Positions 1-64,000 of a DNA stretch of 64,000 nt are shown here, one piece after another. The stretch covers positions 2,688,001-2,752,000 of the forward strand of contig OY970192.1 of NCBI GenBank assembly GCA_963708135.1, written 5' to 3'. A program made the translations under genes and the position numbers. Under the pieces are notes generated by a model. It saw only the letters and a list, made by a program, of their open reading frames with translations, made no database searches and was not told the origin of the DNA. Each line of letters begins with the position of its first letter. The stretch's first letter is position 1. Origin of the DNA: an uncultured Gemmatimonadales bacterium (lineage in GTDB: Bacteria > Gemmatimonadota > Gemmatimonadetes > Longimicrobiales > RSA9).

Positions 1-654
1 GAAATCGAGGAGCAAGAGGAGCGCCGGCAGCACGGCGGCGCTCTCCTTGGAGAGGAGCCCGAGGAGGTAGAGGGAGGCGGCGGCGGCCACGTCGCCTGGC
101 GTGGCGTGGGCGTCGGGGAGGCGCGTCCAGACGAGGCAGGCGCCCAGGACGGCGGCAGCGGCCATGAGCTCGGCGCGGCCGACGACGTTGGCCACGGCCT
201 CGACGTGGACGGGGTGCACGGCGAAGACGAGCGCGCCGAAGAGCGCGGGGCCGGCGGCGAAGAGGCGGAGGAGCAACCGGTAGGCGAGCCAGCAGACGGC
301 GAGGTGCCAGACCAGGTTCAGGAAGTGGAACCAGGGCGGACTGCCGCCGGAGACGGCCCAGTCGAGGGCGAAGGAGACGTTGGTCAGCGGGCGCCAGATT
401 CCGAGCCCGGTGGCGTGGGGCCCCCAGTACGGCTGGGTGAGCAGCTCGGGGATGCGGCCCAGGGAGTGGACGCGCGGGTCCCTCTCGATGATCGGCACGT
501 CGTCGTAGGCGAAGACGTTCCGGAGCGCGAGGGCGTACTGCGCGACGACCGCGAGCGCGAGCAGGAGCGCGGCGCGCGCGTCCGGGCCGAGCGCGCGGAG
601 CCGCGGCCGTGCGGGCGGCAGGTGCTTCGGCGCGGGGAGCGGGGCCTCAGTCAC
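1..654 (-). CDS. TMTC-like GT-C protein O-mannosyltransferase homolog, N-terminal part (runs off window start)
   Basis: Not in the ORF track; translated by hand from GTG at 654, which overlaps the stop of the upstream gene. Reads VTEAP...NVFAYDDVPII...WRPLTNVSFALDW...WFHFLNLVWH...HPVHVEAVANVVGRAEL...LLSKESAA. These motifs (YDD, RPL, FH..N..H, HP.H.EAV...VGRAEL, SKE) are typical of the TMTC family. Confidence 0.75.
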   Translation of the reverse strand, partial: MTEAPLPAPKHLPPARPRLRALGPDARAALLLALAVVAQYALALRNVFAYDDVPIIERDPRVHSLGRIPELLTQPYWGPHATGLGIWRPLTNVSFALDWAVSGGSPPWFHFLNLVWHLAVCWLAYRLLLRLFAAGPALFGALVFAVHPVHVEAVANVVGRAELMAAAAVLGACLVWTRLPDAHATPGDVAAAASLYLLGLLSKESAAVLPALLLLLDF

Positions 655-2326
655 GGATGTGGTAGAGGAACATGGTGTGGCCGAGCACGGTGTCCGGCTG
701 GACCCGGCGGAAGCGGGCGAACGGATCACCGGGCAGATAGACGCCCTGGAGATTGGTGGCGGAGATGGCCACCCAGCGCGGGTCGGGGCCGTGGCCCGGG
801 AGGGGCAGCAGGCGGAAAAAGCTCGGCAGGGGCAGGTAGTCGATGCCGTAGCCGGCGGGCTGCGCCGAGCCGAAATAGCTCAGGTACACGCGCGGGATCT
901 GGTGGGCGCGCATGAAGTCGCGGAGCTCGAGCAGGCCCTGCCCCCAGTCGAGGCTGGAGTCGATGAGCACCTCATCGCCACGGTCGCGGGAGGGCGCGTA
1001 GGCGCTGGTGAAGGCGATGTAGTCCGGGTAGAAGGACAGCGAGGAGGCGGCGTACCAGAGAGACACGAGGACGATTCCCGCCCTCAGCTCCCGCCCCGCG
1101 GAGCGCCAGAGGCGGAGCACGCCGGCGGCGATGACGATGCACGCGAGCGGCAGGAGCGGCAGCCCGTGCCGGAACCCGATCTCGAGGTGCGCGCGCAGCA
1201 GGAAGAAGAGGTAGACGGCGGCGCCGATGAGTGGTGCGCGGAGCGGCGAGGCGAGCGCCTTCCTCACGGCGACGCGGCCGGCCGCGCGCGCGGCGCCGAG
1301 GCGGCGGGCGAAGCCGAGCAGCGCGAGGGCGAGGAGCACGTGCAGCGCCACGGGCGTCTTCAACAGGAAGGCCACGGGGAAGAAGTACCAGAACCCGCCC
1401 ACGTGGCGGTGCCCGAGGAGGAAGGCCGGGATGCGCCCGTGGCCGAGGCGGGCGTGCCGGATGTTGAAGTTGAGCCCCCAGCGGAACTGCGCGAGGTGGA
1501 CGTCGCCGCGGAAGACGAGGACCAGGACCAGGTAGCTCGTGGCGAGCGCGACCGGCACGCCGACGGCGACGCGAAGCAGCCAGCGGCGGTCGAGCCCGCG
1601 CGAGAAGCCCTCGGCCAGGATGAGCAGGAGCGCGACGGGCGCGAGCGCGATGGCGCTGTACTTGACCCCCACGGCCAGGGTGACGGCGATGGCGGCCGCG
1701 ACGACGCGGCCGAGCGTGGGGCGGCGGGCGGCGCCGTCCAGCGCCCAGACGCCGAGCAGGAACGCGAGGGCGACGGGCACGTCGTTGTAGGAGATGCCGC
1801 CGTGGGCCAGCACATCCGGGAGGAAGGCGACGAGGCCGGCGGCGAGCAGCCCCTCCGCGGGGCCGAAGCGGCGGCGGGTGAAGGCGTAGGCGGCCACAAC
1901 GAGCAGGAGCGCGATGGCCGCGGCCACGAGGCGCGCCACGAAGGCGAGGCGCTCGGGGTCGTTGCCGACGCCCCAGTAGAACTGCTGGGCGTAGATGTAG
2001 CGGAAGTCGTAGCGCCAGCCGCCCGCCGGCTCCGCCGGGATGCGTGGATGGGTGAGGTAGACCGGCAGGCCATAGACGTACTGCATGAGCGGCGGATGGT
2101 CGAGCACCAGGTCGAACCGGCCGGTGGCGTAGCCGCGCGCGCCGGCGGAGGGGAGCAGGATCTCGTCGAAGGTGGTGGAGGTGTGCCGCATCGCGCCCAC
2201 GATGGCGACGCCGCACACGACGAGGATCAGCGCCAGCGCGGCCGCGTGGAGGCGCGGGCCGAGGCGAGCGGGAAGCCGCGGCCCGGCGGCGGCCGGGGCG
2301 TCGAGGACGACCCGCTCCTCCGTCAC
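647..2326 (-). CDS. GT-C (ArnT/PMT-like) integral membrane glycosyltransferase
   Basis: C-terminal part of ORF 647..3121; GTG start overlaps the upstream TGA. Motifs TFDE, HPPL, KYSA and DSSLDWGQ plus many TM segments. Confidence 0.8.
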   Translation of the reverse strand: MTEERVVLDAPAAAGPRLPARLGPRLHAAALALILVVCGVAIVGAMRHTSTTFDEILLPSAGARGYATGRFDLVLDHPPLMQYVYGLPVYLTHPRIPAEPAGGWRYDFRYIYAQQFYWGVGNDPERLAFVARLVAAAIALLLVVAAYAFTRRRFGPAEGLLAAGLVAFLPDVLAHGGISYNDVPVALAFLLGVWALDGAARRPTLGRVVAAAIAVTLAVGVKYSAIALAPVALLLILAEGFSRGLDRRWLLRVAVGVPVALATSYLVLVLVFRGDVHLAQFRWGLNFNIRHARLGHGRIPAFLLGHRHVGGFWYFFPVAFLLKTPVALHVLLALALLGFARRLGAARAAGRVAVRKALASPLRAPLIGAAVYLFFLLRAHLEIGFRHGLPLLPLACIVIAAGVLRLWRSAGRELRAGIVLVSLWYAASSLSFYPDYIAFTSAYAPSRDRGDEVLIDSSLDWGQGLLELRDFMRAHQIPRVYLSYFGSAQPAGYGIDYLPLPSFFRLLPLPGHGPDPRWVAISATNLQGVYLPGDPFARFRRVQPDTVLGHTMFLYHIRD

Positions 2327-3147
2327 CGGCGCTCCGCCTCCCTTCCCGGCCGCGGCGCGGCGGTCTCCCGCGCGCCCGCGGGGGCCGGGGAGCGGGCGCC
2401 GGGCCGGAGCGTCGTCCAGTAGATGGTGGCCACGCCGAGGAGGGCGCGCGCGTAGTCGCGGGAGCGGAGCTTGGAGCCGGCCACGTCGCGCCAGCGGACG
2501 AGCGGCATCTCGTAGACGACGCCCTCCGCGGGAGGCGCTCCGGCCGCGCGGCGCGCCACGATCATGCGCGCGAGGATCTCGACATCGAAGAGCCAGCGGG
2601 TGCGGAACGGCGCGGAAAAGACGTCGAGCATGGCCGGTGTGGCGCGGAACAGCTTGGCGCCGCACTGGGTGTCGTAGACGCGCATGCCGAGGATGAGGGA
2701 AATGGCGGTGGCGGAGAGGCGGCCCAGGTAGTGGCGCATGCGGCTTCGCTCGATCTGGCGGCCGAGCAGCTGGACGCGCGAGCCCATGGCCAGCTCGATG
2801 TGCGGGTGCAGGTCGAGCACGCGGCGGAAGTCCGCGAGCGCGTCGAGCGGGGTGGCGAGGTCCGCGTCCCAGAAGCCGACGTACCGGGGAAGCGCGCCCG
2901 CGGCGGTCAGGACGCCCTGCCGGACCGCCTCGGCCTTGCCGACGTTCTCGCGCAGCGCGAGCACGCTGAACCGGTCGGGCAGGCGCGCGGCGATCTCGCG
3001 CAGCAGGGTAAGCGTGGCGTCCCGGCTGCCATCGTCCACGAGCAGGAACGAGACGTCCGGCTGCGCGCGGGCGAACGCCTCGAGGGTGGACGCATCCAGG
3101 CGCTCGGCCTCGTTGTAGCACGGGACGACGATGGTGACCTCAGGCAT
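2323..3147 (-). CDS. DPM1-like GT2 (polyprenol-phosphate hexosyltransferase)
   Basis: MPEVTIVVPCYNE, VDDGS, GKAEAVRQG, DADL, DTQCGAKLFR, FDVEIL. Confidence 0.85.
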   Translation of the reverse strand: MPEVTIVVPCYNEAERLDASTLEAFARAQPDVSFLLVDDGSRDATLTLLREIAARLPDRFSVLALRENVGKAEAVRQGVLTAAGALPRYVGFWDADLATPLDALADFRRVLDLHPHIELAMGSRVQLLGRQIERSRMRHYLGRLSATAISLILGMRVYDTQCGAKLFRATPAMLDVFSAPFRTRWLFDVEILARMIVARRAAGAPPAEGVVYEMPLVRWRDVAGSKLRSRDYARALLGVATIYWTTLRPGARSPAPAGARETAAPRPGREAERR

Positions 3148-3997
3148 GCTCCGCTCCGGGCCCGCCGACGGCGGCGGGGTCGTGGAGGTCGGGCGCGATG
3201 GTGGAGGGCCGCTCGCGCGGGCGAATCTCCCCGGCCTCGCGGCGCAGCAGCGCGACGAGGCTGACGCCCGCACGATACCCGCAGACGCGGTGTCCGTTCA
3301 GGGTGTCGAGCAGCACGCCGGCCTCGGCGCCGAATACGCGCTCCAGCGCGGCGTTGAGCGGCGCGGGCGGCAGCGAGAGGTCGGTCCCGGCGCGGCCGCT
3401 GGCGTGGCCGCGCAGCCGGCCGAGGGCGCGCACCGTCCGCACGACGGGGTACAGGCGGGTGTTGAAGTAGGAGAGGAGCAGCGGCCGTACGGGCAGCCCG
3501 TCCCAGACGGCGGCCAGACGCGCGGCATCGTAGCGGCGGTAGTGGCCGAAGCTCACGTCGTGCTGGCTCCACAGCCGCTCATCCGCGGGAACGGTGATGA
3601 GCACGTGCGCGCCCGGGCGCGTGCGCGAGAGCACGTCGGAGACGAGCGCGAAATCGTCGGGGACGTGCTCGATCACGTCCATGAAGAGGAGCATCGAGGC
3701 CTCCTCGACGTCCTCCTCGATGTCGGCGGGGGCGAAGCCGTGGACGAAGCGGACGCCGGGAAAGCGCTCGCGGGCGAAGGCGATGGCGTCGTCCGAGGTG
3801 TCGATCCCCACGCAGCGATAGCCGTCCGCGAGGGCGGCGATGTTGGCGCCCGTTCCGCAGCCGACATCCACGACGAGGGCCCCCTCATCCGGCGGCACGG
3901 CGGCACGGACGAGGCGCGCCATGATGCGGCGGCGGCCGGCGAACCACCAGTGGCGCGCCTCCAGCTCGGCGTGCAGGCGGAACAGGTCGGGCCTCAT
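3140..3997 (-). CDS. class I SAM-dependent methyltransferase
   Basis: MRPDLFRLHAELEARHWWF, VDVGCGTG motif I, DVIEH, HYRRY; ATGA overlap with upstream gene. Confidence 0.85.
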   Translation of the reverse strand: MRPDLFRLHAELEARHWWFAGRRRIMARLVRAAVPPDEGALVVDVGCGTGANIAALADGYRCVGIDTSDDAIAFARERFPGVRFVHGFAPADIEEDVEEASMLLFMDVIEHVPDDFALVSDVLSRTRPGAHVLITVPADERLWSQHDVSFGHYRRYDAARLAAVWDGLPVRPLLLSYFNTRLYPVVRTVRALGRLRGHASGRAGTDLSLPPAPLNAALERVFGAEAGVLLDTLNGHRVCGYRAGVSLVALLRREAGEIRPRERPSTIAPDLHDPAAVGGPGAEHA

Positions 3998-5829
3998 GGG
4001 CCTGCTTCCGGGCCGAACGTGCCCACGGCATACTGGTCGTGGATGGCGGTGACCTCGAGCTTCCACGCATGCGCCGCCGCCGTTCCCGCGCCCAGGTGCA
4101 GCAGCAGGAAGGCGCGCGGCATCCGCGCGCGCGGCAGCGGCGCGGGGTTCACCGTAGAGAACACGAGCCAGCGGGTGTCCACCGCTCCCGCGTAGCGCAT
4201 GACGCGCTCGAGCGACGCGGTGGGCAGCACGCGCCAGTCGCGGTCGGCCCAGACGGCCACGGCCGGGCTCCAGCTCATGACCGGCTCGTCTGGCGGCACC
4301 ATGCCGCGCAGCGCGACACCCACCTCGTGGTTGACCTTCGCCACGACCTGCCCCACCGACCCGACGGTGAGCGAGAGATAGAGCCGGCGCGCGTCCGTGC
4401 CGAGGAGGATGAGGAGCGTCACGGCGACGACGAGCCGCCGCTGGAAGCCGCGCTCGACCTCGAGCCCGCGCGAGCGCCGCCGGAGCTCCACGGCGCCGAG
4501 CCGGAGCCCGCGCGCCGCGTACCAGGCGAGGGCCGGCGCGAGGATGATCTGGGTGCGCGGATCGATGGCCACGAGCAAGCCGATGGCCACGGCCGTCACG
4601 GCGAGCGGGGCGAAGGCGACGAGCTCGCGGCGCCGGCCGTGTCCGGGCGCGAGCACGCCGGCCAGGATGAAGGGCCAGAGGAACCACGGCGCGACGACGC
4701 CCATGGCGCGGATGAAGTAGAGCGCGCGCTGGAGGAGGACGGGCGTGCTGGACGCGGCGGCGCGTGGCGCGGCGGACGCCAGGACCCCGGGCGCGGCGGG
4801 CAGGGGTCTGTCGGCGCGGACAACCGCGCCGGCGCTTCGCTCGCCCGACGAACGAGACGCCTCCCTCGGCGGCACGCCCCAGTAGGCGTTGGCCATGCGC
4901 GTGTCGGAGGGGTCGAGCCGGTACAGCTGCCGTGCGTAGGGGTGGTCCTCGCCCTCCCAGAGCATCTGCTCGATCGTCCGCTCGCCGGTGGTGGCGCCCT
5001 CCGTGGCGGTGCGGGCCACGGCGTGGATGCCCACCGCCACGCCGCGCCCGGTGAGGGCCCAGCGGCCGAGCGCGTCGTGAAGGTAGAGGAAGTAGGGCGC
5101 CGTGACGAGGCCGAAGACCGCGCCCAGGAGCACGAGCCGGGCGGCGCGGCCGAGCACGGCGCGGCGGCGGCGCGCCGCGAGGCCGAGGCTCGCCGCGGCC
5201 ACGAGGGCGGCGGCGAGGATCGCCTCCGGCCGGTCGAGGAAGGCGAGCCCGAAGGCGCCGCCCGCCAGCGCCCACCGTCCCCAGCCGTCGCCCGCGGCGA
5301 GGACGAGCGCGATCCCGGTGAGAAGGAACAGGTAGCCGAGCGGCCCGGCGCCGACCCAGAGGTCCCAGCCGATCCAGTACGGGGCGACGAAGGGCGCGAG
5401 CGAGGGGAGCACGGCCACCATGCCGCAGGAGATGAGCGCCGTGCGGCGGCCGGCCAGGCGGCGGAAGATGCTCCAGCAGGGGAGCACCAGCAGCCCCGAG
5501 GCGACGGCGGCGACGATCCGGCCGCCCCACACCAGGCTGCCGACCAGGCGGGCGACCCCGCCGGCGGCGATCGGGAACAGCGGGGAGAGCGCCGTGTGGC
5601 GCAGCCCCGAGAGCGTGTAGCCGTGCCCGGCCCAGAGGCTGCGCGCCAGCAGCAGGTACCACCCCTCGTCGAAGGCGATGTAGTCCCCGCGCCCGAGGAA
5701 GAGGAGCAGGCGGAGCAGGATGGCGAGCGCGGCGATGGCGAGCGCCGGATGGCGGGCCAGAGCGCGCCTCCACCCGGGAGGCGTAGCGGCGGCGCTCCCG
5801 TGCGGCAGGGTCACGGGATGCCCGATCAC
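3994..5829 (-). CDS. GT-C (ArnT/PMT-like) membrane glycosyltransferase
   Basis: GTG start overlapping the upstream stop; FDEGWY in the first loop, PLFP, RPE motif, multiple TM helices. Confidence 0.75.
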   Translation of the reverse strand: MIGHPVTLPHGSAAATPPGWRRALARHPALAIAALAILLRLLLFLGRGDYIAFDEGWYLLLARSLWAGHGYTLSGLRHTALSPLFPIAAGGVARLVGSLVWGGRIVAAVASGLLVLPCWSIFRRLAGRRTALISCGMVAVLPSLAPFVAPYWIGWDLWVGAGPLGYLFLLTGIALVLAAGDGWGRWALAGGAFGLAFLDRPEAILAAALVAAASLGLAARRRRAVLGRAARLVLLGAVFGLVTAPYFLYLHDALGRWALTGRGVAVGIHAVARTATEGATTGERTIEQMLWEGEDHPYARQLYRLDPSDTRMANAYWGVPPREASRSSGERSAGAVVRADRPLPAAPGVLASAAPRAAASSTPVLLQRALYFIRAMGVVAPWFLWPFILAGVLAPGHGRRRELVAFAPLAVTAVAIGLLVAIDPRTQIILAPALAWYAARGLRLGAVELRRRSRGLEVERGFQRRLVVAVTLLILLGTDARRLYLSLTVGSVGQVVAKVNHEVGVALRGMVPPDEPVMSWSPAVAVWADRDWRVLPTASLERVMRYAGAVDTRWLVFSTVNPAPLPRARMPRAFLLLHLGAGTAAAHAWKLEVTAIHDQYAVGTFGPEAGP

Positions 5830-7058
5830 GAGGCCCTCCCGACGCTCGGGACCGCGGCGGCCGGAGGGGCTTCGGCCCTGCCGCCGAGGGCTTCCGCGAG
5901 CACGCCCTCGAGCACGCGGATCGAGTGGGGCCAGTCCCATTCGGCGCGCACGGCCCCGGCGGCCGCGCGGCCGACCGCGTCGGCCCCGGCGGGGGCGGCG
6001 AGGAGCGCGCGCAGGCGGGCGGCGAAGCGCGCCTCGTCGCGCGGCTCGAGGAACCCGGTCCGGCCATCCACCACGGTCTCGGGGATGCCGCCCTCCCGGA
6101 CGGCGAGGACGGGACGGCCGCAGGCCATGGCCTCGAGCGGGACGAGCCCGAGCGGCTCGCGGTGGGGCGCGTAGAGCACCACGCGCGCGCCGCGGTAGTG
6201 GGAGACCAGGTCGTCCTCGCTGGCGCCCAAAATCAACTGGAGGGCCACCCCGGCCCGCCCGGCGAGCCGCTCGATCCGGAGCCGCTCGGCCGCGCGGGCG
6301 CGGTCGCTCACGACCCGCAGCGGCGGCCGATCCGCCGGCGCCAGGCGGCCGAGGGCGCCGATCAGGAAGTCGATCCCCTTGAGCGGGTGCAGCGCGCCCA
6401 CGGTGAGGACGTAGTCCCCCGCGGGCCCGGCGCCGGGGGTGAAGCGGGCCGCGTCCACGCCGGGATAGGCCACGCGCGCCGTGCGTCCGTAGACGGCGCG
6501 GACGGCGCCGGCCGTGAAGCGCGAGTTCGAGGCGATGACGGCGGCGGCACGCGCCTGCGCCCGGTCCGTCCGGGCGAGGGTCAGGCGGAGCGCGAGCCGC
6601 ACGGGCAGGCGGGCGATCCGCGGCTCCCGGGCGGCGCGGAGCGGCTCGTGGCAGTAGTAGACGGCCGGCGTGGCCAGCGCGCCGAGGACCCACGGGGCCT
6701 GGGTGAAGCGGCTCGGGTGGACGAGCACGACGTCGTACCCCCCGCAGTCGATCGCGCCGGCGATCCGGCGCTCGAGACGTCGCATGGAGGCGAGGAAGGC
6801 GAGCCAGCGCGGCGCGTCGAGGGGCGCCGGCAGACCGGCGAGCATCCGCTCGCGGTCCGGCGGCTCGGGGTGCGGGAAGACGTGGACGCCACGTGCCACC
6901 TCCCTGAGCGGCCGGAAGCGCTCCTCGGCCGTGCCGGGGACGAAGACATCGACCGTGTGGCCGCGCGCGGCGAGCCCGGCGACCTGCTCGTAGACGACGC
7001 GCTTGGCGCCGCCGGAGGGCAGGTTGTGGTAGACGGCGATGCGGAGGGGATCACTCAT
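5826..7058 (-). CDS. GT4 glycosyltransferase
   Basis: MSDPLRIAVYHNLPSGGAKR, YPGVD, KGID, EPLGLVPLEAMACG. Confidence 0.9.
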   Translation of the reverse strand: MSDPLRIAVYHNLPSGGAKRVVYEQVAGLAARGHTVDVFVPGTAEERFRPLREVARGVHVFPHPEPPDRERMLAGLPAPLDAPRWLAFLASMRRLERRIAGAIDCGGYDVVLVHPSRFTQAPWVLGALATPAVYYCHEPLRAAREPRIARLPVRLALRLTLARTDRAQARAAAVIASNSRFTAGAVRAVYGRTARVAYPGVDAARFTPGAGPAGDYVLTVGALHPLKGIDFLIGALGRLAPADRPPLRVVSDRARAAERLRIERLAGRAGVALQLILGASEDDLVSHYRGARVVLYAPHREPLGLVPLEAMACGRPVLAVREGGIPETVVDGRTGFLEPRDEARFAARLRALLAAPAGADAVGRAAAGAVRAEWDWPHSIRVLEGVLAEALGGRAEAPPAAAVPSVGRAS

Positions 7059-7138
7059 GGGCCCGGCTCCGGATAGGGGCGGGCCAGGGGCGCGTGCGAC
7101 CTTGCACGCGTCGCTTTCGGCCGGGTAGCTTTGGCCGG

Positions 7139-8380
7139 ATGAACCTCCCGGACAGCGCTTCCCCACGTCCTCTGCGCATCGCACAGGTCAGCTCCTTCTA
7201 CGCTCCTGCGAGGATCGGCGGCGCGGAGGTCTTCATCGAGGCGCTCGCGCAAGAGCTCGCCGCCCGCGGGCACAGCCTGGAGGTGTTCTGCACGGGCGAG
7301 CGCGAAGTGGACGAGGAAATGGACGGCATCGGGGTGCACCGGCGCCGCAACCGCAACCTGTACTGGCCGCCTACGGCCGGGGCTCCCTCCGCCGTGCGCC
7401 GGACGGCGTGGCAGCTGCGCGACCTGCACAACCCGGCCGCGGCCGCCGCGGCCGTGCGCGCTCTCGTGCGCTTCGAGCCGGACCTCGTGCACCTGCACCA
7501 GGTGGGCGGGCTGTCCTCGGCGCTCTACGGCGCGCTGCGGCGCGAGCTGCCGGGCGTCCCCGTCGTGCAGACGCTGCACGACTTCTGGCACGCTTGCGTG
7601 CGGCAGACGCTGCTCCACGACGGCCGCATCTGCACGCGACGCTGCGCGCCTTGCGTCGCCCGCGGGATGGTCACGCTGCGGGCGGCGCGGAGCGTCGATC
7701 GCTTCGTCTCGCCCTCGCATTTCCTCGCCGAGTGGTACGGCACGCGCGGGCTGCTTGCGGCGCACCGGTTCGAGGTGATCCCGTGCGGGATCCGCGTGCC
7801 CGTCGCGCCGGCCGAGGTTCGGGCGCACCGCGCGGCGCGGCGGCCGGGTCGCGTCCGGGCGCTCTTCCTGGGACAGCTGGTGCCGCACAAGGGGATCCGG
7901 ACGCTGCTGGAGGCGGCCCGCCGGGCTGGTGCCGCGTCCGTCGAGATCACGATCGCGGGCGCGGGTCCGCTCGAGGCGGAGGTGCGGGCCGCGCCGGACG
8001 TCCGGTTCGTGGGCCGCCTCGCCGGCGAGGAGAAGCGGCGCGCGCTGCTCGAGGCGGACGTGCTCGTCGTGCCGTCGGAATGGTACGAGAACCTCCCGAT
8101 CTCGGTGCTGGAAGGGCTTCATCACGGCCTCGCCATCGTGGCCAGCGGGATGGGCGGCCTGCCGGAGCTCGTCGCGCCGGGCGAGAACGGGTTGCTCGTG
8201 CCTCCGGCCGATCCCGACGCCCTGGCGGACGCCCTCGCGCGGGTGTCCTCGGGCGAGGAGGCGCTTCTCGGGTGGCAGCGCGCATCCCTGGAACGGGCGT
8301 CCGGCTTCACGATCGAGCACTCCGCGGAGCGATACCTCTCACTGTACCGCGCGCTGGGCGCGGGGCGGAGCCGGGGCTGA
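7139..8380 (+). CDS. GT4 glycosyltransferase
   Basis: GGAE, TLHDFW, HKG, PSEWYENLPISVLEG; the only plus-strand gene in the cluster. Confidence 0.9.
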   Translation: MNLPDSASPRPLRIAQVSSFYAPARIGGAEVFIEALAQELAARGHSLEVFCTGEREVDEEMDGIGVHRRRNRNLYWPPTAGAPSAVRRTAWQLRDLHNPAAAAAAVRALVRFEPDLVHLHQVGGLSSALYGALRRELPGVPVVQTLHDFWHACVRQTLLHDGRICTRRCAPCVARGMVTLRAARSVDRFVSPSHFLAEWYGTRGLLAAHRFEVIPCGIRVPVAPAEVRAHRAARRPGRVRALFLGQLVPHKGIRTLLEAARRAGAASVEITIAGAGPLEAEVRAAPDVRFVGRLAGEEKRRALLEADVLVVPSEWYENLPISVLEGLHHGLAIVASGMGGLPELVAPGENGLLVPPADPDALADALARVSSGEEALLGWQRASLERASGFTIEHSAERYLSLYRALGAGRSRG

Positions 8381-9290
8381 CGCTCGCCTCCCACAGGCGG
8401 ATCCCGAGGAGGTAGGCGCCGCGGCCGAGGTGCGCGGCCGCCGCCTTGAGCAGGCGCCGCGGCGCCGGATCGAGGCGCAGGGCAAGGCGCAGGGCGGCGC
8501 GGCCGCGGCGGGCAGAGCCGCGCAGGATCTGCTCGTGGGCGACCGCCTCGTGCAGGTCCGCCCGCGCCACGCGCCCGGGGGTCGGCAGGGCGGCCGCGGC
8601 GCGCTCCAGCAGGCGTTCGCACGCACTCGCCATCGCGGGGCGGCGCGAAAGCAGGCTGCCGGGCGTGCGGAAGACGCGCGCCACCGGCCCCGGCACGTGG
8701 TGGAGACCGCCGGCCGCAGCGAGGCGGATCCAGAGGTCCCAGTCCTCGAGGGCGGGGAGCTCCTCGTCGAAGCAGCCCGCGCAGACGAGCGCCTCGCGCC
8801 GGACCAGCACGCACGGGACGCCGATGAAGTTGCCGCGCAGGAGCCGCCGGAGGGCGGCGTGCCCGTCGCGCGCATTCGCCCCGACGCGGCGCTCGCGGCC
8901 GTCGGTGCCGACCACGATCATCGGGCTGTACACGAGCGCCGCCTCCGGGCAGACACGGAAGCCGGCGAGCTGCCGCTCCAGCTTGTCCGGCAGCCACAGG
9001 TCATCGTCATCGTTGAAGGCGACGTACTCGCCGCGCGCGCCCTCGATCCCCCGGTTCCTCGCCCCCGCGAGCCCGGCGCGGCGGGGCAGGCGCAGGATGC
9101 GCACGCGGGGGTCCGCCGCCGCGAGCGCGGCCATCGCCTCCGGCGTGGCGTCGTCGGACGCATCGTCGACGAGGATCAGCTCCAGGTCGGCGGCGCTCTG
9201 GGCGAGCACGCTGCGGGCGGAGGCCGGCAGGAGCGCGGCGCGGTTGCGGGTCGCGATCACGACGGAGACGAGCGGTCCCGGAGCGGGCAC
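8307..9290 (-). CDS. GT2 glycosyltransferase
   Basis: GGAGG RBS then GTG; LVSVVIATRNR, VDDAS, ARNRG, FNDDDD, EDWDLW. Confidence 0.85.
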   Translation of the reverse strand: MPAPGPLVSVVIATRNRAALLPASARSVLAQSAADLELILVDDASDDATPEAMAALAAADPRVRILRLPRRAGLAGARNRGIEGARGEYVAFNDDDDLWLPDKLERQLAGFRVCPEAALVYSPMIVVGTDGRERRVGANARDGHAALRRLLRGNFIGVPCVLVRREALVCAGCFDEELPALEDWDLWIRLAAAGGLHHVPGPVARVFRTPGSLLSRRPAMASACERLLERAAAALPTPGRVARADLHEAVAHEQILRGSARRGRAALRLALRLDPAPRRLLKAAAAHLGRGAYLLGIRLWEASVSPGSAPRPARGTVRGIAPRSARS

Positions 9291-9292
9291 GG

Positions 9293-10244
9293 CTACGCCT
9301 CCGCTCGGCGGGGCGCCGCGTGGGCGGCGGCAGCCAGGTAGACGCGTGGACCGGCGAGGCCGCAGACCAGCGAGGCGAGCCCGCGCCAGGACGGCTCCAG
9401 CCCGAGCGAGCGCGCGAGCGAGGCGACGGCCGGCGCGTAGGCGCCCTCGCACATGAGCGTGTGCGCCACGCCGCGCAACACGAGCGAGCGCCGGTGCCGG
9501 TTCATCCCCGGCTCTCGGGCGTACTTGCCGCGCAGGATCTCGCCGGCGCGCACGAGCGCGTCCGTGCGGGTGGAGATGCCGCCGGCCAGCCAGCGGGTCG
9601 TGACCAGCGGCTCCGGCACGTACGCGAAGCCGCCGAGGCCCCAGAGGCGCAGCCAGAGGTCGAAGTCCTGGAGCCGCGGCAGCGCCTCGTCGAAGCCGCC
9701 CGCGCGCAGCAGCGCGTCGCGCCGGATGAGGAACGCGAACGGCCCGGGCAGGCCGTGCTTAAACAGGGCATCCTCGAAGCCGTCCGCGCCGGGTGGCAGG
9801 GTGCCGATCGTGCTCTCGCCACCGTCGCGCCCGACGACGAGGACGGGCGAGAAGCCGGCCACGTCGGTGGGGCCGACGCTGGCGAGCTGCCGCTCCAGCT
9901 TCTCCGGCACCCAGATGCAGTCGTCATCGCTGAACGCCACCCACACGCCGCTGCTCGCCGCGATGCCGCGGTTGCGAGCCGCCGCGGCACCGACACCGCG
10001 GTCGAGCCGCTCGAGGCGGACGCGCGCGTCGTCGCGGGCCAGCCGCGCCAGCCGGTCCGGCGTGTCGTCCGAGGAATGCATCGTCGACCACCACGACCTC
10101 CAGCCGCTCGTGCGTCTGGCCCAGCACGGACCGGAGCGTGCGCTCAAGCAGCGCCGCCCGGTCGCGCGTGGGGATCACGACCGAGACGAGCGGCACGACC
10201 GCCACGGGGCCGGCCCCCGCGGAGCGCGTGAACGCCGCCGTCAT
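9293..10244 (-). pseudogene. GT2 glycosyltransferase interrupted by a +1 frameshift near 10075 (possibly a sequencing error)
   Basis: The N-terminus (LVSVVIPTRDR...VVVVDDA) is in one frame and the continuation (SSDDTPD...ARNRG...FSDDDC...QDFDLW) in another. Minus strand reads GATGCATTCCTCGGAC, with one extra T versus GAT GCA TCC TCG GAC. Confidence 0.8.
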
Positions 10245-11500
10245 CACGATCCCGCCTCCGCCGGCGCGAGGCCGGCCGCCACCCCTCGGTACAGCTCCGC
10301 GAGCCGGAGGTTCAGCGCGGCGACGTCGAACTCCGCCTCGATCCTCGCCCGCGCGGCGCGGCCCAGCACCGGCCAGCGCTCGGCGTGCGTGATCAGGGCG
10401 GTGAGCGCGGCGGAGAGCGCGCCTTCGTCGCCCTCCGGGACGAGCACGCCGGTCTCGCCGTCGCGCACGAGCTCGGGGATGCCGGCGTGCGCCGTGGAGA
10501 GCACCGGCGTGCCGCTCGCCATCGCCTCCATCAGAGCGACGGGGATCCCCTCTTCGTCGCCGTCGGACGCGGTGCGGCTGGGCAGGACGAAGAGGTGCGC
10601 CCGGCGGATCGCCTCCGCCACCTCGGGGTGCGGCAGCGCACCACGGAACTCGACGACGCCGTCGAGCCCGAGACGGCGGCTCTCGGCCTCGAGCGACTCC
10701 CGCAGTGGACCGGCGCCGACGACCTCGTAGCGGACCGGCGGCGCGGCGGCGCCGAGCACGGCGAGGGCGCGCAGCACGAGGTCGATTCCCTTCTTCTCGA
10801 CGAGGCGCGCGACGCTGAGCAGGCGCACGACGCCGTCCGCCGTGGGCTCGCGCGGCGAGAAGCGGAAGCGGGCCAGGTCGATGCCCATGCGGTGCACCAC
10901 GATGCGGGAGGGTGGGCAGCCCAGCGCGACCAGCCGTTCGCGACCGTGCTCGCCGACGGGCAGGAAGAGATCGCCGTCGCGGAAGAGGCCACGGTAGACG
11001 TCCGGGCCGTGCTCGCGGACGAACCGGCCCATGTCGTAGCCCTGCATCGTCGTGACGAGGGCGCCACGGAGCAGCCCGGCCCGGCGTAGCATCAGGGCCC
11101 GAAGCCCGCTCGGCCCGAAGTGGGCGTGTACGACGTCGAAGCGGCGCAGGCGGAACCCCAGGGCGCGGGCGTAACGGGGGATCGAGAGCGCGGCCGGCAG
11201 CCGGGGCGCGAGACTCCGCCACGCACGGGCGGCCGGAGCGGCGTCCTCCGCCGACAGCTCGCCGGCCGGATCGGAGCTCGCCGAAGCAGGTGCGGCCCCG
11301 TGGTGGACGAAGGTCACGCGGCGCTCGAGGCCGAGCCCGGCGAGCGCGGGGTCGCACGTCCAGTCTCCGGGCCGGTCCGACAGGACGCTCACGTCGTGGC
11401 CAAGCGAGAGCAGCCCCGCGACCTGGTTCGAGACGAAGGTCTCCGACACCGTCGGGAAACGCGAGACGACGAAGCAGATACGCAAGGGCGGGCCGCGCAT
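10244..11500 (-). CDS. GT4 glycosyltransferase, WcaL-like
   Basis: FPTVSETFV, HAHFG, HRMGID, RLVEKKG, EGIPVALMEAMA. Confidence 0.9.
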   Translation of the reverse strand: MRGPPLRICFVVSRFPTVSETFVSNQVAGLLSLGHDVSVLSDRPGDWTCDPALAGLGLERRVTFVHHGAAPASASSDPAGELSAEDAAPAARAWRSLAPRLPAALSIPRYARALGFRLRRFDVVHAHFGPSGLRALMLRRAGLLRGALVTTMQGYDMGRFVREHGPDVYRGLFRDGDLFLPVGEHGRERLVALGCPPSRIVVHRMGIDLARFRFSPREPTADGVVRLLSVARLVEKKGIDLVLRALAVLGAAAPPVRYEVVGAGPLRESLEAESRRLGLDGVVEFRGALPHPEVAEAIRRAHLFVLPSRTASDGDEEGIPVALMEAMASGTPVLSTAHAGIPELVRDGETGVLVPEGDEGALSAALTALITHAERWPVLGRAARARIEAEFDVAALNLRLAELYRGVAAGLAPAEAGS

Positions 11501-11501
11501 C

Positions 11502-12221
11502 TCAGCGCGCCTCGCGGAGGAGTGTGGCCACGAAGATCCCCTGGCCGCAGACGGCTGGATCGACCCGCCGGGCAGCCCGCACGCTCCCCAGCATTCCCGC
11601 CTCGCCGTGCGCGAGATGGCGTACGCGCAACGGACGAAATCCGCGCGAAAACAGACGCGCAACGCTCTCCCAGGACAGCCGCACGGGCTCCAGCAGCGTG
11701 GGCGGACGCCCGATGTCCACCATTAGGAGGAAATGCCCGCCCGGGCGGAGCACGCGGCGGATCTCACTGACCGTGGGCTCGAGAGCGTCCACATGGTCCA
11801 GGGCATTGCATGAGACGACAATGTCGAAGGCGGCATCGCAAAACGGTATCGCGCTCGCGGACGCGGCGGCATAATCCATTGCATGCTCGGTGCTGCCGAG
11901 CCGCCGATACTCCCACGCCAGCGGATCGAGGCCCACGCGCACCGCTGCGCCGGTGGCCCACTCGAGGCTACCCCGGGGTCCGCAACCGAGGTCGAGCACT
12001 CGTGCGCCGTCATACAGGTCGCGCTCGATGCCGAAGGGGCGCGTCATGAGGAAGGCATAGTGGCCGTTCGCGAGCACACCTTCGCGTTCCCTCCGCGCCT
12101 GCCAATACCTGAGCTCGCCGAGCCGCTTCGTGCGGAGTGGATCGAGGCGCAGCAGCCGCCGAATCGGGACCCGATCGCCGACCCACGAGAGGAGGCGCCG
12201 GACGGAGCTCACGGGCGTCAT
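11502..12221 (-). CDS. class I SAM-dependent methyltransferase
   Basis: VLDLGCGPRG, FDIVVSCNALDHV, EIRRVLRPGG. Confidence 0.85.
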   Translation of the reverse strand: MTPVSSVRRLLSWVGDRVPIRRLLRLDPLRTKRLGELRYWQARREREGVLANGHYAFLMTRPFGIERDLYDGARVLDLGCGPRGSLEWATGAAVRVGLDPLAWEYRRLGSTEHAMDYAAASASAIPFCDAAFDIVVSCNALDHVDALEPTVSEIRRVLRPGGHFLLMVDIGRPPTLLEPVRLSWESVARLFSRGFRPLRVRHLAHGEAGMLGSVRAARRVDPAVCGQGIFVATLLREAR

Positions 12222-12322
12222 TGGGTAGCTCCCCGCAGCAGAACGGGTCCAGGGGCCGTGCGCACGCCGCAGGCGCCTTCGAGCCCGGATACGGAGTTTC
12301 CCACCGGCATCAGGGCGTCATC

Positions 12323-13876
12323 TTAACGGAGATCCCAGTCCAGGGGGAGGCGTGCTCGCGCCAGCCACCATTTCGCAAGCGGCCGCGCCCAGCGCACCGG
12401 CACCGAGTCGCCGGGCGCGGCGGCGAGGGCGCGTAGGCCGTCCGCGCCGAGCGAGCCCGTGGCCAGGAGCAGCAGCGGCAGGGCGGCGGCGAGGAGCCAG
12501 CGCCAGAGCCGCGCGTCCGGGGCAAGCGCGAGGAGCGCAACCGTCAGCACGGCGGGCAGCGCCAGGCGCACGGGCGGCGCGGCCAGCGCGCGGCGCGGGA
12601 TCGTCGAGATGCGCGGCAGGTGGACCCAGAAGAGGAGCAGCCCGCCCGCGAAGTAGGCGACCTCGACGGCCGCCGCGCCGGCGGCGCCCGCCGCCACCAC
12701 CGCCACCGGCATCAGCAGGAGCATCGGCACGAGCCGGAGCACCATCAGGCGGAGCAGCACCGGCGTGCGCTCGCGGACGTAGTAGAACGTCCCCCAGACG
12801 TTCGTCATGAGTCGGAACGGCAGCTGGAAGGCGTAGATCTGGAGCACGGGCACCGCGGGCGCGAAGCCGGCCCCGCCGACGATCTGGATGACATCGGGCG
12901 CGAGGACGAACAGGCCGAGGCCGGCGAGGAGCCCGAGCGGCCCCACCCACGCGGCCACCGCGGCGAGCGCGGCCCCGAGGCGCGGCTCGGCCTCGGCCTC
13001 GCTCCACTCGGAGAGGGTCGGCACGAGCACCACGCGGAACTGGCCGAGCACCCCCGAGACCTGCTCGATCAGGTTCTTGGCGAGCGAGAAGTAGCCGACC
13101 ACGGCCACCGGCGCGAGCGCGCCGAGGATCACCCGGGCGGCATGACGGTAGGCCAGCTCTGCGGCCGAGTTGCCCCACAGTGGCCAGGTATAGCGCCAGA
13201 GCCGGCCGAGGTCCTCGCGGGGCGCAGGGGCAGCTGCGGCAGGTCCCGATGTGGCCGCCGCGAGTGCGCGGGCGGCCGCACCCAGAAAGGCGCCGGCCGC
13301 GGCGAGGTGCAGCCCCATGCTGAGCGCGAAGAAGGTCGGCAGGTCCAGGTCGAGGACGACGGTGAGCACGGCCAGCAGCAGGGCCACCGCGCTGGAGAGC
13401 AGACCAAAGAGAGCCGGCATGCCGAAGCGGCCGAGCCCGAGGAAGGTGCCGGCCGCGACGGCCTCGGCGGCGAGCGCGAACAGCAGCAGCGCGCCGACGC
13501 GGAGCAGGAACGCCGGCAGCACGCCGCCGGCGTAGTCACGCGTCAACACGGGCGCCACGAAGAAGAGGGCGCCGGCCACCAGCAGGGCGAGCGTGAGTCG
13601 TGCCGAAAGCACCAAAGCGAACAGGTGGCGCGCGGAGCGGTGCTCGCCCCGCGCGACGCGCTCGGGGAGGAACCGGCGGAGCGCCTCCTCGGAGCTGCCC
13701 GTGGCGATGGCGCAGAGCCCGACCACCCCGAGCGCCAGCATGTAGACGCCGAACCCCGCCGGCCCGAAGTGACGCACGAGCAGCACGGCAGAAAGCAGTG
13801 CGGCCAGGCCGCTCGCGACCTGCCGCAGCGCCAGGTACGAGACGCCGGCGAACACCTTCTCAGCCGCGGAAGCCAT
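12323..13876 (-). CDS. oligosaccharide flippase (Wzx/MOP family)
   Basis: Many TM helices; LVRHFGPAGFGVY, VVGYFSLA, typical Wzx layout. Confidence 0.8.
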   Translation of the reverse strand: MASAAEKVFAGVSYLALRQVASGLAALLSAVLLVRHFGPAGFGVYMLALGVVGLCAIATGSSEEALRRFLPERVARGEHRSARHLFALVLSARLTLALLVAGALFFVAPVLTRDYAGGVLPAFLLRVGALLLFALAAEAVAAGTFLGLGRFGMPALFGLLSSAVALLLAVLTVVLDLDLPTFFALSMGLHLAAAGAFLGAAARALAAATSGPAAAAPAPREDLGRLWRYTWPLWGNSAAELAYRHAARVILGALAPVAVVGYFSLAKNLIEQVSGVLGQFRVVLVPTLSEWSEAEAEPRLGAALAAVAAWVGPLGLLAGLGLFVLAPDVIQIVGGAGFAPAVPVLQIYAFQLPFRLMTNVWGTFYYVRERTPVLLRLMVLRLVPMLLLMPVAVVAAGAAGAAAVEVAYFAGGLLLFWVHLPRISTIPRRALAAPPVRLALPAVLTVALLALAPDARLWRWLLAAALPLLLLATGSLGADGLRALAAAPGDSVPVRWARPLAKWWLARARLPLDWDLR

Positions 13877-14678
13877 TGCCGTCACCGAACAGAAGTGCGC
13901 CGATCCAGCGGCGCGACGCGGCCGCCTGCGCGGCCGATCGGACGAGCGCCGCGCGCGTCCCGCGCACCGCGAGGTCGTGCCACGCCGCGAGGAGGTAGCG
14001 CGTCCCGGCCGGGATGCGGTCGGCGTAGTAGGCGTCGAAGGACGCGGACAGCTCCGGGCACAGATCCCGCACGCGCCGTCGCACGCGCCGGGTCGTGTAC
14101 TTGAAGAGCGGCGCGCTCCGGACGTCGCGGCCCTGGACGTTGCCGAAGCCCCAGCCACGCCGGTAGTGGTCGGCGCACCAGGGGCTCAGGCGGCTGTTTA
14201 AGGCGAGGATCTCCTCCTGGCCGCGCGGGAAGCCGTAGTACGCCTCGTCGGCGCTCACGCCAATGCCGCGCAGCGCCGCCACCGTCTCGTCGGTCTCCCG
14301 CACGAAGTCCTCGTAGCGCAGCACGAGGTCGAAGCGGGCGCGCTCATGGTAGCACGCCTCCAGCCGGGCGAACTTCTCGTCCACCGGTCCGCCCTGCTCC
14401 GCGTACTCCTTGCGGGCGAGCGCCATGTAATTCTGCGCCGGATCGCGCAGGACCAGAATCGTCCGGTCCGGATGGAAGCTGCGCGCGTGGTCGTCGAAGG
14501 CGTAGCGCGTGGTCACCACGCACTTGGCCACGACGTGCGCCGCGCCGGGGGCGTCGAGAGGCGGCACGAGCTCGCCGTTGTGCACATCGACCACGCCCAC
14601 GGTGTCGGCCGCCTGGGCCAGCCAGAACGCCACCAGCGACGCGCCGCTGGACTGCATGCCGTAGAGGAGGACGCGCAT
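13860..14678 (-). CDS. sulfotransferase-like P-loop protein
   Basis: MRVLLYGMQSSGAS (5'-PSB-like), ILVLRDP (3'-PB-like), LVLRYEDF. Confidence 0.55.
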   Translation of the reverse strand: MRVLLYGMQSSGASLVAFWLAQAADTVGVVDVHNGELVPPLDAPGAAHVVAKCVVTTRYAFDDHARSFHPDRTILVLRDPAQNYMALARKEYAEQGGPVDEKFARLEACYHERARFDLVLRYEDFVRETDETVAALRGIGVSADEAYYGFPRGQEEILALNSRLSPWCADHYRRGWGFGNVQGRDVRSAPLFKYTTRRVRRRVRDLCPELSASFDAYYADRIPAGTRYLLAAWHDLAVRGTRAALVRSAAQAAASRRWIGALLFGDGNGFRG

Positions 14679-14680
14679 GC

Positions 14681-15580
14681 TCAGGCGCTCCGCTTCTCCG
14701 GCTCCTTCACCCGCCCGCGCTCCACCGTGCGCGTCCGCCGCCCCGCCTGGAACCCCGCCCACCGCACGAACTCGTACGCCAGCAGCTGCGGCAGCCGGTG
14801 CACGTGGCCCTGCCTCACGAAGTAGACGATCTCGCCGGAGAGGAAGCGCGCGGACTCGCGCAGCGTCGCGCCGCCGTCGATGCCGTAGCTCTCTAGGGCG
14901 TGGCCGATCAGGTAGGTGCGCCGGAACAGCCCGCGCATGGTGTAGCTGTGGGCGTGGAGCGCCTCGGCGGCGGGCTCGTAGCGCAGCGAGTAGCCGGCGC
15001 GGAGCACCTGGTGCGCCCAGATCACGTCCTCGGTGTAGGGCGCCTCCTCGGGGAACGGCACGGCGAGGGCGACGTCGCGGCGGAGCGCGCTGAAGGCGTT
15101 GGAGAAGAGCACGCGCCCCGGCCGCGGGTGATGCCCGCCGGGCCGCGGGTCGAAGCGCAGCGGCGTCTCCGGGTAGTTCAGGGCGACGAAGAACATCTCC
15201 ATGGTGTTCGCGTCGCGGGGGACCTGTCGGCCGTAGACGCCGGCGACGGCCGGATCCTCGAGCGCGGCGGCGAAGCGCAGCGGCCAGTCGGGCGTGCACG
15301 GGAGCACGTCGTGGGTGATGAAGCAGACGATGTCGCCGGAGGCGAGACGGACGCCGAGGTTGCGCGTGCGGCCGTGGCCGAACTCGGAGGGCGGGATCCG
15401 GTGCACCCGGAAGCCGGCGCGCTCGGAGTCCTCGGCCGTGGCATCGCTCGAGCCGGAATCGATGACGAGCACCTCGAGGTCGTAGCGGTCGCGCACGTGC
15501 TCGAGGTGGCGGCGCAGATGGGCGTACACCGGGCCTCCGTCCTTCACCGGCAGCACCACCGAGATCGAGGGCCGGGGCAT
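14681..15580 (-). CDS. GT2 glycosyltransferase, rhamnosyltransferase-like
   Basis: IDSGSSD, EFGHGRTRN, FITHD, YGRQ, FSN, TED. Confidence 0.85.
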   Translation of the reverse strand: MPRPSISVVLPVKDGGPVYAHLRRHLEHVRDRYDLEVLVIDSGSSDATAEDSERAGFRVHRIPPSEFGHGRTRNLGVRLASGDIVCFITHDVLPCTPDWPLRFAAALEDPAVAGVYGRQVPRDANTMEMFFVALNYPETPLRFDPRPGGHHPRPGRVLFSNAFSALRRDVALAVPFPEEAPYTEDVIWAHQVLRAGYSLRYEPAAEALHAHSYTMRGLFRRTYLIGHALESYGIDGGATLRESARFLSGEIVYFVRQGHVHRLPQLLAYEFVRWAGFQAGRRTRTVERGRVKEPEKRSA

Positions 15581-16761
15581 CAGATCCTGCCGAAGCCCGC
15601 AGAGCGCAGCACGCTCAGGAAGAAGGAGGCGAAGACGACGTCGGCGCCGAGGACCATGAGGGTGAGCGCCAGGAGGGCGGGCCGGACGGCGAAGATGTAG
15701 CCGGCACCCGAAGTCACCCAGCTCGAGAGGATGTAGATGTTGATGGCGAGCCCGGCGCCGAAGAGGAGGCCACCGAGCGTGACGCCGCGCTCGAGCGTGT
15801 AGTGCAGGTGGAAGCGGTGGATCCACAGGTCGTCCACGCCGGGCCCGTGCACGAGCGCGTAGGTCTTCGCGTAGAGCCCGAGCAGGATGAGCTGGAAGCC
15901 GAACATCGCCAGCGCGCCGCCCACGAACATGAAGTGGTAGTCGAAGCGCAGCGGGCCCAGGCGTAGCGGCCCAGGCAGCAGCGCCAGCTCGGCGAGCATC
16001 CCGATGCCGAGGAGCAGCATGCCGGGGATCAGGAAGAGGCGAGTCGGGCTGAGCAGCAGGAGCTGCCGCGCCACGCGCCAGCCATCGCCCATGGCGCGGC
16101 GGGGGGTCCCCGCCGGCCGCGGGCCGAAGCGGACCGGCACCTCGACCACCTCGAGGCGCGCGCGCGCCGCCTCGAGCAGCATCTCGCTGGCGAACTCCAT
16201 GCCCGTGGCACCCAGGTCGAGGCGGGGGAGCACGTCGCGGCGCACGGCGCGCATGCCGCAGCGGACATCGGAGACCTTGAAGCGGAGGAATCGGCGCGAG
16301 AGCCAGTTCTGCACCGGCTCCAGCAGGTGCCGGTGGTGGGCGCCCATCGCGCGCGGCAGCATGAGCCCGTCGCGGCGGGTGCCGAGCACCAGCTCGTAGC
16401 CGGCGCGCAGCGGCTCGATGAAGCGAGGAAGCGCGGAGAGGTCGTAGGTGCCATCGCCATCGGCCAGCACGAGGTACTGCCCGCCCGCGGCCTCGAGCCC
16501 GCGCAGGCAGGCGGCGCCGTAGCCGCGGATCGGCTGCCGGACGACCATGGCGCCCGCGGCGGCCGCCGCCTCGGCGGAGCCGTCCGTCGAGCCGTTGTCG
16601 CAGACGACGACCTCGCCCGCGTAACCCGCGTCGGCCATGACCGTCACCGCGTCGCGAACGCACCCGGCGATCGTCGCCGCCTCGTTGCGGCACGGGATGA
16701 CGACGGAGACCTCGACGGCTCCCGTGGGGACGGGAGGCGTGATGCGCGCGTCCTGGCTCAC
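15580..16761 (-). CDS. DPM1-like GT2 with C-terminal membrane domain
   Basis: VIPCRNE, DNGSTDGS, GYG, DGDGTY, GMEFASEM, followed by 4 TM helices. Confidence 0.85.
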   Translation of the reverse strand: MSQDARITPPVPTGAVEVSVVIPCRNEAATIAGCVRDAVTVMADAGYAGEVVVCDNGSTDGSAEAAAAAGAMVVRQPIRGYGAACLRGLEAAGGQYLVLADGDGTYDLSALPRFIEPLRAGYELVLGTRRDGLMLPRAMGAHHRHLLEPVQNWLSRRFLRFKVSDVRCGMRAVRRDVLPRLDLGATGMEFASEMLLEAARARLEVVEVPVRFGPRPAGTPRRAMGDGWRVARQLLLLSPTRLFLIPGMLLLGIGMLAELALLPGPLRLGPLRFDYHFMFVGGALAMFGFQLILLGLYAKTYALVHGPGVDDLWIHRFHLHYTLERGVTLGGLLFGAGLAINIYILSSWVTSGAGYIFAVRPALLALTLMVLGADVVFASFFLSVLRSAGFGRI

Positions 16762-17647
16762 GGGTGGAAGCCGGGCGGGGCGGGTGCCGGGCGGGCGCGC
16801 CGATCGCGGGCGTCGGCGGCGGGACCATCGCCATCATTGAGCTCGACCGAACGCGACGCGGAGCGAGCCTCGAGGGTCGTGCGCGGTGCCTTCGGTCGGG
16901 TCTCGAGCGCGCGCTCCTCGCCCGCGGCGCGGAACGGCCGTGCGCGCGGGGCGAGCAGATTGTGCCGCAGGATGTGCCAGAAGGCGGCCACGCCATCCTT
17001 CCAGCTGATCTTCTTGCCCTCCGCGTAGGTGCGGCCGCTGTAGCTGATGGGCAACTCGAAGATGCGGGCGCGCGCCTGGGCGAGGCGGGCGGTCAGCTCA
17101 GGCTCGATGCCGAACCGATTCGAGACCAGCGGGAGCGAGGCGAGCAGATCGGCGCGCACCATCTTGTAGCACGTCTCCATGTCCGTCAGGTTCAGGTCCG
17201 TGAGCATGTTGGAGACGAGCGTGAGGAGGCCGTTGCCCACGCTGTGCCAGAAGTAGAGCACGCGGTGCGGTCCACCCAGGAAGCGGCTGCCGAAGACGGC
17301 GTCGGCGCGCCCGTCCAGGATGGGCTCCATCAGGCGGGGCAGGTCGTCCGGGTCATACTCGAGGTCAGCATCCTGGATAACGATGATGTCCCCCGTGGCG
17401 CGCGCGATCCCGGTGCGCACGGCGGCGCCCTTGCCGCGGTTCTCCGGGTGCACCTCGAGTACGTCGATGACGTCGCGGTCGAGCAGCGACTGGAGCACCT
17501 GGCGGGTGCCATCGCGGGAGGCATCATCGACGCAAACGATCTCGATATCGAGCGGGACGGCACGAACGCGTCCCACCGCGCGCGCCACCGTCTGCTCCTC
17601 GTTGTAGACCGGCATGATGACGCTCAGCCGGACATCGTTCCAACGGA

Positions 17648-17651
<4 letters not shown>
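16758..17651 (-). CDS. DPM1-like GT2 glycosyltransferase
   Basis: IMPVYNE, NRGKGAA, QDADLEYDP, TDMETCYK, FGIEPE, EGKKI. Confidence 0.9.
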
Positions 17652-19023
<1,372 letters not shown>

Positions 19024-19024
<1 letters not shown>

Positions 19025-20691
19025 CAGCGCGGCACCCCCGCCGCCGCCGGCACGCCGGCCGGCTCCTCTCGCACTCCCGCCCTTCCCTGCCCCGGGAGGT
19101 AGACCGTGAACTGCGCTCCGCGCTCGCGCCCCGACTCGACGAAGATCGCGCCGCCGTGCGCGACCACGGCCCGGTGCACCAGCGCGAGACCCAGCCCGGT
19201 GCCACCCTTCCGCGTGGTGAAGAAGGGGTCGAAGATGCGCGTCGAATCCTCGATGGCCACGCCCGGTCCCGAGTCGGAGACCACCACCCGCACGGGCTCG
19301 GCGAGCACGACGCCGGCGGGAAGCTCCGACGGCGCCGGCGCGTCGAGCTCGACCCGCACCACCCCACCCTGCCCCGCCTGCTGGGCGCCGTTCAGTACGA
19401 GGTTGAAGATCGCCCGGTGCAGCAGGTCCTCGTCCCCCTCCACCCGCAGCGCGCCCGCGCCCGCCGCGTACTCGAGGCGCACCGAGTCCGAGTCCGGGTG
19501 CCGCTCCACCAGCTCGATCGCCTGCCGCGCCAGCGCCGCCAGGTCCACCCCGCCGCGGCGGCGCAGCTCCAGCCGGCTGAAATCCATGAACTCGGTCAGC
19601 AGCCGCGACAGCCGGTCCGACTCCGTCAGCACCAGCCCGCGCAGCGTGCCCCTGTCGCGCTCCTGCAGCCGGTTGCCGCCAAGCTGCTCGACGGCGCTCC
19701 GGATCGAGGCCAGCGGGTTCCTGATCTCGTGGGCCAGCGACGCGCCCAGCTCCGCCACCGCCTGCAGCCGCTCCGCGCGCCGCGCCAGCTCCTCCAGCCG
19801 CTTGTCCTCCGTGATGTCCTGGAACACCGCGGTCACCCACGGCACCCCCTCCCGCTCCAGGATCGTCGTGCGCGCCCCCACCACCCGCGGCCCCGCCTCC
19901 GCCGTCACCGGCATCCGGATCTCGTACTGGTGGATCGGCGTGCGCCGCGTCGCCGTGTAGGACACGGCCCCACCCAGCCCCGGCGCGGCACGGTCCAGCT
20001 CGTCCACCACCCGCACCCCGCGCCACGTCCGCTCCCGGATGCCCAGCAGCCGCTCCCCCGCCTCGTTCAGGTACACCAGCCGCCCATCCGCGTCCACCGT
20101 GACCAGCCCCGTGTCGATCGCCTGCAGGATGTCCGACGTGTCCAGCCGCAGCTGCTCCAGCTCCGACTCCACCGCCCCCAGCGCCGTGCCCGTCCGCCGC
20201 AGCCGGTCCCCGAGCGCCGCCGTCACCAGCGCCATCGCAGCGAACAGCGCCAGCTGGAGCAGCACGCTCCCCGTCGCCGGGTCCGGCTGCAGCCACGCGA
20301 TGTCCGCCACGTACAGGATCCCCGCCAGCCCGCCGATCAGCATCCCGCCCGGCAGCGGCAGCAGCAGCGCACCCGCCGCGATCACGAGGATGTAGAGCGG
20401 TGGAAACTCGCTCCGCGCCCCGCCCGTGATGTGCACCACGGCCGTGACCACGAGCGTGTCGAAGATCACCTGGAGGTAGAGGAAGTTCCGGCCCGGAAGG
20501 CGGCCCCGCAGCTGCGTGTGCCACAGACTGCCCAGCGTCACCACGATCGACAGCAGCAGCACCAGCGTGGCCACCAGCGTCGTCAGCGGCGTCGTACGCG
20601 GCCACACCAGCAGCGCACCACCGAAGATCCCGGCGGCGAGCGTGAGGCGGCCGAGATACAGCCACCTGAGCGTTCGCAGCGAATGCATCAT
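19024..20691 (-). CDS. PilS-like membrane sensor histidine kinase (TM + PAS + HisKA + HATPase)
   Basis: About six N-terminal TM helices, HEIRNPL, NLVLNG, DSGPG, FFTTRKGGTGLGL. Confidence 0.9.
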
Positions 20692-20776
20692 CGCCTCTCG
20701 CTTGCGACAATCACTTGGGGAGCATGCCCGGGGAAGGCCGCCGTCCGGCTGGGAACCAAAAACGTAGCACCCGCTT

Positions 20777-20811
20777 TTGCAAACTGCAAGACTCGCGATT
20801 GCAAGTTCCAA
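20777..20811. promoter_or_regulatory. tandem palindromic sites TTGCA-N3-TGCAA (candidate enhancer-binding protein UAS)
   Basis: TTGCAAACTGCAA at 20777-20789 and TTGCAAGTTCCAA at 20799-20811, 22 bp apart, in an AT-rich patch. Confidence 0.55.
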
Positions 20812-20813
20812 CA

Positions 20814-21120
20814 GGGAGTGGGGGAGTGGGGGAGTGGGAGACGGGCTGGCGGCGATGCGCGCCGCGAGAGGCCGGGCCGGGAGCGCTCACCGGCGTGCGC
20901 GGTTCCACGGCCGCGCCGCGACGGCGCGCTGCGCGACGGTGGCGCGACGCGGCGGCCCGCGGTGCGCGCCGGGAATCGTCGCCCGCGCGCGCCGGGATCG
21001 GCGCCGCGCACGGTGGCCAGAGGGACGCGGCGTGCGCCGGTATCGTCGCCGCGCACGGTGGCCGGAGGGACGCAGCGCGGGTAGCCGCGGTCCCCCACTC
21101 CCCCACTCCCCCACTCTCGG
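20814..21120. repeat. intergenic element bounded by inverted (GGGGAGT)n/(ACTCCCC)n arms (family C, copy 1)
   Basis: G-rich arm 20814-20840 and C-rich arm ~21091-21118; interior aligns by eye with the reverse complement of 42060-42270. Confidence 0.7.
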
Positions 21121-21205
21121 GGAGGGGCGCGGCCGGGAAGCCAGCCGCCCGGAACACCGCGTTCTTCCGCGGTGTTCCACGCTCATACGCGTCCGATCAG
21201 GGGGG

Positions 21206-21220
21206 TGGTACACGCCTTGC
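21206..21220 (+). promoter_or_regulatory. candidate sigma-54 -24/-12 promoter
   Basis: TGGTACACGCCTTGC = GG-N10-GC with TTGC, about 125 bp upstream of the Omp85 ATG. Confidence 0.6.
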
Positions 21221-21344
21221 GCGCTCGGCCCATTCGCCACGGGGCCGGCGGCCCGGGACGGGGCGGAGGGCTCGGGGAACGGGGTGGGGCGGGGCGGATC
21301 CGGGTGTGGTGGTGGTGGGCAAACTTACACATGAGGGGGTCGGG

Positions 21345-24300
21345 ATGTCGCTCCGGACGAGACTGCTCTCCAGGGGGCTGCGCGAGGCGGGGCTCGCGCT
21401 GGCGGCGCTGCTGTGCCTGACGGTTTCGGCGGGTGCGCAGCAGTTCGGGCGCAACAAGGTCCAGTACGACGACTTCGACTGGCTGGTCCTGCACACCACC
21501 CATTACAAGATCCACTTCTATCCCGAGGAACGGGAGCTGGTGCAGGATGCGGCGCGGATGGCGGAGCGCTGGAATGCGCGGCTCTCGAGGGAGTTCCAGC
21601 ACAACCTGAGCGAGGTCAAGCCGATCATCTTCTACGCCGACCACCCGGACTTCGAGCAGACGAACGCGGTGGGCGGGCTGATCGACGTGGGCACCGGGGG
21701 CGTGACGGAGCCGCTCATGACGCGGCTGATCATGCCGTTCTCGGGGATCTACAAGGAAGACGACCACGTGCTGGGGCACGAGATGGCGCACGTGTTCCAG
21801 TTCGACGTGGCGAGCGCGCGGGGCGGCGGCGGGCTGGCGGCGATGGAGCGGCTGCCGTTGTGGATGATCGAGGGGATGGCGGAGTACCTCTCGAAGGGGC
21901 GGGACGACCCGCTCACGGCGCTGTGGATGCGGGATGCGGCGCTGCGGGGGGATCTGCCGAGCCTGAAGGAGCTGAGCTCGCCGACGTACTCGGGGTACCT
22001 GGCGTACCGCTACGGCGAGGCGCTGTGGGCGTTCATCGGCGGGAAGTGGGGCGACCGTGCGGTGACGGACGTGTACCGCTTCGCGCTGCGGGAGGGCCCG
22101 GAGGGCGCGATCCGGCGGGTGCTCGGGGTAACGAGCGCGCAGCTCGGGCAGCAGTGGATCACGGCGGTGCGCGAGGAGTACCTGCCGCTGATCCAGGGGC
22201 GGACCCGCCCGGACGACGCGGGCAAGCGCGTGCTCGGAGAGGGCAAGGTGGGTGACAACAACCTGGGGCCGGTGCTCTCGCCCGACGGGCGCTACGTGGC
22301 GTTCTTCGGCGTGCGCAGCCTGTTCTCGATCGACCTGCTGCTCGCGGACGCGCACACGGGGAAGATCATCCGGCACCTGACCAGCCCGCTGAACGACCCT
22401 CACTTCGACGCCATCAGCTTCATCAACTCGGCCGGCTCGTGGTCGCCGGACGGGAAGCGGTTCGCGTTCATCGTGGATGCGGAGGGGAACGACCAGATCG
22501 CGATCGTGGACGTCGCCTCGGGCAACATCGAGCGCAACTACGAGATCAAGGGCGTGGGCGAGGTGAACAGCCCGGCGTGGTCGCCGGACGGCACGCGCAT
22601 CGCCTTCTCGGGCTCCGCGGGCGGGATCAGCGACCTGTACATGCTGGACATGGGCTCGGGGCAGGTCACGCAGCTGACGAACGACAAGTATGGCGACCTG
22701 GATCCCGACTGGTCGCCGGACGGCCGCACCCTCGCCTTCGCGACGGACCGCTCCGAGGGCACCGATTTCCGCACGCTGAAATACGAGCCGCTGCACATCG
22801 CGCTCTTCGACGTCTCGACGCACCAGGTCCGGCTCGTGCCGGGGTTCGCCGGCGCCACGCACATCAACCCGCAGTTCTCGCCGGATGGCAAGAGCATCTA
22901 CTACGTGGCCAATCCGGACGGTTTCCAGGACGTGTACCGCACGGACCTGGGCACGGGGCAGATCTACCAGGTGACGCGCCTGGCCACGGGGGTGAGCGGG
23001 AACACCGACCTCTCGCCGGCCATCACGGTGGCCAGCCAGAGCGGCGACCTGATGTTCACCGCGTTCCAGAACTCCGGCTTCGACGTGTACTCCCGGGCCG
23101 CCGCGGACGCGCAGGGGACGCCGGTGACGACGACCGGGCCGCAGGTGGCGGCCGGGGTGCTGCCGCCGGTGCAGGCGATGTCGACGAGCCTGGTCATGCA
23201 ATACCTTCGCGACGCCGAGACCGGGCTGCCGCCGGCGGACACCACGTTCGCGGTGAACACGTACCATCCCGGGCTCGCGCTCGAGTACATCGGGCAGCCG
23301 ACCCTCGGCGTCGGCACCAGCTCGTTCGGCACCATGATCGGCGGCGGCGCGTCGGCCTACTTCGGCGATCTGCTGGGCAACCGCACGCTGGGCGTCGCCG
23401 TGCAGGCGAACGGCCAGGTGCAGGACATCGGCGGACAGTTCTTCTACGAGAACTCGGCCAAGCGCTGGAACTGGGCGGGAGTGGCGGGCCATATTCCGTA
23501 CCTGACCGGCTACACGGACATCGTCCCGACAACGGGCAGCGTGAACGGCATCCCGGCGGACGGAATCATCCGGCAGCACCTGCTGCGGGTGTACGTGGAC
23601 CAGGCCGGGCTGCTCACGCAGTACCCGATCTCGCAGACCCGCCGCTGGGAGTTCTCCGGCCAGTTCACGCGTTACAGCTATGGGACGGAGCTGCGCCAGT
23701 TCTTCCTGCAGGGGAACTCGATCATCGGGGAGCAGCAGCTCAAGAACGACACCACCGCGTTCTGGGGCAACCTGCAGGGGCTCAGCCTGGTCCAGGCGTC
23801 GGCCGCGTTCGTGGGCGACTACTCCTACTTCGGCTTCACGTCCCCCGTGGCCGGCGGCCGCTACCGCTTCGAGGCCACGCCCACGACCGGCACCTACACC
23901 TTCACCACGCTCTACGGCGACTACCGCCACTACTTCTTCTTCCAGCCCTTCACCTTCGCGATCCGCGGCCTCGAGTTCGGCCGCTACTTCGAGAACACGA
24001 AGACCAAGCTGGCGGAGGAGAGCAACGGCGCGCTCCAGCCCCTGTTCCTCGGATATCCCACGCTCGTCCGCGGCTACGAGTACAGCAACTTCAGCGGCGC
24101 GGAGTGCACCGGCAGCTCGAGCAGCAGCAACTCCTGCCCGCAGTTCAACCGGCTGTTCGGCTCCAGGATCGCCGTGGCCAACCTCGAGCTGCGCGTGCCC
24201 CTCTTCGGCGTTCAGCAGTACGGGCTCATCAAGTTCCCGTTCCTGCCCACCGACCTCTCCGCCTTCGTCAACGGCGGCGTGGCATGGGGCCTCGACAACA

Positions 24301-24482
24301 CGGGTCCGGTCAAGTTCGAGTTCGCGCGCAACACCGAGGACCACGTGCCCGTGTTCAGCACCGGCGTGAGCGCCCGCTTCAACATTCTCGGCTACCTGAT
24401 CGGCGAGGTCTACTGGGCCTACCCGTTCCAGCGGCCGGTGAAGGGCGGGCACTTCGGGTTCCAGATCGCGCCCGGGTGGTAA
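21345..24482 (+). CDS. Omp85/BamA-family outer membrane protein with N-terminal HEXXH zincin-like domain and TolB-like PD40 propeller
   Basis: Signal peptide ending AQQFGRNKVQY; HEMAH...WMIEGMAEY; repeated P.WSPDG motifs; C-terminal barrel with VRGY and terminal W. Confidence 0.85.
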   Translation: MSLRTRLLSRGLREAGLALAALLCLTVSAGAQQFGRNKVQYDDFDWLVLHTTHYKIHFYPEERELVQDAARMAERWNARLSREFQHNLSEVKPIIFYADHPDFEQTNAVGGLIDVGTGGVTEPLMTRLIMPFSGIYKEDDHVLGHEMAHVFQFDVASARGGGGLAAMERLPLWMIEGMAEYLSKGRDDPLTALWMRDAALRGDLPSLKELSSPTYSGYLAYRYGEALWAFIGGKWGDRAVTDVYRFALREGPEGAIRRVLGVTSAQLGQQWITAVREEYLPLIQGRTRPDDAGKRVLGEGKVGDNNLGPVLSPDGRYVAFFGVRSLFSIDLLLADAHTGKIIRHLTSPLNDPHFDAISFINSAGSWSPDGKRFAFIVDAEGNDQIAIVDVASGNIERNYEIKGVGEVNSPAWSPDGTRIAFSGSAGGISDLYMLDMGSGQVTQLTNDKYGDLDPDWSPDGRTLAFATDRSEGTDFRTLKYEPLHIALFDVSTHQVRLVPGFAGATHINPQFSPDGKSIYYVANPDGFQDVYRTDLGTGQIYQVTRLATGVSGNTDLSPAITVASQSGDLMFTAFQNSGFDVYSRAAADAQGTPVTTTGPQVAAGVLPPVQAMSTSLVMQYLRDAETGLPPADTTFAVNTYHPGLALEYIGQPTLGVGTSSFGTMIGGGASAYFGDLLGNRTLGVAVQANGQVQDIGGQFFYENSAKRWNWAGVAGHIPYLTGYTDIVPTTGSVNGIPADGIIRQHLLRVYVDQAGLLTQYPISQTRRWEFSGQFTRYSYGTELRQFFLQGNSIIGEQQLKNDTTAFWGNLQGLSLVQASAAFVGDYSYFGFTSPVAGGRYRFEATPTTGTYTFTTLYGDYRHYFFFQPFTFAIRGLEFGRYFENTKTKLAEESNGALQPLFLGYPTLVRGYEYSNFSGAECTGSSSSSNSCPQFNRLFGSRIAVANLELRVPLFGVQQYGLIKFPFLPTDLSAFVNGGVAWGLDNTGPVKFEFARNTEDHVPVFSTGVSARFNILGYLIGEVYWAYPFQRPVKGGHFGFQIAPGW

Positions 24483-24537
24483 CTGCAACTGCCGGTGGGG
24501 ATGGGGGTGACGGGTGGGGGTGAGGCACTACGGGAGC

Positions 24538-24583
24538 ACGACGGGTGGGCGAGCGCGGATTCCGGCGCTCCCCCACCCGTCGT
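24538..24583. terminator. GC-rich hairpin between convergent genes
   Basis: ACGACGGGTGGG...CCCACCCGTCGT 12-bp stem with inner GAGCGC/GCGCTC; no clear U-tract. Confidence 0.4.
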
Positions 24584-24592
24584 CTTACCCGA

Positions 24593-25009
24593 TCACCACA
24601 CGTGAATGCCGGCGATTGCCGCGACGATTTCGGGATCCCGCGTGACCAAAGGGTATTCCAGGGCCACCGCCGTCGCCGCAATCAAGCGATCACACCGCTC
24701 AGATATCGCGAACAGCTCGTGGGAGCGAAGTACGATCTCGGTGGTCAGTGGCACGACTCTGTATCGAGACGGGGTTGTCTCGAGCCGCTCGACGAAGGCG
24801 CTGAAGGACTCGCCGAGGTCGACCTCGCCGCCCTGCACCGCCTCATCCAACTCCACAAGGCAGACGGTAGGGATGCAGACGACCGCCGCGCCGCGGTCAA
24901 CCCGGTCGAAGAACGCGTTCGCGTTCCGACCTAGTCGCTTGCTCGCGTTCGTGACCCACCAGATGAGCGCGTGCGTGTCGGTGCCTGCGGTCGCCGGAGA
25001 GCGACTCAC
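24593..25009 (-). CDS. VapC-like PIN domain toxin
   Basis: GTG overlapping the antitoxin stop; DTHALIWW, CLVE, DRLIAATA, LVTRD. Confidence 0.8.
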   Translation of the reverse strand: MSRSPATAGTDTHALIWWVTNASKRLGRNANAFFDRVDRGAAVVCIPTVCLVELDEAVQGGEVDLGESFSAFVERLETTPSRYRVVPLTTEIVLRSHELFAISERCDRLIAATAVALEYPLVTRDPEIVAAIAGIHVW

Positions 25010-25335
25010 TTGATCGAGGCGCGCTTTTCGGCAGCCAAGGAGGCCTGCTTCCGACGAACGTCGACGAGCACATCGTCGGGTGCCACACGCAAACTGCCGA
25101 GGCCACGGAGTGGACGGGGGTGAGGGCCAACTCGGGCGCGCAACGCCGCCAGGTCGGCCTCGAGGCCCGCGATCTCGCTCTTGCGAAGCAGAACAACGTG
25201 CTCCTCGTGCTCTCGGTGGGACAGCTCGATCCGCGCGGAGCGCCCCTCGAGGACATCGTCCACGAGATCGTAGAGGTGCGCGCGAGCCGTGGTCACTGGG
25301 AGGACCGCTGCGCGTTCTTGGTGCTTCCGCCTCAT
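25006..25335 (-). CDS. antitoxin, Phd/YefM-like
   Basis: 109 aa, LPVTTARAHLYDLVDDV N-terminus, GTGA overlap with the PIN gene. Confidence 0.65.
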   Translation of the reverse strand: MRRKHQERAAVLPVTTARAHLYDLVDDVLEGRSARIELSHREHEEHVVLLRKSEIAGLEADLAALRARVGPHPRPLRGLGSLRVAPDDVLVDVRRKQASLAAEKRASIK

Positions 25336-25434
25336 GGCTTCCTCCGTGAACCCGTACGCTCATGCGTACGTCCACCATAACCTGCCGTCGCGCGAGCATC
25401 AACTGCCCAACAGGCACATTGGCGCTATTGCCGA

Positions 25435-26061
25435 TCAGCGGGCGCGGCGATATGCCATGGTGTACTGGATTGGCCCGGGCAGGCGGGGGCTCGTGATGGT
25501 GACGTGCAGGTGCATGGTGGTGCCGTCGGGGTCGAGCGAGTAGCGGTTCACGCGTGTGCCGTCGCCGGCCTTGAAGCTCTCCCGCAGCGCGCCGTCCTCC
25601 CACTCCGACCGTACCTCCAGCACCTCGCCATCCTCGGGGCGCGTCCACTGGATCGGGGTGCCATCGGCCGGGGTCACAAGCGGCGCTCGCTGGTCGGTCT
25701 GCACGCTGACCGCCGTCGAGTCGGTGCGGATCACCACCCGCCGGTAGGGCACGTTGGTGGCGCGCAGCCGCTTGCGCGCGAACGGCTTGGTGATGAAGCT
25801 CATGTGATGCGTGCCGTCGTTGATGGCCTTCTCGACATCGTCGCTGGCGGCAGAGTCCCAGACGAAGGTGCCGGCGAGCGCGGGCGCCTGCGGCGAAGGC
25901 GCCCGCGCGTGGGTGGTATGGGGGGCGCCCCCATGCGGAGGCGATCCCGCCGCCGCTTCGGCCGGCCGCACCGCGGCAGCGGCCGCGCGGCCAACGGGCG
26001 CGGCCGCGAGCAGGGGCAGAGCGGCCAGGCCGAGCAGCGGCAGCCAGCGGGAGCGACTCAT
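25435..26061 (-). CDS. secreted hypothetical protein
   Basis: Signal peptide, low-complexity linker, beta-rich domain (LAGTFVWD...SDD). Confidence 0.7.
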   Translation of the reverse strand: MSRSRWLPLLGLAALPLLAAAPVGRAAAAAVRPAEAAAGSPPHGGAPHTTHARAPSPQAPALAGTFVWDSAASDDVEKAINDGTHHMSFITKPFARKRLRATNVPYRRVVIRTDSTAVSVQTDQRAPLVTPADGTPIQWTRPEDGEVLEVRSEWEDGALRESFKAGDGTRVNRYSLDPDGTTMHLHVTITSPRLPGPIQYTMAYRRAR

Positions 26062-26203
26062 CGGGGTCCTCAGTGGGCGGTGTGCGGGATGGGGGACACG
26101 GGTTCTACCCCGGGCGGCGCGGCGCGGTCACGGCGAGGCACCGACCTCAGGCGGAGCGGAGCTCGGCGAAGGGGTGGACGCGCCATTGGCGGAAGGACCC
26201 GAA

Positions 26204-26473
26204 CTAGCGGCGGAACTCCCGCAGATCGGAGCGGAGCTCGCCGACCTCGCTGCCCAGCGCCTCGACCGCGGAGCGGAGCGCGCGCAGGTCGGTGCCATGC
26301 CCGTCCAGCCGTTCCGAGTTCGACTCGAGCCGTGCCGTATTCGACTCGAGCCGTGCAGCATTCGCTTCCGCCAGGGCCCGCAGCGCGCGCAGCTCGGCGC
26401 CGTGATCGTTGTAGACGGCCAGGATATAGCCCTCGAGGCGCTCGAAGGCGGCGCGGATTTCGGTGTCCTCCAT
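26204..26473 (-). CDS. small coiled-coil hypothetical protein (89 aa)
   Basis: MEDTEIRAAFERLEGYIL... with heptad pattern and a 21-bp tandem repeat (ARLESN x2). Confidence 0.5.
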   Translation of the reverse strand: MEDTEIRAAFERLEGYILAVYNDHGAELRALRALAEANAARLESNTARLESNSERLDGHGTDLRALRSAVEALGSEVGELRSDLREFRR

Positions 26474-26653
26474 GGACCGAAATATACGTCCGGCGGCGCC
26501 GGTGCTCCATAGCGGAACGTGCCACCGCGCTGTCCGAACGCGCCCATCCGAAATTCCAGCCGCCGCGGGCGTGGCTCCGCCCGACACAAGATCGGCGCGT
26601 CATGCGCGCCGATCTCGAGCCGGGCCGTTCGCGAACAGAATCGGGGGCGCCGC

Positions 26654-27778
26654 TCAGCGGCTCCGGGCCTCCGGCTCCGAATGCTCCTCCAGCGTCTCCA
26701 CGGCGCGCTCCGCCGCGTGGCCGTCCCAGCCCTCGGGGGCGCGGCTGCCGGCCGGCACCCGTCCCGCGCACCGGGCCTCGCGGAAGGAGGCCAGGATGCC
26801 ATCGACGGTGAGCGGCCAGGGGGCGAGGCGGTTGGTGCCGACCTGGATCGTGACGGGGCGCTCCGTCGCCTCGCGCAACGTGACACATGGAACCCCGAGG
26901 GCCGTGGTCTCCTCCTGGATCCCACCGGAATCCGTGAGCACGACGGCCGCGCCATCCGTGAGCGAGAGCATCTCGAGGTAGCCGAGCGGCTCGGTCGCGC
27001 GGATCGGCGCCAGTGCCTGCCCCAGGCCGAACGCCTCGATCCTCCTGGCCGTGCGCGGGTGCAGCGGCAGGACCACCGGCAGCTCGGAGGCGACAGCGCC
27101 GAGACCAGCCAGCACGCGCGCGAGCGGCCCCGGCGCGTCCACGTTCGACGGGCAATGCAGCGTCACGACCACGTAACCCCCGGGATCGAGGCCCAGCGCG
27201 CCGGGCATATCGGTTCGTCGCGCCGCCTCCCGCCGCGCCAACAGCGTATCGATCATGACGTTGCCGATGAAGGCGACGCGCGCCTCCGGGATTCCCTCGC
27301 CGAGGAGATTGGGCAGCGCGTCCCGGCTAGGTGTGAGCAGCAAATCACTGAGCCGGTCCGTCAGGACCCGGTTCACCTCCTCTGGCATGCGCCAGTCCCC
27401 GCTCCTGAGCCCCGCCTCGACGTGCGCGATCCGGACGCCGATCTCCTCCCTCAGCTTCGAGGCAACCAGCGCACAGGCGAGGGTGGAGTTGACGTCGCCC
27501 ACGACGACGAGCCAGTCGGGCCGCACGTTAGTGAGGACCGGCTCGAACGCCTCCATGATGCGTGCCGTCTGAATGGCATGGGAACCGGAGCCCACGCCGA
27601 GGTGATAGTCGGGCGCGCGCAGGTCGAGGTCCCGGAAGAAGGTGTCTGACATGGTGGCGTCGTAGTGCTGCCCCGTGTGGACGAACACGCCCTCATGCCC
27701 GCGCGCGCATAACGCACGCAGCACTGGCGCGACCTTCATGAAATTGGGGCGGGCACCGGCGACGACAACTACGTGCAT
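26654..27778 (-). CDS. wecB: UDP-N-acetylglucosamine 2-epimerase (non-hydrolysing)
   Basis: GARPNFMK, HTGQHYD, GDVNST, HVEAGLRS, PEEVNR, TDSGGIQEE, TERP. Confidence 0.92.
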   Translation of the reverse strand: MHVVVVAGARPNFMKVAPVLRALCARGHEGVFVHTGQHYDATMSDTFFRDLDLRAPDYHLGVGSGSHAIQTARIMEAFEPVLTNVRPDWLVVVGDVNSTLACALVASKLREEIGVRIAHVEAGLRSGDWRMPEEVNRVLTDRLSDLLLTPSRDALPNLLGEGIPEARVAFIGNVMIDTLLARREAARRTDMPGALGLDPGGYVVVTLHCPSNVDAPGPLARVLAGLGAVASELPVVLPLHPRTARRIEAFGLGQALAPIRATEPLGYLEMLSLTDGAAVVLTDSGGIQEETTALGVPCVTLREATERPVTIQVGTNRLAPWPLTVDGILASFREARCAGRVPAGSRAPEGWDGHAAERAVETLEEHSEPEARSR

Positions 27779-27860
27779 TGGATGTCAGCCTCGATATCCT
27801 CGGGGTAGAAGCGGGCCAGTGCCTGGTGTGTCGTCGTTGAGGTCATGGGTCTGAAGTTAA

Positions 27861-28142
27861 GGCTCCTCGCTGTTCCGAGTGGGTGAGGATTAGACCCCTG
27901 TGCGGGGGCGGGTGCGGCTCCGCCCCCCTGTGCGTGTGCGGGCCACCTGGGCGCCTCCCGCGTTGCGGGCCCGTGCCCGGGGTTCACGCGGTTCCGTCTT
28001 ACGTCCCGTGCTTCCTACCACCGCCTCAGGCCGCAAGCGCAAGCGGATCCGGCAAGCGGGATGCGGGCACGAACCTTCGCACACGCACACGGGTTTCGAG
28101 CCGCCGCCGGCCGGCGGAACCCACGTGAGACAGCGAGGAGCC
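27861..28142. mobile_element. MITE, 282 bp, 13-bp TIRs and 8-bp TSD (ISL3-like ends)
   Basis: TIRs GGCTCCTCGCTGT (27861-27873) / ACAGCGAGGAGCC (28130-28142); flanking direct repeat GAAGTTAA at 27853-27860 and 28143-28150; internal IR TGTGCGTGTGCG/CGCACACGCACA. Confidence 0.85.
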
Positions 28143-28250
28143 GAAGTTAATCGATCGGGAGGGCGGGGCCAACCGGGCCTTTAGACGAGCCGCGACGGGT
28201 CAGCGAGCCGGGTTTTCGCGCCCACGCCCACCCCCACCCGCAGTCGCAGT

Positions 28251-29489
28251 TCATTGCGTGAGGGCGAGCCCGTGCTTCGCGTCGAGGGCGGCGGCGATCC
28301 GGTTGGCGATGATCTGCTGCGCGGCGCTGGACGGGTGCAGGCCGTCGTAGCTCACGAGGGAGCCGAAGAAGTTCGGCGCCGCGGGGCCGGGGCAGGTGCT
28401 CTCGACGGCGGCCTGGAACTGGTCGGGCGTGGTCGCGGCGGCGAGGCCCTGACAGTCGCGGAGCTGGGAGGGATCGGCGAGCGCCGGCTCGAGGAGCTCC
28501 GCGTTCGGATCGATGTAGATCCAGTCGTTGGCGTTGGCGGCGGACTCGATGGCGGCGTTGAAGTCCCGCACGCGCGTCTCGATCGTACCGACCTCGGCGA
28601 GCGAGAGCACGTGGGGCGCGTCGGGCGCGCAGCTGATCGCCGGGACGGATGCATCGGTCACTGCGGCGAACGACACGATGTTCTGCGCCAGCGGGTTCGG
28701 CCGGCCGAGCAGGTCGTAGGCGGAGCAGTCGAGGCTCACGGGCTTCGGCAGCAGGCCTGCCTGCAATGCGGCGAAGAAGAACGCGCCCGGCTGCAGGAAC
28801 GGGGCGAGCAGCGGGTCAATGACGCCGATCAGGACGGCATCCTGCGCGGGCGTGTTCCGGATGGCCGTCACCAGTTGGGCGAGACTCGCCTGGAAGCTGG
28901 AAAGCGACGTCGCGAGCGCGGGATCGCCGGCGTCGGCCGCGTCCAGCACGTCGTTGTTGCCGACCCAGACGGACACCAGCGTCGGCCGCGCCTCCGCCAT
29001 GGCCTCGGCCTGCGTGCGGCCGCCCAGGATCAGGGTGGTCAGCGCGTTGGCCCTGCTCTCCGGGCCTCCATTGTCCAGCAGGTCCGCGATGGCCGCGTCC
29101 GGCACGGCCAGATTCTGCACGAGGGCCGGTGGCGGCGTGGCGCGCAGCGAGCACTCGGGGGCGGACGAGCCGCCCACGCGATCAGGCCCCAGCGGCACGG
29201 CCAGCGGCGGCGGACAGCCCGGCATGGCCAGCGCCGGGACGCCGAACTGCGCGTGCGCCATGCGCGCCAGCAGCACGGGGTAGGCCCGCTCCTGCGTGCT
29301 GTCGTTGATGCCGCCGGACTGGAAGCCGGCGGTGATGGAGTTGCCGAGCGCGACATAGCGCTGGAACAGGCCGGCGGCCGCCGCCGACTGCGGCGCGATC
29401 ACGGCCTCGTCGCTGGCGCAGCCGGCCAGGAGGGTGGCCGCGAGGGCCGCCGCCACGCGCCGGAGCGCCCGGCCCGTCTGCCTGCTCAT
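28251..29489 (-). CDS. SGNH/GDSL hydrolase lipoprotein
   Basis: Lipobox LAGC, YVALGNSITAG, WVGNND, DGLHP. Confidence 0.85.
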   Translation of the reverse strand: MSRQTGRALRRVAAALAATLLAGCASDEAVIAPQSAAAAGLFQRYVALGNSITAGFQSGGINDSTQERAYPVLLARMAHAQFGVPALAMPGCPPPLAVPLGPDRVGGSSAPECSLRATPPPALVQNLAVPDAAIADLLDNGGPESRANALTTLILGGRTQAEAMAEARPTLVSVWVGNNDVLDAADAGDPALATSLSSFQASLAQLVTAIRNTPAQDAVLIGVIDPLLAPFLQPGAFFFAALQAGLLPKPVSLDCSAYDLLGRPNPLAQNIVSFAAVTDASVPAISCAPDAPHVLSLAEVGTIETRVRDFNAAIESAANANDWIYIDPNAELLEPALADPSQLRDCQGLAAATTPDQFQAAVESTCPGPAAPNFFGSLVSYDGLHPSSAAQQIIANRIAAALDAKHGLALTQ

Positions 29490-29566
29490 CTCGTCCCTCC
29501 CGTGTTCGCGTGCCCCCGTGCGCGGGCCGCCCTGTCGTCCGCGCGCCCCCGCCCGCGCCGGCCGAC

Positions 29567-30958
29567 TCACCGGGCACCGCCCGGATGCCAGGTCAGCGAG
29601 AGGCCGAACAGGTTGCCCGTCGAGGTGAACACGCCGCGGTCGGGCGGGACCGCGTCCACCAATGTGCGCACGCGCAGCCGTCCTCGCCGGTCGGCCTGGA
29701 GGAGCAGGAGGTAATAGGCATCCACGGTGAAGCCAGGGGCGACGTCGTAGCCGAACCCGACGGTGTACTCGTTGCGCGGACCCTCGGGCAGGAGCGGCGA
29801 GACGCCGCCCGGCCCCTCGGCCGCGTCGTTGTAGGAGAAGCCGGCGCGGAGCGCGAGCGCCGCCGTGGCCGCGTAGTCGGCGCCGACGCGCCAGGTGCCG
29901 GTGTTGCGCCAGTCGAAGACCAGGTCCTCGTCGGGCGCGGTCTGGAAGTCGAGCGCGACCTTCTCGAGCCGGGACCAGCCCGTCCAGGTGTAGTCGCCGG
30001 CGAGATGGAGCCCGTTCGCGGCCTCGAAGCCGAGGCCGGCCACGAGCACGGCGGGCAGGGCGATGCTGGTGGCGAGCGCCTGGTCCGCGAGCGGCCCCTT
30101 GAACTGGGAGGCGAGCAGCTCGTCCACGGGCGTGCCGGCCGGGAGCTGGAACGGGTTGTTGGGCGGGAGCGTCAGGTTGGTGGGCACCTGGCGGAAGACG
30201 GCGGTGCCGTTCTTCACCTTCACGGTGGTCGCGGTCTCGTAGCGGAGGCCGAGCGAGATACGGTCGGTCGGTCGGGCGAGGATGCCGAAGTTGCCGGCCA
30301 GGCTGGTGGCGTGGCCGGCCAGCGTCACGTCGCCGAAATCGGTCCCGGAGGGCACGCCGAGCTGCGCGAAGGTGACGGGCGCCCCGTTGATGACGGCGGC
30401 CACCTGGTCGGCCAGGTCGAGGCGCTGCTCGATGCTGACGGAGGTGAAGATCGCGTCCAGGCCCGCGCCGACGGCGAGGCGGCCGGGCACGACCTGCCAG
30501 GCGGCCGTCGGCTGCACGAAGATCGAGTGCAGGCTGTTGTCGTACCCCGCGAAGCGGCCCTCGAAGGAAAGCGGCCAGCTGAGCGAGAGGCCGAACGGCG
30601 CGTTCACGGCGAGCCCGAAGCCGAGCCGGCCGCGGGCGAGGCGCGCCATCGCGTACGCGTTCGGCACCAGCGCGGTCTGCGTGGGCCGCCGCGCCGTGAC
30701 GCCGGTCGAGTCGTAGATGAAGTGGTTCGAGGAGAGGATGGCGCTGCCGCCGACGCTCAGGGCACCCGGCATCACCGCCGTCCCGGCGGGGTTGTAGAAC
30801 ACCGTCGAGCCGTCTCCGCAGGGCAGCGCCACGCCGGCATCGACGCGGCCGCTGAGGCAGGCGCTCTGCGGGCCGATGGCGATCCCCTGCCCCGCCACGG
30901 GAGCGGCGGCCGCGAGGGCGCCGAGCGCGAGAGCTCCGATCCGCAGCCTTGAACTCAT
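29567..30958 (-). CDS. FadL/OmpP1 long-chain fatty acid outer membrane transporter
   Basis: Signal peptide, VFYNPAG, APFGL, WTGWS, WRNT. Confidence 0.85.
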   Translation of the reverse strand: MSSRLRIGALALGALAAAAPVAGQGIAIGPQSACLSGRVDAGVALPCGDGSTVFYNPAGTAVMPGALSVGGSAILSSNHFIYDSTGVTARRPTQTALVPNAYAMARLARGRLGFGLAVNAPFGLSLSWPLSFEGRFAGYDNSLHSIFVQPTAAWQVVPGRLAVGAGLDAIFTSVSIEQRLDLADQVAAVINGAPVTFAQLGVPSGTDFGDVTLAGHATSLAGNFGILARPTDRISLGLRYETATTVKVKNGTAVFRQVPTNLTLPPNNPFQLPAGTPVDELLASQFKGPLADQALATSIALPAVLVAGLGFEAANGLHLAGDYTWTGWSRLEKVALDFQTAPDEDLVFDWRNTGTWRVGADYAATAALALRAGFSYNDAAEGPGGVSPLLPEGPRNEYTVGFGYDVAPGFTVDAYYLLLLQADRRGRLRVRTLVDAVPPDRGVFTSTGNLFGLSLTWHPGGAR

Positions 30959-31055
30959 CTCGAATCCACCTGTCGCATGGGTCGTCCTGGGCGTCACGAC
31001 CGCAAGCGGCCGGCCAGCAACGCTGCCAGAGTAGAGCTTCGCGCGCGCGAGCGCA

Positions 31056-31356
31056 TTGGAGGATCCCCCGACGCGGCGTAGGGGGAAAGACTGTCACGAC
31101 CCGGCGCTCCGGTCGCCTCGCAAGGGCGTTCCACGCGGAGACGGCGGGGAGCGGAGTCACGAGGACCTGCTTCCAGCGCGCCGGGGCGAGGCGGTCCCCC
31201 GACCTGATCTCGACCACGAGCGCCCCCGCCACCAGCAGGCCCAGGCGGAGGATCCGGCCGGCCGCGTGGAACGCTGCTGATCCGTGCGGGGCACAGGAAT
31301 AGGAGGATGCGCCGGAGCTCGCGGGTTGGAGGATCCCCCGACACGGCGTGGGGGGA
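31056..31356. promoter_or_regulatory. two copies of a 31-bp palindromic motif (candidate operator) in the divergent fadL/acyl-CoA ligase spacer
   Basis: TTGGAGGATCCCCCGACRCGGCGTRGGGGGA at 31056-31086 and 31326-31356. Confidence 0.55.
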
Positions 31357-31434
31357 TTCCCTGGTGGCCCGGGCGCCGCGCATGGGCCACATTCCCGCGC
31401 GGAGCCGACCGTCACCCGAACCCCGCAAGGCACG

Positions 31435-33540
31435 ATGGCATCCTCGCTCGACAGCATCCTGAGACCCGCATCGGTGGCGGTGGTCGGCGCTAGCCGTACG
31501 CCGGGCACGATCGGCTGGCAGATCGTCAACAACCTGCTGCGCCACGGCTACCAGGGCGCGGTCTACCCGGTGAACCCGAAGGCGACGTCGGTGCACAGCG
31601 TCGCGGCGTTCCCAACTGTCACGGCGATCCCGGCGCGCGTGGACATGGCGGTCATCGTGGTGCCGAAGGACCTCGTGCTGGACGTCGTGGACGATTGCGG
31701 CGAGAAAGGGGTCGCCGGGCTCGTGGTCATCAGCGCCGGGTTCCGCGAGGTCGGCGGCGCGGGGGTGGAGCGCGAGCGCCAGCTGGCGGAGCGCGCGCGC
31801 CGCTACGGGATGCGGCTCGTCGGCCCCAACTGCATGGGTGTGCTGAACACCGATCCCGCGGTCTCCATGAACGCGACGTTCGCACCGACCATGCCGCCGC
31901 GCGGGTTCGTCAGCATGATGAGCCAGTCGGGCGCCATGGGCGTGACGATCCTCGACTACGCGGCGGAGTACGGCATCGGGATCCACGGCTTCGTGTCGGT
32001 GGGCAACAAGACGGACGTGAGCGGAAATGACCTGCTCGAGGCCTGGGAGCACGACCCGCTGACGCGCGTGATCCTGATGTACCTGGAGAGCTTCGGGAAC
32101 CCGCGCCGCTTCACGCAGATCGCGCGGCGGGTGACACAGACGAAGCCGATCGTGGTGGTGAAGTCCGGGCGCAGCGCCGCGGGAGCGCGGGCGGCATCGT
32201 CGCATACGGGGGCATTGGCGGGGCTCGACCTGGCCACGGACGCGCTGCTCGCGCAGTGCGGCGTGATCCGGGTGGACAGCGTGGAGGCGCTCTTCGACCT
32301 GGCCATGGCCTTCGGGACGCTGCCGCTGCCGGCCGGCGACTCCGTGGCCATCGTCACGAACGCCGGCGGCCCCGGGATCATCATCGCCAATGCCTGCGAG
32401 GCGGGCGGGCTCGAGGTGGCCGAGCTCTCGGACGTGACGCAGGCGCGGCTGCGCGAGGGGCTCGCCGCGGAGGCGAGCGTCCGCAACCCGGTCAACATGA
32501 TCGCCTCGGCCACGCCGGAGAGCTACCGCCACGCGCTCGAGACGGTGCTCCGCGACCCGGGCATCCACGCCGCCATCGCCGCGTTCGTGCCGCCGCTCGG
32601 GATCCGGCAGGAGGAGGTCGCGCAGGCCATCGTGCAGGTGCGCGACGCCATCCCCGACAAGCCGATCCTGGCCGTGCTGATGGGACGCGAGGGGCTGCCG
32701 GCCGGGCGCGCGGAGCTCAAGGAGGCCGGCGTCCCGGCCTACATATTCCCCGAGTCCGCCGCCCGCGCGCTCTCCGCCCTCGCCCGCCACCGCCGCTGGC
32801 TCGAGCGGCCGGCCGGCCGGGTGCGCCACTTCGAGGACGTCAACCGCGAAACCGTCGCCGCGATCCTCGAGCGCTGCGCCGGTGGCGACGGCATGCTGTC
32901 GGGCACCGACGCGCTCGACGTGCTCGCGGCGTACGGCGTGCCCACCATCCGCTACCGCGTGGTCACGAGCGCCGAGGACGCCGCGGCGGAGGCGCAGGCG
33001 CAGGGCTTCCCCGTGGTGCTCAAGATCCACTCGCCCGACATCGTGCACAAAACCGACGTGGGCGGCGTGGTCGTGGACCTGCGCACCGCCGACGAGGTGC
33101 GCGAGGCGTTCGACGCGATGATGAAGCGCGTGCGCGACGCCGTGCCCGACGCCCGCATCGAGGGCGTGCTCGTGCAGCAATACGCGCGCGGCGGGCGGGA
33201 GACGATCGTGGGCATGACCTACGACCCGAAGTTCGGACCGCTGCTCATGTTCGGGCTGGGCGGGATCTACGTCGAGGCGCTCCGCGACATCGCGTTCCGG
33301 ATCCAGCCCGTGAGCGACATCGACGCGCTCGAGATGGTCCGCTCGATCCGCGGGGTGAAGCTGCTCGAGGGGATCCGCGGCGAGCCCGCCGCCGACATGG
33401 ACGCCATCATCGAGGTCATCCAGCGCATCTCCCAGCTGGTCGGGGAGCATCCCGAGATCCGCGAGCTGGACGTCAATCCGCTGCTCGCCACGCCGGCCGG
33501 GGTGACGGGGGTGGATGCGAGGATCAGGATCCAGGCATAA
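31435..33540 (+). CDS. acetate/acyl-CoA ligase (ADP-forming), fused alpha-beta
   Basis: CoA-binding domain (VVGAS, YPVNP), GPNCMG, SQSG, SSHTGALAG, ATP-grasp HKTDVGGV, ELDVNP. Confidence 0.92.
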   Translation: MASSLDSILRPASVAVVGASRTPGTIGWQIVNNLLRHGYQGAVYPVNPKATSVHSVAAFPTVTAIPARVDMAVIVVPKDLVLDVVDDCGEKGVAGLVVISAGFREVGGAGVERERQLAERARRYGMRLVGPNCMGVLNTDPAVSMNATFAPTMPPRGFVSMMSQSGAMGVTILDYAAEYGIGIHGFVSVGNKTDVSGNDLLEAWEHDPLTRVILMYLESFGNPRRFTQIARRVTQTKPIVVVKSGRSAAGARAASSHTGALAGLDLATDALLAQCGVIRVDSVEALFDLAMAFGTLPLPAGDSVAIVTNAGGPGIIIANACEAGGLEVAELSDVTQARLREGLAAEASVRNPVNMIASATPESYRHALETVLRDPGIHAAIAAFVPPLGIRQEEVAQAIVQVRDAIPDKPILAVLMGREGLPAGRAELKEAGVPAYIFPESAARALSALARHRRWLERPAGRVRHFEDVNRETVAAILERCAGGDGMLSGTDALDVLAAYGVPTIRYRVVTSAEDAAAEAQAQGFPVVLKIHSPDIVHKTDVGGVVVDLRTADEVREAFDAMMKRVRDAVPDARIEGVLVQQYARGGRETIVGMTYDPKFGPLLMFGLGGIYVEALRDIAFRIQPVSDIDALEMVRSIRGVKLLEGIRGEPAADMDAIIEVIQRISQLVGEHPEIRELDVNPLLATPAGVTGVDARIRIQA

Positions 33541-33542
33541 TC

Positions 33543-34090
33543 AGAACGGGCACGGGTCACGGGCAGGGGCACGCGGACGGGCAGAAACGGCAGGCAGCCG
33601 GGCAGGGGCATGCGAAGGGGCACGCCCACGGGAACGGGAACCCCGGCAGGCACCCGGCCCGCCGCCATCGTTCCGCTGCCCGTCCCGGTGCCGGTGCCCT
33701 TGCCTGCCTGCCTGCGGGAGCTGCCCGTCCGCGTTCCCGTGCCCGTGGCCCCTGCCCGTCCGTTGAGAGACCGGGGCACGGGGCACGGGCAGGCGCACGC
33801 GGACGGGCAGAAACGGCAGGCAGCCGGGCAGGGGCATGCGAAGGGGCACGCCCGCGGGAACGGGAACCCCGGCGGGCACCCGGTCCGCCGCCATCGTTCC
33901 GCTGCCCGTCCCGGTACCGGTGCCCTTGCCCGCCTGCCTGCGGGAGCTGCCCGTCCGCGTTCCCGTGCCCGTGGCCCCTGCCCGTCCGTTGAGAGACCGG
34001 GGCACGGGTCACGGGCAGGCGCACGCGGACGGGCAGAAACGGCAGGCAGCCGGGCAGGGGCATGCGAAGGGGCACGCCCACGGGAACGGG
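33543..34090. repeat. tandem palindromic repeat array (family A), left arm: 2 full 226-bp units plus a partial unit
   Basis: Anchor CAGAAACGG at 33582, 33808 and 34034. Confidence 0.9.
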
Positions 34091-34144
34091 AGTCGGCGCA
34101 TTCTGGTATTCTGGTGCCCCGGAAAGCCGGCCAGCTTGGCCGGC

Positions 34145-34543
34145 ATGGTTCGACTCGATCACGAACGGCTCGAGGTTTACGGGATCGCGCTCCGATTCGA
34201 TAAGGAGATTCGCGGGCTGCTCCGGAGCATGCGGGCGCGGGGCGACACCGTCAACCAACTGAAGCGCGCTTCCGCCTCGGTGGTCCTCAACCTGGCCGAA
34301 GGTGCGGGTGAGTTCTCCGCGCGGGAGAAGACGCGCTTCTATCGGATCGCACGCCGGTCGGCCACGGAATGCGCCGCTACCCTGGATCTGCTCGTGAACC
34401 AGCGAACCCTGACCCGGGAGCAGGTCCTGCCACTCCGTGACCACCTGGTCCGGGTCATCTCCATGCTCGTGCGCCTGATGCAGCAGATCGACGCGGGGAG
34501 CTCTCGCGGGCGGCCCCGCCCACCGTCCCCCAACACCGGGTGA
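34145..34543 (+). CDS. four helix bundle protein (23S rRNA IVP / Avd-like family), copy 1
   Basis: DHERLEVY...NQLKRASASVVLNLAEGAG...RFYRIARRSATEC family signature. Confidence 0.9.
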   Translation: MVRLDHERLEVYGIALRFDKEIRGLLRSMRARGDTVNQLKRASASVVLNLAEGAGEFSAREKTRFYRIARRSATECAATLDLLVNQRTLTREQVLPLRDHLVRVISMLVRLMQQIDAGSSRGRPRPPSPNTG

Positions 34544-34580
34544 GCGTTCGGGTGCAGGTGATCCTAACCGAGCACGGAAC

Positions 34581-35922
34581 AGAACGGGGCACGGGTCACG
34601 GGCAGGCGCACGCGGACGGGCAGAAACGGCAGGCAGCCGGGCAGGGGCATGCGAAGGGGCAGGGGCACCGGAACGGGAACCCCGGCGGGCACCCGGTCCG
34701 CCGCCATCGTTCCGCTGCCCGTCCCGGTACCGGTGCCCTTGCCCGCCTGCCTGCGGGAGCTGCCCGTCCGCGTTCCCGTGCCCGTGGCCCCTGCCCGTCC
34801 GTTGAGAGGCCGGGCACGGGTCACGGGCAGGCGCACGCGGACGGGCAGAAACGGCAGGCAGCCGGGCAGGGGCATGCGAAGGGGCACGGCCACCGGAACG
34901 GGAACCCCGGCGGGCACCCGGTCCGCCGCCGTTCCGCTGCCCGTGCCGGTGCCGGTGCCCTTGCCCGCCTGCCTGCGGGAGCTGCCCGTCCGCGTTCCCG
35001 TGCCCGTGGCCCCTGCCCGTCCGTTGAGAGGCCGGGCACCGGTCACGGGCAGGCGCACGCGGACGGGCAGAAACGGCAGGCAGCCGGGCAGGGGCATGCG
35101 AAGGGGCACGGCCACCGGAACGGGAACCCCGGCGGGCACCCGGTCCGCCGCCATCGTTCCGCTGCCCGTCCCGGTGCCGGTGCCCTTGCCCGCCTGCCTG
35201 CGGGAGCTGCCCGTCCGCGTTCCCGTGCCCGTGGCCCCTGCCCGTCCGTTGAGAGGCCGGGCACGGGTCACGGGCAGGCGCACGCGGACGGGCAGAAACG
35301 GCAGGCAGCCGGGCAGGGGCATGCGAAGGGGCACGCCCACCGGAACGGGAACCGGTCCGCCGCCATCGTTCCGCTGCCCGTCCCGGTGCCGGTGCCCTTG
35401 CCTGCCTGCCTGCGGGAGCTGCCCGTCCGCGTTCCCGTGCCCGTGGCCCCTGGCCGTCCGTTGAGAGGCCGGGCACGGGTCATGGGCAGGCGCACGCGGA
35501 CGGGCAGAAACGGCAGGCAGCCGGGCAGGGGCATGCGAAGGGGCACGCCCACCGGAACGGGAACCGGTCCGCCGCCATCGTTCCGCTGCCCGTGCCGGTG
35601 CCGGTGCCCTTGCCCGCCTGCCTGCGGGAGCTGCCCGTCCGCGTTCCCGTGCCCGTGGCCCCTGCCCGTCCGTTGAGAGGCCGGGCACGGGTCACGGGCA
35701 GACGCACGCGGACGGGCAGAAACGGCAGGCAGCCGGGCAGGGGCATGCGAAGGGGCACGCCCACCGGAACGGGAACCGGTCCGCCGCCATCGTTCCGCTG
35801 CCCGTCCCGGTGCCGGTGCCCCTGCCCGCCTGCCTGCGGGAGCTGCCCGTCCGCGTTCCCGTGCCCGTGGCCCCTGCCCGTCCGTTTTCTCCGTGGACGT
35901 GGCCGTGCCCGTCCGCGTTCCC
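34581..35922. repeat. tandem palindromic repeat array (family A), right arm: 6 units of 212-225 bp plus a short tail
   Basis: Anchor CAGAAACGG at 34621, 34846, 35068, 35293, 35505 and 35717; internal IR ACGCGGACGGGCAG/CTGCCCGTCCGCGT in each unit. Confidence 0.9.
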
Positions 35923-36660
35923 CTACTCCAGGATCAGCCGCGCCCTGCGGAACCGCGCGGCCGCCGCGGCGAAGAGGAGGAGGTCGATCACGAGCAGCGC
36001 GGCGGCGGCGAGCTCGAGCAGGCGGTTCCGCCCGACGCCGGCGACCCACGCGGCGCCCGCCAGGCGCCAGGCGGGCGGAAGCAGGCCAACGCCGAGCACG
36101 GGCAGGAAGAGCACGGCGATGACGGCGGTGGTGAGCACCTGCTGCGCCTGCTTGACCGTGGTCGCGCGGAGCGAGATCAGGACGCCGGCGGCGGCGGTGA
36201 AGCCTGCGCCGAGGATGCTGAAGGCGATGGCGGCGGCGAGCGCGCGGGGCGAGTAAAGCACGAGGCCGGCGTCGCGGTGGGAGAGGTTCACGACGATGAG
36301 AGCGGTGGGCAGGATCGCGAATCCGACACCGATGCCGTAGAGCGTGACGGCGACGGTCTTGCCGAGCAGGATGGCGAGATCGGGGAGCCGCGTCGCGAGC
36401 AGGGTCTCGAGAGTGTGCCGCTCGCGCTCGCCGGCGAAGGTGTCGGGCACCAGGCCGGCGACCTGGAAGGTGGCGGCGAAGGCCACGAAGGCGCCGCCGG
36501 CCCACGAGCGCACGAAGGCCGGCCCCATCTGGAGCGGGTAGAGCACGCCGAGGATGAGGACGATCATGCCGATGCGGTACAGCCCGCGGCGGTTGTGCGG
36601 CTCGAGCTGCACGAGCTCGCGGATCTCCTTCCAGACGACGGTGGCCACGTCCCGGATCAC
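35923..36660 (-). CDS. ABC-2 type transporter permease
   Basis: VWKEIRE, FAGERERHTLETLLAT, ILLGK; 6 TM helices. Confidence 0.85.
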   Translation of the reverse strand: MIRDVATVVWKEIRELVQLEPHNRRGLYRIGMIVLILGVLYPLQMGPAFVRSWAGGAFVAFAATFQVAGLVPDTFAGERERHTLETLLATRLPDLAILLGKTVAVTLYGIGVGFAILPTALIVVNLSHRDAGLVLYSPRALAAAIAFSILGAGFTAAAGVLISLRATTVKQAQQVLTTAVIAVLFLPVLGVGLLPPAWRLAGAAWVAGVGRNRLLELAAAALLVIDLLLFAAAAARFRRARLILE

Positions 36661-37613
36661 GGCGTTCCCCCCTCCCCCTCCTCCATGAGCGTGAGGAACA
36701 CCTCCTCGAGCGACGCCTTGCCGCGACGCACCTCATCGACCTCCGCGCCCGCGTGGACCAGCGCGGCCACGAGCGGCGCGGGCGTGGCGCCATCGGCCAG
36801 CTCGGCGACGATCCGGCCGTTCTCGAGGCGCGCGCGCCGCACCGCCGGGAGGCACTCGAGCGTCGCCAGCGCGGCGGCGTCCACGCCGCGGGCCACGATC
36901 TCGACGCGCGGGCCGGCGCCGCGGGCGCGCAGCTCGTCCGGGTGGCCCACCGCGAGGAGGCGGCCGCCGCGGATCACGGCCACGCTCGCGCACAGCCGCT
37001 CGGCCTCGGTCAGGTTGTGCGTGGTGAGGAAGATCGTGGTCCCCTCGAGGGCGGCCAGCGCGGCGAGGTCCTCGCGCAGCGCGGCGGCGGCGATCGGATC
37101 GAGGCCGGCCGTCGGCTCGTCCAGGAACACGAGCGCGGGGTGGTGCAGCAGCGCCCGCGCCACGGCCAGCTTCTGCTTCATGCCGCGGCTCCAGCGGCTG
37201 ACGATCTCGCCGCGCCGCTCCCACAGCCCGAAGTGCTCGAGCAGCGCCTGGATGCGCGCCCGCCGCTCCTCCCGCCGCATGTGCCAGATGCGGCCGAAGT
37301 AATCCAGGTTGTCGGCCGCGCTGAGCCGCTCGTAGAGCCCGGTGTGCTCGAGCAGCGCGCCCGAGCGCGCGCGGATCTCGCCGGCCCCGGTGCGCGTGTC
37401 GAGGCCCAGCACCCGGGCGCGCCCGCCGGTCGGCTCGAGGAGCCCGAGCAGCAGCCGTATCGTCGTCGTCTTCCCCGCCCCGTTCGGGCCGATGAAGCCG
37501 AAGACCACGCCCGCCGGCACCTCGAAGCTCAGCCGGTCCGCGGCGACGAGGCTGCCGAACGCGCGCGTGAGCCCCTCCGCCGCGACAGCGGGCGACGCGG
37601 CCGGATCAGCCAT
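36657..37613 (-). CDS. ABC transporter ATP-binding protein
   Basis: GPNGAGKTT, WSRGM, FLDEPT, TTH. Confidence 0.92.
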   Translation of the reverse strand: MADPAASPAVAAEGLTRAFGSLVAADRLSFEVPAGVVFGFIGPNGAGKTTTIRLLLGLLEPTGGRARVLGLDTRTGAGEIRARSGALLEHTGLYERLSAADNLDYFGRIWHMRREERRARIQALLEHFGLWERRGEIVSRWSRGMKQKLAVARALLHHPALVFLDEPTAGLDPIAAAALREDLAALAALEGTTIFLTTHNLTEAERLCASVAVIRGGRLLAVGHPDELRARGAGPRVEIVARGVDAAALATLECLPAVRRARLENGRIVAELADGATPAPLVAALVHAGAEVDEVRRGKASLEEVFLTLMEEGEGGTP

Positions 37614-37812
37614 GGCTCGCCTTCCGCGGGCGAGCGCGACCACCGCTGGTCTGGCGCGCGCCCCGGCGATCGCCTACACCTTCAACGGGCCCGGGCCGGC
37701 AGCGCGGGCCGGGCGCGGGCGAGGCCAGCCGGAAGCGGAAAGGTTCGATCATGGCGTGCTACATACCGGTCGGGTGGTCCCGAAGTCAAACCCGGCGCGC
37801 GGGCGGGGACGC

Positions 37813-38660
37813 GTGAGCGGCTCCGGCGCGGGCGGGCGGCTCATCTCGCTGCGCGAGACCTGGCCGTCGGGGAAGCCGATCGTCGGCATGGTGCACCTGG
37901 CGCCGCTTCCCGGCTCTCCCGGCTGGGGCGGCTCGATGGACGACGTGCTGGCGCGCGCCAGGAGGACGCGCGCGCGCTGGCCGAAGGCGGCGTCGACGGC
38001 GTGCTGGTCGAGAACTACGGCGACCTGCCGTTCCACCCCGGCGCCGTGCCGCCCGAGACCGTGGCCGCGCTCACGGTGGCCGTGGCCGAGGTGGTGCGCA
38101 CGGTCTCGCTGCCGGTGGGCGTGAACGTGCTGCGCAACGACGCCGCGGCGGCGCTCGCCATAGCCGTGGCCACGGGCGCGCGCTTCATCCGGGTGAACGT
38201 CCACACGGGCGCGCTGCTCACGGACCAGGGCTGGATCGCCGGCCTGGCGCACGACACGCTGCGGCGGCGGGCGGCGCTCGGCGCCGACGTCGCCATCCTG
38301 GCGGATGTGCTCGTGAAGCACGCCGTAGCGCCCGCGGGGTTGAACGCGGCCCGGGCCGCGCGGGACGCGTGGCACCGGGGGCTCGCGGACGGGCTCGTCG
38401 TCTCCGGCCCCGCGACGGGGGAGGAGCCCGACCTCGCCCGGCTCCGCGCCGTCAAGGCGGCCGTCCCCGAGGCGCCGGTCTGGATCGGCAGCGGGCTCAC
38501 GCCGGAAAACGCCGCGGCGCTCATGGCAGTGGCGGATGGCGCCATCGTGGGCAGCGCGTTCGAGCGCGACGGTGTGGCGGGGAATCCCGTGGAGGTGGAG
38601 CGCGTGAGGCGGCTGGGATCCAGGATCCTGCCCCCTCAGACTCCTCCGTACCACTCGTAG
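37813..38660 (+). pseudogene. btpA: BtpA/SgcQ family protein with a -1 frameshift near 37961 (possibly a sequencing error)
   Basis: IVGMVHLAPLPGSP in one frame; EDARALAEGGVDGVLVENYGD, GVNVLRND, ADVLVKH and DGAIVGS in the next. GCCAGGAGGAC lacks one G. Confidence 0.8.
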
Positions 38661-39346
38661 CCCTGATCGCTCCAGTAGCCGCCCGTGCGATGCGGCAGGA
38701 AGACGACGCGGGTCAGGTACTTGGTGTTCTTGTAGCCTAGCTTGATCGGCGAATGCACGCGGGCGGGCGCGCCGTGGGCCGGCCCCAGGAAGCGGCCGTC
38801 CATGGCGTAGGCGATGAGCGTCTGCGGGTGCATCGCGCTCTGCATGTCCCAGCTCTCGTGGTACCCCTTGTCGAAGGATACGAAGTCAACGTACTGCGCG
38901 TCCGCCGTGGCGCCGGCGAGGCGGGCGAGGCGGCTGACGCGCACGCCGCGCCAAACGGCCACGGCGGTCCACCCCTCCACGCAATAGTGGTCCACGCGCT
39001 GCGACACCGACGGCAGCGCGAGCAGGTCGTCGAGCGTGAGCCGCAGCGGCCGCCGCACCGCGCCGCCGACCTCGAGCGCCCATTCCCCCCGCACGGACTC
39101 GTCCCAGATCGGGATCCGGTCCGAGATGTAGTAGACCGGGAACGCGCGCCCGGCCGGCAACGCGCCCTCGGGTGCGTAGTCCCGCGACCCCTCGTGGAAG
39201 ATCCCGCGCTCGAGCCCCTCGTTGCGCCGCTCCGCCCAGCGCAGCAGCCGCCGCGCCGCGCGCGGACCGTGAGCGTCGCACGCCGCCAGGAACGCCGCCG
39301 AGAGCGCGCCCCCGGCCGCCAGGAACCGCCGCCGGTCCAGGCTCAT
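38636..39346 (-). CDS. molybdopterin-dependent oxidoreductase (sulfite oxidase/MsrP-like) with Tat signal
   Basis: MSLDRRRFL, HYCVEGW, HGAPAR, KLGYKNTKY. Confidence 0.85.
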   Translation of the reverse strand: MSLDRRRFLAAGGALSAAFLAACDAHGPRAARRLLRWAERRNEGLERGIFHEGSRDYAPEGALPAGRAFPVYYISDRIPIWDESVRGEWALEVGGAVRRPLRLTLDDLLALPSVSQRVDHYCVEGWTAVAVWRGVRVSRLARLAGATADAQYVDFVSFDKGYHESWDMQSAMHPQTLIAYAMDGRFLGPAHGAPARVHSPIKLGYKNTKYLTRVVFLPHRTGGYWSDQGYEWYGGV

Positions 39347-40233
39347 AGCTCCTCCCCGTCGTCTCCGCTGGCGCCGTCCAGCTCCGAGGCAGGCGACGCC
39401 ACCGCCGATCCAGCCGGCGCTTCCGCCGCGCCCGCCTCGGCCGACGCATCGGGCGTGGCCGCCGCAGCCGGTGCATCCGTGCCCGCGGCTCCCGCCGCAT
39501 CGATCCTCGCCGGCGCGCGGGAAGGCCAGAGGGCCGGCGCGTCGGCCGGGCGGCGGCGCAGGAACGGCCGCGCGTCCAGCGCCTCGGGCGAGCGGCTCTC
39601 GTCGTAGCCGCCGGTGATCATGCTGCGCAGCGAGCCGGGGTCCACGGCGAAGACCATGAAGACGTGCATGACGGAGAGGGCGACGAGCGCCACCATGACC
39701 ATGAAGTGCCAGTAGCGGGCCCAGACGTAGCCGCCCAGCAGGTCGGTCAGCGGGGCAAGCTGCACCGGTTTCCAGATGGCGATGCCGGTGATCACCGCCG
39801 CGGCGCCGAGCCAGGGGAGCAGGAAGTAGACGGTCTTCTGGAGCGCGTTGTGCTTGCCCTGGCGCGGGTGGCGGCGCCGCAGGAAGAGGTAGAACCTCAC
39901 CATCTCCCAGGAGTCGCGCAGGTGCCCGCGACGGGGGACCAGGTCGCGCCACTCGCCGTGGAGGTAGACGAAGCCGAGGTAGACGAGCCCGTTCAGCACG
40001 AGCAGCCACATGGCCGCGAAGTGCCAGTTGCGCGCCCCCGCCAGCCAGCCGCCGAACGTCATCCAGTGTGGCGCCCCGCCGTGGAACGGCCAGCAGCAGA
40101 ACGTGCCGCCGCGTCGCGCGAAGGCGGGATAGGCGTTGAAGATGCGCAGCCCGCTCCCGACCATCAGCGTGAGCGCGAACGCGTTCACCCAGTGCGTCAG
40201 GCGGACGACCCAGTGGTGTCGTGGAGCGGGCAT
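39343..40233 (-). CDS. cytochrome b/b6 domain membrane subunit (YdhU/PhsC-like)
   Basis: RLTHW, WHF, NALQK, ARYWHF...MHV haem histidines; ATGA overlap with the Mo enzyme gene. Confidence 0.85.
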   Translation of the reverse strand: MPAPRHHWVVRLTHWVNAFALTLMVGSGLRIFNAYPAFARRGGTFCCWPFHGGAPHWMTFGGWLAGARNWHFAAMWLLVLNGLVYLGFVYLHGEWRDLVPRRGHLRDSWEMVRFYLFLRRRHPRQGKHNALQKTVYFLLPWLGAAAVITGIAIWKPVQLAPLTDLLGGYVWARYWHFMVMVALVALSVMHVFMVFAVDPGSLRSMITGGYDESRSPEALDARPFLRRRPADAPALWPSRAPARIDAAGAAGTDAPAAAATPDASAEAGAAEAPAGSAVASPASELDGASGDDGEEL

Positions 40234-40424
40234 GCAGGGTGGAACCCACGGGCCACCCGCCGGGTTCCCCCGCCCGGAGGCCGCTCCAGCTCCGATCACG
40301 TTGACCCCTTGCCGCTCCGGCCGCTACACTTCGAGGGCGCTCCGCGGCTCCTGCCGGCTCCGCTCCTCGTCGCGGCCGGGGTGCGCGAGGAGATCGAGCA
40401 CGGTCGCGTGCGGGAGGGGATGAC

Positions 40425-42038
40425 ATGGTGGCGCACTACCACCTGATCGGGATCGGCGGGACGGCCATGGCCTCCCTGGCCGGGCTGCTCCGGGCCGCGG
40501 GCCACACGGTCACCGGCTCCGATGAGAACGTCTACCCTCCGATGTCCACGCTGCTCGAGCAGCTCGGCATTCCGTACCGCGAGGGCTACGCGCCGGAGAA
40601 TCTGGAGCCCGCGCCGGACGTCGTCGTCGTGGGCAATGCCATTTCGCGCGGCAACGTCGAGCTCGAGGCGGTTCTCAACCGGAAGCTCCGCTACACGTCC
40701 GCTGCGGCCACGCTGAAGGAGGAGTTCATCCGCGGCCGCCACTCCCTCGCCGTGGCGGGGACGCACGGCAAGACGACGACGACCTCGCTCCTGGCCTGGG
40801 TCCTCGAGACCGCCGGGCTGAACCCGTCCTTCCTCGTCGGCGGCGTGGCGGAGAACTTCGGCACGTCCTTCCGCCTGACCAATGCGCCCTATTTCGTCAT
40901 CGAGGCCGACGAGTACGACACCGCCTACTTCGACAAGGGCCCCAAGATGTGGCACTACCTGCCGGACACCGCGGTGGTGACCAACATCGAGTTCGACCAC
41001 GCCGACATCTACCGCGACACGGAGGCCTACCGCTTCGCCTTCGCGCGCTTCATCAACCTGATCCCCTCGAACGGCACGCTCGTGGCCGGCTGGGACTCGC
41101 CCGCGGTCCGCGCGCTGGCCCCCCGCTCGTTCGCCCCTGTCCAGGGCTTCGACATCGACGCCCCCTCAGGCGACGCGGCGCTGCCGCCCGCCGGCTCCGC
41201 CTCCGAATCCGCGTCCGCCCCGGGGTCCGCGTCCGCCCCGGAGTCCGCGTCCGGCTCGGAGTCCGCGTCCGGCTCGGCCGCCGAGCGGGCTGCTCGCGCC
41301 GCGAACCCGATCCCGCCGCGAACGTCGCCCACTCCCCCCCTCCCCCACTCCCCCACTCTCGCGTCTCTCCACCCCCAGCCCCGCTGGCTCGCCCGCGACG
41401 TGGTCTTCGAGCCCGAGCGCACGCGCTTCACGGTGCTGCACGACGGCGCCGTCTGGGGCGAGGTCGAGACGCCGCTCGCGGGGGCCTTCAACGTCCGCAA
41501 CTGCCTGGCCGCCATCGCCGCGGCCACGGCCGTGGGCGCGGATCCCGGCGCCGTGCGCGACGGGCTGCGCACGTTCCGCAGCGTTCGTCGTCGCCTGGAG
41601 GTCCGGGGCGAGGCGGGCGGTGTGACGGTGATCGACGACTTCGCGCACCACCCGACAGCCGTGCGGGAGACGATCGATGCCGTGCGCCAGCGCTATCCCG
41701 GCCGCCGCCTCGTGGCCGTCTTCGAGCCGCGCAGCTACACCGCGCAGCGGCGGGAATTCCAGGCCGACTACCAGGCCGCGCTCGGCACCGCCGACCGCAT
41801 CGTCATGGCCGGGCTCTTCCACCCCGAGCGCTACACCCGCGAGACCGCCATCGACCCGCACGCCATGGTGGCCGCCTGGGAGGCCGGCGGAACACCCGCC
41901 GCGTATACCCCCGACCCCGACGAGATCGTGCGGGGGCTCGCCCGCGATCTGGCCGGCGGCGAGGTCGTGCTGATCATGTCGAACGGTGGGTTCGGCGCGA
42001 TCCACTCGAAGCTGCTGGATGCGCTGGGGCGGCGGTAG
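40425..42038 (+). CDS. mpl: UDP-MurNAc peptide ligase Mpl (MurC-like) with a low-complexity insertion
   Basis: HLIGIGGTAM, YPPMST, GTHGKTTT, EADEYDTAYFDK, IEFDHADIY, DDFAHHP, MSNGGFG. Confidence 0.88.
   Translation: MVAHYHLIGIGGTAMASLAGLLRAAGHTVTGSDENVYPPMSTLLEQLGIPYREGYAPENLEPAPDVVVVGNAISRGNVELEAVLNRKLRYTSAAATLKEEFIRGRHSLAVAGTHGKTTTTSLLAWVLETAGLNPSFLVGGVAENFGTSFRLTNAPYFVIEADEYDTAYFDKGPKMWHYLPDTAVVTNIEFDHADIYRDTEAYRFAFARFINLIPSNGTLVAGWDSPAVRALAPRSFAPVQGFDIDAPSGDAALPPAGSASESASAPGSASAPESASGSESASGSAAERAARAANPIPPRTSPTPPLPHSPTLASLHPQPRWLARDVVFEPERTRFTVLHDGAVWGEVETPLAGAFNVRNCLAAIAAATAVGADPGAVRDGLRTFRSVRRRLEVRGEAGGVTVIDDFAHHPTAVRETIDAVRQRYPGRRLVAVFEPRSYTAQRREFQADYQAALGTADRIVMAGLFHPERYTRETAIDPHAMVAAWEAGGTPAAYTPDPDEIVRGLARDLAGGEVVLIMSNGGFGAIHSKLLDALGRR
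41190..41360. repeat. in-frame repeats inside mpl: 18-bp tandem (GAGTCCGCGTCCGSCYCG) plus a family-C CCCCACT arm
   Basis: Encodes GSASESASAPGSASAPESASGSESASGS and SPTPPLPHSPTL. Confidence 0.7.
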
Positions 42039-42059
42039 CCGTTCCCCCTTCCTCCGCCC

Positions 42060-42270
42060 CCCCGAGTGGGGGAGTGGGCGAGTGGGGGACGCGGCGGCTG
42101 CGCGGCTATCCTCCGGTTGCCGGGCGCGGAAGACGATCCCGGCGCTCGCGCGCACCGTGGCACCTGCGCACGCCGGCCGGGTCTGCCGGGCCCGGGAACG
42201 CGCGGCGCGCGTCGGCGTCGGCCCGTCTCCCACTCTCCCACTCCCCCACTCCCCCACTCTCCCACTCCCC
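42060..42270. repeat. family C element, copy 2 (inverted relative to copy 1), between convergent mpl and ybbP
   Basis: GAGTGGGGGAGTGGGCGAGTGGGG left arm; (CCCACTC)n right arm; shares GAGTGGGAGACGGGC...CGCGCCGCG...CCGGCGTGCGC with 20814-21120. Confidence 0.75.
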
Positions 42271-42298
42271 GCCGGGGCGAGCGCCGCGGCGGCGCGGG

Positions 42299-44836
42299 CT
42301 ACTCCGAGATCTCCCGCAGGACGACCAGCGGCGCCTTGCGGAGCACGTCGCGGCTGTTGAAGAGGCCGACGGCCACCGTCAGGGCGGCGACGCCGGCCCA
42401 GAGCAGGAGCAGGCCGGGGACGGGGAGGCGGAACGGGAGGTGGAAGAAGCGGCTGACGAGGGCCCAGCCGGCGAGGCCGGCGAGCGCGCTGCCGGTGAGG
42501 GCGGCGAGCACGCCGAGGGCGAGGTACTCGGTGAGGAGCACCGTGCGGATCTGGCGGCGGCTGGCGCCGAGGGTCTTGAGCAGCGCGCTCTCGCGGGTGC
42601 GCTGGAAGCGCGACGTCGCCAGGGCGCCGATGAGCACGAGCACGCCGCCGCCGATGCTGAAGAGGGCGAGGAAGCGGATGGCGAGCGCGACTCTGGAGAG
42701 GATGGAGTCGAGCGTGCGCTGGAGCATCTGGAGGTCGAGCACGGAGACGTTCGGGTAGCGCTGGACCAGGTCGCGCTGGACCTCGGCGCGGCGGGTGGCA
42801 TCGGCGATGCGGGCGAGGGCGACGACGGTCTGCGGCGCCTGATCGAGGACGCCCGGCTCGAAGACGACGAAGAAGTTGGGCGCGAAGCGGCCCCAGTCCA
42901 CGTGGCGCAGGCTGGTGACCACGGAGGGGATGCTCGCGCCGTTGAAGTTCCAGGTGATGGTGTCGCCGAGGCCGACGCCGAGCTCCTGCGCGACTCCCTC
43001 GTCGACTGAGATCCTGGCCGGCTGGCCGGCGCGGTGGGGGCCGCGGAACCAGTGGCCGGCGGTGATCCGCTCCGTGGCCGTCATGGTGTCGCGGTAGGTG
43101 TTGCGGAACTCGCGGCGGAGCGCCCAGCGGTGCCGGTGGATGGTGGTGTCGGCCAGGATCTGCTGCACGCTGCGGCCGTTCACGGCGGCGATGCGGGCGG
43201 GCACGATCGGCGTGATCTCGTGGAGCGGCGCGCCGCGGGCGGTGAAGAGGCTGTCCACGCCGCGCACCTGGTCGGGCTGGACGTCGAAGAGCAGCACGTT
43301 GGCGCGCATGGTGTCGTCGCGGAGCCGGATCTTGTCGAGCAGGTTCCGCTGCACGAGGTACATGGTCCCGATCAGGAAGACGCCGAAGCCGAGCGAGAGG
43401 GTGACCGCCACGGTCTGGTTGTGGGGGCGAAACAGGTTGGAGACGCCCTGGCGGACCACGTAGCGGGCGCGCGTCGGGAAGAAGCGGCGGGTCGCGCGCA
43501 CGACGCCGAGGGCGACGAGCCAGAGCACGCCCACGGTGACGGCGAGCCCGCAGGCGAACGCGAGCCCCGTGCGCCACGTGGGCGCCTGCCAGATGCTGAG
43601 CGCGAGGATGCTCGCGGCGAGGGCGCCGTAGGCGACGCCGCGCAGCGGGTCGCGCGCCCGCTCCGCCGGCTCGAAGCCCTGCCGGAGCGCCTGGAGCGGG
43701 GTCACGTCGCGGATCGAGAGCAGCGGGATGAGCGCGAAGATGGCGGCGACCCAGAGGCCCACGACGAGGCCGGCCACGATCGCCGTCGCGTTCAGCGAGA
43801 AGCCCACATCGACGGGCAGGAACGGGCGCAGCACGGCGGGTAGCGCCGCCTGTGCGGCGATGCCGACCAGCACGCCGGCGGCCGAGCCGGCCAGGCCGAG
43901 GGCGGCGGCCTGGAGCAGGTAGGCGCCGAAGACCGTGCGCTGGCGGGCGCCCAGGCAGCGCAGCACGGCGACGGTCGGGATCTTCTCCTTGATGAAGACG
44001 TGGATCGCGCTGGCCACGCCAATGCCGCCGAGCAGCAGCGCGGTGAGCCCGATGAGCCCCAGGAAGCGGGAGAGGTTGCCGAGGTCCTCCGTCAGGTTCT
44101 CCGCCCGGTCCTCGGCCGTCGTGACGCCCACGTGCTGCTCGCGCAGGAGGTCGCGGTGCGCGGCGGTGAAGGCGTCCTGGGTGGCGCGCGCGGGCATGCG
44201 CACGTACGCCTCGTAGCGCGCCAGGGTGCCGAAGCGGACGAGCCCGGTGGCGGCCAGCTGGCGGGAGCCGATGAAGACGCGCGGGCCCACGGCGGTCTGG
44301 AAGCCGATCTCCGCGGGGGCGTCCACCGTGCCGGCGATGCGGAACCGGCTCTGGCCGATGGAGAGGGTGTCGCCGATGCGGACGCCGAGCTGCACGAGGA
44401 GCGCGGGATCGACGAGCGCGTCGCCGCTCGCGCGGAAGCGGGACCACAGCCCGGCGGGCTCGGTGGGGACGTCGCCGTAGAATGGCCAGCCGGGCTCGAC
44501 GGCCCGGAGCTGGATGAGCCGCGTCGCGCCGGTGCGGGGCGCGAGCGCCATGGAGACGAGGCCGGTGACGCGCGCCACGGAGTCGCCTGCCGCGGAGAGG
44601 GAGTCCACGAGCGCGGCTACGCTCGCCGGGAAGGGCGAGCTGGAGCTCAGGCGCAGGTCGGCGCCGAGCAGCTCCCGGGCCTGGCCCTGGATGGAGGCGG
44701 TGACGTTGGCGCGGAACGAGTTGATGGCCACGAGTGCGGCCACGCCGAGGGTGATCGCGCCCATGTAGAGCCCGAGCCGGCGGGCGCTGGCGCGCGTCTC
44801 GCGCCAGGCGTGCACGAGGGCGAACGGCGCGCTCAC
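42299..44836 (-). CDS. ybbP: YbbP-like ABC transporter permease (two FtsX domains)
   Basis: ARELLGADL, PFYG, FDVQPDQ, RHVDWGRFAPNFF, LKTLGA. Confidence 0.8.
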   Translation of the reverse strand: MSAPFALVHAWRETRASARRLGLYMGAITLGVAALVAINSFRANVTASIQGQARELLGADLRLSSSSPFPASVAALVDSLSAAGDSVARVTGLVSMALAPRTGATRLIQLRAVEPGWPFYGDVPTEPAGLWSRFRASGDALVDPALLVQLGVRIGDTLSIGQSRFRIAGTVDAPAEIGFQTAVGPRVFIGSRQLAATGLVRFGTLARYEAYVRMPARATQDAFTAAHRDLLREQHVGVTTAEDRAENLTEDLGNLSRFLGLIGLTALLLGGIGVASAIHVFIKEKIPTVAVLRCLGARQRTVFGAYLLQAAALGLAGSAAGVLVGIAAQAALPAVLRPFLPVDVGFSLNATAIVAGLVVGLWVAAIFALIPLLSIRDVTPLQALRQGFEPAERARDPLRGVAYGALAASILALSIWQAPTWRTGLAFACGLAVTVGVLWLVALGVVRATRRFFPTRARYVVRQGVSNLFRPHNQTVAVTLSLGFGVFLIGTMYLVQRNLLDKIRLRDDTMRANVLLFDVQPDQVRGVDSLFTARGAPLHEITPIVPARIAAVNGRSVQQILADTTIHRHRWALRREFRNTYRDTMTATERITAGHWFRGPHRAGQPARISVDEGVAQELGVGLGDTITWNFNGASIPSVVTSLRHVDWGRFAPNFFVVFEPGVLDQAPQTVVALARIADATRRAEVQRDLVQRYPNVSVLDLQMLQRTLDSILSRVALAIRFLALFSIGGGVLVLIGALATSRFQRTRESALLKTLGASRRQIRTVLLTEYLALGVLAALTGSALAGLAGWALVSRFFHLPFRLPVPGLLLLWAGVAALTVAVGLFNSRDVLRKAPLVVLREISE

Positions 44837-45531
44837 GTGCCGTCCTTGCGCTCGTCGGAGACGATGCGCCCGCTCGAGATGCGGACCACGCGCCGCGCCC
44901 GCGCCGCGAGCTCCTGGTCGTGAGTGACGAGCACGAGCGTGGTCCGGTACTCGCGGTTCAGCTCGACCATGAGGTCGATGATGCGCGCGCCCGTCTCCGA
45001 GTCGAGGTTGCCCGTCGGCTCGTCCGCGAAGAGGATCTTCGGCCGGTTGACGAACGCCCGCGCGAGCGCCACCCTTTGCTGCTCGCCGCCGGAGAGCTGG
45101 GCCGGGTAGTGGTCGAGCCGCCCGCCGAGCCCCACGCGCTCGAGCAGCGCCGTCACGCGCTCCCGGCGCTCGGCCGGGTGGGCGCCGCCCGTGCCCGCCA
45201 GCTCGAGCGGGACCAGCACGTTCTCCACTGCCGTCAGAGTGGGCAGCAGGTGGAAGGTCTGGAAGACGAAGCCGACGTTCGTCGCGCGAAAGCGGGCGCG
45301 CTCGTCCTCGCTCATGGCGTCCAGGTTGCGCCCGGCCAGCTCGACGTGCCCGGCGCTCGGACGGTCGAGCCCGGCGAGCAGGCCGAGCAGCGTCGTCTTG
45401 CCGCTGCCGGACGGGCCGACAATGGCGAGGAACGCCTCAGCCTCGACGTCGAGATCGATCCCGTGCAGCACCACGAGCGGCCGTCCGCCGCTCGTGTAGG
45501 TCTGCTCCAACCCCCTGACGACGATCATCAT
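44833..45531 (-). CDS. ybbA: YbbA-like ABC ATP-binding protein
   Basis: GPSGSGKTT, LSGGEQQR, FADEPTGNLD. Confidence 0.85.
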   Translation of the reverse strand: MMIVVRGLEQTYTSGGRPLVVLHGIDLDVEAEAFLAIVGPSGSGKTTLLGLLAGLDRPSAGHVELAGRNLDAMSEDERARFRATNVGFVFQTFHLLPTLTAVENVLVPLELAGTGGAHPAERRERVTALLERVGLGGRLDHYPAQLSGGEQQRVALARAFVNRPKILFADEPTGNLDSETGARIIDLMVELNREYRTTLVLVTHDQELAARARRVVRISSGRIVSDERKDGT

Positions 45532-46345
45532 GCCGATCTCGATCCTCCCCGCGAAGCGGCTCCTCCCGTCCCTGCTCCTGCTCCTGGCCGCGTGCGGCGG
45601 AGGCGCGCCCGCCCGGCCCGGCGGCGGCCCGGCCACAGCCGACACCCTGCCGCAGGCGACGACCGCGCCGCCGGCCGCCGGATCCGCCGCCGCCACCACG
45701 GCCCCTGAAGCTACACCGCCGCGCGGCGCCCCACCACACGCCGCGGCCGATACCGCGCGGCCCATCGTGCTGTTCCTCGGCAACAGTCTGACGGCCGGGC
45801 TCGGGGTGGCGCCGGCGGAGGCCTACCCGGCGCTCGTGCAGCAGAAGATCGACTCCGCGGGGCTGGACTTCCGGGTCGTCAACGCCGGCGTGAGCGGCGA
45901 GACGACGGCCGACGGGCTGCGCCGCGTGGACTGGGTGCTGCGCGGGCCGGTGAAGGTCATGGTGCTCGAGCTCGGGGCGAACGACATGCTGCGCGGGCAG
46001 GACCTGGGCGCCGCGGAGAAGAACCTGCTCGAGATCGTGCGCCGCGCCCGCGCGAAGGTGCCCGGGCTGCGCGTCGTGATCGCCGGCATGGAGGCGCCGC
46101 CCAACCTCGGCCCCGCCTACACCGCCCGCTTCCACGCCATCTTCCCGGACCTGGCGCGGAAGAGCGACGCCGCGCTGATCCCGTTCCTCCTGGCCGGCGT
46201 GGCCGGCGACCCCCGGCTCAACCAGCCGGACCACATGCACCCCACGGCGGCCGGCCACAGGATCGTGGCGGAGAACGTCTGGAAGGTGCTCGAGCCTGTG
46301 CTGCGACGGGTGGCGGCGGGGGAGCGGGCGGCGGCGGGACGGTAG
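45530..46345 (+). CDS. tesA: arylesterase/acyl-CoA thioesterase I (SGNH) lipoprotein
   Basis: Lipobox LAAC, GNSLTAG, NAGVSGETT, ELGAND, QPDHMHP. Confidence 0.85.
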   Translation: MPISILPAKRLLPSLLLLLAACGGGAPARPGGGPATADTLPQATTAPPAAGSAAATTAPEATPPRGAPPHAAADTARPIVLFLGNSLTAGLGVAPAEAYPALVQQKIDSAGLDFRVVNAGVSGETTADGLRRVDWVLRGPVKVMVLELGANDMLRGQDLGAAEKNLLEIVRRARAKVPGLRVVIAGMEAPPNLGPAYTARFHAIFPDLARKSDAALIPFLLAGVAGDPRLNQPDHMHPTAAGHRIVAENVWKVLEPVLRRVAAGERAAAGR

Positions 46346-46353
46346 GGCCTCGA

Positions 46354-46965
46354 CTGCGCCTTCTCGCGCGGGGGCTGAACGGACGGGATGGGGATGGGGG
46401 TGGGGTTCGGGATCGATGGCGGCGGCTGCCCGGGTACGCCGATCTCCGGTTGCGCTGCTCGCCGGCGCGCCGCACGCTCACGGCAACCCCGCGCCGCCGC
46501 CGCCCCGCTTCCACCCCCGACCCTTCCGCACCGGCCGACGGGGCGGACTGATCCTGCGCCTTCTCGCGCGGGGGCTGAACGGACGGGTTGGGGATGGGGT
46601 CGGGGTTCGGGATCGGCGAGGGCGGCTGCTCGGGTACGCCGATCTCCGGTGGCGGCTGCTCGCCGCCGCGCGCACGCTGCACGGCAACCCCGCGCCGCCG
46701 CCGCCCTGCTTCCACCCCCGACCCTTCCGCACCGTTAACCAAAACTAAAACCAAAACTAAAACCAGCCGACGGGTCGGACTGATCCTGCGCCTTCTCGCG
46801 CGGGGGCTGAACGGACGGGTTGGGGATGGGGTCGGGGTTCGGGATCGATGGCGGCGGCTGCCCGGGTACGCCGATCTCCGGTTGCGCTGCTCGCCGGCGC
46901 GCCGCACGCTCACGGCAACCCCGCGCCGCCGCCGCCCTGCTTCCGCCCGGCACCCGTCCGCACCG
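46354..46965. repeat. tandem repeat array (family B): 3 units of ~200 bp, with an AT-rich (AAAACY)4 insert between units 2 and 3
   Basis: Anchor CTGCGCCTTCTCGCGCG at 46354, 46554 and 46786; core GGGTTGGGGATGGGGTCGGGGTTCGGG. Confidence 0.88.
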
Positions 46966-47099
46966 GCGGGGCGACCGGTCCAGACATTCCGCCGCCCCGC
47001 AGGCGGCGCCAGGTTCGGGGAAAGCGGCGGGCGGCGGGGCGGCGAGGTGCCGCGCGGTCGATCCGCGGACGACTCCTGGCTCTGCCCGATTGGCCCGGC

Positions 47100-47462
47100 A
47101 TGACTCCGAGAGATGGGTTCGATCATGAACGGCTGGAGGTGTTCCAGGCGGCGATCCAGCTGGCAGTGCTGATCGATCAGGTGGTGGAGCGAATCGCGCC
47201 CGGGCGCGCCGAGCTCGCGGACCAGCTCCGGCGCGCATCCACGTCGGTGCCGCTGAACATCGCCGAGGGCGCCGGCGAGTTCAGCCCGAAGGAGAAAGCA
47301 CGCTTCTACCGGATGGCCCTGCGCTCGGCGACGGAGTGCGGCGCGATCCTCCTGCTCCTCGAGCGCCTTGGGCTGCCGATCGATCCCGCGCCTCGCCGGC
47401 TGCTGCTCAGGATCGTGCCGATGCTCGTCCGGCTCTGCCAGAATGGACGGCGGGCCGGCTGA
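47100..47462 (+). CDS. four helix bundle protein (23S rRNA IVP / Avd-like family), copy 2
   Basis: FDHERLEVF...DQLRRASTSVPLNIAEGAGEFS...RFYRMALRSATEC. Confidence 0.9.
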   Translation: MTPRDGFDHERLEVFQAAIQLAVLIDQVVERIAPGRAELADQLRRASTSVPLNIAEGAGEFSPKEKARFYRMALRSATECGAILLLLERLGLPIDPAPRRLLLRIVPMLVRLCQNGRRAG

Positions 47463-47675
47463 GAACATCGTCGGACCCGGGCGTTCCGGGTCACCCTGGC
47501 GCCCGGCTGCCGGAGGTGGTGCGGCCGGGTTCCGGGGCGGCGGTCGAGGGGCCGAGGGGGCCGAAGGTAGGTTCAGGGTGGTAGCCGGCCGACGCGGGGT
47601 GGGGTTCGCAGTGAGCCCTCCGCGCGCCAGCGACGTTCCCCGCCGGAAGCACGCGCACCCGGGCGGCCCGCCGTG

Positions 47676-47713
47676 TCGATCCCGATCCCCGACCCCAACC
47701 CCAACCCGTCCGT
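47676..47713 (-). repeat. inverted copy of the family B core closing the second four-helix-bundle locus
   Basis: TCGATCCCGATCCCCGACCCCAACCCCAACCCGTCCGT is the near-exact reverse complement of ACGGACGGGTTGGGGATGGGGTCGGGGTTCGGGATCGA. Confidence 0.8.
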
Positions 47714-47736
47714 CGGGACGCCCGGATGAGCCCGGC

Positions 47737-49608
47737 TCACCCGGCGGCCTGCCTCCCGCCGCCGCTCGCCCGCAGCGCGTTCAGGATGACGGCGACGTCG
47801 ATCGCCTCCTGCGCCAGCGCGCCGACCGTGGGCGGGATCATGCCGAAGGCGGCGAACACCATCCCGACCGCGCTGAGGCCGAGGCCGACCCAGATGCTCT
47901 GGCGCGCGATGCGCAACGTGCGCCGGCTGGTGCGCAGCGCCTCGACCACGCGGTCGAGCTCGTCCACCAGGATCACGATCTCGGCCGCCTCGGTGGTGAT
48001 CCCGCCGCCGTGGCCGGCCAGCGCGATGCCCACGTCGGCGGTGCTGAGGGCGGGGGCGTCGTTGGTGCCGTCGCCGACCATGACCACGCCGTCGTGGCCG
48101 CGCCGCAGGTCCCGGATGGCGGCCACCTTGTCCTCGGGGAGCAGTTCGCCCCGGGCATCCTCGATGCCGAGCTCGTCGGCGATCGCGCGCGTGTGGCTCG
48201 CGTGGTCGCCGGAGAGCAGGACGGTGCGGCGGATCCCGAGCCGGCGCAGGTCGGCGAACACCTCGGCCGTCCCCGGCCGCAGGCGGTCCGCGAAGCGGAT
48301 CATGCCGGCGGCCCCTCCATCCACGGCCACGTACGCCCTGAGCCCCGTCCACGTCTCGCCCAGCGCGGTGAGCGTGGGCACGGCGTCGGGGGCGAGCAGC
48401 GCGATGTAGCCCAGCGAGCCGACGGCGACGCGGCGGCCGGCCACGTCGCCTTCCACCCCGCGACCCGGCGACTCCGTGACGTGCAGCCCGGCGCCCGGGC
48501 GGATGCCGCGCGCCTCGGCGGCGGCCACCACGGTGCGGGCGAGCAGGTGGCTGGAGGCCTGCTCGGCCGTGGCGGCCAGGCGCAGCAGCTCGTCGGCGCT
48601 GAAGCCGGGTGCGGGGTCGAGTCCGGAGACCTGCGGCTGCCCGATCGTCAGCGTGCCGGTCTTGTCGAAGACGACGATGGTGGCGCCCGCCAGCTGCTCG
48701 AGGGCGCCGCCGTTCCGCACGATCACCTGGCGCCGCGCCGCCCGGTTGATGCCGCCGATGATCGCCACGGGCGTGGCCAGGATCAGTGGACAGGGCGTGG
48801 CGATGACGAGCACGGCCAGCACCCGCACCGGGTCGTGCGTGAGCAGGAGGACCAAGCCGCAGAAGAGGAGCGTGATGGGCGTGAACCAAACGGCGTAGCG
48901 GTCGGCCAGGCGCTGGAGCGGCGACTTGCTCTCCTGCGCGGTGCGCACGAGCTCCACGATGCGCGCGTACTGGCTTTCGCGGGCGAGGGCCGTGGCGCGC
49001 AGCCGCAGCGAGCCCTCGCCGTTCACGCTGCCGCTCAGCAGGTGCGCGCCCGCCTCGGTCGGCACGCCCATCGGCTCGCCCGTGAGCCGCGAGGCGTCCA
49101 CGTGCGAGCGGCCATCGACCACCACGCCGTCGCACGGCACCAGCTCGCCCGGCCGGACGAGCAGCAGGTCGCCGACCGCCACCGCGTCGGCCGGCACGTC
49201 CTCGAGCGCGCCGTCGCGCACCCGGTGCGCGTGCCGCGGCGCCGCCTCCTCGAGCTCGCGGACGGCCCGCGAGGCACGGCCCTCCGCGTAGCGCTCGAGC
49301 GACTCGCCGCCCGTCTGCATCAGCACCACCACGAGGCCCGCGAGCGGCTCGTTCAGCAGCACCGCCGCCAGCACCGCCAGGGAAGCGACGAGGTCCGCCG
49401 CGAATTTCCCGCGCAGCGCCCCGCGCAGCGTGCCCAGGACCACCGGCGCGCCGACCAGGATGAGCCCCGCCTCGAGCGTAAGGTGGCCCCACCGCTCCAG
49501 CCCCGGGAGGAAGCGCAGGGTCGTGCCCACCAGGATGAACGCCAGCGCGGCGGCCGGGAACAGCACGGCCCCGCGGCGACGATCCATGGCCGGCAGCCGG
49601 CGGCTCAC
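47737..49608 (-). CDS. heavy-metal P1B-type ATPase (P1B-5 signature)
   Basis: GGAGG RBS + GTG; LTGEP, TPCP, DKTGT, MVGDGTND, Q-x4-G-x3-S-x3-M, P-x6-QE-x2-D-x5-N. Confidence 0.88.
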   Translation of the reverse strand: MSRRLPAMDRRRGAVLFPAAALAFILVGTTLRFLPGLERWGHLTLEAGLILVGAPVVLGTLRGALRGKFAADLVASLAVLAAVLLNEPLAGLVVVLMQTGGESLERYAEGRASRAVRELEEAAPRHAHRVRDGALEDVPADAVAVGDLLLVRPGELVPCDGVVVDGRSHVDASRLTGEPMGVPTEAGAHLLSGSVNGEGSLRLRATALARESQYARIVELVRTAQESKSPLQRLADRYAVWFTPITLLFCGLVLLLTHDPVRVLAVLVIATPCPLILATPVAIIGGINRAARRQVIVRNGGALEQLAGATIVVFDKTGTLTIGQPQVSGLDPAPGFSADELLRLAATAEQASSHLLARTVVAAAEARGIRPGAGLHVTESPGRGVEGDVAGRRVAVGSLGYIALLAPDAVPTLTALGETWTGLRAYVAVDGGAAGMIRFADRLRPGTAEVFADLRRLGIRRTVLLSGDHASHTRAIADELGIEDARGELLPEDKVAAIRDLRRGHDGVVMVGDGTNDAPALSTADVGIALAGHGGGITTEAAEIVILVDELDRVVEALRTSRRTLRIARQSIWVGLGLSAVGMVFAAFGMIPPTVGALAQEAIDVAVILNALRASGGGRQAAG

Positions 49609-49767
49609 GGCGCATGCCTCCTTCGCGATGGAACTCTCACGGCCCTCTCCTGCGTTGGCGCCCGCTCCCGCCAAGCTAGGCCATCCACGCGGGCCCGGTT
49701 GTCGGGCGTTCCCCGGCGGCGGTGTCGGGAGATCCTCGGCTTGCCCCGGAGCCGCCCCTTCCCCGCG

Positions 49768-49986
49768 CCGAGAGTGGGAGAGTGGGCGAGCGGGGGAGTG
49801 GGAGCAGCGCCGGGCGAGGCAGCGTTCCGGCGGCTGACCTCGGCTCCGCTGGACGCCCGCGGCCGATCGCTCCGGGTTCCCGGCACCGCCAGCGGACGTG
49901 AACCGCCGCGAGCGAGGCCAGGCCCGGGACGCCCGGCCGCCGCAATCGCCGCCCGGTCTCCCCACTGCCCCGCTCTCCCGCTCCCG
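49768..49986. repeat. family C element, copy 3 (degenerate), between divergent ATPase and murB
   Basis: CCGAGAGTGGGAGAGTGGGCGAGCGGGGGAGTGGGAG left arm; TCTCCCCACTGCCCCGCTCTCCCGCTCCC right arm. Confidence 0.6.
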
Positions 49987-50116
49987 TTCTCGCACGGGTC
50001 CTGCGGGTGACGCCGACCGAGCCGCTCGATGGCCGGATCCTGTGGCCGGCGCTGCGCGAGCCGGCGCCCGCCGCGGACGCGCCGGCGCGCCCCTGAGCCC
50101 ACACGCAAGGAGCCCG

Positions 50117-51067
50117 ATGCCCGTCCCTTCCCCCGCCACCGTGCGCGCCCTCGCGGCGCGCTTGGGCGAGGACCGCCTCGAGCGGGATGTGCCGCTGGCG
50201 CCCTACACGACCTTCAGGATCGGCGGCCCGGCGGACCTCCTCTACCGCGCCCGCAGCGCCGACGAGCTGGCCGGCGCCGTGCTGGCGGCGCGCGAGCTCG
50301 AGGTGCCCCATTTCCTGCTGGGCAGCGGCGCCAACATCCTGGTCGGCGACCGCGGCTTCCGCGGCCTCGTGATCCGCAGCGAGGTCGGCGGCATCGAGTT
50401 CCTCGACGGCGACCGCGTGCGGGCGGGCGCCGGCGTGCAGATCTTCCACGACCTCATCGTCGCCACGGTCCGGCGCGGGCTGGGCGGGCTGCACCACTAC
50501 GTCGGCATCCCCAGTACGGTGGGCGGCGCCATCTGGCAGAACCTGCACTTCCTCTCGCCCCCGCCCGCGCGCGAGCGCACCGTCTTCATCGCGGAGGTGG
50601 TCGAGAGCTGCGCGCTGCTCACGGCCGGGGGCGAGCGCCGCACCGTGGACGCGGACTACCTCCGCTTCGGCTACGACACGAGCATTTTGCACGAGCGGCC
50701 GGACGTGGTGCTCGACGTCACGTTCCGGCTGGAGCCAGCGCCCGAGGCCGAGCTCCGCCACGTGATGCGCGAGAACCTGAAGTGGCGCGATGACAAGCAC
50801 CCCGACCTGTGGCTCTACCCCTGCGCCGGCTCGATCTTCCAGAAGATCGAGGGCGTGGGCGCCGGCCGGCTCATCGACCAGTGCGGCCTCAAGGGCCGCC
50901 TCCATGGCGGCGCGGAGATCTTCCACAAGCACGCCAACATCATCGTGAACCTCGGCGGCGCCACCGCAGGCGACGTCCGCGCCCTCATCGACCTCGCCCA
51001 GCGCACCGTCCGCGAGCAGCTCGGCTACGAGCTCACCCCCGAGATCGGCTTCATCGGCGAATTCTAG
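50117..51067 (+). CDS. murB: UDP-N-acetylenolpyruvoylglucosamine reductase
   Basis: YTTFRIGGPA, GSGANIL, GIPSTVGGA, CAGSIF, KHANIIVN. Confidence 0.92.
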   Translation: MPVPSPATVRALAARLGEDRLERDVPLAPYTTFRIGGPADLLYRARSADELAGAVLAARELEVPHFLLGSGANILVGDRGFRGLVIRSEVGGIEFLDGDRVRAGAGVQIFHDLIVATVRRGLGGLHHYVGIPSTVGGAIWQNLHFLSPPPARERTVFIAEVVESCALLTAGGERRTVDADYLRFGYDTSILHERPDVVLDVTFRLEPAPEAELRHVMRENLKWRDDKHPDLWLYPCAGSIFQKIEGVGAGRLIDQCGLKGRLHGGAEIFHKHANIIVNLGGATAGDVRALIDLAQRTVREQLGYELTPEIGFIGEF

Positions 51068-51074
51068 GATCATT

Positions 51075-51369
51075 TCACGCGGAGCCGCAGAGGCGCGCGG
51101 AGGCGCGGGAGATGCAGGCCTGCTCGCCCGCCGATCGCGCCGGGATGAGCAAGCGACATTTTCATTTGCCACGCTCCCGCCCCTGTCGGAATCTGATCGA
51201 GCGGTTTCCGCTTCGGGTGTCGAGGGGGCCGGCCGGTGACCATTCGCGGGGTGGGTGGCGGTCGGGAAAACAGGGCATGGAAGCATCGGCCGCGTGGCCG
51301 CTTCCACGGGCAGGCTCGCTTCCGCCGCCGCGAACCTCCGCGGCTCCGCTCCTCTGCGCCTCCGCGTGA
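51075..51369. repeat. intergenic element bounded by inverted GCGGAG/GCAGAG repeat arms (family D)
   Basis: TCACGCGGAGCCGCAGAGGCGCGCGGAG (51075-) versus CTCCGCGGCTCCGCTCCTCTGCGCCTCCGCGTGA (-51369). Confidence 0.65.
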
Positions 51370-51484
51370 GACAGGCACGCCGCTGAGCCGAGGCCCGCGA
51401 GAGAGAGGCGCGCAGGGAACGCACTCCGCGCCCTCCTGAGTTCCAGAGGGGGAGCGCTCTCACCCGTTACGAAAGGGAGGACCC

Positions 51485-52462
51485 ATGCCTCGCGGACGCA
51501 TCTACGACGACATGACCGCCACCATCGGGGACACACCCCTCATCCGGCTGAACCGGCTCGGCGCAGGGCTGCCGGCGAGGGTCGCCGTGAAGCACGAGGG
51601 CTTCAACCCCTACAGCTCGGTGAAGGACCGCATCGGCACGGCCATGCTCGACGACGCCATCGAGCGCGGCGCGCTGCGGCCGGGAATGGTCATCGTCGAG
51701 CCGACCAGCGGCAACACGGGGATCGGGCTGGCGTTCGCCGCCGTGGCGCGCGGCTACGCCACCATCCTCACCATGCCGGACAGCATGACGCTGGAGCGGC
51801 GGGCGCTGCTGCGCGCCCTCGGCTGCACGCTCGTTCTGACGGAGGGGGCGAAGGGGATGAAGGGCGCGATCAACCGCGCCCAGGAGATCCTGGAGGCGCT
51901 CGGCGAGAACGGCTGGATGCCGGGGCAGTTCTCCAACCCCGCCAACCCCGCCATCCACTACCGGACCACGGGCCCCGAGATCTGGGCGGACACCGACGGC
52001 GCCGTGGACATCTTCGTGGCGGGGATCGGGACGGGCGGGACGATCACCGGCGCGGGACGGTTCCTGAAGGAGAAGAAGCCGTCCATCCACGTCGTGGCGG
52101 TCGAGCCGGCCGAGAGCCCCGTCCTTTCCGGCGGCGAGCCGGGCTCCCACAAGCAGCAGGGCATCGGCGCCGGCTTCATCCCGCAGGTGCTCGACACCGC
52201 CATCTACGACGAGGTCATCCGCGTCACCAACGACGACGCCTTCCACACCACCCGGCGCCTCGCCCGCGAGGAGGCGATCTTCGCCGGCATCTCCTCCGGC
52301 TCCATCACGTGGGCCGCGCTGCAGGTGGCCGCCCGGCCGGAGAACGAGGGCAAGCTGATCGTCAGCGTGATCTGCGACTTCGGCGAGCGTTACCTGTCCA
52401 ACCCCGTCTACGCCGACTTCCCCGCCCCGGAGCCGCCCGCCGAGGTCATGGCGCTGATCTAG
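51485..52462 (+). CDS. cysK: cysteine synthase A
   Basis: SVKDRIG PLP lysine, [26 protein letters not shown]. Confidence 0.93.
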
Positions 52463-52550
52463 GCCGCGCGCGTCGCATCGCCGGCCGGGGCGGCGGAGGT
52501 GGCGGGGAGCGAGGCGTCCGGCCCCTCGAGGGCCGCGGCGGGCCGGCCTC

Positions 52551-53210
52551 TCAGGAGGCCAGCCGCTCCAGCGTCTCGCGGTGCACGACGTGGCCGCCGG
52601 GATGGATGACCAGCTCGGCGTCGATGCCGGCGGCGGAGAGGCGGTCGCGCGCGGCGGCGGCCGTGGCGGGGCTGAAGGAGCCATCGCGCTCGCCGGCCAC
52701 GATGCGGATTCGGGTGCCGCGCCACGCGGCCGCGGCGGCGGACAGGTCGAGGTCCGAGGGCGGGTCGGCGCCCCACAGGATGAGCCGGGCGGGGCGGGTG
52801 CTGCCGAGGGCGGTCCAGCGGCAGGCCGTGTGCACGCCCTGCGAGTAGCCCAGCACGGTCAGGCGGGGCGCGGCGGCGTAGCGCGAAAAGAGCTGATCAC
52901 GGAGGCGGTCCAGGTAGCGGACGTAGTCCTGGATCTCGGTCAGGCGGTCCTCGCGCGTCATCCAGGTGGCCCCCACGCGGGTGTTCGGGCCGTGGGCGCC
53001 GGACGGATCGCCGACGTAGTAGCGGTTCAGCGCCTCCGGCGCGACGACGAGGCGGCTGCCGTCGTCGAGGCCCTCGAACCCGCGGATGAAGGAGCGGGCG
53101 AGCTGGGCGTAGCCGTGCAGGACGAACCACGCCTGCCTCGGCGCCGCCAGCCCCTCGCCCAGGGTGACGTAGCGGGCCGTGCGCGTGACCTCGAGGTGAT
53201 GCTCCTGCAT
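52551..53210 (-). CDS. phospholipase/carboxylesterase (alpha/beta hydrolase)
   Basis: LHGY, GYSQG nucleophile, GERD, GGH. Confidence 0.85.
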   Translation of the reverse strand: MQEHHLEVTRTARYVTLGEGLAAPRQAWFVLHGYAQLARSFIRGFEGLDDGSRLVVAPEALNRYYVGDPSGAHGPNTRVGATWMTREDRLTEIQDYVRYLDRLRDQLFSRYAAAPRLTVLGYSQGVHTACRWTALGSTRPARLILWGADPPSDLDLSAAAAAWRGTRIRIVAGERDGSFSPATAAAARDRLSAAGIDAELVIHPGGHVVHRETLERLAS

Positions 53211-53303
53211 GGAGTCGCTTCCGGGTCGGGGGAGCCTGGACACGTGGATCCCGGCGCGAGCCGCGCGGGAGGCTCGCGGCGGGACGTGCGGCGGGAGCGT
53301 CGC

Positions 53304-55754
53304 CTACTCGGCCCTGAGCACCCGCGCCGGGTCGAGGCGGCTGGCCCGCCGTGCGGGAAGGTACGATGCCAGGAGCCCTACCGCCAAGAGCAGCAGCGGC
53401 ACGGCCACGAAGGTCACCGGGTCGAAGGCGCTCACGCCGAAGAGGAACGAGCGCATCACGCCCGCCCCGGCCAGGCCCAGGAGCAGGCCCGCCCCGGCTC
53501 CCACCGCCACCAGCCCGACGCCGTGGCGCATGAGCAGCAGGATCACGCCACCCGGCTCCGCGCCCACCGACATGCGGATCGCCACCTCGCGCGTGCGACG
53601 CGAGACGGAGTAGCGCACCACGCCCCACACGCCGATCACCGCCAGCAGCAGCGCGAGCAGAGAGAAGGCGCCGACCACGACCGCGGCCAGCTGCGCCGGC
53701 AGGATCAGCGAGGCCAGGAAGCGGCGCACGGTCATCGCGCGGAACACGGGGAGATCGCGGTCCATGCCGTGGACCGTGGCGAGGGCACGCGCGACCAACG
53801 GCGCCGCGCCGGCGCGCGTGCGGACGATGAAGCTGGGCATGTCGACCGCGTTCTGCGCCGCGGCCAGGAACATGTACGACCGCGGCGACTCGCCCAGCGA
53901 GCGGACCTTCACGTCGCGGGCCACGCCGATGACGTGCAGGACGGTCGTGTCCGTGCGGAAGACCTGGCCGATCGCGTCCTGCCCCGGCCAGAAGCGCCGC
54001 GCCATCGCCTCGGTGATCACGGCGACGCGGGGGGCACCGGCCACGTCGCCCGGCCCGAAGTTCCGGCCGCGCAGGATCGGGATCCCCGCCGCCGCCAGGT
54101 ATCCCGTGTCCACGGCGGCGTAGTAGGTGTCGAAGCCCCTCTCGCCGGGCGGCGGCTCGGTGCCGGGCACGTTGATGCGGCGCGAGGAGCTGTTCACCGG
54201 GTCGAGCAGCACGTTGCTGGTGTAGCCCACGGCCTCCACGCCGGGCAACGCCGCCAGGGCGGCGGTGGCCTGGCGCATGAGCGCCGCCGCCTTCTGCCCG
54301 GGGTAGCGGTCCGCGGGCACCATGACCGTGACCAGCGCGGCCGGCTGCTCGCCCCAGCCGGGGTCCGCCGAGCGGTACGCCAGCAGCGAGCGCAGGAACA
54401 GCCCCGCGGCGATGAGCAGCAACAGCGACACCGCGACCTGCCCCACCACCAGCGCGTTGCGCGCGGTCAGCCGGCGCGCGGGGCCGCCGCCGGTGTTCTC
54501 GTTCTTGATGGTGTTGACCACTCCCGGCCGCGTGGCCTGCAGCGCCGGCGCCAGCCCGAAGAGGATCCCGGAGAGAGCGGAGGCCAGGATCGCGAAGGCC
54601 GCGATCCGGCCATCCATCGGCACGTCCAGCCGGATGGGCAGCGGCAGCGGCAGGTCCGCATGCAGCAGCCAGTCGAGCAGGAAGCGCGCGAGCAGCACGC
54701 CCCCCACTCCGCCGAGGGCGGCCAGCGCCAGTGTCTCGGTCAGGAGCTGCCGGACGATGGCGCCGCGGCTCGCGCCCAGCGCCAGCCGGATCGCGATCTC
54801 CCGTTGCCGGTCCCGCGCCTGCGCGAGCAGGAAGCTGGCCAGGTTCGCGCAGGCGATCAGCAACACGAGCCCCACCAGCGCCATGATCAGCGCCGAGGCC
54901 GGGACCACCACCCGGTCGAGCATCGGGTTCACCGCCACGTCCGTCTGCGGCACGATCGAGACCGTGCGGCTGGCGCTCCACTCGCCCGGGTGGCGCTGTC
55001 GCTCCGTGCGCTGGAAGTTCTCCGCCACCGCCCGGAAGCGAGCCATGCTCACGCCGGGCACGAGCCGCCCCTTCATGAATCCGCTGTGGTTGCCGCGCTC
55101 CTTCAGCTGGTCGTCCGGCGCCGGCTCGAGCTGGTTCACCATCTGGATCGGCGCGAAGAGCGCCGGCATCACCCCCCGGATCGCCCCGACATAGGACTGC
55201 GGCGCCACGCCCACGACCGTATAGGACCGCCCCGACAGCCGGATCTGCGTGCCCACCACGTCCGGCGCGCCGCCGAAGCCCTCCTGCCAGTAGTCGTAGG
55301 TGAGCACGATCACCGGACTCGCGCCCTGCGCCACATCGTCGGCGGGGCCCAGCAGCCGCCCCAGCCGGGCCTTCAGGCCGAGCAGCGGGAAATAGTCGCC
55401 GTTCACCATCTCGAGCGGCAGCGTGACCGCGCGGTCGCCGAGGTCGCGCGACACCACGCCGAGCTCGGTTATGGAGACCTGCGAGAGGACCCCCTGCGTC
55501 GCCTGCCGCAGATCCTGGTACTCCGGGTAGGAGAACGGCGTGTACGGAAAGTCCGGTGTGCTCGAGGCGATGTCCACCACCCGCTCCGGGTGCGGGATCG
55601 GCGCCTTCCGCAGGATGACCGCATCGACCAGGCTGAAGATCGCCGTGTTCGCGCCGATCCCCAGCGTCAGCGAGAGGACGGCGATCAGCGCGAACCCCGG
55701 GCTCTTCTTCAGCCGGCGCAGCGCGAAGCGGATGTCGCGGTTGATGGCTCCCAT
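53304..55754 (-). CDS. ADOP-family duplicated MacB/FtsX permease
   Basis: DIRFALRRL.KSPGF, LGIGANTAIFS, LLIACANLA, RTREVAIR, ARRASRLDP. Confidence 0.9.
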   Translation of the reverse strand: MGAINRDIRFALRRLKKSPGFALIAVLSLTLGIGANTAIFSLVDAVILRKAPIPHPERVVDIASSTPDFPYTPFSYPEYQDLRQATQGVLSQVSITELGVVSRDLGDRAVTLPLEMVNGDYFPLLGLKARLGRLLGPADDVAQGASPVIVLTYDYWQEGFGGAPDVVGTQIRLSGRSYTVVGVAPQSYVGAIRGVMPALFAPIQMVNQLEPAPDDQLKERGNHSGFMKGRLVPGVSMARFRAVAENFQRTERQRHPGEWSASRTVSIVPQTDVAVNPMLDRVVVPASALIMALVGLVLLIACANLASFLLAQARDRQREIAIRLALGASRGAIVRQLLTETLALAALGGVGGVLLARFLLDWLLHADLPLPLPIRLDVPMDGRIAAFAILASALSGILFGLAPALQATRPGVVNTIKNENTGGGPARRLTARNALVVGQVAVSLLLLIAAGLFLRSLLAYRSADPGWGEQPAALVTVMVPADRYPGQKAAALMRQATAALAALPGVEAVGYTSNVLLDPVNSSSRRINVPGTEPPPGERGFDTYYAAVDTGYLAAAGIPILRGRNFGPGDVAGAPRVAVITEAMARRFWPGQDAIGQVFRTDTTVLHVIGVARDVKVRSLGESPRSYMFLAAAQNAVDMPSFIVRTRAGAAPLVARALATVHGMDRDLPVFRAMTVRRFLASLILPAQLAAVVVGAFSLLALLLAVIGVWGVVRYSVSRRTREVAIRMSVGAEPGGVILLLMRHGVGLVAVGAGAGLLLGLAGAGVMRSFLFGVSAFDPVTFVAVPLLLLAVGLLASYLPARRASRLDPARVLRAE

Positions 55755-55782
55755 GACGCTCGATTCCCCTCGAGGGAGCGCG

Positions 55783-58236
55783 CTACTCGGCGCGCAGCAC
55801 GCGCGCCGGGTCCAGCCGGCTGGCCCGCCGCGCCGGCAGATAGGACGCGGCCACGCCGACAGCCATGAGCAGCAGCGGTACGGCCACGAACGTCAGCGGA
55901 TCGAAGGCGCTCACGCCGAAGAGGAACGAGCGCAGTACCGTCGCGCCGGCCAGCCCGAGCAGCAGCCCCAGCACCGCGCCGACGCCGACCAGTCCCACAC
56001 CATGGCGCATGAGCAGCAGGATCACGCCGGCCGGCTTCGCCCCCATCGACATCCGGATCGCGACCTCGCGCGTCCGACGGGACACGGCGTAGCGGACGAC
56101 GCCCCAGATGCCGATCACGGCAAGGACGAGCGCGAGCAGCGCGAACGCGCCGATCACGAGCGCCGCGAGCTGCGCGGGCAGGATGAGGGAGGCCAGGAAG
56201 CGGCGTACCGTCATGGCTCGGAAGATCGGGACGTCCCGGTCGGCGTCGTGCACCGTGGCCAGCGCGCGGCCGACCAGGGGCGCCGCGTCGCCACGGGTGG
56301 ACACGAGGAAGGTGAGCGAGCCGACCGACTCCTGTGCCGCGGCGAGGAACATGTACGGCTGCGGCGCCTCGCCCAGCGTGCGAACCTTCACGTCGCGGGT
56401 CACGCCGATGACGTGCACGGCGCTGGTGTCCATCCGGAAGACCCGGCCGACGGGATCCTGTCCCGGCCAGAAGCGCCGCGCCATGGCTTGCGTGATCACG
56501 GCGACTCGGGGCGCGCCTGCCACGTCTCCCGCACCGAAGCCGCGACCGCGCAGGACCGGGATCCCCGCCACGGCCAGGTAGCCGCTGTCCACCTCCGCGT
56601 CGAAGATGGAGAAGCCGGTCTCCCCGCGCGGCGGCTCGCGGCCGGGTACGGTGATCATGCGCTGGCCACTGCTCATGGGATCCAGCGGAATCTGCGAGGC
56701 GTAGCCGACCGCTCCCACGCCGGGCAGCACGCGCAGCTCATCGCGCAGTCGATCGGCGAAGGCAAGACCGCGGGCTGCCGGGTATCGGTCCGCCGGGATC
56801 ATGAGCGTGACCATGGCGGTCGGTCGGGAGCCCCAGCCGGGATCGGCCGACTGCCATGCCAGGAGCGAGCGGAGGAACAGTCCCGCCGCGATCAGCAGGA
56901 CCAGCGAGACCGCGACCTGTCCCACGACCAGCGCGTTGCGCACCGTCAGCCAGCGCGCGGGACCGCCGCCCGTGTTCTCGTTCTTGATTGCATCGATCAC
57001 GCCGGGCCGCGTGGCCTGCAGCGCGGGGGCCAGGCCGAAGAGAACGCCCGACACCGCGGACGCGGCGATCGCGAACGCCACGATTCGGCCATCCATCGGC
57101 ACGTCGAGGTGGAACGGCAGCGGGAACGGCAGGTCCGCGTGCAGCAGCCAGTCGAGCAGGAAGCGCGCGAGCAGCACGCCCGCCACGCCGCCGAGCCCCG
57201 CCAGCGCCAGCGTCTCGGTGAGGAGCTGCCGGACGATGGCGCCGCGGCCCGCGCCCAGCGCCAGCCGGATGGCAATCTCCCGCTGCCGGTCCCGCGCCTG
57301 CGCCAGAAGGAAGCTGGCCAGGTTCGCGCACGCGATCAGCAGCACCAGCCCCACCAGCACCATGATCAGCGCGGCGGCCGGCACCACCACCCGGTCGATC
57401 AGCGGGTTGACCGCCACCGAGCTCAGCGGAACGAGGTCGATCCGGCGGCTCGCCGGCCAGAAGGACGGGTGGTCCTTCTGCTCCATGCGCTCGAACGAGG
57501 CCGCGGCCACGCGCGCCCGCGCCATCCCCACCGCCGGCGCCAGCCGGGCCTTCACGAAGCCGTCGTGGTCGTCCCGTGCCTTCAACTCGTCGTAGGGTGA
57601 AGGCTGCAACGCGTTCGTCATCTGGATCGAGGCGTAGAGCATCGGCATCATGCCGCGGATCGTCCCCGTATACGACTGCGGCGCCACGCCCACGATCGTG
57701 TAGAGCCGCCCCGACAGCCGGATCTGCTTGCCGACCACGTCGCTCGCGCCGCCGAAGGAGTCCTGCCAGTAGTCGTACGACAGCACCACCACGGGACTCG
57801 CCCCCTCCGCCGCGTCGTCGTCCGGGCCCAGCAGCCGTCCCAGCCGAGGGCGCAACCCCAGCAGCGGAAAGTAGTCCCCGTTGACCATCTCCACCGGCAA
57901 CGTCGCGGCGCGATCCGCCAGGTCCCGCGGCACCATGCCGAACTGCGTGTAGGAGATGCGAGCAAACACACCCTGCGTCGCCTGCCGCAGCTCAGTGTAC
58001 TCGGGGTAGGAAAACGGGAAGTAGGCGTAGTCCTGCGTGCTGGTAGAAACATCGACCACCCGCTGCGGCTGCGGGATCGGCGCCTTCCGCAGGATGATCG
58101 CGTCCACCAGACTGAAGATGGCCGTGTTCGCCCCGATCCCCAGGGCCAGCGAGGCCACGGCGATCAGCGCGAAGCCCGGGCTCTTCCTCAGCCGGCGCAG
58201 CGCGAAGCGGATGTCCCGGACGATGGCTTCGATCAC
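55783..58236 (-). CDS. ADOP-family duplicated MacB/FtsX permease (tandem paralog)
   Basis: Same motifs; collinear with and highly similar to 53304..55754. Confidence 0.9.
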   Translation of the reverse strand: MIEAIVRDIRFALRRLRKSPGFALIAVASLALGIGANTAIFSLVDAIILRKAPIPQPQRVVDVSTSTQDYAYFPFSYPEYTELRQATQGVFARISYTQFGMVPRDLADRAATLPVEMVNGDYFPLLGLRPRLGRLLGPDDDAAEGASPVVVLSYDYWQDSFGGASDVVGKQIRLSGRLYTIVGVAPQSYTGTIRGMMPMLYASIQMTNALQPSPYDELKARDDHDGFVKARLAPAVGMARARVAAASFERMEQKDHPSFWPASRRIDLVPLSSVAVNPLIDRVVVPAAALIMVLVGLVLLIACANLASFLLAQARDRQREIAIRLALGAGRGAIVRQLLTETLALAGLGGVAGVLLARFLLDWLLHADLPFPLPFHLDVPMDGRIVAFAIAASAVSGVLFGLAPALQATRPGVIDAIKNENTGGGPARWLTVRNALVVGQVAVSLVLLIAAGLFLRSLLAWQSADPGWGSRPTAMVTLMIPADRYPAARGLAFADRLRDELRVLPGVGAVGYASQIPLDPMSSGQRMITVPGREPPRGETGFSIFDAEVDSGYLAVAGIPVLRGRGFGAGDVAGAPRVAVITQAMARRFWPGQDPVGRVFRMDTSAVHVIGVTRDVKVRTLGEAPQPYMFLAAAQESVGSLTFLVSTRGDAAPLVGRALATVHDADRDVPIFRAMTVRRFLASLILPAQLAALVIGAFALLALVLAVIGIWGVVRYAVSRRTREVAIRMSMGAKPAGVILLLMRHGVGLVGVGAVLGLLLGLAGATVLRSFLFGVSAFDPLTFVAVPLLLMAVGVAASYLPARRASRLDPARVLRAE

Positions 58237-58327
58237 GGCTTCCTCCGCCGCGTCGTGCGATGCGGTCTCCCGTCGGGCGGGTCACCGTACGCGCGAGTGG
58301 ATACACGAGTTTCCAGGGGTCTTGCCC

Positions 58328-58342
58328 GCAATCCAATGGCCA
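58328..58342 (-). promoter_or_regulatory. possible sigma-54 promoter upstream of the ADOP pair
   Basis: Minus strand TGGCCATTGGATTGC (GG-N10-GC), ~90 bp upstream of the start; an overlapping TGGCACGCAGCTGGC is an alternative. Confidence 0.3.
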
Positions 58343-58496
58343 GCTGCGTGCCAGGAGTCAACTCCATGCGACGCTTGAGCTTCCACGTCCATCGCCGGGA
58401 GCACGGCGTCCGGCGGCGGACAGCGGCGTCCCGGTTCCGGTACGGCAGCATCCGGCGCGGTGTCGGCGGGCAGGTGGGCCTGCTCCCGGCAGAGTC

Positions 58497-60839
58497 CTAA
58501 CGGGGTCGCTCCTGTGCCTGGATGCGGAACTCGTGCGGCGGCTCGGCGCCTAGGAGGTTCTTGACGAAGTAATCCCAGCGGCGCCGCACCATGTACGGCT
58601 CGTTGCCGAAGCCGTGGTGGCGGTTGGGGAAGGGGATGAGGTCGAAGTCCTTGTTGGCGGCGATGAGCGAGTCGATGACGAGGAGCGTGTTATACGGGGG
58701 TACGTTGTCGTCCGTGGTGCCGTAAGCAAGCAGCAACTTGCCCTTGAGGTTGCGGGCCACGAGCTGGTTGGCCTGGTTGTCGTAGCTGGTTGTGCCATCG
58801 GGGTGCGTCTCGAGCAGCCCCTGCCACTTCTCGCCCCAGTCGTCCTCGTAGTCGCGGTTGTCGTGGTTGCCGGCCTCGGCTATGCCCACCTTGAAGAAGT
58901 CGGGGTAGCGGAACATGGCGTCGGCGGTCGCGTAGCCGCCGCCGGAGTGGCCGTAGATGCCGGCGCGGTCGAGGTCGATCCAGGGGAAGCGGGCGGCGAG
59001 CTGCTTCATCGCGGCGACCTGGTCCGGCAGCCCGTTGTCGCCCATGTCGCCGTAGTAGGCGGCCTGGAAGGAATGGGACCGCATGGGCGTTCCCATGGCG
59101 TCGAGTTCGACGACGACGAAGCCGAGCTCGGCCAGCGCCTGCGCGTCGCCGCGCGCGGGCACGAACTGGCGCGTGCCCACGCTGCCCGTCTGCGGGCCCG
59201 GGTAGACGTGGTTCACGACCGGGTACTTCTTCGACGGATCGAAGTCGGTGGGGCGGAAGAGCAGCCCGTAGAGATCGGTCTTGCCGTCGCGCGCCTTGAC
59301 GGTGAACGGGATCGGCGGCTTCCACCCGGTGGTGGCGAGGCGGGAGACGTCGCCCTTCTCGAGCTTCACGAGGACCTGCCCGCCGGCCGCGTCGCGCAGC
59401 ACGCTCGTAGGCGGCGTGGTGGGCGTGGACCAGGTGTCGATGAAGGTCTTGCCATCCGGGGAAAGCGACACCTCGTGGTCCGCGCTGTCCGGCGTGAGCA
59501 GCCTCAGGTGCGTGCCGTCCATCCGGATGCTGTAGAAGTGGCGGAAGTACGGGTCGCCGGGCTCGCGGCCGGCGCCCAGGAAGAAGATGGTGCGCGTCTT
59601 CGGGTCCACGCGCAGCACCTGGAGCACGGGCCAGCTGCCGCTCGTGATGCGGCGCTTCAGCTTCCCGGTAGCCAGGTCGTAGAGGTAGAGGTGGCCCCAG
59701 TCGTCGCGCTGCGAGAACCAGATCACCTCGCTCGAGCCCGGCAGCACGTGCCAGTTCACCATGTTGTAGCCGGACTCGAAGAAGTCGGGCACCGTCTCCT
59801 TCAGGACATCGCGCACCTGGCCGGTGGCGGCATCGGCCTCGCGCAGCGTCTCCTCCCTGTGGTCGCGGGAGGTGGAGACGAAGAACAGCTTCGAGGCGTC
59901 GGGACTCCACTCCACGTCCGAGAAGTCCTGCCCGCGGCAGGCCACGTGGTCGCAGATGGTGGATCGGTGCTGGTCCGGCGGCATGCGCAGCCGGATGAGC
60001 CGCGGACCCTGCGGGTCGTCCACATCGATGATCACCCGATGGATCATGGCCACCACGCTGTCGCCCGGCAGCGGGTAGTGCCACGCGTCGAGGCTCGGAT
60101 GCCCGACTCGCGTGTGCACGAGGTACATCATCCCCACGCCGCGCTGGTCCTGCTGGAACGTGGCGATCTTCCTCGAGTCGGGTGACCAGAGCAGGATCGG
60201 CCGGTCGCTGTGGATCCAGCCCGCGTTGTCCGTGGCGTAGCCGTAGTCCTCCACCCCGTCCTGCGTCAGCCGCGTCTCCTTCCCCGTGGCCACGTCGCGC
60301 ACCCACAGGTTCCAGTCCCGGATGAAGGCCGCCTTCGTGCCGTCGGGCGAGACCACCTCGTTCCGGGAGCCGCCGCCACGCGACGTGTCCGCCGGCTCGC
60401 AGCGCGCCTCGTGGATCGAGCAGCGGTAGCGCGTGCCGTGCACGAAGAACGTGGCCGTCTGCCCGCTCGCGGGGAGCTCGAGCTCGACCAGTGGCAGCCG
60501 GTGCGCCTCGACCTTCGTCCCCGCCGCCGCCGACAGCGCCGCCGCCAGCTTCTCCTGGTCGAAGGCGTGCGTCCGCGAGCGACGCTTCGGGTCAACCACC
60601 ACGTACTCCTCGCCTTGCGCCACCCGCGTCCGGTACCACGCCTGGCCGCTCGCCAGCCAGGTCGGGCGCACCACCGTGCCCGTGACCAGCGGCACCGTGC
60701 TCTGTGACAGGAACTTCTCGGCGCGCGCATACGCCGCCGCGCTCACGCTGTCGGGAGAGTGGGGCTGCTGGGCACGGGCGGCCGTCGGCGCGGCGGCGGC
60801 CAGCGGCAGGAGCACGGCCAGGATCGAGCGGCGAGGCAT
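58497..60839 (-). CDS. S9 (dipeptidyl peptidase IV-like) peptidase
   Basis: Signal peptide, DPPIV_N propeller, GHSGGG, DDNV, HGF. Confidence 0.92.
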   Translation of the reverse strand: MPRRSILAVLLPLAAAAPTAARAQQPHSPDSVSAAAYARAEKFLSQSTVPLVTGTVVRPTWLASGQAWYRTRVAQGEEYVVVDPKRRSRTHAFDQEKLAAALSAAAGTKVEAHRLPLVELELPASGQTATFFVHGTRYRCSIHEARCEPADTSRGGGSRNEVVSPDGTKAAFIRDWNLWVRDVATGKETRLTQDGVEDYGYATDNAGWIHSDRPILLWSPDSRKIATFQQDQRGVGMMYLVHTRVGHPSLDAWHYPLPGDSVVAMIHRVIIDVDDPQGPRLIRLRMPPDQHRSTICDHVACRGQDFSDVEWSPDASKLFFVSTSRDHREETLREADAATGQVRDVLKETVPDFFESGYNMVNWHVLPGSSEVIWFSQRDDWGHLYLYDLATGKLKRRITSGSWPVLQVLRVDPKTRTIFFLGAGREPGDPYFRHFYSIRMDGTHLRLLTPDSADHEVSLSPDGKTFIDTWSTPTTPPTSVLRDAAGGQVLVKLEKGDVSRLATTGWKPPIPFTVKARDGKTDLYGLLFRPTDFDPSKKYPVVNHVYPGPQTGSVGTRQFVPARGDAQALAELGFVVVELDAMGTPMRSHSFQAAYYGDMGDNGLPDQVAAMKQLAARFPWIDLDRAGIYGHSGGGYATADAMFRYPDFFKVGIAEAGNHDNRDYEDDWGEKWQGLLETHPDGTTSYDNQANQLVARNLKGKLLLAYGTTDDNVPPYNTLLVIDSLIAANKDFDLIPFPNRHHGFGNEPYMVRRRWDYFVKNLLGAEPPHEFRIQAQERPR

Positions 60840-60907
60840 TTCTATTCCTCGGGATGGAGGTCGATGCGGGCGGGAAGATGGGAGGCTCGCCTCGGCGCGG
60901 CAACTTC

Positions 60908-61170
60908 CCCGGCGGCGGGCCGGGGGCTCCCGGAGCGACCCTGCTGTTGCGAAGGCGGTCGCCGCGGTGGCCTCCCGGGGCCGGGGCGGCCTGGCACGGC
61001 CCGGCGGCGGGCCGGGGGCTCCCCGGAGCGACCCTGCCGTTGCGAAGGCGGTCGCCGCGGTGGCCTCCCGGGGCGGGGGCGGCCTGGCACGGCCCGGCGG
61101 CGGGCCGGGGGCTCCCCGGAGCGACCCTGCTGTTGCGAAGGCGGTCGCGAAGGGGAGCCCCCGGCGCGCC
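60908..61170. repeat. 93-bp tandem palindromic repeat, ~2.7 units (family E)
   Basis: Anchor GAGCGACCCTG at 60933, 61026 and 61119; GCGACC/GGTCGC stem; closed by GGGGAGCCCCCGG. Confidence 0.85.
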
Positions 61171-61185
61171 GCCCCCCAGACCAGC

Positions 61186-62073
61186 CTACAAGAGCGCCTT
61201 CAGCATCAGCAGCGGCACGCCGAAGTTGCCCACGAAATGCCCGATGAACCCGGGCCACGTGTTCTTCGTCCGCTGCGCCACGAACGCGATCGCCAGCGTG
61301 ACCGGAAGCATGCCAACGAGGCTGGCCAGGTTCCAGTGGTAGAAGGCGTGGAACATGGCCCACAGCGTACCGTTCACCACCCAGGCCCAGCCGCCGTGCG
61401 CCAGCTCCTGCCGCGGCAGGATGTAGCCGCGCCACCAGAACTCCTCACCGCCCATGTTCAGCACCAGCATGATGATCGTGTACATGAAGAAGAGCCCCCA
61501 GCTGTACGGCACGCCCTGGAACGTCGTCGCCGTCGCGAAGTTCTTCATGAAATCCGCGAACGCCGCCGGCTGGTGGTAGAACACCACCGGCGCGAAGACC
61601 TGCGCCCACCGCGCCAGTATCGGCGAGACGAGTGCGATGAACAGGCAAAGCGCCAGCGTCCACAGCCAGTCCCGCTCGCTCATGCGCTGCAGCCGCATGC
61701 GGTCCCGGAACGCCGGCCACGTCCACGGCCGCCCCTCCAGCCGATAGGCGACGACCGCCGCCGCCAGCATGAGCGCCAGCGGCGTGCTGAAGGTGATCAG
61801 GAAGGTGTGGTAGGGAGACATTCCCCGGCCGAGCAGCCACGGAATCCCCACCAGCAGGAACAGGCTGAACACCGCCGACGGGATCCCGAAGAAGAGCAGC
61901 GCCAGCCCCAGCCCCATCGGCCTGAGCGGCGGTCCGGCCGGCGGCGCCGCCGCGGGACCCACCCAGCCGTCGCCCGCCGGTCGCGCGGCCGCTGGCGCCA
62001 CGGCGGGCGCCGTCGCGATGCCGCCGGACGCCGTGGTGCCGCCCGTGTCCCCCGCCACGTCTTGCGTGTCCAT
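61186..62073 (-). CDS. CPBP (CAAX/Abi) intramembrane metalloprotease
   Basis: GGAGG RBS; EEFWWRG, WAMFH, H...N motifs. Confidence 0.85.
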   Translation of the reverse strand: MDTQDVAGDTGGTTASGGIATAPAVAPAAARPAGDGWVGPAAAPPAGPPLRPMGLGLALLFFGIPSAVFSLFLLVGIPWLLGRGMSPYHTFLITFSTPLALMLAAAVVAYRLEGRPWTWPAFRDRMRLQRMSERDWLWTLALCLFIALVSPILARWAQVFAPVVFYHQPAAFADFMKNFATATTFQGVPYSWGLFFMYTIIMLVLNMGGEEFWWRGYILPRQELAHGGWAWVVNGTLWAMFHAFYHWNLASLVGMLPVTLAIAFVAQRTKNTWPGFIGHFVGNFGVPLLMLKALL

Positions 62074-62231
62074 GGCCCCCTCCTGGTCTGGATACGGTCC
62101 GGAATACAGCCCAATCCTCCATCGGCGTCGCCCGGCGTCAAGGAGTATGGGCCGCAGCCGGAGGGAGCGCCGGCCTGCCGCAGTCGAGCCGAGGGTGGGC
62201 ATCGCCGCCACCACGCGGTCTGCCCGTGCGG

Positions 62232-62672
62232 CTACTCCGCGCCGGCCCGCTCGAGCGCTTCGGTCATCACGGGACTGGGCGTACCCCTCGCCGTGAGCAC
62301 CACCACGTAGCCGTCGGGATCGCGGGCCACGAGGTCGATGGTGCCCCACGCGGTCGGCGCCGGCCCCTCCACCACTCCCCCTCCCATGCCGCGGGCGCGC
62401 TCGGCCAGGTCACCGAGCGTTTCCGCGTCCGCGGAGAAGGAGACGCGCACGCCCGCGCCGGGCGTGGCGGGCGCGTCGCCGCGCCGCGGCACCAGCAGCA
62501 GGTCCTGATACTTCGCGCGGCGGACGTGGACCAGCATCGGGGCTCCCTGGGGGATCTCGAGGCGGGCAATGACGTCGAAGCCCAGTCCGTCAACGTACCA
62601 GCGGGTGGCTGTCTCGAGGTCCGACACGGCGAACGTGGCAAAGGCCGGCATCGGGTAGATCTCGTGCTGCAT
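62232..62672 (-). CDS. VOC/glyoxalase family protein
   Basis: VSDLE...WYVDGLGF, WG, RDPDGY. Confidence 0.85.
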   Translation of the reverse strand: MQHEIYPMPAFATFAVSDLETATRWYVDGLGFDVIARLEIPQGAPMLVHVRRAKYQDLLLVPRRGDAPATPGAGVRVSFSADAETLGDLAERARGMGGGVVEGPAPTAWGTIDLVARDPDGYVVVLTARGTPSPVMTEALERAGAE

Positions 62673-62758
62673 CTGGGCGCTCCCGTTCGGATGATGCGCC
62701 ACGATGGCGCCTGACGCCGCGTGAGGGTCAAGGCTCGGGGGTTGGCGCTCGGGGTCTG

Positions 62759-63409
62759 CTACTCCTGCACCTCCGGCCCGTGGTACAGCCCGGCCGGGTT
62801 CGCGCCGAGCAGGCCGGCGTCGTAGAGCCGGCGGTCGAGGGGGCGGAGGCGGGCGGCGTCGCCCTCGGTCACGAGGACGGTGAGCGGGAGGGTGTCCATG
62901 TGCTCACCGATGTCGTCGAGGTCGTCCTCGCGCCGGCGCCAGTCGCCGAAGCGGGCGGTGCGCAGGTCGAGCGGCCGGGTATAGCCGCGCAGGGTGAGCT
63001 CGCCCCGCACGTTGAAGTAGAAGTCGAAGTAGGAGAGGACGAGCTCGCGCAGGGTGCGGTAGACGGGCGAGCGCCAGCGCAGCCCCGTGTAGTTGGACTT
63101 GGCGACGGCGCCGATCCGCCCGCGCTCGCGGAAGAGGGTGATGATGTGGTCGTCGTCGCGCACGGCGCGCAGGTCGACGACGATCGGCGGCCGGCCGTGG
63201 CGCTCGAGCGCCGCGGCCGCGAAGAGCGCGCCCTCCATGCAGTTCGCCCGCCGATCGCGAAGGACCCGGCGCGGCGAGCGGCAGGTGATCTCGTCGTTGT
63301 ACGGGATCGAGTCCAGGTACGCCTGCACGTCCTCCGGCGTGCGCAGCCCGTCGAGCGCCGCGCGCTCCGCCGCCGTCCACTCGCCTGCCGCCCTGGTGCC
63401 GCCTCGCAT
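62759..63409 (-). CDS. hypothetical protein, transglutaminase/papain-like Cys-His motif
   Basis: GAGGAG RBS; ANCMEGALFAAA, DDDH, AKSNY. Confidence 0.65.
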   Translation of the reverse strand: MRGGTRAAGEWTAAERAALDGLRTPEDVQAYLDSIPYNDEITCRSPRRVLRDRRANCMEGALFAAAALERHGRPPIVVDLRAVRDDDHIITLFRERGRIGAVAKSNYTGLRWRSPVYRTLRELVLSYFDFYFNVRGELTLRGYTRPLDLRTARFGDWRRREDDLDDIGEHMDTLPLTVLVTEGDAARLRPLDRRLYDAGLLGANPAGLYHGPEVQE

Positions 63410-63580
63410 CGGGCTCCTCCCCGCTCGCGCCATCGGTGTCGGAAACGGCCCTGAGTATCGCGCCCGTCGGCGCGGCCGGCAACGGCGGACTGGCCTCGTC
63501 CGGCGCCGCCCCCTATCATGCCCGGAAGCGCCCGCACCGCGCCCGCCGATCCGTTCACGCCGCCCCGGAGCCGTACCGTG

Positions 63581-64000
63581 ATGAGCGCGCCCGCACCGTG
63601 CCGTGCCCTCTCTCCCGGGCCGCCGGCCGCTCCGCCGACGTCCCGCTTCCTTGGCCGATTCAGCTCCAGGCCCGCGCCGCGCGCCGGAGCACATCGCCGC
63701 GTTGCCGGGCTCGCCCTCGTCCTCGCCCTCGCCGCGCTGGCCGCGGCGGCAGCCGCGCAGCAGCCCGATCTCGCGCTGCTCGGCGGGATGCACGCCCGCG
63801 GCATCGGCCCGGCGGGGATGAGCGGGCGGGTGGAGGCGGTGGACGCGGTCGCGTCGGACCCGCGCGTGATCTGGGTCGGCGCCGCGACCGGGGGGGTCTG
63901 GAAATCGACGGATGGCGGCGTGGTCTTCCGGCCGCTGTTCGACCACGAGGACGCGTCCTCGATCGGGGCGCTGGCCGTGAGCCAGTCGAACCCTGACGTG
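63581..64000 (+). CDS. VPS10/sortilin-like BNR-repeat protein, N-terminal part (runs off window end)
   Basis: Translated by hand: ...RGIGPAGMSGRV...GAATGGVWKSTDGG...SIGALAV...NPDV. Confidence 0.85.
   Translation, partial: MSAPAPCRALSPGPPAAPPTSRFLGRFSSRPAPRAGAHRRVAGLALVLALAALAAAAAAQQPDLALLGGMHARGIGPAGMSGRVEAVDAVASDPRVIWVGAATGGVWKSTDGGVVFRPLFDHEDASSIGALAVSQSNPDV

Follow-up and report, generated by a model that had tools for sequence, protein, structure and literature searches.

What is a lone gene for a small four-helix-bundle protein doing inside a long run of hairpin-forming repeats, in the spacer between an acyl-CoA synthetase gene and a convergent permease gene? A sequence-only reading of this DNA had taken the locus for a REP/RAYT-like system, in which the protein would recognise or propagate its own structured repeat. 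Here, we describe the locus within its window (the whole 64-kb stretch of DNA that was analysed), compare it with related genes in the same genome and in other phyla, and weigh the explanations that the comparison leaves.

The gene, its product and the surrounding array

The features of the locus are as follows (window positions).

31348..33540, + strand: NDP-forming acyl-CoA synthetase gene, left neighbour (ORF list; Pfam ATP-grasp_5, Succ_CoA_lig, CoA_binding_2)
33543..34091, + strand: left array, lead AGAAC and units 33548-33773, 33774-33999 and 34000-34091 (Tandem Repeats Finder, unit alignment, repeat families)
34095..34122, + strand: 28-nt promoter-like motif, after the upstream arm and ahead of the start codon (PWM 25.5-26.3 bits)
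34145..34543, + strand: four-helix-bundle gene, 132 aa, PF05635/TIGR02436 (profile matches, AlphaFold2, Foldseek)
34581..35890, + strand: right array, lead AGAACG and six units, 34587-34811, 34812-35033, 35034-35258, 35259-35470, 35471-35682 and 35683-35890 (Tandem Repeats Finder, unit alignment, nhmmer 214-236 bits per unit)
35843..35922, + strand: tail, a 31-nt sub-repeat of the C-rich arm in 2.6 copies, reaching the permease stop codon (Tandem Repeats Finder; repeat families D3 and D7)
35923..36660, - strand: ABC-2 type permease gene, convergent, right neighbour (ORF list; Pfam ABC2_membrane)
36660-37643: ABC ATPase gene, upstream of the ABC-2 permease (ORF list; Pfam ABC_tran)

The spacer between the two flanking genes is filled by a 2.4-kb array of 8.4 palindromic units of 212-226 bp, a count that comes from one assembly. 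The synthetase stop codon, TAA, occupies 33538-33540 and the array lead, AGAACGGG, follows from 33543 after a 2-nt gap; at the other end, the permease stop reads CTA on the + strand (35923-35925). Both arrays open with AGAACGGG(G)CACGGGTCAC, and the arrangement that had been described, with 2.4 units on one side and 6 on the other side of a 132-aa gene and the same lead in both arms, is all present in the sequence. Tandem Repeats Finder delimits the left array at 33548-34091 (period 226, 2.4 copies, 97% matches, score 1039) and the right one at 34690-35886 (periods 212 and 424, scores 1452 and 2095). The unit starts (33548, 33774 and 34000, then, beyond the gene, 34587, 34812, 35034, 35259, 35471 and 35683) are spaced by 226, 226, 587, 225, 222, 225, 212 and 212 nt. 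The third left unit (34000-34091) is cut off after its 92-nt G-rich arm, the last three right-array units lack 13 nt of loop, and the unit variants are block-ordered along the array (226; 225/222/225; 212 with the 13-nt deletion). The one public DNA run that contains this sequence consists of short contigs; it spans both flanks as well as the gene and leaves the array uncovered, which speaks neither for nor against the unit number. A public RNA run with the locus was not found. A CRISPR array was ruled out, since whole units of 212-226 bp repeat at 91-100% identity with zero unique spacers.

Each unit consists of a G/purine-rich arm and a C/pyrimidine-rich arm (AT skew about +/-0.85), and the arms, up to 194 nt long and 73-76% complementary, make it the imperfect palindrome that had been claimed. 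Each arm can be read as a string of some 15 degenerate GGGCAC-type hexamers, the degeneracy being such that at most two CACG cores stand in strict 6-nt register. Folding, which had been proposed as a check, gave -87.5 kcal/mol for one unit as single-stranded DNA (z = -5.97; 0 of 200 shuffles as stable). As RNA, the + strand folds better than the - strand in 7 of the 8 units, by a modest 6-15 kcal/mol and with more G-U pairs. The gene itself is flanked directly by two G-arms in direct orientation (34000-34091 and 34587-34678) rather than by one plain inverted pair. It has complementary arms to both sides (score 131 versus a threshold of 42), and because the two nearest are both G-rich direct repeats, stem pairing must use the next arm.

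The family assignment of the protein as a relative of the intervening-sequence (IVS) and Avd proteins was confirmed. Both profiles named for the purpose match above their cut-offs, PF05635 with E 1.9e-18 (67.1 bits versus 33.8; residues 7-109 of 132) and TIGR02436 with E 8.4e-17 (61.4 bits versus 24), and these are the only families matched. The AlphaFold2 model (pLDDT 93.7) has four helices, at residues 2-27, 34-53, 59-85 and 91-120, and a Foldseek search with it retrieved 2gsc and 2rld (TM 0.75-0.89, rmsd 1.4-2.3), the former also found by phmmer at E 1.6e-4. The model is a four-helix up-down bundle like those of Xcc0516 and BT_0352, and 2gsc and 2rld each show five chains. Foldseek further matched the model to Avd (4dwl_D, TMt 0.83) and to a DGR ribonucleoprotein (8ub7_B, TMq 0.71), at an identity in the fold match of 11-13%. 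The motif GxxRxxxSxxxNxxE has been reported for the PF05635 family (PMC3936711), and R41, S45, N49 and E52 supply its R-x3-S-x3-N-x2-E core; across 20 sequences S45 never varies, and conservation is 90% or higher at R41, N49, E52 and E75.

Little else was recognised around the gene. Neither sigma-70 promoters nor intrinsic terminators were predicted in 33400-36100, and PADLOC defence-system models gave no match. In agreement with the statement that no rRNA or reverse transcriptase lies nearby, no rRNA or other Rfam family reached its gathering score across the 64-kb window, and there are 0 RVT_1 matches genome-wide; the Rfam near-misses are GC-rich animal microRNA hairpins, all sub-threshold (21-32 bits versus cut-offs of 74-107).

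Arms, words and a shared motif at related genes

The genome holds 11 PF05635 genes (12 HMM matches, two of which are the halves of one gene), and all 11, read by eye, have short tandem repeats upstream and the reverse complement downstream. Such arms were scored by aligning the upstream flank locally with the reverse complement of the downstream one, with the 99th percentile of non-cognate and random-genome controls as the threshold. At 8 of the 11 genes here, the arms score above both controls, as they do at 23 of 35 usable loci in Gemmatimonadota (3 of 38 had flanks too short for use) and at 33 of 67 in other phyla, where 13 of 80 were left out; at 12 Gemmatimonadota loci and 34 loci from other phyla, the arms do not beat the controls. 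A genome-wide scan for inverted repeats flagged 94 loci, eight of which contain PF05635 genes, ranks 1 and 3 included. A second arrayed PF05635 gene, at 3235055, lies inside a 3-kb array of hairpin units of about 240 nt with octamer ends, and its unit is mostly local (19 local matches, one good distant copy). Each PF05635 gene of the genome has a private repeat word, those at 3390846 and 2369145, for instance, differing from the one here, and arm sequences vary freely between loci yet stay complementary. Over 23 loci, the arms comprise 1658 Watson-Crick pairs versus 66 sense G-U, 47 antisense A-C and 215 other mismatches, with no clear sense bias. Other arrays of hairpin units in the genome lack such a gene.

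Near-identical copies of the unit are almost confined to its locus, and the dispersal that a genome-wide search might have revealed was not seen: nhmmer found eight full units and one partial unit here and a single partial copy elsewhere (139 nt, 94% identity, 65917-66055, 2.66 Mb away), the remaining matches in the genome being weak (at most 38 bits). Tracts dense in GGGCA/TGCCC occur in 27 further regions of the genome, and 2 of the 11 PF05635 genes adjoin such tracts. The G-arm is collinear with solo arms at 853091, 4850490 and 4937353 and with the arms of a paralogue at 3905303, which are homologous to the arms here.

Beyond this genome, the word follows the protein clade. At least three GGGCAC/GTGCCC words stand within 48 nt of a flank in 36 of the 80 closest relatives, which span at least eight phyla, and 26 of the 80 have them as inverted pairs; relatives from other phyla show clean runs of 3-8 words, and such arms are also found where the flank GC is 0.40-0.47, AT-rich hosts included. 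By the same count, 1 of the 38 loci of a mixed-clade Gemmatimonadota set has the words. The split also shows inside two genomes, where GGGCAC arms flank the clade member and other words flank 10 further paralogues. On a tree of 126 rows, all 37 GGGCAC-labelled rows fall into one clade of 91, none of the other 35 rows bears the label, and the label changes 19 times versus a shuffled mean of 32.1 (0 of 500 shuffles as low), although common descent and the horizontal passage of entire cassettes account for part of the clustering. The labelled proteins are 44-90% identical (median 59%). The protein's close relatives in Gemmatimonadota bear other words, so that the word is not fixed by clade. That GGGCAC travels with the clade both across phyla and within genomes suggests that the protein likely binds the GGGCAC-type word of its arms. 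The link between gene and repeat that had been suspected is thus upheld, with arms around most PF05635 genes, a word that goes with the clade and diverged solo arms at other loci.

The 28-nt motif ahead of the gene is a second feature shared among these loci. The copy at 34095-34122 is the only one in 33400-36100, and its PWM has 52 genome-wide matches at 17 bits or more, versus 1 and 3 in reversed-sequence controls. It precedes 8 of the 11 PF05635 genes, positioned inside the arms, and also heads PilB-like ATPase, ComF-like, RecQ, YraN and miaB-comEC genes, as well as three AbiEi-DUF559, two Uma2 and four IS91-type transposase genes. The motif is regulatory-looking and common to DNA-uptake, DNA-processing and other selfish genes of this genome; if it is a promoter, the 5' arm lies outside the gene's own transcript. 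A sigma-54 reading was ruled out, the GG-to-GC spacing being 2 nt short of the consensus. The array units contain zero copies of the motif, which rules out that they are gene-less cassettes that have kept it. Small hairpins can be traced by eye within some instances of the motif, with a significance blurred by GC-richness.

A candidate cassette and its alternatives

On balance, we favour the explanation that the locus is an IVS-type cassette, in which a PF05635 gene sits between complementary GGGCAC-type arms, the arm pair has been tandemly amplified in gene-less form to 8.4 units, and the protein likely binds the word. Such a locus would be a self-contained selfish cassette. Its mechanism is one that we infer, as regards binding, transcription and movement alike. 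The protein, a probable Avd-like pentamer, would recognise the repeats of its word in folded DNA or RNA. The arms would pair into a long stem and loop the insert out, either for RNase III, as in an rRNA intervening sequence, or as single-stranded DNA during uptake or replication; by our proposal, a cassette looped out in this manner would cost the host little and could be kept or copied by host recombination. Since either neighbour of an arm is a possible partner for it, slipped pairing together with unequal recombination presumably enlarged the array. If the direct G-arms at 34000-34091 and 34587-34678 recombined with each other, the gene would be lost and hairpin units alone would remain; we propose this as the origin of the gene-less arrays and solo arms elsewhere. 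Counting against this explanation are the degenerate arms, the two direct G-arms around the gene, the loci that fail the controls, the other words of close Gemmatimonadota relatives, the absence of the motif from the units, the modest strand difference in RNA stability and the lack of a clear G-U bias.

Conceivably, although we regard it as rather improbable, the arms act at the RNA level alone, forming an RNase III stem that excises the insert from read-through transcripts, with a protein unrelated to them. A precedent exists in the Coxiella burnetii IVS, a selfish element of 428 nt with an S23p ORF that is excised by RNase III (PMC4990558). The more stable, G-U-richer folds of the + strand RNA in all but one unit are consistent with such a role, as is the freedom of arm sequences to differ between loci with complementarity kept. 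Nevertheless, a stem-only role leaves unexplained why one word accompanies a clade of such divergent proteins, in AT-rich hosts too; no clear sense-strand G-U bias shows over the 23 loci, and the promoter-like motif lies within the arms.

More doubtful still is the REP/RAYT-like reading, according to which the protein actively cuts out or copies the structured repeat and so spreads it through the genome. RAYTs are relatives of HuH (IS200/IS605-like) transposases, and REPs are palindromes of 20-40 bp, dispersed in tens to hundreds of near-identical copies. The locus shares with that system a gene amid cognate palindromic repeats that flank it, and also in favour are the distant 139-nt copy and the GGGCA/TGCCC-dense tracts, some of them collinear with the G-arm, which two PF05635 genes adjoin; gene-less copies and a proposed specificity of protein for repeat are further points in common. 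However, no HuH, nuclease, recombinase or transposase fold was found in the protein by Pfam/TIGR profiles, AlphaFold2, Foldseek or PADLOC, and hexamer arrays take the place of the 20-40-bp REPs. All but about one of the near-identical copies sit at the locus, with some tens of diverged tracts elsewhere; the octamer-ended unit of the second arrayed gene is mostly local as well, and each paralogue has its own word, instead of a single master serving many REPs. What survives of the sequence-only reading is the tie between gene and repeat and a plausible cognate relation, and not the REP/RAYT (REPIN; PMC3116915) analogy as such.

It is very unlikely that a four-helix-bundle gene landed by coincidence in an unrelated G-quadruplex-prone satellite, or that the array is an assembly expansion. 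Gene-free G-rich short repeats, inverted pairs included, are known from intergenic DNA (PMC4692102), this genome has its other arrays without a PF05635 gene, and short-read contigs leave the array uncovered; against this stand the arm statistics relative to controls, the presence of two separate PF05635 genes in such arrays, the homologous arms of the paralogue at 3905303 and the block order of unit variants, as expected of real stepwise duplication. Finally, a DGR remnant, that is, an Avd-type accessory gene whose reverse transcriptase and template repeat were lost, is close to refuted: the predicted fold is Avd-like and PF05635 is the family met most often near DGRs (PMC10053308), but a 97.65% complete single-contig genome with 11 such genes has no RVT_1 match, and the units are whole-length copies with no template/variable pair.

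Relation to known systems and wider distribution

The closest known system to the cassette that we favour is the ORF-bearing 23S rRNA intervening sequence (Ralph and McClelland 1993, cited in PMC3936711). The two have in common a PF05635 protein and a small insert with complementary ends that may pair into a stem, and probably also selfish behaviour and horizontal acquisition. Unlike an rRNA intervening sequence, the insert here lies between two protein genes, outside rRNA (Rfam, 64-kb window), its arms are tandem short words amplified in units of about 220 bp, and it has its own promoter-like motif. The suggestion that the module is undescribed holds in part: in the accessible literature, no paper was found on a PF05635 gene that lies away from rRNA and is enclosed by arms of inverted tandem repeats, yet the rRNA element is a close known relative. 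Newly brought out are the amplified arms with the gene inside and the link of clade to word.

A second comparison is with the G-rich heptamers GGGAATC of Xanthomonas and GGGGA(C/T)T of Nostoc, which are mostly intergenic, near stop codons and not associated with mobile elements, and which often form convergent (inverted) pairs, with 70-75 cases in Xanthomonas (Rehm et al. 2015, PMC4692102). That paper ties the heptamers to no gene, and the term S23 is absent from it. The repeats here resemble them in reading, in degenerate form, as short tandem G-tract words between genes and near stop codons, probably prone to form G-quadruplexes or stem-loops, with inverted pairing; unlike them, the word is a hexamer, the arms, with about 10 G-runs per 92 nt, are far longer and less regular than the roughly four copies of 6-9-nt words of that type, and a PF05635 gene stands between the arms. 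With Avd (4dwl, 8ub7; PMC10053308), a pentameric relative working on structured nucleic acid, the protein shares the four-helix-bundle fold. The differences are the low identity of the fold match and a genome that has neither a reverse transcriptase nor a template/variable repeat.

To our knowledge, the PF05635/TIGR02436 family has no known function outside DGRs. It is very widespread, in rRNA intervening sequences, among DGR Avd relatives and in cas loci, where 18 family genes have been counted (PMC3936711). Tentatively, we suggest a broader possibility, namely that PF05635 proteins are sequence-specific readers of short word repeats and that each clade, with its word arrays, may form a transposase-free mobile cassette present in many phyla, classical rRNA intervening sequences included; in this lineage, it might be expressed together with the DNA-uptake regulon and spread or kept by natural transformation, with hairpin arrays and solo arms as its gene-less offspring. 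If each clade indeed travels with and reads its own word, this would explain the purpose of the ORF in rRNA intervening sequences, where the many short G-rich inverted repeats in bacterial intergenic DNA come from and how the long hairpin-unit arrays that break assemblies arose. It would also mark out a class of selfish DNA whose movement needs no enzyme encoded by the element itself. The pairs of clade and word offer a ready specificity matrix for binding tests.

An empty site, with the synthetase gene joined directly to the permease gene, had been proposed as a further check. The C-terminal 299 aa of the synthetase were searched for in 60 genomes of the family, and 29 loci were read. The permease lies within 1.5 kb of the synthetase in 0 of these 29 relatives, and the array stands behind the synthetase gene in none of them; synteny is not kept, and no true empty site was found among them. 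Three of the relatives (L078, L084 and L085) have other repeats directly after the synthetase stop codon.

Architecture of the array and its enclosed gene

The genome is a single contig of 5.45 Mb with 72% G+C. The 2.4-kb spacer between a synthetase gene and a permease gene is filled by an array of palindromic units and the gene that it encloses.

Features of the synthetase-permease region (window positions)
31348-33540, plus strand: NDP-forming acyl-CoA synthetase gene, convergent left neighbour of the array
Start of left array: lead AGAAC
33548-34091: left array, two full 226-bp units and a third ending after its 92-nt G-rich arm
Gene-bearing stretch of 495 bp, including the 132-aa gene (34145-34543)
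Before the right array: lead AGAACG, repeating the left-array lead
34587-35890: right array, six units of 225, 222, 225, 212, 212 and ~208 bp
Right end of spacer, up to the permease stop codon: short 31-nt sub-repeat
35923-36660, minus strand: ABC-2 permease gene, convergent right neighbour of the array

This layout agrees with the sequence-only reading, which had noted 2.4 units to the left of a four-helix-bundle gene, six to the right, and a shared start sequence on both sides. The palindromic character that it ascribed to the units is borne out by folding, which gives -87.5 kcal/mol (z = -5.97) for a single unit as single-stranded DNA. In each unit, a T-poor, G-rich arm is separated by a ~30-nt loop from its complement, which is A-poor and C-rich; the arms are long degenerate runs of GGGCAC-type hexamers. 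Arms of neighbouring units lie 7 nt apart and can also pair, so that in this head-to-tail array each arm is pairable with its own partner or with that of the next unit. Unit variants are ordered in blocks, favouring stepwise duplication over an assembly artefact, although the unit count rests on one assembly, the array lying outside the coverage of the sole public run with this DNA.

The encoded protein matches PF05635 (67.1 bits) and TIGR02436 (61.4 bits), a family known from 23S rRNA intervening sequences (IVSs), and retains the family R-S-N-E motif. Its AlphaFold2 model (pLDDT 93.7) predicts a four-helix bundle, in accord with the family originally proposed; the solved structures nearest to the model are Xcc0516 (2gsc) and BT_0352 (2rld), with the diversity-generating retroelement (DGR) protein Avd (4dwl, 8ub7) a weaker match. 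In a protein tree, its nearest rows are Gemmatimonadaceae and Longimicrobiales records, as expected for a Gemmatimonadota genome. The lack of a reverse transcriptase, first noted for the surroundings, extends to the whole genome (0 RVT_1 matches), and the locus is therefore not a DGR.

Paired arms and a shared motif at PF05635 genes

PF05635 genes number 11 in the genome, and one is interrupted by a putative inserted element. By eye, each of the 11 has short tandem repeats on its upstream side that recur in reverse complement on the downstream side; the repeat word differs from gene to gene (e.g., GGTTTT/AAACCC, AAGAGC/GCTCTT-like and GGGGCAGGTTCA/TGAACCTGCCCC); PF05635 genes of relatives show the same pattern, again with gene-specific words. 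We aligned and scored each upstream flank with the reverse-complemented downstream flank, counting scores above the 99th percentile of controls, which were non-cognate flank pairs in all sets plus random genome positions for the two sets from Gemmatimonadota. Scores exceeded the controls for 8 of the 11 genes in this genome, for 23/35 in Gemmatimonadota including this genome (3 of 38 omitted for short flanks) and for 33/67 in other phyla (13 of 80 omitted likewise). In a blind genome-wide inverted-repeat scan, PF05635 loci ranked 1 and 3 of 94. Gene and repeats thus form one association.

The top-ranked locus, the strongest in the genome (whole-genome positions 3230550-3235800), comprises a minus-strand PF05635 gene (3235055-3235360) and, after it, a 3-kb array in which ~120- and ~240-nt units have AGAGTGGG/CTCCCACT ends. 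This array extends to a candidate comEA-like gene with helix-hairpin-helix repeats, beyond which lie two further units.

A 28-nt motif (consensus GGCCCATCCCGCCATGGCGGCGCCCCGG), a putative promoter element, lies at 34095-34122, in the gap that separates the upstream arm from the start codon. A weight matrix derived from PF05635 upstream regions found 52 sites genome-wide at a cut-off of at least 17 bits, versus 1 and 3 in reversed-sequence controls. The motif precedes 8 of the 11 PF05635 genes; a PilB-like ATPase gene, a ComF-like gene, RecQ, YraN and miaB-comEC; two ssb genes (16.4 and 15.8 bits); three AbiEi-DUF559, two Uma2 and four IS91-type transposase genes; and some housekeeping genes. 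In this genome it was found before neither dprA nor comEA, and the array units contain none. The sites, which head DNA-uptake genes, DNA-processing genes and many selfish ones, may mark a regulon.

The window holds a second PF05635 gene (47100-47459, plus strand, 71.2 bits; region 46737-47800), with AACCAAAACTAA repeats and GGGTTGGGGATGGGG in the upstream arm, CCCCGACCCCAACCCC in the downstream arm, an arm score of 102 (threshold 42) and an upstream motif copy of 24.8 bits. The halves of the split gene (whole-genome positions 2369145-2370787) stand ~1.3 kb apart around unrelated, coding-looking DNA, a putative insertion sequence. Complementarity of the outer arms persists (score 63), with an AAGAGC-type word upstream and its complement downstream. 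In the related genome G002, the split gene's word occurs at the same position with the arms exchanged between sides. In six other relatives (G001, G003, G004, G005, G006 and G011), many PF05635 matches are no more than a few hundred bases from the end of a contig, as expected if flanking repeats break short-read assemblies.

The arm word and the protein clade

A search for relatives yielded 461, the best 80 of which span Myxococcota, Planctomycetota, Chlamydiota, Legionellaceae/Coxiellaceae, Verrucomicrobiota, Lentisphaerota, Acidobacteriota and others. At least three GGGCAC/GTGCCC words within 48 nt of a flank were counted in 36 of these 80, and inverted pairs of the words in 26. The armed relatives include AT-rich hosts (flank G+C 0.40-0.47). 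Under the same word criterion, a mixed-clade Gemmatimonadota set gave 1/38. The link also holds within genomes: in one Chlamydiae and one Planctomycetota genome, a clade member is armed with GTGCCC/GGGCAC, and 10 paralogues from other clades use other words, such as TAGCTGT, GGCGAAA, GAATGGACT and GACCGA.

In a 126-row protein tree, all 37 rows labelled for this word fall inside one 91-row clade, a count in which kin share labels and the strict label overlooks degenerate arms such as the focal ones. Close Gemmatimonadota relatives of the focal protein carry other words. The intermixing of phyla on the tree suggests horizontal transfer. Across differently named taxa, labelled proteins share 44-90% identity (median 59%), a distance over which non-coding arms are not expected to keep a word without constraint; we infer that the focal protein, or something acting with it, reads the arm word.

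One Nannocystaceae MAG carries three copies of the clade gene (L124, L125 and L177) that are 86-91% identical over the gene, the downstream GGGCAC arm and a further hairpin. Similarity between L124 and L125 also covers ~500 nt upstream, and the repeated unit is larger than the cassette alone.

Known systems, proposed mechanism and dispersal

The closest known system is the ORF-bearing 23S rRNA IVS, a selfish insert excised by RNase III (PMC4990558). It has paired ends and its ORF belongs to the family of the focal gene, but it lies inside rRNA, whereas the focal cassette lies outside. Complementary arms flank the focal gene on both sides, but the two closest to it are both G-rich, so that a stem would have to use the next arm. 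Rehm et al. described G-rich heptamer repeats forming 70-75 inverted pairs in Xanthomonas and tied to no gene (PMC4692102), and Zhang and Ye described 18 PF05635-family genes within cas loci with no mention of repeats (PMC3936711). The literature searched describes neither non-rRNA PF05635 genes between inverted tandem-repeat arms nor a link between protein clade and word; to that extent the earlier claim of an undescribed module holds, with the IVS as its nearest known counterpart. What is new is an arm pair amplified into a long array that surrounds the gene, the clade-word link, both cross-phylum and within-genome, and the shared motif checked in this genome.

On balance, the locus is somewhat more likely than not an IVS-like cassette outside rRNA, in which a gene is joined to cognate arms. 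These arms would likely fold and loop out the insert, in RNA or single-stranded DNA, and the protein would likely bind the repeated word. Slippage and recombination of palindromic arm pairs would have produced the array as a side effect. Since the 587-bp gene-bearing unit sits between two direct G-arms, a single recombination between them would suffice to yield a pure, gene-less hairpin array. An arm-mismatch test did not distinguish RNA-level from DNA-level pairing, and if the motif acts as a promoter, transcription of the gene would start beyond the 5' arm; the arms may therefore act in RNA or in DNA, and we hold the reading as a whole with moderate confidence.

The REP-like propagation proposed from sequence was not supported by a genome-wide search, in which near-identical units were almost confined to the focal locus. 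The only other such copy is partial (139 nt, whole-genome positions 65917-66055, 94% identity), lies 2.66 Mb from the array in reverse orientation and comprises a G-arm, the loop and the start of a C-arm. Diverged G-arm relatives, collinear over ~100 nt, follow stop codons at 853091, 4850490 and 4937353, and another precedes the paralogue at 3905303; 27 other regions hold tracts dense in GGGCA/TGCCC. Dispersal is low-copy and old, with no REP-like swarm.

In two relatives, a host stop codon forms part of the arm's first repeat word (TAG in GCGCTAG at locus L046 of G011; TGA in TCTGAGA at L084 of G004). The gene-less arms at L084, behind the synthetase gene, share their word type with the arms of the PF05635 gene L047 of the same genome. 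Within the window, 8-nt word runs at 20814-21116 (GGGAGTGG x3 and TCCCCCAC x3) enclose, as an inverted pair, ~250 nt that include a 45-nt tandem repeat, and runs of CCCACTCC and TCTCCCAC (41328-41358 and 42226-42267) are separated by ~870 nt; both look like gene-less members of an octamer-ended hairpin family. A 93-nt tandem repeat of 2.6 copies (97% matches) occupies 60908-61148.
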